The notes under the pieces are model-generated. The model saw nothing but the letters and a program-made list of their open reading frames with translations, had not been told where the DNA came from and made no database searches. Positions 1 through 64,000 of a DNA stretch of 64,000 nt are shown here, piece after piece (position 1 is the first letter of the stretch; every line of letters begins with the position of its first letter). Source of the DNA: Leucoraja erinacea (lineage: Eukaryota); contig NC_073381.1 in the NCBI RefSeq assembly GCF_028641065.1, forward strand, positions 70,804,001 through 70,868,000, given 5' to 3'. Both the position numbers and the translations under genes were made by a program.

Positions 1-384
1 TATATTAAAACTCTTCCCTTTGTTCTTAACCATCTAAATGTCTATGTGAGCCAGGGTTGTGTTGGCTTTCTTTTAATCTCCTTAATTTGTATCTTCTTCG
101 AAACGCTTGGCCATAGCCTTCCCATTTTCACACATGCTACTCACATTTTCTCCGCCGACCGGTTACATAGACCGGATACATATCTTCCCGTTGCATTTAT
201 ATATTTATGCAACTATATTGAAAAAGTTACTAACCATTTAAAAACATCTTCAAAATATTAAAGTTTTCAAAGTTCTAATTTTGAAGAAAAAAAAAACGCC
301 GACTGACGTCACAATCAACTCGCAAGGCGCGGCAGGACACTCCGGATGGGAGGGGCACTCAAGCTCTCCAACGACATTTTCAAG

Positions 385-684
385 CTCGGGGCTTGGGATG
401 GGCCCGTGACCGGCGCTGAAAATGAAGCCGCCGGTGGAACCAAGGACGAGCCGGGGTCAGGGTCGTCGATGCCAGCCCGCGGCCCCGTGGGGAGGCTGCT
501 GCCGCCGGCCGAGCCAGGCGACTGGGCTGGGGCTGGAGCAGAGCCTGGAGCTGGAATGAGGGCTGATCCCGGGGCTTGGGATGGGGCCGTGAGTGGTGCC
601 GAAAAATAAGCCGCCGGTGGAACCAAGGACTAGCCGGAGTTAGGGACAACCCCAGAGATGAAGGCGGTGCCTGGACTGGAGACC
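385..684. repeat. GC-rich tandem duplication (period about 183 bp), truncated by a CR1; host element unidentified
   Basis: GGGGCTTGGGATGGG...GCCGCCGGTGGAACCAAGGAC occurs at about 388 and 571. Confidence 0.6.
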
Positions 685-1790
685 ATAGAAACATAGAAAA
701 TAGGTGCAGGAGTAGGCCATTCAGCCCTTCGAGCCTGCACCGCCGTTCAATATGATCATGGCTGATCATCCAACTCAGTATCCTGTACCTGCCTTCTCTC
801 CATACCCCCTGATCCCTTTAGCCACAAGGGCCACATCTAACTCCCAAATATAGCCAATGAACTGGTCTCAACTACCTTCTGTGGCAGAGAGTTCCAGAGA
901 TTCACCACTCTCTGTGTGAAAAATGTTTTTCTCATCTCGGTCCTAAAGGATTTCCCCTTAGCCTTAAACTGTGACCCCTTGTCCTGGACTTCCCCAACAT
1001 CGGGAACAATCTTCCTGCATCAAGCCTGTCCAACCCCTCAAGAATTTTGTAAGTTTCTATAAGATCCCCCCTCAATCTTCTAAATTCTAGCGAGTACAAG
1101 CCGAGTCTATCCAGTCTTTCTTCATATGAAAGTCCTGACATCCCAGGAATCAGTCTGATGAACCTTCTCTGTACTCCCTCTATGGCAAGAATGTATTTCC
1201 TCAGATTTGGAGACCAAACCTGTATACAATACTCCAGGTGTGGTCTCACCAAGACCCTGTACAACTTCAGTAGAACCTCCCTTCTCCTATACTCAAATCC
1301 TTTTGTTATGAATGCTAACATACCATTTGCTTTCTTCACTGCCTGCTGCACCTACATGCCTACTTTCAATGGCTGGTGTACCATGACATCCAGGTCTCGT
1401 TGCATCTCCCCTTTTCCTAATCGGCCACCATTTAGATAATAGTCCACTTTCCTGTTTTTGACACCAAAGTGGATAACCTCACATTTATCCACATTATACT
1501 GCACCTGCCATGCATTTGCCCACTCACCCAGCCTATCCAAGTCAACTTGCAGTCTCCTAGCATCCTCCTCACAGCTAACACTGCCCCCCCCCAGCTTCGT
1601 GTCATCCACAAACTGGGAGATGTTGCATTCAATTCCCTTGTCCAAATCATTAATATATATTGTAAATAGCTGGGGTCCCAGCACTGAGCCTTGCGGTACC
1701 CCACTAGTCACTCCCTGCCATTCTGAAAATGACTTCCGCTCTTTGCTTCCTGTTTGCTAGCCAGTTCTCTATCCACATCAATGCCGAACC
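685..1790 (-). mobile_element. CR1-clade LINE 3' fragment (RT C-terminus plus (TTTCTATG)n tail)
   Basis: [34 protein letters not shown] motifs; octamer tail. Confidence 0.93.
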
Positions 1791-1827
1791 CCCCAATGCA
1801 GCGGCCGAGCTGACGCCTGCAGTCTAT

Positions 1828-3150
1828 CATAGAAACATAGAAATTAGGTGCAGGAGTAGGCCATTCGGCCCTTCGAGCCTGCACCGCCATACAATATGAT
1901 CATGGCTGATCATCCAACTCAGTATCCCGTACCTGCCTTCTCTCCATACCCTCTGATCCCCTTAGCCACAAGGGCCACATCTAACTCCCTCTTAAATATA
2001 GCCAATGAACCGGCCTCAACTACTCTCTGGCAGAGAGTTCCAGAGATTCACCACTCTCTGTGTGAAAAAAACTTCTCCTCATCTCGGTCCTAAAAGATTA
2101 CCCCCTTATCCTTAAACTGTGACCCCTTGTCCTGGACTTCCCCAACATCGGGAATAATCTTCCTGCATCTAGCCTGTCCAACCCCTTAAGAATTTGTAAG
2201 TTTCTATAAGACCCCCTCTCAATCTCCTAAATTCTAGAGAGTATAAACCAAGTCTATCCAGTCTTTCTTCATAAGACAGTCCTGACATCCCAGGAATCAG
2301 TCTGGTGAACCTTCTCTGCACTCCCTCTATGGCAATAATGTTCTTCCTCAGATTTGGAGACCAAAACTGTACGCAATACTCCAGGTGTGGTCTCACCAAG
2401 ACCCGTACAACTGCAGTAGAACCTCCCTGCTCCTATACTCAAATCCTTTTGCAATGAAAGCTAACATACCATTCGCTTTCTTTACTGCCTGCTGCACCTG
2501 CATGCCTACCTTCAATGACTGGTGTACCATGACACCCAGGTCTCGCTGCCTCTCCCCTTTCCCGCGTTGAGGGGATGGGACCCAATAATCCCACTGGTTT
2601 CCCGTTTTGCCATTAAAATGGATAACCTGACATTTATGATTTAATTATACTGCATACTCAAACATTTGTCCACTCAGCCAGCCTAGTTGAGTCACCTTGC
2701 AGTCTCCTAGCATGGTCTCACACCTTGCCCCCCAGCTTTGTCATCCGCAAAACTTGGAGATATTCAATTCCCTTATTCATTAATATATATTGTAAATAGC
2801 TGGGGGTGTGTACTGAAATGCACCCCTAAATAGCCACTGCCTGCCATTGTGAAAAGGAATGGAAGCGACTCTTTGCTTCAGGTTTGCCAGAACAGTTCTC
2901 CTACACATCAATAATGAACCCCCAGCTGTACATGTTTCTAAGTCTGTATACTCAGCGCTAATTGGGACCTTGTCGAAAACCTGCTGGATTTCCAGGATAC
3001 ATATCCAATCTTCTCCCACTAATTGAGGGTACTAGTACATCCTCGAAAAAACTCCAAATCGTAACATGATTACCTTTCATATCTACCTGATTTTGGTTCA
3101 ATCCTTCAAATGTGTTCTCTATCCCATCTTTAATAATGAAATGCAGTTTA
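1828..3150 (-). mobile_element. Second CR1 fragment in tandem; its 5' part is indel-rich
   Basis: Same motifs and tail as the preceding copy. Confidence 0.88.
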
Positions 3151-3685
3151 CAGTGACGATGCATTTTGTATGGAGTTCATTACAGGTATCGCTACGCATT
3201 AGCACTTAGATACATCTTGGATAAGCATCTCAGATACAGTATGTGTATTAGTACACTGAGACAATATACAGAGTCGCCTGATTTGGCACCATGGAGTCCC
3301 ACAAACTGTGGTTTAACTCAGTGTTATTATTTAATGATAACACAAAGTAAAACTTAAATTCCACTGCACGACTATTCAGAAATCCCAACAGTTTGGTATC
3401 TAGGTCATCAGTTGAGGTTTTCAATTCTCACGAAGATAGACACAAAATGCTGGAGTGACTCAGCGGGACAGGAAGCATCTCTGGAGAAAATAGGTGACGT
3501 TTCGGGTCAAGACCCTTCTATAGATTGGCAGTTAGGGGGAGAGGGAGACAGATAAATGGAAGGATAAGGTGGATCGAATGATACTCAAGAGAAAACATTC
3601 AGCAAAATTAGTTGGTGACGTAGCTCAAGGAAAATGTAGAATGGATCATTGTTAGCTGAGGGGAAGGTGACAACAAGGCATACTA

Positions 3686-5458
3686 CAGCTGCACAACCTT
3701 TTATCCGAAAGCCTTGGGATTAAAGAGCACTTTTCGTAATTCAGAATTTTTCGGGGGCTTTCAGGGAATCCAAAGATTTTTGAGGATGTATCATCAAAAC
3801 AGCTGGCTCATATCTACCTGATGTGGGTTAGAGTGCTCATTATGTCACATGAAAATGAGGTATCCGTGAAGGTCGCGATTTTTGTATCGATCCCGTATTG
3901 CAGTTACTCGATCGCGATTTTGAGTCTTCAATGTAGTTTTTTACACTTGCAGAATAGGAGAGAATAGGGAGGGTTAGGCTGGGATTCTTGCCACTCTGCG
4001 AGATGAGGCTTAGTGCGGCGAGGAGACAAGTGAGAGTTAGATGTGGTGTACTGACTGTGTGGGCAGAACTTTGGACTGAGTGATTGCCCACCATTCTCAA
4101 AAGCCGCTGTGTCTCCCTGTCCGAATGAGCCAACTCCAGAGGAATCCGCTCCCCCGATTCTATTTCGCTACGGCGAACAAGTGGTTAGTTCGCCCACAGA
4201 CAAGCTGCGGCCCCTCATCCGCAAACCAGGGTTCCTCTGGAGTTGGAGCGGGGCTGGGCTAGAGTTTGCTGCTAACGTAGTGAGTCTCTGGGATCTCCGT
4301 GCTTGCAGTGGGAAAATGGGGGTCGGTGTCCCGATGAGGGGGCGGCAGCTCGGGCTGTGGGCGAACTGCCACTTGTCGCTGTAGCGGCGCATCGGGGAGC
4401 GGCTTCTGGTGGTCCTGACGTCTCTCAGCTCCTGTCTCAGGGGGGAAGGGACACGGAGACGTCAGGACCACAAGAACCCGCTAGCCCCGATGCGCCGCTA
4501 CAGCGACAAGTGGCAGTTCGCCCACAGCCCGAGCTGCGCCCCCTCATCCGCAACCCGGGTTCCTCTGGAGTTGGAGCGGGGCTGGGCTAGAGTTGCTGCT
4601 GGCTGTGAGTCTCTGGGATCTCCGTGCTTGCCAGTCGGTGTCCCGTTGGTCCTGACGTCTACCTCGGTCACCCCCCTGGAATGGAGCTGAGAACTGGGAA
4701 CTGTACAACCCTTGCCTGTACAAAGGTTAAAGATCCCTCTGCAACTGCAAAACAACCCCACAGTTCCCAGTCTCATATCTGCTGTACAGGGGGGGTGGCC
4801 GGAGACGTCATTAGCCCGAGCCATCAGCTTCTGTCCCTACGGGGACAGCGGAGAGCGTGGGTTCCTCTGGAATTGGAACGGGGGGCTGGGCTGCTGCTGG
4901 CTGTGGGACCTCTGGGTTCTCCGTGCTTGCAGTGGGCCTGGGGTCGGTGTCCCGTTGGTCCTGACGTCTCATCGGTGACTGGCACTGGCTCCAACGTTAA
5001 AAGACAGTGAAAAAGCCCCCGCGCCGGTGCAATGCGCGGGGAGCTGGAGAGGGGAGGGAAGGGGTCACACATATGGCCGGGAAGCAGAGGGGTGTAGGTG
5101 GGGTGAAACTGAAGGGAGCGACAATTTGCTGCTGCCTGCCCGCTGAGTTAAAAAGTTCCCACGCAAGACTCACGATACACTGTGTATCGTGAGTCTACCG
5201 TGGGAACTTTTTAACTCAGTGTGCAGGCAGCAGCAGATTGTCAATTATTAACCCTCCCGCGCAATATACCCTCACCTTCTCTTTTATGAATGGGGATTTA
5301 GTTCCCCTTTCTTCGAGGACCGACCGGAGGTTCCGCTGTCACCTCTGCGGGCCGCGCTCGGTGAACGTTTTCAAGGACCTTTCTTCAAGGACTGAAAAAA
5401 TGTCCGCTATTCGGAGGTTTTCGTTATTTGGATCTTCGGATAAAAGGTTGTGCACCTG
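3686..5458. mobile_element. Non-autonomous Tc1/mariner-pogo-type DNA transposon (about 1.77 kb)
   Basis: TIRs CAG(C/G)TGCACAACCTTTTATCCGAA at both ends, TA flanks at 3684-85 and 5459-60; no transposase ORF. Confidence 0.85.
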
Positions 5459-5887
5459 TATCAGTAAAATTTTATCAGGACAGTGAAACTAGCCAAAGTA
5501 GGATTTTCTTTGAACTGCATCCCCTTTGATTTGTTTTCACACCTTCTCCTTATCTGTCTCCCTCGCCCCCGACTTTCAGTCTGAAGAAAGACCCTCGCCA
5601 ATGTCTTGCAGAAATGTAACATGACCTCCTAGCCTCTATACTCAATTGACCGTAGGCCAATGTGCTAAAAGCCTTCTTGATCACCATATCTACCTCTGAG
5701 ACCACATTTCAAGGAACTATGTACCTGCACTCCTAGATCCCACTGTACAATATTTGGTTATGTTCAAAGGTAGAATGAGAAATTTAGAAAATTGCAAAAA
5801 TTCCTTAAGATCAGTCTATACCAATATCTGCATTCAAATATTATAAACTTTGATGAATGAATACTGCTTATTAATTGTCATTCTTAC

Positions 5888-5991
5888 CAAACGATCCACG
5901 ACTCCAAACAGACTGCAATACAATGTGGGTCCAAATGAGTAGTGTGAAAATGCCTCAAAGAATGTTGTTCTTGTGAGTTTTGACCACAACC
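5888..5991 (-). CDS. USP45: USP45 coding exon 3 (GCGQNSQEQHSLRHFHTTHLDPHCIAVCLESWIVW); gene continues beyond the left edge
   Basis: Manual translation continues the ZnF-UBP (GCG..S..HSL.HF...PHCI...W..W); ttag acceptor, gtaag donor; 104 nt. Confidence 0.92.
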
Positions 5992-8143
5992 CTAATAACA
6001 AGTGCAAAATATAGTCAGTATTAAAAAAAATGACAATTTTCTATGTGCATTAATATAGCAAATTTTATCATTAACTAAACAATTAATGCAGAAACCTGAG
6101 CATACTAAATTTAAAGTTTCACCTAAAATGTGAAAATGAACTTGTCTATGTTAAATCAATACCAACTTCAGCTTATTATACTACTGCTTAATAAAGCACA
6201 ACTTTATATTATCATTGAATCTTATATCTTTTAAGACTACACAGAGATGTAATCAGACAGAAATGAACTGATTTTAGGAAAAGTCATTTAAAATTCAGTT
6301 AAAGTGTTGAGCCTTCAAGAGAATCTAAATTAAAAAAGTACACATGTAGGAACTTAGACCATATCAGCGCATGGGACCAAGATGGTACAGCCATTGCAAG
6401 AGAGATGTCGAATGCACAAGAACCCAGGATTGAAGGAATGGAAAAATCCAAGCAGGTTAAGGTTACGAAAGTCTGTTGAGTGCAAGCCCATGAAGAGATT
6501 TAAACTGGACATGTGATTTTCTGTACTATTTAATTATTTCACTTCCTGCCAGTTTGGATACCTGTCATTTGCTTTGTTGTTTGTTACTCAGCACGTTTCC
6601 GGCCTGGGTCAATAATTTCCCTTCAATTCTGCAAGCTTAAACTTGCATATGAAAATATTTTCTAATACATTAGGTTCATACCAATATCAAGACATTCCTC
6701 TCATCCCTGGTTCCCATAAAAATCATCAGCCTGAAATATTAACTTAAACTGCTGAGAATTTCCAGTATTTTCTGCTTTCATTTCAGACTTCTAGCATCTG
6801 CAGTTTTTGATTTCCTGATATTCCCCATGTTAATTACTTTTACCTGCACAAATGGACACCACTGGCAAGGCACCATTATTTTAGTACAACATTGAAGTAT
6901 ACCTAGATTATAAACACATATCCTAGCAGAAATTTTCCACGCATTTATTTTCTTGATTTGGATGACAAATGACTATGGATTCAGATTTTAGACGGACCAA
7001 AGGACTATTCTAAATAGAATGAGAATAAGATAGGCAAGTGCCAGGGTAGAAATCAAGCATGGTCTTTCAAAAGGATGTTGAAGCATCAAATTAGATACTT
7101 CTGGTCCTACTTCTTGTGGTATTGGTGACCCTGGAGAAAACTGGCACATGCTAGAAATGCCAGTTCAAGTTTAGAATAACTACAGTAAACTAATATCACT
7201 TTAACTGTCTAGCAAGCTTGGAAATCACTGTCTTCTGTTAATTAAAAAAAACAGCAGTTTCAGAAATAAAAACTAAGAAATATCTAATAATTTGCTGCTG
7301 AAAATGAAACAATAAAAAAATTCAGAAGACATGCAAAATTCAAAGGAATTGCCCATTTGAATGCATATGATGGGTAAGTTTGTAAATAACATGAAAATTA
7401 GTGGTGTTGATAATGAGGTTAGTCTTAGACTGGAAAATGATATTGATCAGCTGATTAATTGCGCATAAGAATGACAGACAGAATTTAGTCCTTGTAAGTG
7501 TGAGGTGATACAATTTTGGATGTCTGATATGGGTAGGACATGGACCATGAATATTGAGAGGAGGGACATTGTGCACGTTCAAAGATTCCTGCAGGTGGCA
7601 GCACAGGTAGAAACATTGATGAAGAAAGCATATGGGATGCTGTCTTCATTCATCACAACACAGAATATCAGAGCGGAGAGGCCTTGGTACAACTTTAAAA
7701 AACTTGATTAGACCAGAGTCAGAATTGTGTGTAGCTTTAGTTGCCACCCACTACAAAGAACATGATTACAATGGAGAGAGTGAGGAGGTTCAAGGGGATA
7801 CTCAAGGAACGGCAGGTGCTGGAATCTTGAGCAAAACACCAAGTACTGGAGGAACACAACGAGGCTTGGGGGAGGAGAGACCATTCTAAATAGAATCGTG
7901 ACAGACTCTCTGAAATTTTATATCAGTGAACTTGTAAATTTCAACCTTCAAATCTGCAAAAAAACAGGATAAATGTACAACCATTAAGCCAATGTTCAAC
8001 ATTATAATTTGTGGATAAATGTGTTTGATGTGCTAAAAGACCTTGGCGTATTTCATGCAAGTTCTTTCCCTTAAATTGTATTTGAGATTACAAATCTTTT
8101 TTTTTTAAACCAAGGAGACAATGCAGTTGATTTAAACAATTAC

Positions 8144-8313
8144 CTGATAACCACACTTCAGGCACATCCAAATATTTGGTGAAACATCTGACTCTTCATC
8201 ATGTGCTTTCAAAGTTCTGGCACATTCTGCACAAACTGACCAGTGATTGTGGATGACTGCTTTCTTCACTTGGATCAGATCCACCGCTCTGCCTGTATGC
8301 TGGCAGGCAGAAC
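8144..8313 (-). CDS. USP45: USP45 coding exon 2, ZnF-UBP domain (SACQHTGRAV...WSVCAEC...IWMCLKCGYQ)
   Basis: UBP-type zinc finger motif; AG/GT boundaries; 170 nt, phases consistent with neighbours. Confidence 0.93.
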
Positions 8314-9428
8314 CTAAATGCATGATTAAAATAAACATGAAATCGAGATTTGATTTGGCTTGGTTTATACCAACTGTAAAGTATGTATGCGAGACCCCAA
8401 TTCAAATTGTATGTTGTAATTCCAGGGTTTTATTAAACAAATTAAGTAATGATAGTTTAAATGTGTTCCCTGTAATGTTCTCAAGTATTTCATAACTCAT
8501 AATATGGAACTGCTTGAAGCTTTCATCTCATATTCATTACGAACTATATGTCAGGTGGTATGACTTTTGACACATTGTGCCCTTTTTAGCAGTAGCTGAT
8601 TGAACAATGTGCTGGAGAAACTCAGCGGGTGAGGCAGCATCTATGGAGCTCCATAGATGCTACCTCACCCGCTGAGTTTCTCCAGCATTTTTGTCTACCT
8701 TCGATTGTTCCAGCATCTGCAGTTCCTTCTTGAACAATGTACTGGAGTAACTTAACGGGTCAGGCAGCATCCCTGGAGAACATGGATAGGTGTTGTTTCG
8801 GAGAACATGGATAGGTGACATTTCAAAACCTTTCTTCAGACCCAACTCGAAAAACATCACCTATCCTTGTTCTCCAGGGATGCTACCCGACCCACTGAGT
8901 GTTTCTCCAATACTTTGTATTTGAGTATTAACCAGCATCTACAGTTCATTAATTCTACATTACCAGCTACTGCATCAGTTAGTTGCATGTTATTCACCAA
9001 TAAGGGATATTAGGTTAGAAGCTCAATCTTAATTACTTGTCTTATTAACAGCAATATAGAAGAAATTCTGACTATTACAAGTTTCAAATTATGACAATTC
9101 CAAAAGTTCCTTGTGCCATACATTAGTCTTACAGTACAAACATTTTTGTCTACCTTATTGTTTCCAGCATCATGTTGGAACAACATAACGAATATATGTA
9201 CGTGTGATGTCATGCATGTGTGTCTGGCAAAACATACCTATATACATCCAGGGATATACCCGATATATACATATATATATTATTACATCATATTCATACA
9301 TTATATATACATACATATATTCACACATAAGGGATATAGGTTATATTAATTATATCTTATAACACAATATAGATATATATATACAAGTTTCAATATATAT
9401 AGTTATGCCATATATAGTATACTACACA

Positions 9429-9560
9429 NNNNNNNNNNNNNNNNNNNNNNNNNNNNNNNNNNNNNNNNNNNNNNNNNNNNNNNNNNNNNNNNNNNNNNNN
9501 NNNNNNNNNNNNNNNNNNNNNNNNNNNNNNNNNNNNNNNNNNNNNNNNNNNNNNNNNNNN
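9429..9560. other. Assembly gap (N run) flanked by AT-rich repeats and a (TCTG)n(TCTA)n microsatellite (9691-9770)
   Basis: Directly visible. Confidence 0.98.
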
Positions 9561-9690
9561 TTTCGGCCCGAAACGTTGCCTATTTCCTTCGCTCCTGCTG
9601 CACCCGCTGAGTTTCTCCAGCATTTTTGTGTACCTTCGATTTTCCAGCACCTGCAGTTCCTTCTTAAACACATATACCCATACACATACA

Positions 9691-9755
<65 letters not shown>

Positions 9756-11036
9756 GTCTATATCTATATATGATTAAATGCCAGTTTCAAATCTACATCA
9801 TCCTCTCAGACATTCTGTGAAACAGCAATTTAACTATCAATGTTTAGGAAGGATCTTCAGATGTTGGTTTGCACTAAAGATAGTCACAAAATTCTGGAGT
9901 AACTCAGCGGGTCAGGCAGCGTCTCTGGAGAAAAGGAATTGGTAATGTCCCAACCCAAAGCATCACCTATTAATGTAATTGAGTCAGTCAATGGTTACAT
10001 TTCTAATTTGTGGTTTTATTTTAAACTCACACACTAAAGCAATAATACCTAATGAAAGCAGATAAAAAAACAAATATAATTTCCAGGGCATCATACATCA
10101 ACCATCAAGTTATAAATAAGCTTGCTATATGAACAATTCTAATGTCATGCTTTTATAAAACGTGGTGTGTCCTTTAAGCCAGTCACTCTTAAAAACAGCC
10201 TTTGGAACAACTAATGGGTAGCACAGTGCATTAATTTCAAACAAATTAGTATAAACAAGCAACATAATAACTAAGAAATGTGTTCATTGATTCATCTTGG
10301 AAGCTTATACTCAATATATGGGCTGGGCAAATATAAACAATTTGATACAAATGCTTCAATTACTTGATTTATTCAAGATTGAATGTTACAAAAAAGACTC
10401 CGTAGAATTATTGGACCCATCTCTGTGCTCAAGAACCCTTCGACCAACCAAGTCTGCACTGACTAACCTTTTTACTAAATCGTACACAGATCCCATTTTA
10501 TGGTTCCTGCGCTCCCCTCAACCTCCCCCAGAGTATACCAATCATCAAAACACTCAGGGCGACATATCACAACCAATTTACCAACCAACTCGCACATCTT
10601 TGGTAGATGGAAGGAAACAGAGAAAACCTGGAGACACAAAGAAACTGCAGACACTGGAATCTTGATCTAAACACAAAGTACTGGAGGAAATCAGCAGATC
10701 AAGCAGCATTTGCAGAGGGAATGGACTGACAATGTTTTGTGTTGGGACCCTTCTTCTACAGGGAGAGCTTGCAAAGTCCACTTTGACAGAACAAGAGGTC
10801 TGTGCTGCTGGAGCTGTGTTGCAGTAGCTCCATTTGCTGTCCCAGCTGCCCCACAGCCCTAATTTATCATGCTTATTACTCAAATGCTACCAAACATCTA
10901 TTCCAACAAAAGAGGTACGGAAACTACTATTATTCACACTTCTCAGAAGTTTAACAATGTAGTTCCCCACAGCATTTTCCAAATCTAAAAGAATGTTGTG
11001 TGGAATTATAATTGCAAAATAGAAAGTTTGTTTTAC

Positions 11037-11139
11037 CCAACACTTCATCAGATGAATCATCATCTTGAGGCTTTTTAGGTCTTCTGCTCTTCTTCGTCAT
11101 TACACCATCACCTTGGGAGGATGGATCTTTCACCCTCAT
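11037..11139 (-). CDS. USP45: USP45 first coding exon (MRVKDPSSQG...DDDSSDEVL-G)
   Basis: Resembles the vertebrate USP45 N-terminus (MRVKDP...DEDSSD). AG immediately precedes the ATG; GT donor at 11036; 103 nt, phase 1 joins the next exon. Confidence 0.9.
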
Positions 11140-11189
11140 CTGTCACTGGTAATTTAACATAACACAAAATATGTAAGTAGGAATGCGCC

Positions 11190-11533
11190 AGTACAATATA
11201 TACCCTGGTGGGGGGGGCGGCCTGCAGCGTCACACACACACTAACCATCTCCCCCCGCACACACACTAAGGCCCCCCCCCATGATATTATATTAATAGGC
11301 TCCTTTTACCCCATCCCGCCCTGACCATTTTCATAAATAACTCGAGAAATAACGCTCGAAATTTTCAGATAAGGCGATTTCAGACCACAGGGGATAAATC
11401 TCTTTCGGTATATGTGAAAATGTTACCGTTAGAGCGTCATTTTTTGGAGAAGATGTGATAATACACAAACAAATAAACACAAACACACGTACATCCGCAT
11501 ACAAGATCAGAGTTTTAAGTATAAAACGATAGA
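11190..11533 (-). mobile_element. Short non-autonomous element related to the 48.7-kb element (possibly Helitron-like)
   Basis: Minus strand begins A|TCTAT...AAAACTCTGATCTTG, shared with the start of the element at 48721. Confidence 0.45.
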
Positions 11534-12585
11534 TTAAAAGATGAAGAAATATTGAAGATAGACACAAAGTTCTGGAGTAACTCAACGGGTCAGGCAGCAT
11601 CTCTGGAGAAAAATGAGTGATGTTTTGGGTTGGGACCCTTCTTCAGATTGAAATAATATTTTCCAGAATTGTTTTGCCTTTGCATCTTTGACAGTGTGTA
11701 TAGAACCTCTGGTTCGGAACCATGAACAGCAAATCCAAAGGTCTGCATAGTCACTACCTCACCCATGAGCACAGTAGCTGAAGAGAAGGTAAAAATGCAC
11801 TGTGTCCAATCTTCAGCTTTATTATAAAGAATGGGCTCGCTGACTCCATGGTAAAAGTTAACTGCTAGCATGTGGACTTTGGAAGATGAAGAATGAGGAC
11901 CCACAATCCTGTTTATATGGTGGAGAAAGTGAAAAAGCTCAAATTCCTGGGCATACATATTTCCGAAGATGTTTCCTGGGCCTGGACAAAAGTCTAGATC
12001 ATTTAACTCGATCTTGATGTTCATAATATTTATTGACTTCAGGGAACAAGGCAGTCTACAGGCCCTAGTCAGCATCAATGTGCCAAAGTTGAGAAAGTCG
12101 AGAGCTTCAAGTACCAAGGTGTATGGTTGGTCCAACTTGTCCTGGGCCAACCACACTGAAATTATGGTTAAAAAAAGCATACCCTAAGACTCGACATCCT
12201 CCGAAGTCTAAGGATGTTTGGCATATCTCCAATGACACTTACCAACTTTTACAGATGCACCATGAAAATCATCTTATCAGGATGCATCATAGCTTGATTT
12301 GGTAATGGCTCTGCCTAACTAGCTCCTTCATCTTTCTGACATTGAGGGAGAGGTTGTTGGCTTGACATCATGTTATGAAGCTCTATCTCCTTCCTGCACG
12401 CCATCTTTTCTTTGGTCCAGAAACGGCCTGATGTGGTGATGTCATCTGCAAACTTGTAAATGGAGTTTGATCAGAATTTGCCATGCTGTCGTGAGTATAT
12501 AGGGATTATATTAAGCAGCTGAGGACACATCCTGGCGAGACGCCAGTGTTGAAAGCCATCATAGAGGATGGGTTTGTCACCATCA

Positions 12586-14700
12586 AGAGTCAAGAGTGTT
12601 TTATTGTCATATGTCCCAGATAGAACAATGAAATTCTTACTTGCTGCAGCACAACAGAATATGTAAACATAGTACACTGTAAACAACATGATAAATGAGA
12701 AAAATGGTGTACACACATACTCACAAGTACACACACATACATATACTCAAAAAACAAACAACAGCAGCGCAATAATAATAATAATAATAATAATAATCTA
12801 TTGCAGTTCAGAGTTTAATTGAGGTTGTAGTGTTTAATAGCCTGATGGCTGTAGGGAAGAAGCTGTTCCTGAACCTAGACATTACAGTTTTCAGGCTCCT
12901 GTACCTTCTTCCCGATGGCAGGGTTGAAATGACTGCGTGGCCAGGATAGTGTGGGTTGATGCTGGCTGCCTTTTTTGTGGGGAGGTCAGCGCCAGTGATG
13001 GACAGGGCAGTGTTCACAACTTTTTGCAGTCTTTTTCACTCCTGGACGTTCAAGTTGCCAAACCAGGCAATGATGCAACCAGTCAATATACTCTCAACTG
13101 TACACCTGTAGAGGTTCAAGAGAATCCTCTCTGGCATACCGAATCTCCGTAATCTTCTCAGAAAGTAGAGGTGTTGATTTGCTTTATTTATTATTGCATC
13201 AGTGTGCTGGGTCCAGGAAAGATCTTCGGAAATATGTACGCCCAGGAATTTGAAGTTTTTGACTCTCTCCGCCATATAAACAGGATTGTGGGTCCTCATC
13301 CTTCCTCTTCAAAAGTTCACAATCAGTTCATTGGTTTTACTGATATTGAAATGCTGGCTCCATTTGGTCAATCGGTCGATCTCACTTCTATGCTCTGACA
13401 TCACCATCTGCAATTCGTCTAACAAAGGAGTTCGCACTGTGTCCGGTTACACAGTCATGAGTGTAGAGTGAGTTGAGCGGGAGCTGAGCACGCAGCCTTG
13501 AGGTGCTCCTGTACTGATTGTTAATGAGGAAGAAGTATTTCTGCCAATTCGAACAGACTGTGGTCTGTGGATGAAGAAGTCAAGGAAGATGAGGAATCAT
13601 GCTTTGTCACCTATGCTCATTGGTTATGGTCAATGTCAGGACGTTGAGGATCCAGTTGCGGAGGAGTTGCTGACTCCTACACTGATGGAGATGAGTTTGG
13701 TTGGGATTATGGAGTTGAAGGTGGAGGGATGGTCAATAAATAGAAGTCTTATATTGAGGTCTTTGTTATCCAAATGTTTCAGTGAGTGAAGGGCCAGGAT
13801 GCTGGCGACGACAGGCCAACTGCAGTGGATAAAGGCTGCCTGGGAGGCAGAAGCTAATGTGCACCATGATTAGCTCTTAGGGCTCAAGGAATCAAGGGAT
13901 ATGGGGAAAAGCAGGAACAAGGTACTGATTTTAGATGATCCACCATGATCATATTGAATGGCGGTACTGTCTTGAAGGGCCGAATGACCTACTCCTGCAC
14001 CTATATTTCTCAAAGCACTTTATGATGTTGGATGTCAGATACTGGCCTTGCTTTTCTTTAGTCCTGGCATGCTAGTGGCCTTCTTAAAATAGATGGGAAA
14101 ATCAAATAGAGCGAGGTTAAAGATATCTGAATACTTCTGCCAATTGGTCTGAGCCGATCCTCAGAGCCCTGCTGGCAGCTCCATCTCGGCCAGTTGTATT
14201 CTGCATGTTCACTCTCAGGAAGACCATTCTGACATCTGCAACAGTGACAGTTGGTATATGAACACCCGAGACCGTTGGGGCGGATTACATTATTCCACTT
14301 ACATTCTGTTGAAAGTGAGTATAGGATATCTTGAACGCTGTGGAGAGATGTGTTGTTGTCAGCGATACTGCCTGATTTCACTTTGTAGTCCGTTATAGCA
14401 TGCAAGCCTTGCCACAATCAACGGGTGTCCATGTGGTTATTCCCTGACTGACTTTGCCCTGAATTCCCCTTTGGCACCCTTGATGGCTTTGTGAACATCC
14501 TAAATACATTTCTTCTACTTCACAGATCCTTGATGTGAGCACTACAGAATGAGACTGCAGCTGGGAATGGATCTCAGAGTTCATCCATGATTTCCAGTTG
14601 GGGAACACTTGTATCATCTTTTCTGGGCACACGTTCCTCCACACACTTTCTGATGAATTCTGTGATGGTAGCGACATACTCATTTATGTTTGCAGCAGAG
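12586..14700 (-). mobile_element. Rex1/Babar-like (L2-group) LINE, degraded, with a CR1 tail inserted at about 13880-14010
   Basis: FKFLGVHISEDLSW, HLYFLRRLRRFG, YRCTVESILT, RFRNSFFPTAIRLLN; tail ending GACAATAAAACACTCTTGA (also at about 18296 and 62160). Confidence 0.8.
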
Positions 14701-16073
14701 CTCTTGCATGTGGAGCAATCCACCAAGTTAAAGCTTATATCGGGAATCGATTATGTTCAATCAAAAATCACATGAAATTCCTCCAGAGACGTATTGTAGT
14801 GGCCTGGACAAGATCAGGAAAAGGTTCAGAAGTCCTTTAATAGAAACATAGAAACATAGAAATTAGGTGCAGGAGTAGGCCATTCGGCCCTTCGAGCCTG
14901 CACCGCCATTCAATATGATCATGGCTGATCATCCAACTCAGTATCCCGTACCTGCCTTCTTAATGAAGCAGGAGAAAACACAGAGATCATTCCCGAGCAG
15001 GACCAGAAAACACATCGGCAGACCACCGTCCCTGTCCCTCAAGTGCCGAGGGGGATGACACAAGGAGTGGCCTAATATCCAGGGACTAACACAGTATGAG
15101 ACAATATACAAGGGGAGAGTAACGAGACAAATGGATAAATGATGATACAGAGCTGAGAAGGTGGTCAGAGAGATCTTGAAATGGATGTTGATGTCAAGAT
15201 CCCTATATAGATAGGTACATTAGGTAGTTAAGAGGGAAGGTATGTGAAAATACCCTGCTAACTTCGAGCAGTTGAGAGGAGCAGCATGGGAGATTTTTAA
15301 AAACATCAGTTAGTGAGATCAGTATTCCAGGGATTTAGGAATGTGATTCAGAGATAGTGTCCACCCTCACAGTCATTTGCTGAAGGATTTTAACCCAAGT
15401 AAATCTGGGTTAAAAAGCTAGATCAGTAGTGGTAACTATTATACCTATTAGACTATCAAAAATTCACCGGATTCATTCATATCCTTTGAGGAAATAAATC
15501 TTCCTATATCTGCCAACATATCTGTGACTCAGGACTCAATTATTCCTACCCAACTTCCGAAATAGCCCAGGAATAACACACTTGAGAAGGAAATCAACAT
15601 TGGCCAATGGGAGGTCAAGACGTTCACATCATGTGAATTAATAAAATTCAGAAAACGAAACATGTCACTACACAGTTTGTTAACATTTCATCAGAGCACC
15701 TAAAACTTCACAGCGATATGTCAGTGTGGACGTTAGAACGTTAGAAGTTATTGCAATTATAGTCAACATATTAGTCGAGTGGCCACTTGAACAAGAACAC
15801 ACAGGGCCATGGTCTGGATACAAAATCAAGGTGGCAGAGCAGCTTGATTTTTTTTTAATCTCATAATAATTAGGTTTAATTCAGTCACGATAAATGGTCC
15901 AGATTAAATAAACCACGTTGATTTTATGTGCAGTGTTGCCTTCAAACTGTGCAGTTTGTATTATGCTGCCTGCCTGACAGCTATGCGTTGGCCAACATGC
16001 TGGAGTAACTCAGCGGGACAGGCAACACCTCTGGGAGAAGGAATGGGGGTCGAGACCCTTGCGACTCACTCAC

Positions 16074-16320
16074 CGACTGCAGGGGCTGGGACCCCTGAGC
16101 CTGTTGTCGGTGCCCGGGCACGGATTCACTGGGCCACAGCCGCCGCTCGCTGCCTCGGTACTAGATGTCGTGTTCCCGGAAGAGAAGTCACAGAGCGCGG
16201 TTCCGGGGAGGGGAGTCGGGAAGGAAAGAGCCTGGGCCTGGGCCTGGGCCTCGACCACAACCTCTCCGCCTTCCCGCAGAGGCAGCGATGTGACCGCCCG
16301 CTTGGAGCACGCCGGCCCTC
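16074..16320 (-). other. USP45: Probable non-coding first exon of USP45
   Basis: GC-rich edge of the CpG island ending in a minus-strand G|GTGAGT donor at 16074/16073; transcription start not determinable. Confidence 0.5.
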
Positions 16321-16324
16321 GGAT

Positions 16325-16615
16325 CCGCGCATGCGCCCGCTCCGTCAGGTGGACATGATCCTCGACTCGGCTCCAGGCCGGTCCCAATCGCCCGCGCATG
16401 CGCTCACCGCTTGCTCCGTCAGTTGGTCGACGCCGGCTCTACGCATGCGCTCATCGCCCGTTCCGACTCGGCTCCAGGCCGGTCCCAATCGCCCGCGCAT
16501 GCGCTCACCGCTTGCTCCGTCAGGTGGTCGACGCCGGCTCCACGCATGCGCTCCTCTCCCGTTCCGACTCGGCTCCAGGCCGGTCCCAATCGCCCGCGCA
16601 TGCGCTCACGCCCGC
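16325..16615. repeat. 101-bp tandem repeat (about 2.7 copies)
   Basis: GCGCATGCGC recurs at 16394, 16495 and 16596 within near-identical units. Confidence 0.9.
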
Positions 16616-16644
16616 TCCCGAAGCGCGGCTGGGCGGAGCCGATC

Positions 16645-16900
16645 TGAGCCGAGTCCGGCCGAGCTTGTCCGGGCGGGGAGAGCCGAGCCGAGTCGTGTGT
16701 GTCCGGGCGGGGAGCCGAGCCGAGTCGTGTGTGTCCGGGCGGGGAGCCGAGCCGAGCCGAGCCGAGCTTGTCCGGGCGGGAGCCGAGCCGAGTCGTGTGT
16801 GTCCGGGCGGGGAGCCGAGCTTACCCGAGTGGGGAGAGCCGAACCGAGTCGTGTGTGTCCGGGCGGGGAGCCGAGCTTGCCCGAGTCGAGCTTGTGGTCG
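16645..16900. repeat. GC-rich minisatellite (GAGCCGAGCCGAGTCGTGTGTGTCCGGGCGGG, roughly 30-35 bp unit)
   Basis: About 6 imperfect units directly visible. Confidence 0.9.
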
Positions 16901-16990
16901 AGCATGTCCTGGCCGAGCCTATCCGGGTGGGGTGGGTTTGGAGGGAAGGTTCGTCTGGGTCCGGGCGAGTCGTGAGTGGTTTCAGGAGTC

Positions 16991-17087
16991 ATGGCCGGCG
17001 TGGCCGGCTTGGTGACGGCGCTGCTACTGCGGACAGTGAGCCGGGGATGGGCTGTGGAAATGTGCCGCCAGCAAAGGAGGTGTTGGG
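16991..17087 (+). CDS. TSTD3: TSTD3 exon 1 (MAGVAGLVTALLLRTVSRGWAVEMCRQQRRCW)
   Basis: ATG in gtcATGG context at the island edge; G|GTGAGT donor; phase 1 matches exon 2. Confidence 0.72.
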
Positions 17088-17180
17088 GTGAGTAAAGAGA
17101 GGGGCCTGAGCCTCACTCATTGTGTAAACCCATGCAGATAACATAACATGCTGGAAGGTCAGGTCAGGCCGCACCTATAG

Positions 17181-18212
17181 TAGCAATGTTACAAAATTTT
17201 GAGATTTTAAAAATCAAGTCTGCAATTTATCCCATCAGATAAAGCATAAAAAGAAGTTTAATTTGACACCTATTTAACTTTCATATCTCAAGTATTTAAA
17301 AAGTTATGGCCATTTCCATACTCGGAAATTAGCATCTTGTTCCTATTGATTTTCTATGGACATAACATAAAAGCTGTGATCGTGGACAGTCAAAAGCCCA
17401 TAACATTCTTAAAAATTAAAAGAACTAAATGAAATTTTCAGTTATCATAGATTGAAGCATTCTGAAACAAATATAAATCAATCTTACTTGGATGACCTGA
17501 AATTAAAGCATATAATTAGTTAGTTACCCAATTGGAGCTAATTTCAAACTTCAATTACTAGATCTATCTATTTCTTAATAAATGATTAACATTTTTAAAT
17601 AGCCTAAGTGTCCAAATAATATTCACAAATAATTCACAATAAAACATGATTTTTAAATCTCATTTACATTCATTTATAGGCCAAATGGAAGAAATTTAGT
17701 GTTCAATTGCTCTAAATTAAAGTCAATTTAAATCAGCTCTCTAGTGGGATTCTGTGAACGCGCTGGTTTAGAACGTTCACATTGCGCTAGATTTGTGCCC
17801 TCAAATGCCCAGAAAAATACTACGGGATATAATGGGCTCAAAATGAGCTACTCGCAACATTAAACTTTGTATAAAGGAATCTTAAGAAGCCCTTTTTAAT
17901 GTAAAAATAAACAGCCTACCTTCTGTTGTCTGCTGTATGAGACCCTGCCGGTTGCCGGCGGTCGGGGGTTTAGAGGTTAATTTTTAAACTACCACAACAA
18001 TTATATAAAGCCTTTAAAACTAATAATAGCTAAAGCGACGGAATCTTCCAGCAATTTTTCGTTAATAATTAACTAGGCTGAACATCCTCGATTGGAACAG
18101 CCTAGGGAAAATCGCGTTTTAAACCCGCCCCCCTCTAAACGGCGCCAAAATCGCGCACACAGGCTGGGACAGATTTTCAGTGACGCTTCAGGTAGGCTTT
18201 GCAACATACCTA
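17181..18212. mobile_element. Non-autonomous DNA transposon of about 1 kb (hAT- or P-like) in TSTD3 intron 1
   Basis: Imperfect TIRs TAGCAATGTTACAAA / TAGGTATGTTGCAAA; flanking direct repeat (A)CCTATAG. Confidence 0.65.
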
Positions 18213-18514
18213 CCTATAGGAGACTCAAAATGCTGGAGTAACTCAGCGGGACAGGCAACATCTCAAGATTCCTCGTCTCCACTTAAACGGAGACAAGTCA
18301 AGAATGTTTTATTGTCATATGTCCCAGATGGAACAATGACGTTCTTACTTGCGCAGCACAACAGAATATGTAAACATAGTGCAATGTAAACTATATAATA
18401 AACGAGAGAAACAGTCGGTGTGTATATTTGATAGAAGAAACTTGTAAAACTAAATTGAGAGGGATCTCACTGATCGGATCTCTATATTCCCAGCCTCTAA
18501 TTACATATATAGAT

Positions 18515-19140
18515 ACATAGACAATAGGTGCAGGTGTAGGCCATTCGGCCCTTCGGGCCAGCACCGCCATTCAATACGACCATGGTTGATCATCCACAAT
18601 CAAACCCCGTTCCTGCTTTCTCCCCATATCCATTGATTCCGTTAGCCCTATCTAACTCTTTTAAATACATCCTGTGATCGGCCTCCAGTGCCTTCTGAGC
18701 AGAGAATTTCACAGATTCACATCTCTCAGGGTGAAAACGTTTTTCCTCATCTCAGTTCTAAATGGCTTACCTCTTATTCTTACACTGTGGCTCCTGGCTC
18801 TTGACTCCCCCACCATTGGGAACATGTTTCCTGCCACTAGCCTGTCCAATCCCTTAATAATGTTATATGTTTCTATAAGATCCTCTCTCATCCTTCTAAA
18901 TTCCAGTTTATAAAAGCCCAGTCGCTCGATTCTTTCATCATATGATAGCCCCGCCATCCCGGGAATTAATCTCGCGAACCTACGCTGCACTCCCTCAATA
19001 GCAGGAATGTCCTTCTTCAAATTAGGAAACCAAAACTGCACACAATACTCCAGGTCTGGTCTCAATAGGGCCCTGTACAACTGCAGAAGGTCCTCTTTGC
19101 TCCTATACCCAACTCCTCTCATTATGAAGGCCAACGCCAT
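18515..19140 (-). mobile_element. CR1 3' fragment
   Basis: ORF 18709-19140 encodes the CR1 RT C-terminus. Confidence 0.9.
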
Positions 19141-19539
19141 AGTTGTTCACCATTCACTAATCGACCAGATAACTTTGTTTCCAGTTTGAAGCCTGGTGAC
19201 CCCAGTTTACCCTCCAAGGAACACCCTCCCCCATTGGGTGTCACTTTTCAAAATTTGTCATTATGGACTTATAAGAGGGAGACTGTGTTTTAACAGACAT
19301 ACTGAAATGTATGCAGGATAAGTCCCGCAATAGAGATTAGTGTGCAGATTGGGGTAGGGCTAAAAATTAGATGATATATAAACAGTAGAAATGAATGGGC
19401 CTTTTGGGTTGGCAGACAGTTATGCGAGATACTGAGAAATTAGTGCTTTGGGCTCAGTATTAGAAATAATGACTTGCTTGAATAACCAAGGTATGCAAGG
19501 AGTTGCCACACAAAGGGCACTGATAAAGTTACAAAGTAT

Positions 19540-20345
19540 CCTGTGCATGGTCCTCCTTTGTTATTACCCCCTCACGGCAATTCCTCCACGCCAAGTCCTC
19601 TTTTGTTCTCGGCGACGCATCCTCCGGCTCCCATGCGGCCGACCTCGACAGCCACCAACCTCATCGACTGCCGACCCAGCCTCCCCGACAACTGCCACTG
19701 GAGCCACTCCGGACATCTCTGCGGCGCCAATCCAAAGCCCGGCCGCGGGGCTCCACAAGTACAGAGACCAGCTGCGGGGATCGCCACCCAGCTTCTTCGT
19801 GGCTTCTTGGGAGGTGTCTGCTGCTCACGGCCTCCTGGTAGGACCCTAGACCATGACCCCATAGATGAGGACCAGGCGACCATCTCGCAGAATTACCCTC
19901 TTTCCGATACGGAAAGGTTTGTCCTCAATAGAGGCCTCACTTTTGATCGCCTCTTCCCTCACCTCAACTAGTTCCAGGTCTGCCATAACGTATAGCTTTT
20001 CTTCCGTCGCCTCTGCCTCGTGCCTTTTCCCAGGGAAATGTGCCATCACCACCCAGTAATAACCCCTTCTCTCGGCTCCACTGGTCCCCCTCCTCTTTGA
20101 CACCCCGGACACCTCTTTACACCTTTTTACTTTTAACTGCGGGTGTAACATCAACCATCTCAACTTCTCCACTCCTTGACCTACTTTAACCTTACCCCCT
20201 TTGAACTTACATCCATTCTGCAGCAGCCCTGACATAATCATCAAACCTGCTGACAAGGGAGGTGACATAGTCGTCTGGTGAGCTGACTCCACCACGCTGA
20301 GGCCTAGCGCAGCTCTTGGACACTCACCCCCCCCAGCGTCTCTAC
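19540..20345 (+). mobile_element. Penelope-like element remnant (N-terminal region of the RT)
   Basis: LSDTERFVLNRGLTF (about 19897) and PDIIIKPADKGGDIVVW (about 20228) match characteristic PLE motifs; frameshifted. Confidence 0.8.
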
Positions 20346-21150
20346 TTCCTCCTCATATCCACCCAGATTTGTAACAGCAGCAAACTTGAATACAGGCACT
20401 CCTCGACAGGCGAATTATGTAAACCCGCACTTACGTAAGCGTTCATTGAGCCCACATGGTCTCCACAGAAGTCCGCAGTATTTTGTTCATCTCTTAATAA
20501 TTTTTTTTTCCCAGTCGTATTCTCTCCACTCCACATGAAGGATTTGCTGTTCTGTCCTGGTTCTAACCTAACAACAAACATCCAAGTCATTTGTCAGCTT
20601 AGACATTGGGAAGTTCCAGCAAACCCATGTTTCAGCAGCATAATGTAGTGACACATTTGCTGACATGAATCATTCAATGAACTCTGTTCTTCTGCATTCA
20701 AACACCCAATTGCAGAAGTGCTGAACTTTCTGGAATTTGTGCGGGTAAAGGTGCACAGTTCACCGAAGAACTGCTGCCATAACCAAGCAAAGCGTGGGCC
20801 AGTACTTCAGTCTAACAACGTTTTGGAACTGCTAAAATTTTAACCCTCAACAAATACTGCCTGATCTGCTGAATATTTCCAAGATTTAGTTTAATTTCTG
20901 ATGCACATTTCTAAAGTCATAGTATTTGACTGTTGTCAATATACCAATTGCCATACAATAAAAATTGCCTTCCTAATTATTATTTATAAATTTGTGATTA
21001 ATGCTCTGTTTTTCATTGTATTTTGGTCATCAAGTGAGCTCTGATATTGACAAAGCTTCTAAGTTTGTATTGCCACATTTGCAATCGACCATATGAAATA
21101 ACAAATGTAATTTAAAGTTATGAAACCTTTTGTTCATTTTTGTTATTTAG

Positions 21151-21330
21151 CTCCCATTTCCCTAAGCCAACCCAAAACCTATAGCAGTGTCTGTGTGGGT
21201 CTTTCTGAAACCGTCTCCTACCAGGAATTAAAAAAGCTGCTGAAATCAAACAAAATATTTTTGATCGATGTCCGAGAACCCTGGGAGCTCACGGAATATG
21301 GGCAAATTCCTGGCTCTATAAATGTACCAC
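21151..21330 (+). CDS. TSTD3: TSTD3 exon 2, rhodanese domain (VSYQELKKLL...LIDVREPWEL..YGQIPGSINVP)
   Basis: Rhodanese IDVRE..E...G.IPGS.N.P motif; ttag/gtaagt boundaries; 180 nt. Confidence 0.92.
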
Positions 21331-22700
21331 GTAAGTATACCATTATGGGTGTGATCCATCTGTTGGTATATTGTAATTTACATAACAAATATATTGGGAA
21401 TATCTGAAATGCATGAAATTGTATTGAATGAACTGGATGTGTTGCCAAATTATTTAAGTTTGAATCACTGAGCTAATGCTGAAGTTATACAATAACATTA
21501 TCAGGCATTACTTAGAGCAGTGATTCCCAACCTGGGGCCATGGCAAATTTCAGGGGGGCCACGGAACATTTTTGGGATTTAGGATGCCACAGGTTCAATA
21601 AGGGGGTCACAGAGCTACCCTGTTGCCTCCTAAATTCCTGTTCTAATAAATTTAAATCTGTGTAGTTGAAATATTTTTGATGTTTGTGGAATAGAATAAT
21701 AGAGAATATATGTGCAATTAATAGACACTGATATTTTTATGGAAGGTATGATAATATTGAAGTACTCTTTTTCCGCTGATAAACTATATACCCCTGGTCA
21801 TAAAGTTGCGGGGAGTTCACTGTAATAAACTGGTATTGTCATTCAATAAGATCACAACTGATTCAACTTGTCCCGGTGTGCTCCCGTTTTTCCCTCCACC
21901 TCTCCACCTGCTGTCACCCGCCACCCCCCACCCATTCAGTAATTCAGAATGAAGGAGATTTGGAAGCCTTGGGCAAATTGAATTGTTACTTTCTTTTTTT
22001 TATTTTACGGAGAGGAGAACAATCTGTGCCGACTTACTGCCTACCTTGAGTAATTACTCACGGCACGTGCCTGGCACACATCATTGCAAAGGTAAACTGT
22101 GCCAAATTAGACCAAGAGCAGGAAAATACTTGTGCGATTTGTGGATAAGAAAGCTAAAATTTTAGATGGTCATCTGCAAGAATGAGAATAAATATTGTAG
22201 TAGCCTATTGCTTATGATAGTGTATTAGCAAATTCTCTAAGCATAGCTTTATAGAATAGATTCAGGATTTTCATTCGAACCCAATTGTTTCATTAATTTA
22301 ACTGCATTTGGGTGTGCTTAGCAAATTTCAGTGCTACCAACATTTCTTAATGCCTTTCAGATTGGCATTTTCAAATATAATATGATGAAGCCACATAGGG
22401 CACTATTATTGAGAGATATCCTTGGAATATGCATGGTTTTACTTGTAATGTTTGGTGTGTTGACAATGTTTCACATCTGGAATTTTACATCCCTACCTTT
22501 ACATAAATAAATATGAAAAACTTATTTTTACTTATTTTTGCAATAAAATTCAATCTGTTTGAAAGTAGCCAGTGGTGAGCAGGAAACAAAGCATTGTCTT
22601 CGATATGTTGTGATTTTTTTTTTAAACAAAAATATCATCACTGTTTTACAGATATTATATTAGTTGAAACGTTTACTCTTTTTATCTCATTTGCCTAAAG

Positions 22701-22860
22701 TTGACCAAGTGGAACATGCCTTGCATTTGGATCCCAAAAGTTTTACGGAGACATACAATGGGCTAATGCCAACGACGTCGGATAAAATTGTATTTTCATG
22801 TTTGGCAGGAGTCCGGAGCAAAAAAGCTTTAGATACTGCTTCCATTTTAGGGTACAGTAG
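22701..22860 (+). CDS. TSTD3: TSTD3 exon 3 with the catalytic loop FSCLAGVRS
   Basis: Rhodanese C-x-x-G-x-R-S active site; aag/gtgagt boundaries; 160 nt. Confidence 0.92.
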
Positions 22861-23584
22861 GTGAGTACAGTACCAACAACTCAGTAATTGTTTTTTTTTG
22901 TTTACTTTTACCTCGATCAAAGTGCTGGAATAGGACTGAATTCATAGACTGTTACAGAACAATATTTACAATGCAAGTAACTCAGCGGTCAGGCAGCATT
23001 TCCGGAGAAAAAGGGTGGGTGATGTTTTGGATTGGGACTAATCTTCAGATTCCAGCGATGATGCCTAACCGCCTGTTACTCTAGCACTTTGCGCCTATTT
23101 TTGGTATAAACCAGCACCTGCAGTTCCTTTTTTCGAAATTTACAGCACCACTGTTCAAGATAGGAAGAAGACGAGCATTGTGAAACTACATGCCATTTCT
23201 TTTCTGTTGGGAAATTCCAGGAATTCATTATTAAGTAATGTCCTTGACGGGTGGAGGGGGGTCATTATATGATAAAGCTGAGTCAAAAGCAAAATAGTGT
23301 TTTAAATAGTTCTGTGACTAGTAGGTTAGGTTTAAAGGGAGCCATTGGATTTTGAGGCATTCTAAAGAGACCACACAAAAGATACAGCCTAATGCAATTA
23401 AGCAGAACATATTATTTATAATGGAAAGATAGAGTCGGGATAAACAGCTCATGTTTAGATTGGTATGCTGTAATCAGTGGAAATCAATTGAGATCACTGT
23501 TGGAATCTCAGCTATGTGCAGTCATGTTAATCCATAGATAAGTAATATATCCAAGCCTGCTCCCGATAGAGTGATCGATTGGAA

Positions 23585-26170
23585 ACAAAGAAATAGAAAA
23601 TAGGTGCAGGATTAGGCATTTCGGCCAATATGATCATGGCTGATCATTCAAAATCAGTACCCCGTTCTGGCTTTTTCCCAATATCCCTTGATTCCCTTAG
23701 CTGTAAGAGCTAAATCTAATTCTCTCTTGAAAACATCCAGGGAATTGGCCTCCACTGCCTTCTGTGGCAGAGAATTCCACAGATTCACAACTCTCTGTTT
23801 AAAAAGGTTTTTCCTCATCTCATTTCTAAATAGTCTACCCCTTATTCTTAAACTGTGACCCCTAGTTCTTGACTCCCCCAACATCGGGAACATTTTTCCT
23901 GCGTCTACCCTGTCTAATCCTCTAAGAAATGTATATGTTTCTATACGATCCCCTCTCATCCTTGTAAATTCCAGCGAATACAAGCCCAGTCGACCCATTC
24001 TTGCATCATACGTCAGTTCTAACAAATTAACCTGGTGAACCTACGCTGCACTCTCTCAAGGGCAATAATGTCCTTACTCAAATTGCACACCAAAATTGCA
24101 CACAATATTCCATGTGCGGTCTCACCAGGGCCCTGTACAACAGCAGTAGGACATCCTTGTTCCTAATCCCAAATCCTCTTGCAATGAAGGCCAACATGCC
24201 ATTGGCTTTCTTCACTGCCTGCTGTACCTGCTTGCTTACTTTCAGTGACTGATGTACAAACACACCCAGGTCTCGTTGCACCTCCCCTTCTCCTAATCTG
24301 ACACCATTCAGATAATAATCTGCCTTCCTGTTCTTGCCACCAAAGTGGATAACCCCACATTTATCCACATTCATACTTCATCTGCCATGCATCTGCGCAC
24401 TCACCCAACCTATCCGCCACCCTGCAGCCTCATAGCATCCTTTTCGCAGCTCACAGTGCCGCCCATCTTTGTGTTATCTGCAAACTTAGAAATGTTACAT
24501 TTAATTCCCTCATCTAAATCATCAACATATATTATAAACAACTGGGGTCCCCGCATCGAGCCTTGCGGTACATTCTGAAGAGGACCCGTTAATTCCTATT
24601 CTTTATTTCCTGTCTGCCAAACAGTGCTCTATCCTTGTCAATACCCTATCCCCAATACCATATGCTCTAATTTTGCACACTAATCTCTTGTGTGCAACCT
24701 TGTCAAAGGCTTTTTGAAAGTCCAGATACACCACATTCACTGGCTCTCCCTTATTCATTTTACTTGTTACATCCTCAAAAAATTTCAAAAGATTAGTCAA
24801 ACCCTTCATAAATCCATGCTGACTTTGACCAATCCCATCAATGCTTTCCAAATGCACTGCAATAACATCTTTAATAATCGACTCCAGCATCTTCCCCACT
24901 ACCGATGTAAGGCCACCGGGCCTATAATGTTCTCTCCTTTCTTAAAAAGTGAAGTTTCATTGGCTACCTTCCAGTCTACGGGAACTGATCCAGAGACGAG
25001 AGAACATTGTAAAATGATCAACATTGCATCCACGATTTCTAGGGCCACCTCCTTGAGTACTCTGGGATGCAGACCATCAGGCGCTGGGGATTTATCTGCC
25101 TTCAGTCCCAACAGTTTACCTAACACCATTTTCTAACTAATGTTGATACCAATAAAAAGCAACAGAACACACAAAATACATCTAAATATAAATATCCACC
25201 ACAGTGACTCCTCCACATTCCTCACTGATGGAAGGCGAAAAAAAGTTCAATCTCTCCCTTCTTTGTCCTCCAGCGGTCTGGGGCCTCTAACCTTCGGTTG
25301 ACGGAACGATCTTACTCCCTTAGCATCGGGGCCATCAAGCTCCTGCATCGGGGGGGGGGAATCTTAGCTCCCCACGCAGGGTGATTTACCCCGGGTCGGA
25401 GCTAGTCGAACGTTGTGCGACTTTTGGAGCTTCCCGACGTCGGTCTCAACCCGAGACTGCAAACCCCTCGATGTTAAAGTCCACAGGCCGCGGTTGGAGC
25501 GTTGATCCCAGGCAAGGAATCAGCTCCGATGTTAAATCCATGCCCCGCGGTGGGGCTCAAAGTCAGTCCCGAGCAAGGCCTCCAGCTCCAAGATGTTAGA
25601 CTGCAGAGCGACCGGAAATTCGATCCGGAAAAAAGAATCTCATCTCTGGCAAGGTAAGAAATTGAAAAAAAGTTTCCCCCCCGCCCACCCCCCACATAAA
25701 ACAAACGACAGATCATGAACACAAACTTTTTAAACACACTAAAAGTAACAAAAAAAATGGCGAAAAGGACAGACAGACTGAAGGCGATGCTGCCATCGAA
25801 GCGCCGCCCGGTGTAATGTTCCTCCCTCCGACTAGATCCTCGGTCCCCTAGTATTAGGGTTTTCATTTGTGTCTTTCTTAGTGGAGAACCAAAGTTTAAC
25901 TGTTCTCTAATTTCCTTGTTTCCCTTTATAAATTCACTGACTGTAAGGGACCTACATTCGTCTTAACTAATCTTTTCCGTTTTACATACCTATAGAGACT
26001 TTTACAGTCCGTTTTTATATTTCCCGCAAGCTTTCATGCTCTTTTCCCCCCGCTCTTAATTAACCACTTTGTCCTCCTCTGCTGAGTTCTAAATTTCTCC
26101 CAGTCCTCTGGTTTGCCGCTTCTTCTGGCCAATTTATATGTCTCTTCCTTGGCTTTAACACTATCTGATA
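23585..26170 (-). mobile_element. CR1 LINE (RT region) interrupted at about 25147-25815 by another repeat
   Basis: YLDFQKAFDKV, KSPAPDGLHPRVLKE motifs; the insert resembles repeats at about 29640-29910 and 38660-39110. Confidence 0.88.
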
Positions 26171-26329
26171 AATCTACTGTATACCAGTAATTTTCTGATA
26201 AGCTGCCTTGTCCGATTCCACTCTCGTATTTGATCATTATACAGATTTTGTTCCTTTTTATTTATAATGCTGATATTTAATTTCCCATTTTAAATAATGT
26301 TTGGATTCCTGTTGCAATATAGTCAGAAA

Positions 26330-26945
26330 GTAATACAGTGTGGAAACAAGCCCTTCGCTCCAACTCGCTTACACCGGCCAACAATGTCCCATCTACCCCA
26401 GTCCCACTTGCCTGCACTTGGTCCATAACCCTCCAAACCTGTCCTATCCATGTACCTGTCCAACTGTTTCTTAAACAATGGGATAGTCCCAGCCTCAACT
26501 ACCTCCTCTGGCAGCTTGTTCCATACACCCACCACTCTATGTGTGAAAAAGTTACCCCTCGGATTCCTATTAAATCTTTTTCCCTTCACCTTTAACCTAT
26601 GTCCTCTGGTCCTTGATTCCCCTACTCTGGGTAAAAGACTCTGTGCATCAACCTGATCTATTCCTCTCATGATTTTATACACCTCTATAAGATCTCCCCT
26701 CATCCTCCTACGCTCCATGGAATAGAGACCCAGCCTACTCAACCTTTCCCTATAGCTCACGCGCTCTAGTCCTGGTTACATCCTCGTAATTCCTTTCTGA
26801 ACCCTTTCAAGCTTGACAATATCTTTCCTATAACATGATGCCCAAAACTGAACACAATATTCTTATTGCGGTTTCACCAACGTCTTATACAATTGCAACA
26901 TGACCTCCCAACTTCTATACTCAATACTCTGACTGATAAAGTCAG
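26330..26945 (-). mobile_element. CR1 3' fragment of a second subfamily
   Basis: RRRMRGDLIEVYKIMRG...FFTHRVVGVWNKLP. Confidence 0.88.
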
Positions 26946-28482
26946 ATGAATAGACAATAGCCTATAGCACAGAAAAACATATTCCAACAATACTTTCAAA
27001 CTTTATTTTCCAGCCTTCTCTTTGATACTCAAATTTGTGTTGCTTTATGGACATCACATAAGGAAACACTTATGAGACGAGGAAACACTTTTTCTCACAG
27101 AGAGTGGTGAATCTGTGTAATTCTCTCCCTCCGAGGGTGGTGGAGGCGGGTTCTCTGGATGCTTTCGAGAGAGCTAGATAGGGCTCTTAAAGATAGCGAA
27201 GTCAGGGGATAACGGGAGAAGGCAGGAACAGGGTACTGATTGGGGATGATCAGCCATGATCACATTGAATGGTGGTGTTGGCTCGAAGGGCCGAATGGCC
27301 TACTCCTGCACCTATTGTCTAAGTCAATGGAGCAATAATTGCTAATACAGTTATTGTTCAATGTTAAAAACTTCCGTTGGATTACTTAACCACATTTTTA
27401 AAGTGGGTGATGAAATTTTAAACATATCTTTGTAATATAAACACTGTTATATGGCTGTTTATATAAATGGATGTCGTGTGATTTTAGGAAATACCGATTA
27501 GCTTGTATGAAATGTGTAATCTTCATGTAAGATAATTACTTCATATCCAGCACAATTGCCATATTTGAGAAGCAATCCAGCATTTTCAGTGCTTTCGAGA
27601 ATTTTAGTTATATCCAGCGTGAAAACAGGCCCAACCTCCCCGTTTGTCCCATTTCCTGCTAACCTTTTCCTGTCCATGTACCTGTCCAAATGTCTTTTAA
27701 TTGTTGTTATGGTAACCTGCCTCAACTACCTCTGGCAGTTCATTCCACATACTCGCTACCCTCTGTGTGCAAAAAATTGCCTGTCAGGTTCATATTAAAT
27801 CATTCCCTTCTTATCTTAAACCCCATCCTCTATTTCATGATTCCCTAACACTTCCCATATTCCTGTGTGAAAAATATACATCTTCTTGATGCGGTGGGGC
27901 GCATCCTCATTGATGTGACCTGGGGTCATCGGGTGTTTCGTGTCTCACAACATCAGACACTATCGCGCAGGCGACCCAGCCGGGGTTAATCAGGCCCCGA
28001 CTTGTGTCCCAGCAACAACCGCCCACGGATCAGCCATCTTAATAACTACTCTGCAGGGGTTGGGAGACTCTAGTGCATGGAGGGACTGGGCTTTGTGGGG
28101 TGAGTCCTGGCCGGGCTCCTCACGCATCTCACCAGGTTCAGGCCTGTGCGCTGCACCTCTTTCTCCTTCTCCGAGAATTTCATTCTCACCTGATGGATTT
28201 TTAGGCCATGGTGGTTCATTAGGCCTTTCGTAGCTTTATTGGGTGTCTTTCTCACGAAAGACAGACTGGGATGCTAACCCAGCCTGTACCGGGTGCCGTC
28301 TTTCCATGCCTTTCCAGTAGTCATGTGGATGACAGGTGATCGTTTAGACGTATATAAGGTTCTACATTTTGATGTGATGTGATGCTATATTCAGCCAAAT
28401 AAATACCATTCATGAATTAATGTTTTTCTCTTATAGCATAGTAGCAAGGGATTAAATAACTGATTATTGTTGTGTGTTTCAG

Positions 28483-28549
28483 AGCTGTACATTTCCCTGG
28501 TGGTTGGGAAGAATGGGAAAAACGTGAACTTTCCAAGCAAAAAGGATGA
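28483..28549 (+). CDS. TSTD3: TSTD3 last coding exon (AVHFPGGWEEWEKRELSKQKG*)
   Basis: Rhodanese C-terminal GGW..W signature; ttcag acceptor; phase fits (total CDS 504 nt); AATAAA at 28599 and 28782. Confidence 0.9.
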
Positions 28550-30329
28550 GCTGTTTCAAGCGCTTCTCGTGGAAAGAATTCCCAAAGTGAATGAAAAAAA
28601 TAAATCTAAAAATGGAAGATGGTGTGACTAGTTTAAAATATGATGTGAGGTAATCATAGTCAGCAAAATTACATTTATACATTTTTAATATTGATTTTTT
28701 TCTGATCATATTAACAACGAATATTTGAGTGTATTATTTGAGATTTATTACCTTTTGTTGAGAACTATTAGGTTGAGAAGTAATAAACTTAATGATTACC
28801 ACATTCTTTGCAGTACAGGTTAATTCTTACGTTTCACCTATGCTTTAAAGCAGTTCGCAAACTGCTTGAATATTTTTGTCACTGAAATCCCTGGATATTA
28901 TGTACTATGAATGTAAGTTTTAGTTAATGTTTTGTTATCCAAATTACTTCATGATGGCTTTCCTGTGAACCAAGAAAACGATATGTGCTATTTTTACATT
29001 TATCTTTCCGGAATTACCTCTGTACCCAAATCATCATTTTCTTTCACATCATCACACTCTCCTTTTACCAACTGACAGACAGGATATCCAATGAACAACT
29101 TAGATTAGTAAGTAGTGTAATATTTGAAAGCCACATGCAACTTCTAAAAGGTCACGTTTATTATCAACGCAAAGATTTGTTACATAAAAATAAGTGATTT
29201 TCCAATGTTGGCCTTTCAGGATTTTTTCAACAGTTGGAACTAGCATTTGAGCACTGCACATAAGCAGCCATTATAATATTTTCTATGGTCAGATTTTATT
29301 ACCAATGATTAATTATAATTTGGTAAAATTCCTTTAATACTCAGATTACAGTTCAATTAAAAAATTGGCAGTTTAATTTTAATAAATATCATTTGTTTGG
29401 GTGCCTTGAAGGCCATTCCTTCTTCCTCCCCTATATTCCATAGCATTGTTAAATTCCAACATGTAGCAAGAGGGTAGCTGATTTTTTTTTAATGTGATTG
29501 ATTGCTTGGGTGCAAAATATGTGGTAATTGGAAATGCAAATGCATGAGTTTATGAAACTGGGACCAATTTGTAGAATTGAGGGGGTGTCTGGTTTTAGGG
29601 ATTATCCTCGTGAGAAAAGGTTAAAGGTATCAAAGGTATATTATTAGTCACATTCACATACACCCAGGTGTAGTGAAGTGAAATGTTTTTTGCCATTTTG
29701 CAGCACACAAAAAAAGAATACAGACATAACACCAATGAGAGTCTTAAACACATAGAACATCCCCCCACCATGAGGGAAGGCACAAAGTCCAGTCCCCAAC
29801 CCCAGTTCACCCATAGTCTGGCCCATTGAGGCCTCCACAGTTGCCTCTACGGAGGCCCGATGTTCCAGGCCGTTCTCGCCAGGTGATGTTGCTCCGTCGT
29901 CGGGAGAACCCTCATTTAAACAGACTAAGTTTATAAATTGAAGAAAGACCTTGAGGAGGCTTGACAGGATAGAAGCTGAGAGGATGTTTTCTTTGGTGAG
30001 TTAAATGTATAAATAAGAAAGATCACCTTCTGAGACAGAATTAAGAGATGTTTTAAGAGGAATTTAAACTATTGGATTTTGAGTCTTTGCAGTTCCATTC
30101 TCGAGAGCTTGGAGTCGGAGATAAAAATATTCAAGGCTGAGATAGATTTTTGCTTAGAGAAGGCAAGGGAAATGTGGACCAGTCTGGAAAGTTGGTTTGA
30201 TACCAACATCACAGCAGCAGAAAGGGCTTCTGCTGGTTTTGGTCACAAACTGTCTCAGGAGAGAGATTAAGGAAAATTAAGAAAAGTGACGAGACAACTC
30301 AAACAGCCTATGTGGATTTTAGAGGCTGG

Positions 30330-33300
30330 TACGGTCTGTGAAGGGTCCACAGACTTGGCGCAGGTATACACAAAGTAGTGCCTTCCTTCCACTGTTTTCA
30401 CTCAACCACTGTCTGCTTCAGAAGAAATGCCATCCAGAAGGAGACTGTGCCTAATGAAAACAGGTACGCCCTCTTGGGAACTGTCGGGGTAGACGACGCT
30501 TCCAGTCCAAGTGGCGGACACGTCGGAGGCTCCGATCCTAGAGATGGGACGAGACCGGCGAGACCAATGTTGCGCAGAGCCATAGTTGTGGGTGACTCCA
30601 TTGTTCAAGGTGAAGACAGGAGATTCTGTACGGCAGGCGAGACGCGAGGATGTTCTGTTGCCTCCCTGGTGCCAGGGTGCAAGATGTCACGCACTGAATT
30701 CAGAACATCCTCGAGAGGGAAGGTGAACGGCTGGCAGTAGTTGTGCACGTAGGCACAAATGACATCGGGAAGAAGAGGAAGGAGGTTCTGCAACGCGAGT
30801 TCTGAGAGTTAGGAAGAAGACTGAAAAGCAGGACTTCTAGGGTGGTTATCTCTGGATTTCTTCCAGTACTTCGCGCTAGTGAGGGCAGGAACAGGGAGAT
30901 AGGGGATCTCAATGTGTGGCTGAAGGGCTGGTGAAGGGAGCAAGGATTTAGATTTATAGACCACTGAGATCTCTTCTGGGGTAGGGGTGACCTGTGCAAA
31001 AGGGACGGGTTACAACTTAACTGGAGGGGGATCGACGTTCTGGCAGCCAGGTTTGCTAGGGCTCCACGTGTGGGTTTAAATTAATAGTGGGGGGAGGGAT
31101 TGATAAATTGTGAGTATAAAGATAGAGGAAGTGAGTGCAGGAAAGTGAGGACAGGAAAAGTGACAAAAGACTCGAATTAATGGGAAGGAAAGTTCGAAGA
31201 GGGATAAGAAAGTAAGATCAGGGCCAATTGCGAGAGGGGAGAGGGAACCTGATTTTCCCAGTCTACCTGCATGTTGTTATGGGAGATTTCAACATGCAGG
31301 TAGACTGGGAAAATCAGGTTGGTACTGGACCCCAAGAAAGGGAGTTTGTGGAGTGCTCCGTGATGGATTCTTAGAGCAGCTTGTCTTGCAGCCTACCAGG
31401 GAGAAGGCAATTCTGGATTTAGTGTTATGTAATGAACTGGATTTGATAAAGGACCTTGAGGTTAAGGAGCCATTAGGAGGTAGTGACCATAATATGGTCA
31501 AGTTTAATCTACAATTGGAGAGGGAACAAAGTAAATCAGAGGTGTCAGTGTTACAGTTGAATAAAGGGGACTATGGAGCCATGAGGGAGGAGCTGGCCAA
31601 AGTTGACTGGAAAGATACCCTAGCAGGGATGACAGTGGAACAACAATGGCAGGTATTTCTGGGAATAATATAGAAGGTGCAGGTTCAGTTCATTCCAAAG
31701 AGGAAGTAAGATTCCAAGGGGAGTAAGGGGGTTACAAGGGATGTCAGGGATAGTATAAAAATAAAAGAGGAAGTACAACGTGGCAAAGATGAGCGGGAAG
31801 CAAGAGTATTGGGAATGTTTAAAGAGCAATAGAAGCAATAGAGCAACTAAAAAGGCAATATGGGGAGAAAAGATGAGGTACGAAGGTAAGCTAACCAAGA
31901 ATATAAAGGAGGATAGTAAAAGCTTCTTTAGGTATTTGAAGCGGAAAAAATTAGTTAAGACCAAAAGTTGGATCCTTGAAGACTGAAAAAGATGAATTTA
32001 TTATGGGGAACAAGGAAATGGCAGATGAGTTGAACAGGTACTTTGGATCTGTCTTCACCAAGGAGGACACAAACAATCTTCCTGCTGTACAAGTGGCCAG
32101 AGGATCTGGGGTGACGGAGGAACTGAAGGGAATCCACATTAGGCAGGAAATGGTGCTGGGTAGACTGATGGGACTGAAGGCTGATAAATTCCCAAGGCCT
32201 GATGGTCTGCATCCCAGGGTACTTAAAGAACTGGCTCTAGAAATCGTGGACGCATTGGTGATAATTTTCCAATGTTCTATAGATTCAGGATGTTCCTGTG
32301 AATTGGAGGGTAATTAATATTATCCCATTTTTTAACAAAAGCGGGAGAGAGAAAACGGAATTCTAGACCAGTTAGCCTGACAACGGTGGTGGGGAAGATG
32401 CTGGAGTCAATTATAAAAGATGAAATAGCAGCACATTTGGATAGCAGTAACAGGATCGGTCCAAGTCAGCATGGATTTCCGAAGGGGAAATCATGCTTGA
32501 CTAATCTTCTGGAATTTTTTGAGGATGTAACTAGGAAAATGGACAAGGGAGAGCCAGTGGATGTAGTGTACCTGGACTCTCAGAAAGCATTTGATAAGGT
32601 CCCACATGGATTAGTGGGCAAAATTAGGACACATGGTATTGGGGGTAGAGTGCTGACATGGATAGAAAATTGGTTGGCAGACAGGAAACAAAGAGTAGGG
32701 ATTAACGGGTCCCTTTCAGAATGGTAGGCAGTGACTAGTGGGGTACCACAAGGCTCGGTGCTGGGACCGCAGCTATTTACAATATACATCAATGATTTAG
32801 ATGAAGGGATTCAAAGTAACATTAGCAAATTTGCAGATGACGCAAAGCTGGGTGGCAGTGTGAACTGTGAGGATGCTATGAGAATGCAGGGTGACTTGAA
32901 CAGGTTGGGTAAGTGGGCAGATGCATAGCCGATGGAGTTTAATGTGGATAAATGTTAGGTTATCCACTTTGCTGGCAAAAACAGGAAGGCGGATTACTAT
33001 CTAAATGGTGTCGTTGGGAAAAGGGGAAGTACAATGGGATTTGGGGGTCCTTGTTAATCAGTCAATTAAAGTTAGCATGCAGGTACAACAGGCAGTGAAG
33101 AAAGCTAATGCATGTTGGCCTTTATAACAAGAGGAGTTGAGTTGAGTTTTGGAGCAAAGAGGTCCTTCTGTAGTTCTATAGGGCCCTAGTGAGACCACAC
33201 CTGGAGTACTGTGTGCAGTTTTGGTCCCCTAATTTGAGGAAGGACATTCTTGCTATTGAGGGAGTGCAGCGTAGGTTTACTAGGTTAATTCCTGGGATGG

Positions 33301-33715
33301 CGGGACTGTCATATGCTGAGAGAATGTAGCGGCTAGGCTTTAGAGTTTAGAAGAATGAAAGGGAATCTTATTGAAACATAGAATTATTAAAGGTTTGGAC
33401 ACACTAGAGGCAGGAAACATGTTCTCGATGCTGGGGCCACAGTTTAAGAATAAGGGGGTAAGCCATTTAGAACGGAGACGAGGAAACACTTTTTCTCACA
33501 TAGAGTAGTGAATCTGTGGAATTCTCTGCCTCAGAGGGCGGTGGAGGCCGGTTCTCTGGATGCTTTCAAGAGAGCTAGATAGGGTTTTTAAAGATAGCGG
33601 AGTCAGGGGATATGGGGAGAAGGCAGGAACGGGGTACTGGTGGGGATGATCAGCCATGATCACATTGAATGGCGGTGCTGGCTCAAAGGGCCGAATGGCC
33701 TACTTCTGCACCTGT
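30330..33715 (+). mobile_element. Near full-length decayed CR1 (ORF1 esterase-like, endonuclease, RT, 3' UTR)
   Basis: AIVVGDSIV and VVHVGTND (SGNH-type blocks), LDLVL..SDHNM (APE C-terminus), RT motifs including FADD; many stops. Confidence 0.9.
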
Positions 33716-36349
33716 TGCCATCCTTGAAGCTCTTCTACCAGTTTGTGGTGATGGCTGAGGGATTCCCAATGACTTTGAGCATATCTTCAGTTTTTTTCTC
33801 TGCCTCCTAGTAATCACTTAATTTGACAGAGTTCCCATCTCAGGGGATTGAGCACACAGACAACTTAGCACACCCGTCCCAACCAACAATGTAATTGCTG
33901 TTTTTGAATGGAGAACGGACATACAACAGGTATAAAAACCCATCTGTTGCTAACAATTGAAATGGTTTATTTTGAACATGTTTACATTTGTCATCTGCTG
34001 GACAAAGGTATAAAAACTTTTTAAAACGTAAACATTTTTAAAGTTAGAAATATTTTGAGAATGCTTTAATTTGCATTTCAATTTGTTTAGTGTAAATGGT
34101 TAACGGATACAATACGTTCAATTAACCTGATCTTTTAATTTTGTAACTAGCGGCAATTAACTATAAGGCATCTTTTGATCATCATTTAACCCACCACAGC
34201 TAAGGACAGAAACTGCAGACGCTGTGAGAACTCCACAACCATGGCACCAACATGACACAGGGAAAACTCGCTGGTCGTTCAAGTAATTAAGTTCCAGTCT
34301 TAAGAAGGGTCCCGACCCATTTTCTACAGCAATGCTGCCTAACCCGTTCAGTTACTCCAGCAGTTTGGAGTCTTAATTTGATTTATCTGCCTCTCTCTGC
34401 TCCTCCCTCAGCCGTAAACGTTAATTTCTATGCCATGCCTGGGTAAAGATTTAGACCAAGTTTAGATCAAGGCATTTCAGCCAGATAATTAATGAAACAG
34501 CAGTTTGTTGGTTTGAGGCATCGATAAGGGAATATAGTTGTGAAAACAAAACCACCTATTTGCCATTAATTATAGAATGAAAATGGATCAGTCTGCCACT
34601 TTAATGCAAGTGTTAGTTTTACAATTCACTTTTAATAGGATAAAAACATGTGAAAATGTGCTTTCTAGGAATTTCAGTGGTAGAGATTGTTCTTCACAAT
34701 AGAGTATAATGGTCTCCACTGACTCATGAGTAAGAAGGAACTGCAGATGCTGGTTTAAACCAAAGATAGGAGTAAAACAAAAAGCTGGAGTAACTCAGCT
34801 GGACAGGCAGCATCTCTGGAGAGAAAGAATGGGTGATGTTTCGGGTCGAGACCCTTCTTTAGACCCGAAGCATTGTTTCCACCACAATGCTCTCAGAAAG
34901 TCTTACCTACATCACAAAATATTTAAAAAACATGTTAGCATGGCTCAAAAGGGATACCAATATGACAATACCCCAAATATACCCTTTCTGTAATGGAACT
35001 ACTTAATAAAAGAGTTGCAATAATAAGATAGTTTTTGGGCTACATAAAGCCACTTTAAGTGCAATCACGTTGCATGCAGGGGTGACAGCAGTAGTTTCAC
35101 AATTACACAATTTGATGCACTTATACGAATCACTCAAATGATGGCAAATTTAATAAAACTGGTATAATCCAAATAGTGATGTTAAGAATAACAAAGTAAA
35201 ACACCTCCAAAAAACCCCCCAATTTAAACAGACATGAACAGAAAAATACAAAGTATGCATGTTTCTGCTTCGCCCATGTCGGGACAATAAAAAAAAAAAG
35301 GAGTCAGTGGTCAGTCTGCTTTTAGTATTGTTTAGTATTCAGTTTGTTTTGAAGGCCAGATAACCACTTTCAAGTTCTTAAATAATAGCCCAAGACTTTT
35401 CAACCTTACTTTAAACGATACATTTTGTGTACTCAGACAAAGCCCAAATATTAGTTGTTGTATCACAAGTGTTACAGTAGGCATCGACCAAACTCGAAGT
35501 AACCTAATTGAAGGTCACCTTTTTAAAAATATTTCTGCACGTTTTATTTAACAAAGCAATGCAAGAAAAAGTTTCAAACCAGAGCTTTGAATAAAAAAGT
35601 GTCAACCCTAATGCATCTGGAAACTGGCGTGGGAAATATAAACTTTGAACCCAATAGAAATATCTCTATCCCAAACATCCATTTCATTTTTATTTTTATT
35701 CCATATAGTTCAAGTATTGTGTAGGAAGGAACTGCAGATGCCGGTTTAAACCATAGACACAAAATACTGGAGTAACTCAGCAGGACAGGCTGAAGAAGGG
35801 TCTCAACCTGAAAAGTCACCCATTCCTTCTCTCCACAGATGCTGCCTGTCCTGAGTTACATCATCATTTTGTGTCTATCTCAAGTATTACTTTGTTGATT
35901 TTTTAAAAAATCTTCTCCCTAGGAAAATATAAGACACTTAGAACAATATTCCCCTTTTCCCCCCCAATTACTGAACCATTTTTCTTTGGATTGCAATTCA
36001 GAATTCAGTTGGGAAATCTACACAAATCATTTACACCGGTGGAGATTTTATTAGACATAGTTCTAAAATGCAGCACGAGCAAGACAATGAATAAAATGTC
36101 CTCTCTCAACATTTGACCAAAACTCGAACAAATAAAACTCCAAGTTCATTTTTGCAGCAGCAGTTCTAGGGGTTCAGAATATTTGTTTCCAAAAGTTTTT
36201 TAAGTCTGAAAAACTGCAACGTCTCAATCTCATGCATCTTCCCTCCACTGTTTTTTCTAGCAGAAGTCTTCATGAAGTGTAAGGAATTTCCTTGGCTATC
36301 ACAGTTGAAATCCACTCAACTCTTAGTCTTTCGTGGAATTGACAGTTTC

Positions 36350-36404
36350 TTAGGACTGGCTGTAGGTGGAATTTTGACTACCATTGGGCCCCTGTTCTCC
36401 CTCA
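36350..36404 (-). CDS. CCNC: Cyclin C exon 12 (SEGEQGPNGSQNSTYSQS*)
   Basis: ttgcag acceptor, TAA stop; the 12 exons sum to 852 nt = 283 aa plus stop. Confidence 0.95.
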
Positions 36405-38400
36405 CTGCAAGAAGGAAACAAAGAATACAAATTAAAACATTACCATTTTCCCTCTTCCCAACTTTCTCCACATTTTAACAAGATAATTGAGCAACTTCTG
36501 GAGCAGTGGTACCGTTATCATCCAAGGATATTGCACCTCATGCAGCTATTCTTTAAACTTCCATTTCATCAGACACAGGATTACAAGTTCATGTCACTGG
36601 GGGAAAATTAGGCCATTTGGCCAAATCAAGTCTATTTGTTATTCTATCATGGTTGAACTATTTCTCCCTCTCAACCCCATTCTCCTACCGTCTCCCCATA
36701 ACCTTTTACACTCTTACTAATCAAGAACCTGTCAATCCCTGCCTTACAAATACCCAAAGACTTGGCCTGCATAGCCATCTATGGCAATGAATTCCACAGA
36801 TTCACTACCCTCTGGCTAAATAAATCCCTCTTCATCTCTTTTCTAAAGGTACGTCCTTTTTTTCTGAGGCTGTGCCCTCTGATCCTAGACTCTCCATGTG
36901 GAAACATCCTCTGCACATTCATTCTATCAAGGATGATTTTTATGCAGCCAGTTTAAATGAGCAACCCCCACCACCATCCTTCCAAACTGTATGTTTCTTT
37001 GTATTATAATATGTTTTTACCCAAGCATAATTGCTCTTCAGTAAGTGGTGTTGAACTGTTTTCTTAAACCACTAAATACTTTCTTATTATAAGCACTCTC
37101 AAGGTTTAGGGTATGGTTCTAGAATGTAAACTCTGATGATGAAAACATTGGGAGATATACTTGCAAGTCTGGATGGTGTCCTATTTAAATGATTCCTGTG
37201 CACACATTTCCCATGTCTTTCTGAGTGGCAAAGGTGATATCAAAACAGTTTAGGAGTTGCTGAAATGCATTTTGTAGGTGGTACTGATGACACACCGCAC
37301 TGGTGGAGGGAGTGAATCTTTAGCAGGGTAAATAGGTTGCCAAACTAGCAATGTCCATGGGAGGATTTGAGCTTCTTTTAGCACCGTCTGGAGTTTTTGC
37401 CATTCAACTGTGTGTTCCACAAAGTTCCAATTTAACATCACAGAATCAGTGTAAGCCCAAAAGAAGCCATATGACCCATCGTGACTATGTCAACTCTTAT
37501 ATATGGCCACTTGGTAACCACATTCACCCAATGGTTATGTACCCAGTTATTTCTGTTTGAATCATTAATTTATTCCAAGTGTTACATGCTTTGGATAATC
37601 TTTTACTTTGTTCTTAAACTAGTATTCCTTTTTCTGATTAACTGAAAGGATACTCTTGCACTTGTTTGCTTCTGTTCCTGACACACTGTTTATTACCATC
37701 TATTGCTTTAAAGCTGCATTAACATGGATTGAGGAAGGTTGAGTAAAGCATGGGGAGACATTGAGTACCAAAGCACATAGGTTACACATAAAACACTGGT
37801 AAAGTCACAGATAGAATGTTGCATCCAATGCTGGCCTAACAATAGTGTGATGGGGTGTGGTGTGAAACATTACTGCCACTTACGAGTCCAACACTAATTA
37901 TTATCTAGCTTGTATTGCATGCAGACGTGGAGTGCAACAGTATCATCAGCAAACATGTCTACTATCCTGAAGCCATTGAAGATGTTAGCCTAGTACAACA
38001 TCCTACAGAACATCTACAATAAACCCCCTGGGACTTTGATTAACTTTCAACTGCCAAAGCCAATACGAACAATGTTTTACATCAACTAGGATTCCCTCCA
38101 GTGGAGTCTTTGCAGCTTGATCCCCACCAACTCCAGTTTTACCATTGTCAGATGTTTATGTCATAGGAAAAACATCAAGCCATCCATGAGCAGCTGCAAT
38201 TACAAGCCCATTTTGAAGTATTACAAGCAACAGCATACCAGCATTCCACTTTACAGTAATATTCAAAACGTTCTTAAATGCTATAATTGTCCCAATACCA
38301 CTATCTTTTTGGAGAGTAAATCCTTTTTTTCCAAGTTCATATAGATAAAATGGCCAATATTATACACTGGTGGCCCATTGACATAATTCAAATCAAATAC

Positions 38401-38519
38401 CTGTTTGGAGGTGGTTTTGGTTTTGGCATCTTGTTAAGGATTCCTGCCATTTCTTTTCGGTCATCAAAATTCTTCCATAGATCATACAGCTTCAGAATGA
38501 CTCTGATTATTTCAAGAAT
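38401..38519 (-). CDS. CCNC: Cyclin C exon 11 (ILEIIRVILKLYDLWKNFDDRKEMAGILNKMPKPKPPPN)
   Basis: ORF track plus AG/GT; 119 nt. Confidence 0.96.
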
Positions 38520-39180
38520 CTGCCCACACAAATGATACAGAATATTAAAATTAATTTTATAGAAAAACAAGTATATCTTCTCATGTACTACATTTTCTTA
38601 AACTTCCTTGAATATTGATGCTTTAGATAAGGTCCCTCATGGTGGATTGATGCAGAAGATTAAGAGTTCAAGAGATATTTATTATCACATGCACCAATTG
38701 GCACAGTGAGATTTGAATTACCATACAGCCATACGAATAAAAATAACACAATACATGATAAGAGTTTAACATGAACATCCCCACACAGCGGAATCAACGT
38801 TTCCCCACTGTGAGGGAAGGCAATAAAGTTCAGTCCATCTTCCTCTTTGTTCACCCGTGGTCGGGGCCTTTTTGGACCATCCGCATTTAACGGCGGCCAG
38901 ATGTTTAAGGCCCTCCCGCCGGGGTGATCAGAGCTCCGGCCTTGGAACGGAGAACACTCTCAGCGGCTTAGAGTTTTCGAATCGGCCACATCCTACCAGA
39001 GACCCCGAAGTCCACATGCCAAGCTGGGTGGGGATTCAACGCTGGCGATCCCGGCAAGGATCTGTAATGTTAAAAGTCAGCGCCGCCCGCAGCTGGAAGC
39101 TCGACAAACTAATTTTAAACTAATCCCCAGAAATTATAAACTAGTGCAAGCAATCCATTTGATCTCTAGGCAGCCATTAC

Positions 39181-39260
39181 CTTTTCCATATCCACTGAGA
39201 GTTCAGCAAACCACTGACGAGCATCTTTTTGCTGGACTACACATGCTACATGCAAACAAG
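39181..39260 (-). CDS. CCNC: Cyclin C exon 10 (ACLHVACVVQQKDARQWFAELSVDMEK)
   Basis: Manual translation; AG/GT; 80 nt. Confidence 0.96.
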
Positions 39261-39679
39261 CTGCAATGAGAAGAACACGTTCAACTTATTATTCCTTACT
39301 TTACAGCATATTACTTTCTAACAAGTTATGCTCTATAACAATAATGAAAATACATATGCCAGCAGCATCTTCAAAATTATTTGAAGTTTGAAGGACACAC
39401 AATTGTGTGGGATACAGCCACACGTGCAATAATTTGAGATAGGAGAGACTGCAGATGCTAGAATCTTGAGCAAAACAAAAGTGGTGGAGGAACAGAGGGT
39501 TAGGCCACATCTGTGGAGGGAAATGGACAGACAATGTTTTGGGTCAGGAGCCTTCTTCAGAATGATGAAGGATTCCAACAAAGGTTTTATCAAGTTTAGC
39601 CAGGCTGATGACTTCTGAATTTAGCACAAACTTTATTCCCAAGATGGAGTATAAAGGGCAATAATTTCTTCCAAGTTTT

Positions 39680-40810
39680 ATTCACACTGCCACCCAGCTT
39701 TGTGCCATCTGCAAATTTGCTAATGTTACTTTGAATCCCTTCATCCAAATCATTGATGTATATTGTAAATGGCTGCGAGCACCGAGCTTTGCGGTACCCC
39801 ACTGGTCACTGCCTGCCATTCTGAAAGGGACCCGTTAATCCCTACTCTTTGTTTCCTGTCTGTCAACCACTTCTCTATCCATGTCAGCACTCTACCCCCA
39901 ATACCATGTGCCCTAATTTTGCCCACTAATATCCTATGTGGGACCATATCAAATGCTTTCTGAAAGTCCAGGTACATTACATCAACTGATTCTCCCTTGT
40001 CCATTTTCCTAGTTACATCTTCAAAAAATTCCAGAAAATTAGTCAAGCATGATTTCCCCTTCGGAAATCCATGCTGAAGCGGACTGTTACTGCTATCCAA
40101 ATATGCTGCTATTTCATCTTTTATAATTGACTCCAGCATCTTCCCCACCACCGATGTCAGGCTAACTGGTCTAGAATTCCGTTTTCTCTCTCCCGCCTTT
40201 CTTAAAAAATGGGATAACATTAACTACCCTCCAATTCACAGGAGCTGATCCTGAGTCTATAGAGCATTGGAAAATTATCACCAATGCATCCACAATTTCT
40301 AGAGCCACTTCCTTAAGTACCCTGGGATGCAGACCATCAGGCCCAGGGGATTTATCAGCCTTCAGACCCATCAGTCTACCCAGCACCATTTCCTGCCTAA
40401 TGTGGATTCCCTTCAGTTCCTCCCTCCCACTAGAACCTTGGTCCCCTAGTATTTCTGGGAGATTGTTTGTGTCTTCCTTAGTGAAGACAGAACCAAAGTA
40501 CTTGTTTAACTGTTCTGCCATTTCTTTGTTTTCCCATTATAAATTCACCTGTCTGATTGTAAGGGACCTACATTTGTCTTCACTAATCTTCCTTTTTACA
40601 TATCTAACGAAGCTTTTAGAATCAGTTTTTATATTCCCCGCAAGCTTTCTTTCATGGTCTTTCTTCCCCCCCCCCCCCCCCCCCCATAATTAACCCCTTT
40701 GTAGGATCCTCTGGCCACTACTATATCAGGAAGATTGTTTGTATCATCCTCAGTGAAGGCCGATCCAAAGTACCTGTTCAACTCATCTGCCATTTCCTTG
40801 TTCCCCAGTT
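39680..40810 (-). mobile_element. CR1 RT fragment in CCNC intron 9
   Basis: ORFs 39750-40220 and 40171-40521. Confidence 0.9.
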
Positions 40811-41566
40811 ATCCAACTTTCACACCTATTCCTTACACACTATGGACAATTTACAAAGGCCAATTAACCTGCACGCCCACACATCTTTTGGGATGTGGAG
40901 GATACCCGAGCACCCGGACATAACCTATGTGGTCACAGGAAAAACTTGCAAACTCCACACAAACAGCATCCGAGGTCTTTTAATCCTTCAGATCCAAGAA
41001 TCAGATGGTCAGATCCAGAGATCAGTTCATCACCTACTGACATTATATAGATTATGGAACCACGGGAACTGTGAGAATACACAACATGATATATTGTAGA
41101 AACCAGCATTCAGATCTTATCCTTTGCTTTATTAGGTATGTATTCATTTAACCTAAATGAATGATAGCTATTAAAAAAATTAATGATTGTAAAATATTTC
41201 CCCTTCTTTATTGTAATTATGATAAAATTATGATAAAATGAAATGATGTTGGTCATCTGTTTGAATTAATTTCTGAATTAGTTAGTCATCAAGAGTATAA
41301 TTTAGTCTTTCAAAATAAATAGTATTTAAGACTTAAAATTGAGGGGTTCAAAATAAACCTCCAAGTACATTAACAACCAAACCAATTATGAAATATGAAA
41401 TAAAATAATATGAAATATTAACACAAATTCAAATCATGAATTGATTGTAAACTTACGTAGCATTAATTCACAGTACAATTCCAACATGCTTGAAAGAATG
41501 ATAACTTCAGATTTTACAGTGACAATCAACAAACTGTATCTCATGTCCAACAACTATAATACTCAC

Positions 41567-41634
41567 CCAAGGCGATCATGAATGGAGGATACATGAGGCA
41601 AAGGTCTGTCCTGTAGGTGTCATTCACTATCCTC
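41567..41634 (-). CDS. CCNC: Cyclin C exon 9 ([22 protein letters not shown])
   Basis: Manual translation; AG/GT; 68 nt. Confidence 0.96.
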
Positions 41635-42897
41635 CTGTGCAGATTAAGGCATGTAGTTTTAAAATTACGTTTTTATGAATGAAACTACAAGTATTTATAA
41701 CTGATGCAACTCAGAAGTAGAATAATGTTCTTTCCAAAAAGCCTAATTGTCAAAGCTCAGTAGCATTTCTTGACCCAACCTATTTGTTCCTGAAATGACA
41801 GCTACATTATACAAAGAGGCACGTTCATATTTATTTTTGGCTCAATTGCTAGTAGTCTCACCTCCAGGACTGGCTCACGTTATCTAGGCTGAGATTTAAT
41901 TGCTTAACTGAAGGAGTGGGAGTGCTGCATTGCTTGGCAGTGATGGCATCTTGCAGACGAGGCTCAGTCTGTCCGTTCAGGTGGTCGTAAAAGATCCCAC
42001 TGCACTTTTCTGAAGAGCCGGCACTTTTCCAAGTATCTTGCCGAACAGCCACACCACTAAGTCAGCTTGATTGGTCACTTATCCTGCCACTGTGCAAAAT
42101 GGTTGCCACATTTCCATACTTGAAATATAATTTAATGGCCCTGAAGCACTTTGGGATATTGAGGACATGAGAGGTACTATATAACTACAATTACTTTTTT
42201 TCCATTCCACTGAATTCTGATAGATTTACTCACATAGAACATAAAAATGATTAATGAGTGTTGAAAAATAAAACATGGCATGCACGACTTCCAAGTGAAG
42301 AAGTTATAGAAACATAGAAAATAGGTGCATGAGTAGGCCATTCGACACTTCGAACCAGCACCTCCATTCAATATGATCATGGCTGATCATCTAAAATCAG
42401 TAACCCGCTCCATATCCCTTGATTCCGTTAGCCGTAAGATCTAAATCTTACACTCTTGAAAACATCCAGTAAATTGGCTTCCATTGCCTTCTGTGGCAGA
42501 GAATTCCACAGATTCACAAATCTCTAAAGTGAAATTTTTCCTCATCTCAGTTCCAAAAATATAACTGCACTACTATTCTTGATCTTTTTAAATGTATGCC
42601 TCAGGGAGTCCATTATGTTGATTTAGAAGCAATAGAACTATTGAATTGAAAACAGTCCTACAATTAATGCATGTATTTAACCGAGAAGTACTGACAGCAC
42701 GAGGTGCTACGTAAATGCAGATATTATTTCTGAAGAAACTTGCTTTTCTTGGGAAAATGACTTTTTTTAACCAAGAATAGGAAACTGTATATGTCAAATG
42801 AAATTAGCCTTTGCCACAAAATATAATAAACACAAATTGTATTTATGTACAAACACCACAATACACAGAAAGGCAGCTGATTATAATATAATCTTAC

Positions 42898-42989
42898 CAT
42901 GCTAATGGTAGCAACATGTCTTCTTGTCCCATATCTTGTACATACTGTAGCAATGGTCTATAGGGATGGTATACTATCAGACAGCAATC
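42898..42989 (-). CDS. CCNC: Cyclin C exon 8 (DCCLIVYHPYRPLLQYVQDMGQEDMLLPLAW)
   Basis: Manual translation; AG/GT; 92 nt. Confidence 0.96.
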
Positions 42990-43722
42990 CTTCACAAAGA
43001 ATGCAAAATAGTATTAAATAGTTGACATAAGTCTCCAAAACAGTCCCAAACAAATTCAGGTTCGATGGTATAACAAGTGTAAAATATCATCTTGCTACAG
43101 GGATCACAGCCTAAATCCAGTCTAAATAGATCTACTATGTTTATTGCTATAAGGATATACACTGAATTATATCTGGCAAATTAGTATTCAGTATGAATTT
43201 ACAACTTTAAACTACTTTATTTGAAAGTGATTGGCACTGAAGCTGCATGCCCAAAATAGGAAAGTGATCTATTTCCAAAAGCTATCTATTTTGTTTAAGA
43301 CCCAAGGAACTGCAGATGCTGGAATCTTGAGTAAAACAGCAAGTAAATCAGCAGGTTAGGCAGCATCTTGGAGGAAGTATGAGCTTCAGACTCATTGTAG
43401 TTGGTGAGAGAAAATTGGAAAGGTGATGTCCCCTTCCTCCAATAGTCCTTCCTCTAGATTTATATTTCCCTCCTCTTTTCTTCTTATCTGACACCCTTTG
43501 GTTTCCTTTTCATCGCCAGCCATCTGCCAATAAAACCTTCTCACCTGTCGAATGTTACTATTACTTGTCAGGCTTTGTCCAGGCCCCACCTCTTTTCCAG
43601 ATCTCTCCTCCGTACTACAATTAGTTTAAAGAACGGTCCCGACTCGAAACGTCACTGAGGTAACATCAACATCAACAGTTTGAGGTGTTAATTTTTGTTG
43701 TAAATAAGTCAAGAGCACTTAC

Positions 43723-43758
43723 CATTAATTCTAACAAATAAAATTCACATTCTAATAT
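43723..43758 (-). CDS. CCNC: Cyclin C exon 7 (ILECEFYLLELM)
   Basis: AG/GT; 36 nt. Confidence 0.95.
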
Positions 43759-44310
43759 CTGCAAAAAAAACAGCAAATCAGCAAAAGATTTTAAGTATTT
43801 GATCATTACTACCTGCCTGTAGATGGAACAATTTGGAAAAAGGATATCAAGCCGGCAATTCCCATTGTTAATCTTAAGAAACGGTAAGATGCCAGAGAGA
43901 AAGATCCTAATTGCAAAAGAGCCGTAAAGATTGGTCTGATATGCAAGTGCAGGATTCCCATTTAAAGAAGTGATTGTAGAAACAAATGCAACAGAAGCAA
44001 GACTCAATATTACTGGGTTCACCGGGAAATTCATCGGATTGGTGGCATTGCGAGATGAAGCTGGGAATCTTGCCGTTGAATGACAATTTGGAGTTAAAGA
44101 GGAGCTTATTGGAGGAGAAAGTTAAAACCGGACATCATGTGTGGACGACTGTGTCGTCTGTACTGGAAGAAAATTAGTACCAAAGGGATTTTGAATTTTG
44201 TTTCCTTTGACACACAACACAACCTACACCACAAGAATAAAAACCGGAATGGGAATGGGGGCAGTGACTATCCTGAAATAGGTTACGTTATTACTACTAA
44301 AGACCACTGT

Positions 44311-46508
44311 TGTGGCGGCACCCGGTGGTTGGGCCACTAGCTACATGAACCCTCAGCAGTCGGTCATGTGACTGGGCAATGGCAGGGAGGAGTTGTCACG
44401 GGATACAGGGGTGTGTCCTGGGATATATAACGAGCCCTGGGACAACCCTCTCTCCCTCTCTCTTACTTCGAGCTGACCAGCTCTCTTCTCTCTAATGGTG
44501 AGTGTCCTTACACCTCAGCAGGGACTCAGCTTGAGCCCATGAGGCAACAACAACTTTATGTTAGAGAACCAACGTGCATGCAAAACAAACATGTTATGCC
44601 TATATAAAGTAACCCGTATGTTCATCACGTTTCGTGCCTCTACATTGGTGACCCCGACGTTCCAAAACAGATATTTTGGATTTCCCAACGCACGCAGCCG
44701 ACCATCTGCCGTGGTGACCTGATGTCTGCAGCTGGCAGCCCAGCTCTACGGTATTGACCGCTATGGATGCAGCCGTCAACTCTGCGCTGCACCTTGACGG
44801 CGCTTTGGGCCTCACCGCCGCGGTCGGGCCATTCGACTCCCACCCATGACTGGCCGATCTAGCCGATCGCAGGCCGCCTGGGTCGTCCACCCATATTCTG
44901 GGCCCACCGCAGTAGACAGCAGCGCAGCAGCCTTCGCCCTCGCTATCTCTCTCGCATGACCCACCCGGAGCCGACCACTGGGACTGAGAGGCCACGTCTG
45001 CTGCCGCTCCCCCACCAGCCTCCGCTCCCCCACCAGCTGCTGCAGGAGCTGCGAGGGTAGCAGGCCCCCGCCCCCAGCATCACCAACACCCGCCTGATGG
45101 CCCCGGATGCGGGGAGAGAGCGGACCCGCCCACCCCACTGGCTGCTGCTCAAGGCCTAGCCACCTGATAGGGCGGGCCTACCTGGGGCAGCTGCCTGAAG
45201 ACGTCCTCACCGGCGCAGATTCCGAAGATCCCTGGGCGCTGGCTACCCGTCCAACCCAGCAGTGGGTGGTGCCTCAGCCAGTCAAGAGTCGGCGGTCCCG
45301 CGACAGATTCTCCAGCAGCTTTCAGCCACTGTCAAGGGCGTAGCAGCGCAGCCGGTCTCTGAAGACACCGGCGACGGTGGATGGAGTCGCTACCTGCAGC
45401 GGTGGGGCGAGGCCCATTGATGCCGGCCGCCAAAATGGCCGCCGCGGTCTACTCCCACATGGCCGCAGCAGTGACTAAAAAAATGGCCACCACGGCCGGC
45501 CGGAAGCGACGCTCGACCTGCTGACCACCGTCAGCAGCGTCATCTCTGGTCAAATGGAGTCTATGCCACCTGACCGACGTCTACAGCGCCACTCCTGGTC
45601 GGTTGGTGTTACTACAGCCTCCAGTTTAAAGCACACTTTGGACTTTGCAGTATCTTTGCTGTTTGCTCACTGTAGTTTTTTTCCCCATTGTACACTGTAA
45701 TCACCTAGCTTAATATCACTTTTAGTTTCTTGTTGTATCTGCATTGCTGCCGATGTCTTTCTCAGGTCACAATCCCCAGCTTGTCGACGTGACTGGTCTA
45801 TACCTCGTCCGTCCTGCACCTTTTGCGTTGGTCTCCTTGCATCCCTCGACATACCTCGGGAGGGCCCACAGCCAGATCATCAGATCATCGACAGCGCCCG
45901 CGGGCTCCTCTGTACCGACCCACAGTCGGGTTCCCCTGACCCCACAGCAAGCACCACCCTCGACCATGCTTGCGCACCTTCTGGTAGAAGGTGAGCACGC
46001 TCCCATCACTTTTCAACGTCTGCCATCACCGTCTGCCTGTTAGTTTACGAGTCAGGCTGCCGCGTTTTGTTAGCCTGCTCGTTTTCCTGCCTCTGGTTCT
46101 GGGGGGGGGAGGGGGGGGTCCTGTTGCGGCACCTGGTGATTGGGCCACTAGCTGCACGAATGCACAGCAGCCAGTCACATGACTGGGCAATGGCAGGGAG
46201 GAGTTGTCATGGGGTACAGGGATGTGTCCTGGGATATACAACGAACTCTGGGACAACCCTCTCTCTCTCTCCCTCTCCCTCTCCCTCCCTCTCTCTCTCT
46301 CTCTCTCTCACTTCGAGCTGACCAGCTCTCTTCTCTCTAGGGGCGAGTGTCCTTCCACCTCAGCAGGGGCTCAGCTCGAGCCCACGAGGCAACAGCCTCG
46401 CAGCAGCAACAACAACTTTATGTTATGGAGGACCAACGTGCATGTATAACAAACCTTTTAGGCCTGAATAAAGTAACCCATTTGTTCACCACGTTTGCTG
46501 CCTCTACA
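44311..46508 (+). mobile_element. Internally deleted Gypsy LTR retrotransposon (CsRn1-like) in CCNC intron 6
   Basis: LTRs 44311-44644 and 46122-46508 (TG...CA); TSD CTGT; PBS TGGTGACCCCGACGT at 44646; G-rich PPT before 46122; decayed gag. Confidence 0.9.
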
Positions 46509-47022
46509 CTGTAAACATTTACCATGTAATTTTGGAAATGAACTGATGAAGAAATGCCATGCTTCAAACCAACTAAATAAATATGAAATTGAGGATTACC
46601 AAGCAAGGCTTTCCTTATAAAAATGAAAATGCCTTTGAAATGTAAAGTTAAGATGGACAATATATATTTAAATTGTGTTAAAAGAAGAGAAAATTGAAAA
46701 AAATAATGGTGATAAAGTCAGCATAACTTGAATATTTCTCACGCACCTCAGATAAGAAGTCATGATCTGACATATACATCTTAAATTGCCCATGGTTAAA
46801 TAATTAATCTCATTGTATGCTTTATGAAGCCTGAGTGATATGTAACAACATCCTATGATATTTTGGATGTGCTGAAACATACCTATACTGAGTCATAAGC
46901 CAAAGGTAAATTACTTTTAGTGTTGTTTTGACAGGATCACCACTGTATGTACAGCATTGAGAAAGATTTAATGAATAATTATAATCTATTAATATAAAAA
47001 GACATATAACGTTAATACTTAC

Positions 47023-47078
47023 ATGGTTCATCCTGTAGGGAAATTCCTTTGGAAACGCATAAGAAAATCTGGTTTTCA
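47023..47078 (-). CDS. CCNC: Cyclin C exon 6 (LKTRFSYAFPKEFPYRMNH)
   Basis: ORF track plus AG/GT; 56 nt. Confidence 0.96.
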
Positions 47079-47661
47079 CTATGTCATAACAGAAAGGTTA
47101 AAAAATAAGTGTTAAAAAAAATAGTTCAATACAGTGAAATAACTATGCAATGTGCTTGTTATTTAGTACAAGACCCAAAACAGAGGCATATAAGAATCAC
47201 CAAAATAGCTGGGATGAGGATTGGGTGCAGCTCAAAAATCAGAGAATGAGAACAAAAACATTAATTAAAAAGGAAGCTGGGATACAGGGGTAAACTTGCA
47301 CGTAACATAAAAATTGCTGTGAAAGCTCCGAAAATAAAACCATCCTTAACAAATCCACTATGGTTTTGAAGAGTCTGCAGAAGGGTCCTAAGCCAAAACA
47401 TTGCCTATACTGTAGATTCCCTCCAGAGAGGCTACATAAACCGCCGAGTTACTGAGTTACAAATGTGCATCTTTGCGCTTGCAGAAATATTGGACTACAG
47501 ACAATTTTCTGGAAATGCATCCCCTGTGCCCCACACCCCATCTCTGTAACATGGAGGTCGCCTGGAGAGTGCCTTCCGCCAATACACTTAAGTGCATAAT
47601 GATAGGTAACAGATTTTGTAGCTGGAGATTTTCAAGAAATAAAAAAAACTATTGTACTTAC

Positions 47662-47713
47662 ACACAGAGGTTGAAGCTGAAATCAAACGTGTGTTTGAGA
47701 CCACACCAAATTC
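47662..47713 (-). CDS. CCNC: Cyclin C exon 5 (EFGVVSNTRLISASTSV)
   Basis: Manual translation; AG/GT; 52 nt. Confidence 0.95.
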
Positions 47714-48339
47714 CTAAAAGCGAAAGAATAGATTGTGGCAGGAAGTTCTACACAATATGACAATACATCGTATGGAACAGGATTGCATGCAAACAATATT
47801 TTTTCACTGCATCTTGACATATTTGATAATAATAAACCAATACCAATAAATGGGATGTTTTGGTTTGATTTCTGTGCCTCAAAAATTGGAATTGAAACGT
47901 ATGCAGATTATACTTTCAAGTACCCCTCTCAAATATGGTAGAAATGGTTAAATTTACATGGCCGGAATAATCCATACTTCTGCTACATCGCAGCTCCTCA
48001 TATTAATGAGTGTTAATTGTGATTTATTGTAATGCATATATTGATTTGGTTCACGACAAAATGCTCAAAAACTGCTGCAATTATGTTACACTAATTATTC
48101 TTTCACAATAAATATTATTTATCCAAGAATATTCTAGCAAGCATTCTACATGATGTAAGGAAATACCAAGGTACAAATACAGACAACAACTGATTGATAA
48201 ACTTTACAGATATACTTGGCATAAGGAGGTTTGCTCATATATGCATACAAGTGATCTTCTGCAGAAGAGAACTCCTTATGTTTTTAAGTAGGCTCTGCCA
48301 ATACCATTTCAACAAATTGGAGAGATTTCTGTACAAGCG

Positions 48340-48583
48340 AGTCTGTGCCGACCGGTGATCACCCATACACTAGTTCTATCCCTAACACTAGAGACAATTA
48401 ACAGAAGCCAAGTCAACCAACAAACCCACATGTCTTTGAAATGTGAGAGGAAACCGGAGCACCTGGGGAAAACATACTCAGTTACAAAGAGAACTCCATA
48501 CAGACAAAACCCATAGTCAGGATCGAACCCAGGTCTCTAGCGCTACAAGTCAGCAACTCTACTGTTGCGTCAATTTGCCGCCC
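48340..48583 (-). mobile_element. tRNA-derived V-SINE (HE1-like); degenerate relatives at about 10550-10640, 40830-40975, 54380-54690
   Basis: B box GGTTCGATCC and V-domain-like TGCTCCGGTTTCCTCTCACATTTCAAAGAC. Confidence 0.75.
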
Positions 48584-48720
48584 ATGACATTATGTTAGGA
48601 AAGCACATGTTTGAAATACCTGGGGGATAAAACCCTACTTTTGTTGGTTTAAAATAAAGCCACCAAGCAATACATGACAACTGTAGCTTTGTTCGAGATC
48701 CTCACAAATGCTCCTCAATA

Positions 48721-50075
48721 TCTATATTACTAAAACTCTGATCTTGACCACTTCCTGTGGTTCTGTATATTGATTTTAGAAAAAACGTTGCACCTTACGG
48801 CTGTGATTTTTGGCCATCTTACTCAGAGTCCCCCTCCGCTGCGCAGGACAAGAGGATTTTTCCCATCGATAAAAAATAAAAGTTATTAGTGTTTAAAAAA
48901 TGTTGAGATTCTCTCTCCAGAATGCCACGCCCCTTCCGGAGGGACTATAAAAAACAGAAGTGTTGAGTGCCTGTCAGTTTCTGCAAGATCGGGTAGCGAG
49001 AGGGTCACGTCTCTCAGTCTGAGCTGTGAATAACACTGAACACATGTCTACTAAACTGTGAGTGTTTTTACTGACCTGTCAGTGCCCTTAATGTGGTTTG
49101 AAAATATAGATAGGAAATGCTAAAGCTGTGTTGCCATTGGTTTGGAAATGCTAAAGCTGTGTTGCCTTTGATTTGGAAATGCTAAAGCTGCGTTGCCTTT
49201 GGTTTTGAAATGCTAAAGCTGTGTTGCCTTTGGTTTTGAAATGCTAAAGCTGTGTTGTCTTTGGTTGGGAAATGCCAAAGCTGTGTTGCCTTTGGTTTTG
49301 AAATGCTAAAGCTGTGTTGTCTTTGGTTGGGAAATGCCAAAGCTGTGTTGCCTTTGGTTTTGAAATGCTAAAGTTGACTTGCCTAATTAAAGTTGCCTTG
49401 CCTTCTATATAATTAAAAGTATAATCTTGACCACTTCCTGTTTGCGCTTTATATTGATTTTAGAAAAAACGCTACCACGTACGGCTGTGATTTTTGGCCA
49501 TCTTACTCAGTCCCCTTCCGCTCATCAGGTGCCGAGGATTTTTCCCAGCGATTAAAAATAAAAGAGTTATTAGTGTTTAAAAAATGTTGAGATTATCTCT
49601 CCTGTCAATCACACCATGAAGGCCACGCCCCCTCTGGTGGGAAGGGGGTAGGTACTATAAAACCCAGAAGTGTGGGCGTGGCTCAGTCTCTGCAAGATGG
49701 AGATGGGAGAGGTCACGACTCGCTGTCTTTATTGGCCTTGCACCCTGCATGAAATTGTAAGAAACAGCACTTGAAGTTGGTTGCCTTGCACCCTGCTTGA
49801 AATGGTATTTGAAGGAATAGCCGCGAGTCAACTGCCAGCCCACCAGCCATGAGTGAGTGAGCTGCCAGCACAACAGGCTTGAGTGACTGAGCTGCCAGCC
49901 CAAGAATCCATTCAGCCCACAATGTCCATACTAGCCCTCTGGAAACCAGTCCCTTCAGCCCACAACACCCATATTAGCACTCCAGAAAGCCCCCCCCTCC
50001 CCCCCAATTGAAATTGGTGGAGAGGTGGAATATTTCCTTGGGGACCAGCCCTCCCGTGTGATGCTGGGAACTTAG
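48721..50075 (+). mobile_element. Non-autonomous element (possibly Helitron-like) with an internal duplication and minisatellite
   Basis: Starts A|TCTATATTACTAAAACTCTGATCTTG; about 250-bp duplication (48741-48990 vs 49424-49700); no TIR seen. Confidence 0.5.
49113..49390. repeat. Minisatellite of about 31 bp (GAAATGCTAAAGCTGTGTTGCCTTTGGTTTT), about 8.5 copies
   Basis: Directly visible. Confidence 0.93.
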
Positions 50076-50416
50076 TAACTTATAATCCTGTCCCCATAAT
50101 ACTCATCTTACCTCTCTGACAATCCTGGATGGCACTGTTAAATATGAAATATCTTGTTATCCTTGCGCGCTTCACATTGCGAATACACATTGGCTATTGC
50201 CGTTTTCGTGATGTTACAAATATGTATTTTATGATACCCTAACATTTTTATCTCGCATGCTACAAAAGGAATAGTAAAAAGGTATCTGCAAAAAACTCCC
50301 AATGAAGTATAGTCTACTCAATAAATCGTTCTATAACTAGTAATTCAAATGATAATGAATATTGATAAACCAAAACTTGGTTAATATTTATTTAATGATA
50401 ATAATAATTGAGATAC

Positions 50417-50486
50417 CTCTACTTTTGACGCTAAAAATACACAGGTTGGAGCCATCAATACTGGATCAATACTCTTCAGCGAGTAC
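50417..50486 (-). CDS. CCNC: Cyclin C exon 4 (YSLKSIDPVLMAPTCVFLASKVE)
   Basis: Manual translation; AG/GT; 70 nt. Confidence 0.96.
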
Positions 50487-51491
50487 CTAACAAGATAAAA
50501 ATATATCAGTAAAATTTTACTCAAAATATACCAAAGTTATTTAATGTGCTTTAATGGATAAATCAACACTGTTGATGTAGCTTCTATAAATGACAAAAAC
50601 ATAGTATTTTCAAATAAGATATTCAAAATAAGATATTCTGATCTCCCCAACCCATTTAAAAGAGAATAAAAGAATGCCAAAACAAGTTTGGTCATTTATT
50701 TATTTTGTTTTAAACCTTGTGTGTACAATGGGGACTACATATCACAACAGTAACTACTATTTCATTGGTTGAGGTGTTTGGAAATGGCCTGAAGTCACAT
50801 AGCTTTTGATGTGATGTTCAAACGTTTACCTAGGAACAATCATATCAGGTTTGGAGATAACTATAAAATAAATGATGATCATTGTAAGTTAAAACAAAGA
50901 TCATAATTTAAAATTAGTGGAATACTTTTTCATAAGTATAACAAAACCTTTTACAGAATGCAACAATAAAACAATAATACAATGGTTCATAAGTGTTTTC
51001 AATCATTCGGAAAGATCAGGCAATATGCACAATAAAACTATAATCATCCACTTGACACAAATTTCAAACATGAGGCAATGACTATCAATGTGCATAATGG
51101 ACATTGTGGATGAATAACACTGAGTATATATTGATACACAGCACCCATTACAACAAAGAGAGGCAATGAGAAGCAAGTTGATTAGTAAGGGTGTCAGGGG
51201 TTATGGGGAGAAGGCAGAAGAATTGGGTTGAGTGGGAAAGATAGATCAGCAATGATTGAATTGCAGAGTCGACGTTATGGACCGAATGTCCTAAATCTGT
51301 TCCTATAACATTAAGTTTCATTTAAGTGGAGTTCCACATCAGATTCAGCAGTGCCAACATAACTTGTGCTTTTGATGTAGGTATACATTAATTGAAAAGC
51401 AAGAAGACAAATGCAAGCCTGTTTTATTACATTTCTTATTTTATACCAAATGAATCCTATAAAATAAAACTGAATGGAAAAGTAATCTCAC

Positions 51492-51576
51492 CTGGCATAG
51501 AATCTTTTGAAGTAGACCGTTGCAGTTGCAATAACCTGCTGCCTCAATTTGAGGTGTTCCCCGAGAGCTTGGATTA
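51492..51576 (-). CDS. CCNC: Cyclin C exon 3 (VIQALGEHLKLRQQVIATATVYFKRFYAR)
   Basis: Cyclin box; AG/GT; 85 nt. Confidence 0.96.
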
Positions 51577-51884
51577 CTATTGACAAATCAGGGAGAAATG
51601 TTTACTCACAATGTTTGCTCTGCCCTTTAGATATTTGCATCATGTATTAAATTTAAATTGATTTTCACCCAAAAATATTAATCTTGAAATTATGATAATG
51701 GTCATAAGATGCACCATTTAAAGATTTTTACAACTACAATTTCCATTTGGCACAACTTAACATTAAAAAATGTTCTCATATCTGTTGTGCTATATTTCAC
51801 AGTGTGGCATATAATTAGTTAATAAAAAGCCAGGTTTGAGTGTATTCTCCATTGAAATTGCCAGGTCCTAGAGTTAAAGTGGGA

Positions 51885-52137
51885 AATCCTTTAGGACCGA
51901 GATGAGGAAAACCTTTTTCACACAGAGAGTGGTAAATCTGTGGAATTCTCTCCCGCAGAAGGTAATTGAGGCTAGTTCATTGGCTATATTTAAGAGGGAG
52001 TTAGATGTGGCTAAAGGGATCAGGGGGTATGGAGAGAAGGCAGGTACAGGATACCGAGTTGGTTGATCAGCCATGATCATATTGAATGGCGGTGAAGGGC
52101 CGAATGGCCTACTCCTGCACCTATTTTCTATGTTTCT
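51885..52137 (+). mobile_element. CR1 3' end with TTTCTATG tail
   Basis: Reverse complement of the tail at 685-950. Confidence 0.88.
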
Positions 52138-53783
52138 ACAACCTGTGTATTTGCGTTTCACCTGAAACTACAGGAGCTATCAAGTCTCCAGGAACTGATG
52201 GCCTGGGTCCTAGTCCTCCAAAGGAAGTAGTTACACAGATACAGCTTTGGCTGTAAGTTACAAACTTCCCTGGTTCCTGGAGAGCTCTTGGAGAGAATTG
52301 GAAAACTGAAAACAAGTAGACTACTATTCAAGAGAGAGAGATATTAAAAACAGGAAACAATAGGCCAATTAGTCTAAGATCCATCATTGGCAGGAGAGAA
52401 AGCTAGAATCCATTATAAAGTAGATAATAGCAGGGCATTCAGAAAAAAAAGCCCAAGATGATCAAGGAAGAGGTTGTGGTTTTAAGACAAGTAAGTTGCA
52501 TCTAACAAATTTACTGGATTTCTTTGAGGATGTAATATGCAGGCTGTCCAGTAAATGTATTGTATTTAGATTTACAGATGGGGTTTGACAAGATCCACTT
52601 AAAAGGTTATTGCAGCTGGTAAGAGTGCATGAGTTTGGGGGTAATATATTGGCATGAATAGTTTAGGTTAGTTTAATATTGTCACATGTACCGTGTACAG
52701 TGAAAGGCTTTCAAGTTGTGTGCTATCCAGTCAATGAAACAATGATGCACAATTACAACCAAGCCATACAGACAAAGGGTACAAGGAAGAACATTTAGTG
52801 CAAGATAAAGTTTGTTTAAAGATTGCTCAAAGGTTTCCAATCAGGTAGAGGTAATGACTGCACTCTAGTTAGTGATAGGTTGGTTCAGTTGCCTGATAAC
52901 TGCTGGGAAGAAACTGTCCCTGAATCTGGAGGTATGCATTTTCAAACTTATGTAACACTTGCCTGTTGGGAGGGGAGAAAAGGGAATGACTGGGGTGAGA
53001 TTGGTCCTTAATTATGCTAGTGGCGTTGCCGAGGCAGCGTGAAGTGCAGATGGAGTAGATGGAAGGGAAAATGGGATCTGGAAATTCTAGTGCACAAAAC
53101 ACAAAAGGTTGCACAGGTACAACAAACAAATAGGAAAGCCCTGGGCTTTATAGCAAAAAGTATAATAGAAAAGATGCTTTGATGCAACTTTACAGGGCAT
53201 TGGCAAGATTATATCCCAAGCAATGATCTCCATATTTAAGGAAGGACATGCTTACATTAGAGACACGTACATTAGATTGATTTTTTTGGAATGATTTATT
53301 TAATGAATAAAGAAAAGTTGAGTGGGGCCTATCTCTTTGGAATGGAGAAGAATGCAAGGGGATCTTATTGAAACGTAAGATTCGAGAAAGGTTGGCAGGT
53401 TGTATGCCAAGGTTGCTTTCCCTGATGGCGTTATGTAAAGCAAGGGAGAGAGGTTTCAGAATATTGGGATACCCATTTCCAATGGAGATGAAGGAATTTC
53501 TTCTCAGAGGGAATTGAGAGTCTTTGGAATACTCTATCACCGAGAGCTGCCGAGGTAAATAAAATATATATATATATATATAATATATTCAACGCAGAGA
53601 CTGGCAAACATTTGAACTAAAAGGGAGGCGAGAGGTGTAGTGAAAGAACAAGAAAGTGGGGTTGTGACCAAGGTTGGAAAACATGAGACAAGGTAAAATG
53701 TTCACTGTTTTACCAAAGTAAATTTCATTGCAAAGAAAATAATATGTTTCATAATTGCTAAAAATACTGATAAACAGCATTAC

Positions 53784-53890
53784 CATTTGCAAAAAATATT
53801 TGCAATTTCCAATATTCTTCCTCAGCCAGAAATTTCAAGTCTTTCTGTCGCTCTTTCATCACATCTTGCTTGTCAAGAATCCACTGTAAG
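53784..53890 (-). CDS. CCNC: Cyclin C exon 2 (LQWILDKQDVMKERQKDLKFLAEEEYWKLQIFFAN)
   Basis: Manual translation; AG/GT; 107 nt. Confidence 0.96.
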
Positions 53891-55619
53891 CTGACACAGA
53901 ACAAGCCAACTAGGTGAAATTGTATTGCACAGCACAAAAAATAAAGTTTACTTGTAAGTTTATTGGCAGTGAAAGAATCGGTACATCTGCTAAACCTTTG
54001 TAGGTTGAAAAATCAAAAAACTGCAGATGCTGTAAAAGTGAATCAAAAATAATAAATGATTGGAAATAGCAGGTCGGGCAGCATCTGTGAATTTAGAAAC
54101 ATTTAGCAGTTCACTCTTCATCAGAGCCAATGGCTGGCTGTAAGGCATTTGTGGGCATTCTGATGAAGGATCTTTAACCCAAAAGATTATCTGCTTCTCC
54201 TTCCACAGATGCTGACTGACATGCTGAAAGTTTCCACTGCTTTCTATTTTTATTTCTGCAATTGCCTTAAACTAATTTACAAAAGATAAATTGAGTGATT
54301 TTCACTTCATATTCTCTTTACAAGTAGAGACAGTTGCAATAACACTGGCAGAAAACACATTTAATTGTGAATTGATATGGGAGAGTGGTGCAGCTCACAG
54401 ATCTAGAGACCCAGAATCAATTCTGACTTCCAGTGCTGTCTATGTGGAGTGTGCACATTCTCCCTATGACTGCAAACCTTACTTGCCACAGCACTGGTTT
54501 CCTCCCACATCCCTAAGACGTTGGGTTAATAAGTTAGCAGAACTCTGTAATTGCCCCGAGTGAGCATGTCATTAATAAATCTGGAATAAATGCGAATGCT
54601 GGAAGAATAAATGGGAATTCTGCAAATGACTGCTTAATGGTCGATTATAAAATCTATGGGCTAAAGGATCTGTTTCCCTGCTCTACGACTCCATAATGCT
54701 ACAACTTAAACTGATAGAATATCAATTTTACAACATTAACATTGTGTGTTCTGTACTTTATTTAAGATCAAGAACTTCTCCCAACTCTGAGCCACAGGGT
54801 TCAATTAATATCACTCTTGTCAAAAACTGAAATTTCTGCATTCAATCTCCACTCCTACCTAGGCTGACAGTTTTAAGAATGCACTGTCAAATAAACGAAG
54901 AGATATTTTGTGCGAGACATTAAACTTTCTGCTCTCCCAACTGGACACAAATAAAAAATTCCATGTCACCATTTAGAAGAACAGCAAGGACAATAATCCC
55001 CAGCGTCCTGGCCAACATTTATCTGACAATTAACATTATCAAAATTATATTATCTATTAATTATTATGTTGCTTTTTCTGGAAGAGTAATGGCACAAATT
55101 TGCCACCACATCTTACACACTTCCAGAATGTTTCATTAATGCAATGCACTTTGGCACATCCTAAGGCAGGAGCAGACGTTGTAAATACAACATTGTATTT
55201 TATTGTAGTACTGATCAACGGCCAGCAGATTCCTATTTTCCTTGCATCGTTGTAACTTGTATTCATTCTTAACTATTCGTGCCTCCTTATCTCATTAACT
55301 ACATTCCCCAAGACCACGTAAGGCACTGTAAAAATGCAACCCTTTATTTGTCTCATGGTGATATGGAATCATAGAAATTTCACAACTAGCTCTTTAAAGC
55401 TCGCCTGCATCACCACACCTCACATGAAGTCATTGACAACAATATTTCCACAACCACTGAAGTCACTGCAGATGCCAAGATTTTGAGCAAAAGACAAAGA
55501 GCGGGAGGAACTCAGCGGATCAGGCAGCATCTGTGGTGGGAATGGAAAGACAACGTCATGCAGCCACATTGTTAGATTTAAACAGTGACTGTATCAGGAT
55601 TTTCTCACCTTCTGTACAA

Positions 55620-57335
55620 ACATAGAACATAGTAAAATAGGTACAGGAGTAGGCCATTTGGCCGTTCGAGCCAGCACCACCATTCAATATTATCATGGCT
55701 GATCATCTAAAATCTGTACCCCGTTCCTGCTTTCTCCCCATATTCCCCTATTCCTTTCGTCCTAAGAGCTAAATCTAACTCTCTCTTGAAAACATCCAGT
55801 GAATTGGCCTACACTGCCTTCTGTGGCAGAGAGTTCCACAGATTCACAACTCTGCGTGAAAATATTTTCCTCATCTCAGTCCTAAATGGCCTACCCCTCA
55901 TTCTTAAACTGTGACGCCTGGTTCTGAACTCATCCAACATTGGAAACATTTTTCCTGCATCTAGCCTGTCCAATCTATTAAGAATGTTATATGTTTCTAT
56001 AAGATCTCCTCTCATCCTTCAAAATTCCAGTGAATACAAGCCCAGTCGTCCCATTCTTTCATCATATGTCAGTCCTGCCATCCCAGGAATTAACCTTGTG
56101 AACCTACGCTGCACTCCTTCAATAGCAATAATGTCCTTCCTCAAATTAGGAGACCAAAATTGCACACAATACTCCAGATGTGCTCTCACCAGGGCCCTGT
56201 ACAACTACAGTAGAACCTCCTTGCTCCTAAACTCAAATCCTCTCGCAATGAAGGCCAACATGCCATTAGTTTTCTTCACTGCCTGATGTACCTGCATGAC
56301 TGATGTACAAGCACACCCAGGTCTCGTTGCAGCTCCCCTTTTCTTAATCTGACACCATTCAGTTAATGCTGGAGGTATCTAGGCGGGGCAGACACCATCT
56401 CTGGAGAGAAGGAATGGGTGATGTTTCAGGTCGAGACCCTTCTTCAGACTTCTGAAGAAGGGCCTCGACCCGAAACAACATCCGTTCCTTCTCTCCAGAG
56501 ATGCTGTCTGTTCCACTGAGTTTCGCCAGCATTTTGATTTGATTCTACCTTCGATTTAAACCAGCATCTGCAGTTCTTTCCTACACCATTCATATAATAA
56601 TCTGCCTTTATGTTCTTGCCACCAAAGTGGATAACCTCACATTTATCTACATTATATTGCATCTGCCATGCTTCTGCCCACTCACCCAACCACCCTGCAG
56701 CATCATAGCATCCACCTTGCAGCTCATACTGTCACCCAGCTTTGTGTCATCCTCAAACTTGGAGATGTTACATGTAATTCCCTCATCTACATCGTTAATG
56801 TATACATTGTAATTAACTGGGTCCCAGCACAGAGCCTTGCGGCACCCCACTAGTCATTGCCTGCCATTCTGAAATGGACCCGTTAATTCCTACTCTTTGC
56901 TTAGTGTCTGCCAACCAGTTCTCTATCCATGTCAATACCTTATCGCAATACCATGTGCTCTGATTTTGCACACTAATCTCTGGTGTGGGACCTTGTCAAA
57001 GGCTTTTTGAAAGTCCAGATACACCACATCCACTCTCCCTTATCCATTCTACTTGTTACATCCTCAAAAAATTCCAGAAGATTAGTCAAGTAAGATTTCC
57101 CCTTCATAAATCCAAGCTGACTTTGACCGATCCTGTCACTGCTTTCTAAATGCGTTGCTATAACATCTTTAATAATCGACTCGAGCATCTTCCCCACTAT
57201 GATGTAAGGCTAACTGGTCTATAATTCCCCGTTTTCTCTCTCCCTCCTTTCTTAAAAAGTGAAGTTACATTGGCTACCCTCCAGTCCACAGGAACTGATG
57301 CAGTGTCGAGAGAACAATGGAAAATGATCACCAAG
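55620..57335 (-). mobile_element. CR1 RT/3' fragment in CCNC intron 1, interrupted at 56362-56582
   Basis: RT motifs in ORFs 55809-57197. Confidence 0.9.
56362..56582. mobile_element. Fold-back Penelope-derived short element inserted in a CR1
   Basis: Inverted arms; TSD ACACCATTCA at 56352-56361 and 56583-56592. Confidence 0.8.
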
Positions 57336-57588
57336 TACACAAATACAGAAGCAACATTCAGAGGGGCAACAAAATATATTTTAATTTCAAAGCATATCTC
57401 CAGAAGCATGACTGCAAGTTATCTCCTTGATCCAAATAAGTGCGTAATACCAATTATGATAATATAAAGCACAACAAATGTGGTCACTGAAAAGTAGATC
57501 CTTCAAGATGTTCAAGAAGGAACTGTAGATGCTGGAAAATCGAAGGTACACAAAAATGCTGGAGAAACTCAGCGGGTGCAGCAGCATC

Positions 57589-57623
57589 AGTCTGAAGAAG
57601 GGTTTCGGCCCGAAACGTTACCT
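57589..57623 (+). ncRNA. Minimal hammerhead ribozyme motif in a fold-back repeat (57511-57679)
   Basis: AGT-CTGAAGA-A-GGGT TTCG GCCC-GAAAC-GTT-ACC: core boxes present and stem II capped by UUCG. Confidence 0.62.
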
Positions 57624-58914
57624 ATTTCCTTCGCTCCATAGATGCTGCTGCACCCGCTGAGTTTCTCCAGCATTTTTGTGATCCTTCAAGATGGTCTTAC
57701 CGATTGTTTTTGTGCCTTGATATCAAGATTAAGACCATAATGCCACCAATTACCCATATGATCCCTACTGTAAAATGTTGGTAAGATAATATTAATTTTC
57801 AAAATTAAAATGAGTTTCAGAATAATTATGTAATTGTACATGTTATAAAAAGTTTCTAAATGCCCTATCACAGCCCAAATTATGGCAAGAATCAACTGTT
57901 GGCATGCGCACTCATTACTTTACTAAAACCAAGCCCAATTACACAGTTAGCCTTTTTGGATTTAAACAGTCCAAAAGATTCCAATGGTAATTGTCCAAAA
58001 CACATCTTAGAATTATTGAAAATGTATGACACAAAAGGCCATTTATATGATTGTGCTGGTGGGAGTCAAAAAGGAGCTACCCAGCCTAATCCCACTCTCC
58101 ATGATATAATAATACTTTAAAGGTACCAAAACATACAGAAAGGCCATTATTGAATCAGCATTTTGCAACAATAATATTAGGGTGGAGCAAAAGTGCAGTA
58201 CAGGATGGATTAGGATGGTACAAAAAATAGACACAAAATGCTGAAGTAACTCAGCGGGTCAGGCAGCATCTATGGAGAAAAAGGATGGGTGACATTTTGG
58301 GAAAAGGATCTCAACCCGAAACGTCACCCATCTTTCTTTTCCCCAGAGATGCCACCTGACCCACTCCAGCACTTTGTGTCTATCTTTGGTATCAACCAGC
58401 ATCTGCAGTTCTGTTTCTAAGATGGTACCAAGTCTGGAAACCATTTAGTTAATCGGGTAATCACACCATTGATTCAGAATTGTGCCGAGTATTAATATTG
58501 TAATACAATTCAGTGACAGGCCAAATGGTATAAACTGTGTTGGGATCCATACAGTGAATGACTTTCTAATATCCAGGTGGCAAGAATGCCGTGGGGAGTT
58601 AATATGGTGGTGTCCACAATGGATGAGCCAAGGCCAGGTGTGAGAGTCAATGACCCTTTCATTGTGCACAGATACATGGATCATCCAGTGTACCCCCTCT
58701 GTCTCCAGACTGGGTGGGCGAGAATTAACTAGGTGTATAAACAAGCCAGGTCTCAGCCAAGCTGGGTGTAGGACTCCCCTTCCGAACCCCCTCCTCATGC
58801 CCAGTACAGTTGTAGGGTTCACTCACTGTAGCACCTCCTCGTCCCCAGGCCAGGCCAGGTGGGTGAGATGGGCCACGTTTAATGATGAGTGAAGCATTCC
58901 TTGTGCTGGTTTGA

Positions 58915-59550
58915 GGATTAGTGAACCCTCTCCTGGTGTGTGTGTGGGGGGGGGGGTGGGGGGGGGAGATCAGTGAACCTTCTCACGATGCCAGTGTGAG
59001 GGGGGAAGCAGTGAACCCCTTCCCAATGCCAGTGCGGGTCCAGTGAAGCCCGCTCCTGGTGCCAGCATGGGGATCAGTGAACCCCTCCCAATGCCAGGGT
59101 GAGGAAGGATCAGTGAACCCTCTCCCGCTGGGAGGGACAATCAGTGAGCCTTTTCCTCATTCCGCTGTGTTGGACCTTCTCCTGATGCCAGTGTGGGTAT
59201 CAGTGAACCCACACTCTGTGCCGGTGTGAGGGAGGATTAGTGAACCTCTAAGGATCAGTGAATGCGGGTGTGATGGAGGATCAGATCAATGAACCTTCTC
59301 CTGATGCCAGTGTGTGGGATGACCAGTGAACCCCCTCTTTGTGCCGGTGTGATGGAGGAATAGTGAACCTTCTCCTGATGCCGGTGTGTGGGAGGATCAG
59401 ATCAATGAACCTTCTCCTGCCGGTGTGAACCAGTGAACCCTCTCGCGGTGTGAGGGATGACCAGTGACCCCACTCTGTGCCGGTGTGAACCAGTGACCCC
59501 TCTAAGGATCAGTGAATGCGGGTGTGATGGAGGACCAGTGACCCCACTCC
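58915..59550. repeat. Minisatellite of roughly 35-40 bp (GATCAGTGAACCTTCTCCTGATGCCAGTGTG...) in CCNC intron 1
   Basis: More than 15 diverged units sharing the CAGTGAACC core. Confidence 0.85.
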
Positions 59551-59930
59551 TTGTGGCCGGGCCTCCCAGGCCGCTGCTCGGATCAAACACTCACTAGTGC
59601 GAGCTCTGCCAGAAGTTGCCCGCCATCCCCCTCGCTCCCTCGCCGCCGCTCCCGGGCTCTCCGCCGCCTTGTCTCCGCCGCCTTGTCTCCGCCGCCTTGT
59701 CTCCTCCGCCTTGTCTCCGCCGCCTTGTCGCCGCCGGTTTGCCGATGTGTTGTAAACCCAGCTCTAGCCGGGCATTCTCTGCAACTTCCAAATGATTCCG
59801 CCAAGGAACCCGGGGTCACGTTGAAGGTGCCCGGTTATAAACCTTCCGGGCGGCCTTGCAAAGGGGAGGATCTCCTTCTTTCACCATCTTATTCCCGCGG
59901 CAAAACTGCAGACTTTTCCCCAAAATCATT
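59550..59930 (-). promoter_or_regulatory. CCNC CpG island / promoter and 5' UTR, with a 14-bp CCGCCGCCTTGTCT repeat
   Basis: CpG-rich region around exon 1; repeat units at 59661-59735. Confidence 0.7.
59595..59626 (-). CDS. CCNC: Cyclin C exon 1 (MAGNFWQSSHY)
   Basis: Matches the cyclin C N-terminus; GTGAGT donor; lies in a CpG island. Confidence 0.95.
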
Positions 59931-60344
59931 CCCACTCTGAAAGGTGCAATTGCATATTTGCTATTTGTTTAAATGATGCCGTTTAAACATTAATCTATGC
60001 TCTGTTCGTGCAAATTCACATTCCACATCCCCCCCAAACGAAAAATGAAATCCTGGTTTGAAGAAGAGTCTCGGCCCGAAACGTCACCCATTTCTTCTCC
60101 CCAGAGATGATGCCTGTCCCGCTGAGTTACTCCAGCTTTTTGTGTCTGTCCTGGTTTTATACTTCATTTATCTTGCGTCCAGGAACCAAAACATAACGCG
60201 TAATCCATTATTAATTCATTATTTTTTGAGCAGGTATTTTACAAATTACTTTCTAAATGCTCTAAGTGATTAATTGAATCATATGTGAACACAAATGCTG
60301 GAGAAACTCAGCGGGTGAGGCAGCATCTATGGAGTGAAGGAATC

Positions 60345-60378
60345 GGTGACGTTTCGGGTCGAGACCCTTCTTCAGACT
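60345..60378 (-). ncRNA. Minimal hammerhead ribozyme motif (best copy) in a fold-back repeat (about 60287-60500)
   Basis: Minus strand reads AGT-CTGAAGA-A-GGGTCTCGACCC-GAAAC-GTC-ACC. Confidence 0.68.
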
Positions 60379-60534
60379 CAGTCTCGACCCTAAACATTGC
60401 CTATTTCATTCGCTCCATAGATGCTGCCTGACCCGCTGAGTTTCTCCAGCTTTTTTGTCTACCTTCGATTGTTCCAGCATCTGCAGTTCTTTCTTAAACA
60501 GATTCATATGCTACTCATCATCCCTGGCATTCCT

Positions 60535-62052
60535 ATTGGGAGGTTTCACGGCAGTCGGGTCACGACCCATTACCCGTACTGTTGCTACCCTACGCCAACT
60601 GGAGTACACGCGATGAACTGCAGGTAGGCACTTACCATTGTTTCCAACGTAGCGGGCCCGTTAAAACCCGCAGAAATTGTCAATTTTTGCGCTGTAAATA
60701 ATTATGGAAATCAGGATAAGCGTGAGAGACATTTATCCTACTTCAGAATTCCAAAAGTGAGGAGAAATGACGGTATATAGAAGCGAGAGCTGAAGGGACG
60801 ACAGCCAGAGTGCTTGGCGAACATTGGCCGTTTGCTCACTGCATTTCATCAACTAAGGCATTATTTGTGTTTTTTCTTGATTCCTTTGGCATCTAAAAAG
60901 TTTCAGAAGTGATAAATCTGGCTGTAAAATTTAAAAATCGCCCATGGTTCTCGTGGATTTTTACATACAAAAAGAAAACGCCTCTGAAGCAAAATTTACA
61001 GCCAGATTTATCACTTTTTTTAAAAATTAGAAGTAAGTACAATACCTTTTTACAGGTTCCCAAAACTATGTTAACATATTACATTCTCTGTACAACTTCC
61101 TTTTTTTTAAAAAGAGAAAAGTAAGAAGGAAAGAGATAGTAAATAATAGAGGAAAGTCTTGTGTGTGTGAATAAAAAGAGGGGAAAAAGAGATAGTAAAG
61201 AAAAGAAATGTAAGAAAGGGAAGCAGGAGGGAGGAGATGATTTTTTTATATTCTTGATCATCTTTCACACATACCTGAAACTTTTAATTTTTACAATACT
61301 GTTGCACCACATGAATCCAAGAAATCAATAAATGGAGACCAACTCGTTAAGAATTGGTCTTGTTTGTCTATTAGGAGGAGTCTCATTTCTTCCAAGTGTG
61401 CTGTGTCCAACATATTACTGATCCACATTTTAAATGTTGGTATAGTAGCATTTTTCCAAAATTTAAGTATAAGTTTTTTTGCTGTTATTAACCCATAATT
61501 AAAAAATGAATTTTGGGGTATGTTTAATTTATTCCCGTCTCCCATTACTCCAAATATAATCATTTCAGTATTAAGTTCCATTTTTATCTTAAATAGATTT
61601 GTGACAGATTTGTATCTTAAACACATTTATCACTTCTGAGACTTTTTAGATACCAAAGGAATCAAGAAAAACCACAAATAATGCCTTACTGTTGATGAAA
61701 TGCAGTGAGCAAACGCAATAATTCCCAATATTTTTAATTCCGATATCTGCACAGCCAATGTTCGCCAAGCACTTTAGCTGTTGTTGTCCCTTCAGCTCTC
61801 GCTTCGCTTTACCTTCATTTCGCTTCACTTTTGGAATTCTGAAGTTGGGTACATGTCTCTCACACTTACCCCGACTTCCACAATTTTTTACAGCGCAGAA
61901 ATTCAACATTTTGGCGGTTTTTAACAGGTAGGAAAGTACGCATTTCTTGCATTAATAACATATACCGGAAGTTACGGATGTCCTCCAGATGGATTGAGCG
62001 GCTCCGTGCGTCAAGCCCTATGACCCAGTGACCTTACGTGCACACCCCGTAT
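60535..62052. mobile_element. Fold-back DNA element with two inverted THAP-coding arms
   Basis: Arm 61625-61920 (ORF MLNFCAVKNC...FRIP...VCSLHF) is mirrored at 60670-60930; ends GGGAGGTTTCACG / GGGGTGTGCACG. Confidence 0.75.
61017..61624 (-). mobile_element. L1/Tx1-clade LINE 3' fragment nested in the THAP element
   Basis: AKKLILKFWK...PTFKMW...LE...WSPFIDFL ORF2-like C-terminus; A tail; TSD ATTTATCACTT at 61006-61016 and 61625-61635. Confidence 0.85.
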
Positions 62053-64000
62053 TGCAAGCATTACTTTTGATTGGAATATAGAACAGTATAGTACAGGAAT
62101 AGCCAACCACGCAAATACCGTTTACATGCACATTATCTAGTTCCTCCAATCCCCTGCCAGTCAAGTCAAGAGTGTTTTATTGTCATATGTCCCAGATAGC
62201 ACAATGAAATTCTTGCTTGCTGCAGCACACAGAATATGTAAACATAGTACCTGTACACTGTAAATAATATGATAAATGAGAGAGAAAAAAGTTCAGTGTG
62301 TATGTATACACACATATGTATATATATATATATAAACATACACACATACTCAAAAAACAAACAATAACTGCAATAATAATAATCATCATAATAATGATAA
62401 TATTAATAATAATAGTCTATTGTATTTCAGAGCTTATGAGGTTGTAGTGTTTAATAGCCTGATGGCTGTTCATGAGTCTGGCTAAATGCCACTTAAATGT
62501 TATTATTGTATGTGCCTCCTCCACCTTACCTGGTAGCACATCCTTGGTTTCTACCACTATGTAAAAAAAACATGCCTTGCAAATCTCTTTCATACTTCCC
62601 CCCTCTCACCTTGAATCTATGCTTTCTAATATTTGACATTTCCACTGGAAAAAAGGCTCTGCCCAATGTATGCCTCCTAATTTTTTTAAACTTCTATCAG
62701 GTCACCCCACAGTCTTTTATGCTCCAGAGAAAACAATGTAGGTTTGTCCAGCCTCTCCTTAGACATAATCCAGGCATCATCCTGGTGAAGCTCTTCTACA
62801 CTCTCTCCAAAGCCTTCACATCTTTCAAACACTGCATTGACCAGAACTCCACACAATACTGCAAATGCTGCTTAGTTTTATAAAGCCGTAACATAACCTC
62901 CCAACTTTCATACTCAACACCCTAACTAATAACGGCCATATGCCTTCTTTACACCCTAAAAACATATGTTGGATCTGTATTAATATCTGTTGGATAGCAT
63001 GCAAAACAAAGCTTTTCACTCTATCTCGATACATATGATAATAACAAACCTAAACCTAACTCGTGTTGTCACTTTCAGGGACCTGCACCCCACAACCTCC
63101 ATCACTGTCCACAACCTCACAATTTTTTGAATCAGCTAATCTACTTTTTCACATATAATTTATCACAAATAACAGGGACCCCTGATCTGATGCCTGTGGA
63201 ATATCATTGGTTACAAACCTCCAGTCAGAGAAAGACTGAGAAAGACCCCTCCACCACTATTCCCAACTTTGAATCTAATTTACCAGGTCTCTGGTGAGGT
63301 CATTAGTGTTGTGTAGTGTTCAAGAGACTGATGGTTGCTGGGAAGAAGATGTCTTGAACCCAAAGTTCACAGTTTTTACGTTTGTGTACATTCTTCCCTA
63401 CAGTCGTCATAAAATGAGAGTGTGGCCTGTAGATCTTCTACGATATCGGTTGCTTCTTATCATCGTAGCACAACCAGAGAGCAGTGCTGAACTACTATCT
63501 ACATCTTTGATGACCCTTGGACTATCATTGATCGAACTTGACTGACTTTACCTTGCATTAAACGCAATTCCCTTATCGTATCTATACATTGTAAATGGAT
63601 CAAATGTGAACACGTATTGTCTTTCTGCTGACTGGTTAGCATGCAACAGGGGTGGAAGATTGCAAACTTCAAGTGGTCCACCCTGTTTCGACTAATGCAA
63701 TCGACCCGACGTGCACAAACAAATAGATCAAATAGAACAAGTTGACTTGCAACTTTAGGCTGTGCACACCAAACGCAAGAAGAAGATGCAACAACAAGCT
63801 TTTCATTGTACCTCAGTACACATGACAATAAACTAAACTGAACACCACCTGTAGATCCCTTCGATTGTGGGAAGATCAGTACCTGTAATGAACTGAGCAA
63901 TATCTACCAATGTTTGTAGTTTCATTTCATCCTGGATGTTTGAGTTACCTATCATGGGCATTATGCAATCAGTCAGTGTGCCAATTATTTGTACAAGTTC

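Follow-up and report, generated by a model that had tools for sequence, protein, structure and literature searches.

A minimal hammerhead motif in an abundant skate repeat that probably arose as run-off copies of a Neptune-type Penelope-like element

The insertion at 60286..60500 and its hammerhead motif

The window analysed here is a stretch of 64,000 nt of Leucoraja erinacea DNA, and positions given without a locus name refer to it. At 60286..60500 it holds a 215-bp insertion made of two head-to-head arms (60277-60378 on the minus strand and 60381-60500 on the plus strand by alignment), which we read as a single insertion of a Penelope-like element (PLE). It is flanked by a left target-site duplication (TSD) at 60276..60285 (+), nine of whose ten letters are identical to those of the 10-bp right copy at 60501..60510 (+). 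The 5' edge of the minus arm is AGT (60376..60378, -), from TCAGT of the parent element; the 5' ends of young copies cluster here, and the RNA would start here as well. Positions within the repeat unit are numbered from the C of the CUGA box, which is 0. On the same strand, about 22 nt after the predicted ribozyme cut, stands the ATG that opens the PLE open reading frame (ORF) in long copies (60324..60326, -), and the first ORF codons continue to the short 3' end at about +90 (60286..60323, -). Two loci, L124 and L130, run from the equivalent ATG into the ORF, and L124:653-1252 translates without a stop.

The minimal type I hammerhead motif occupies 60346..60378 (-), as delimited from the window sequence and a descriptor using features defined by Cervera and de la Pena (2014, PMC4209133). 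Its parts, all on the minus strand, are the 5' side of stem I (60377-60376), the CUGAAGA box (60375-60369), an extra A (60368), stem II (60367-60364 with 60359-60356, loop CUCG), the GAAA box (60355-60352), a palindromic ACGU (60352-60349), C17 (60348) and the 3' side of stem I (60347-60346), with the predicted cut falling between 60348 and 60347. The minus-strand letters from 60378 to 60345 are exactly those given by an earlier sequence-only reading of this DNA, and its identification of 60345-60378 (-) as a Penelope-type minimal type I hammerhead is borne out by the sequence features. The core boxes CUGANGA and GAAA and an NUH triplet are present, the extra nucleotide between A9 and G10.1 is A in 95% of copies, G10.1-C11.1 is G-C in 143 of 191, and the motif lies in the pLTR of a PLE. 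Helix III is replaced, as had been noted, by the palindromic ACGU alone: positions 15.2-16.2 are CG in 112 of 198 copies, and the rest are mostly explained by CpG decay (TG in 31, CA in 30). Stem I had been put at 2-3 bp, of which 2 bp stand, the third position being an A.C mismatch in 128 of 141 copies; helix I has 2 bp in 27 of 40 intact copies, 3 bp in two and 0-1 bp in 11. A loose hammerhead pattern also matched the window above chance (four matches against 0.58 expected, with four or more in none of 100 shuffles).

The PLE minimal hammerheads described in the portions of PMC4209133 available to us share with the skate motif the CUGANGA and GAAA boxes, the extra nucleotide after A9, G10.1-C11.1, the palindromic 15.2-16.2, the missing helix III and the pLTR location, and they too occur mostly as single or opposite-strand copies from truncated PLEs. 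The skate helix I of 2 bp is shorter than the 4-5 bp typical of the class, although D. virilis also has 2 bp; the skate helix II has 4 bp, and the skate motif shows little diversity, unlike the hammerheads of that paper. By every sequence feature tested, the motif is a PLE minimal hammerhead, and as a member of a class known since 2014 it is no novelty in itself. One of the two supplement files of the same paper contains no shark or skate terms.

The inverted arm (60381..60500, +) starts at +10 and so has no CUGA box, has lost G12 and G16.2, and reaches the long 3' end (+128), with the 34-nt tail included. A second inverted pair lies at 57508..57686, and its plus arm (core at 57592) carries the other intact motif of the window, from the youngest subfamily and with a UUCG loop. 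The covarying stem II that had been proposed for this copy (at 57589) turned out to be a one-sided change from U-A to U.G together with a loop change from CUCG to UUCG.

Family members are present at all 17 further places that had been listed and at 57589, but as hammerheads the listed copies fared less well: in several the core is missing or G12 or G16.2 has been lost, and at 9561 the side of the copy that should hold the core is unreadable. The window contains 33 family copies by profile and one more by blastn alone (43623-43658), i.e., about one per 1.9 kb, so the high density that had been estimated at one per 3 kb is in fact greater. Only two of these roughly 34 copies, 57592 (+) and 60375 (-), passed the full descriptor, which demands the core boxes, a G-C-based stem II, a palindromic 15.2-16.2 and NUH. 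The expectation that ordinary annotation would not flag the repeat holds for Rfam, which gave no gathering match in the window; at E<=10, 54-64 kb returned 31 matches with no hammerhead family among them.

Other repeats lie alongside. A decayed reverse transcriptase (RT) remnant of an older Penelope-like family is found at 19849..20304 (+), with 71.5% identity over 425 nt to an element at L153. Broken RT frames of another LINE family, at 932-1756, 18709-19146, 23654-25136, 26323-26775, 30342-32727, 39750-40693 and 55915-56286, make up a large share of the window; we take this family to be CR1/L2-like. The regions 49052-49423, 59644-59755 and 16350-17000 hold tandem repeats with units of 31 nt and 14 nt and a repetitive block rich in GC.

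A terminal unit of a Neptune-type element

On the sequence evidence, the short repeat is the terminal unit (hammerhead, start codon and 34-nt tail) of a Neptune-type PLE with RT and GIY-YIG domains. In long copies the GIY-YIG ORF ends about 100-120 nt upstream of the motif, and three of nine close relatives at other loci of the genome carry this frame end 5' of the motif. Walking further upstream led to RT motifs and then to loci in which the ORF start follows the same unit, the ATG at about +50 opening a frame of at least 200 codons. As the unit stands directly before the ORF start in some loci and after the ORF end in others, it stands at both ends of the element, whose layout is unit, ORF (RT, CX4CxxC linker, GIY-YIG), 3'UTR and unit again. 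A protein search scored 150 ORF copies that, with few exceptions, match the query exactly; the longest of their open frames measure 1127 and 1085 aa. These two frames are cut short at their 5' ends and hold DKG, the RT motifs, the CX4CxxC linker and an endonuclease with IYC..C/YIGET; 119 nt past them follows the same hammerhead as at 57592, and near-intact PLE ORFs are present in this genome. In about ten of the ORF copies the open frame measures 746-755 aa, which suggests a common break or truncation point.

Pfam matches to RVT_1 (E=1.8e-6) and GIY-YIG (E=4.8e-4) both fall below the curated cut-off, with the motifs present; the ORF N-terminus gave no Pfam match and no protein homolog, and the broken RT pieces gave no Pfam match. 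Of 300 protein homologs, many carry RVT_1 or GIY-YIG, the best are in sharks and rays, and the top identity (81%) is to a skate protein. PLE RT pieces are also annotated inside isoforms of ray and skate genes (protein matches P0003, P0006 and P0040), reflecting either exonisation or mis-annotation.

A single ORF with RT and C-terminal GIY-YIG (CCHH), partial tandem and inverted pLTRs, a tail at one end and variable TSDs place the element among the EN+ PLEs. We call it Neptune-type because of its CX4CxxC linker, of the CX2-5CxxC form between RT and EN that Craig et al. (2021, PMC8557442) define and that Nematis also has, and the call is made from motifs rather than from an RT tree. In the sections of that paper drawn on here, Neptune elements resemble the skate element in RT, linker and C-terminal GIY-YIG with CCHH, and likewise in partial tandems, an inverted 5'-truncated copy and a tail at one end only. 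The skate element differs in its extreme excess of 100-130 nt copies and in a long low-complexity N-terminal region, its ORF exceeding 1,100 aa. At four loci (L039-L042, around 3900-6000 in each) we observed a common composite of about 2 kb, a 720-nt partial PLE tandem with other repeats, which could be a segmental duplication or a carrier element.

The very high copy number that had been claimed is confirmed. We searched 819,900 nt, made up of 82 arbitrarily chosen 10-kb pieces, with a profile that covers only the sequence 3' of the ribozyme, and obtained 355 matches against none when the sequence was reversed. Scaled to the whole genome, this amounts to about 0.95 million fragments, each arm being counted separately. 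The same sample contained 40 descriptor-passing copies (none in the reversed control), a strict pattern found 59,188 exact intact cores genome-wide (control 0), and one 62-mer is present 9,271 times. PMC4209133 gives about 9,000 for Xenopus and about 4,000 for coelacanth in the passages at hand, with descriptors that differ from ours. The skate copies are thus unusually numerous for a PLE hammerhead, the pairing of motif and PLE being already known. Family matches also occur in four runs of other organisms, where alignment ends at 60378 are partly an artefact of the letter at -4 in the window copy and were left out; a metagenome scan for relatives confirmed none of 163 pattern stretches.

The repeat had further been taken for a distinct non-autonomous family, and here the evidence points the other way. 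The 345 matches for which flanks were taken include 204 distinct copies that extend to the core (83 solo, 59 inverted, four tandem and 58 with 3'UTR upstream), while about 40% of the matches (140 of 345) are not aligned as far as the core. Of the 204, 165 could be assigned to five subfamilies and 39 were left unassigned, with divergence ranging from about 1% to 11%. In all five subfamilies short copies and 3'UTR-bearing long copies have similar divergence (e.g., 1.0/0.6/1.0% and 8.3/8.9/7.6%), and none of the five is a short-only subfamily with diagnostic changes of its own. Equal ages and the presence of both lengths in each subfamily imply that the short copies were made by the same masters, and at the same times, as the long ones.

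An independent, self-propagating SINE- or retrozyme-like family using PLE proteins is, in our view, very unlikely. Short copies do greatly outnumber ORF-bearing ones, 9,271 identical 62-mers exist, and short copies carry their own TSDs (at least 6 nt in 14 of 72 solo copies, against none of 72 swapped controls). Against such a family stand the equal ages and the missing short-only subfamily, the first ORF codons included in the unit, the joints of 300-500 nt mini-copies, which all differ, and the rarity of tandem arrays. Only 13 tandem neighbours occur among 388 matches, unlike tandem retrozymes, and intact same-strand pairs within 1 kb number three in 904,000 nt. Non-LTR retrozymes (Li, Clavereau and Pollet, bioRxiv 10.64898/2026.07.22.740005), as portrayed in the accessible part of that preprint, are likewise pLTR-derived and hammerhead-bearing and are reported in one chondrichthyan, with a mean of 363 bp. 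They are, however, tandem arrays with a ribozyme in each unit, whereas the skate copies lie scattered, as solos or as inverted pairs, and contain ORF codons. Small tandem arrays whose 35-42 nt units span all or part of the hammerhead were observed at L084:5022-5140, L292-L297 and G000:C14:46491315-46491586 and are possible retrozyme-like seeds.

Conservation and predicted folding of the ribozyme core

The excess conservation expected of a working core is absent among genomic copies and appears between subfamilies. Non-CpG core columns mismatch in 6.7% of cases (132/1984) against 7.1% (368/5164) for fixed columns downstream (p=0.5), and the catalytic G12, which lies in a CpG, is lost in 27% of copies, as other CpGs are. 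Copies decay neutrally after insertion, and selection is visible only between subfamilies: none of 13 core columns differs, against 19 of 85 others (p=0.049), a comparison that is partly circular in that several of the 19 helped to define the subfamilies. With seven fixed stem II columns added, none of 20 differs (p=0.008). The predicted covariation of stem II across the family was not found: over about 190 copies its four pairs show nine two-sided changes, where chance predicts 6.2. Within the motif, the changes that separate subfamilies affect loop II, U-A to U.G pairs in stems I and II, and C17 (to U), and are one-sided and compatible with pairing. The 3'UTRs just upstream differ widely between subfamilies, and CAGT and the core are constant. 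This pattern fits a functional motif in active elements surrounded by dead copies.

The predicted folds argue for weak ribozyme activity. Stems I and II together give -3.9 kcal/mol against -5.5 for the best monomer fold. A dimer through helix III, at -12.7 kcal/mol, is more stable than two separate monomers (-11.0) but less so than an inactive co-fold (-21.1). In the 90-nt unit stem I has a predicted probability of 0 and stem II of 0.23, and both fall to 0 inside the 212-nt hairpin of the 60286..60500 locus, whose read-through RNA is predicted to fold into a hairpin of -116.5 in which the motif is buried. About nine of every ten copies are broken or locked in a hairpin. The weak predicted activity agrees with the low in vitro activity of minimal hammerheads (PMC4209133) and with the protein-assisted cleavage of PAc, a Poseidon element of the green anole (Frangieh et al. 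2024, PMC11167929), as both are set out in the excerpts used. No genomic footprint of cut RNA was found: only two of 345 copies start at +27..+30. In short head-to-tail tandems, for which two patterns gave 219 and 237 matches, the upstream copy ends anywhere from +18 to +35 among the first 100 matches of each, and at the cut in two of 25 read by eye.

The 2-bp stem I, the unfavourable folds and the missing footprint would all suit a motif that, having lost cleavage in this lineage, persists because it acts as a promoter or binds protein, and eight of nine frog dimers were uncleaved in the portion of the retrozyme preprint available (bioRxiv 10.64898/2026.07.22.740005). Nevertheless, all changes in the motif between subfamilies are tolerated by a hammerhead and none lies in the core, a 2-bp helix I is also present in D. 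virilis (PMC4209133), and PAc, in the experiments reported in the available text, cleaves once protein is added (PMC11167929). We therefore regard loss of cleavage as quite unlikely; it is compatible with the run-off explanation of the short copies and does not exclude it.

Formation of the short copies

The ends of the copies cluster. When random DNA is aligned to a long copy, the depth climbs about five-fold over the interval from -12 (about 29) to 0 (142). TSDs of at least 8 nt were found in 28 of 82 young copies, 27 of which have their 5' ends within -6..+3; the commonest clean end is -2 (seven copies), and 12 of the 28 are blurred by microhomology. The 3' ends fall at about +93 and +128, two sites some 34 nt apart within the first ORF codons. 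Among 30 loci that continue into the ORF, eight begin at the 5' edge of the ribozyme, five have 3'UTR upstream and the rest are cut further in. Most of the 30 (21) are internally deleted copies that leave the ORF within 382 nt, and in 11 of these 21 the ORF start jumps to a unit beginning at -5..+2, at AGT in four cases, the joint carrying 10-12 A in two of the 11. Inverted pairs are head-to-head in 68 cases and tail-to-tail in three among 388 matches, and in 47 of 67 one arm has the long tail and the other the short one, against 33.1 expected (p=0.0005).

Nine loci (L230, L232, L238, L239, L241, L244, L246, L248 and L249) are mini-elements in which the unit is followed by 150-370 nt of ORF start and by the unit again. 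Two same-strand hammerheads thus lie 300-500 nt apart, a natural dimer substrate. No two of the joints are alike, and in some related loci the joint contains poly(A). At L209:885 a young copy is inserted in the tail of an older copy of the same family.

The long and short tail pairs, together with the 5' ends, suggest run-off cDNA made from uncleaved RNA and primed on both target strands. Our favoured explanation is that the motif is a minimal type I hammerhead of a Neptune-type PLE and that the short repeat is probably a dead-end run-off copy of the first 100-130 nt of the element's RNA rather than a separate family. The PLE RNA would begin at TCAGT directly before the ribozyme, which we take to be an initiator-like motif. 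Penelope of D. virilis has an internal initiator-type promoter, according to the sections drawn on (PMC2377424). The PLE protein would nick both target strands, and RT would start internally at the two tail sites, each strand priming its own cDNA and so giving inverted pairs whose two tails differ in length. Having copied about 95 or 130 nt, the cDNA would run off the RNA 5' end; it would then either jump to another RNA end or be joined into the target, alone or within an inverted pair. Long copies would be started at these sites too, but in the downstream repeat of a read-through transcript. With uncleaved RNA as the template in this model, the ribozyme would act elsewhere in the cycle, most likely by slowly cutting off, with the help of dimerisation or protein, the 31-nt leader that precedes the start codon, or in release from read-through transcripts.

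PAc offers an in vitro parallel for this mechanism. In the parts of the paper available (PMC11167929), RT starts internally at two sites, both strands are extended, uncleaved RNA is used and hammerhead cleavage needs protein. As in the skate, the hammerhead sits where pLTR and ORF meet, the genomic copies have two 3' ends that fall within the start of the ORF and delimit a 30-40 nt tail, and there is no sign of cut RNA being inserted. The skate element differs in its Neptune-type linker and in its ATG, which follows the ribozyme and in PAc lies inside it; the sharp 5' pile-up and the pairing of long with short tails have no counterpart in the PAc text available. A search of the open-access literature found nothing on skate or shark PLE hammerheads, PLE run-off copies or twin priming in PLEs, apart from the one chondrichthyan in the retrozyme preprint.

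Several observations run contrary to run-off. The 5' edge is spread over -6..+3, with its mode at -2, one letter inside the A(-3) expected of the initiator, and no excess of cap-derived G at copy 5' ends is evident by eye. Most of the 30 ORF-continuing loci, beyond the eight at the edge and the five with 3'UTR, are cut further in; the active fold is not favoured, and the 140 matches noted above stop short of the core. Alternatively, the short copies could be ordinary 5'-truncated ends of long RNAs, linear tandem or cut and circularised, with an RT roadblock just past the ribozyme for which a bound protein, a dimer contact or the pyrimidine-rich 3'UTR are candidates. Such truncation is typical of PLEs in the account of PMC8557442 available to us, coverage declines steadily toward the ORF 5' end, and a circular template, as discussed in the available part of PMC4209133, likewise predicts intact ribozymes and no ends at the cut site. 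A structural block should, however, halt RT 3' of the fold and not after it, the step is sharp and common to subfamilies with unalignable 3'UTRs, and ORF-bearing copies begin at the same edge in those eight loci. We consider a roadblock rather unlikely, though it deserves weight.

The 5' edge also resembles a 3' splice site (pyrimidine tract, CAG|U), every subfamily having a pyrimidine-rich 3'UTR with terminal CAG, so that short copies might stem from spliced or half-spliced RNA. An intron of D. virilis ends at helix I (PMC4209133, in the passages at hand), and one contig of one presumed-RNA run skips 90 nt at the edge. That skip, however, is without GT..AG ends, clean copy ends fall at -2/-3 and not at -1, the joints of mini-copies are variable and without an upstream AG, and for 119 exact matches to the predicted joint the ORF end lay upstream in none of eight examined. 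A splice origin is therefore highly improbable.

Building on the run-off explanation, it is tempting to go further, albeit tentatively and with a reading that is somewhat less likely than not: the hundreds of thousands of insertions may be a fossil read-out of a Penelope intermediate, a "strong-stop" cDNA from a capped hammerhead 5' end with two-strand priming and mimicry of a SINE, the ribozyme being a protein-triggered decapping switch. If this is true, a 5'-terminal ribozyme would act as a decapping switch on the element's own mRNA and not as a maker of templates. The value of the skate family lies in its scale and legibility, with at least 59,188 intact cores, a subfamily diverged by about 1% and near-intact ORFs, which make it a natural data set for how PLEs build inverted and tailed insertions and for what weak hammerheads do. 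It also carries a lesson, namely that what looks like a SINE can turn out to be one end of an autonomous element.
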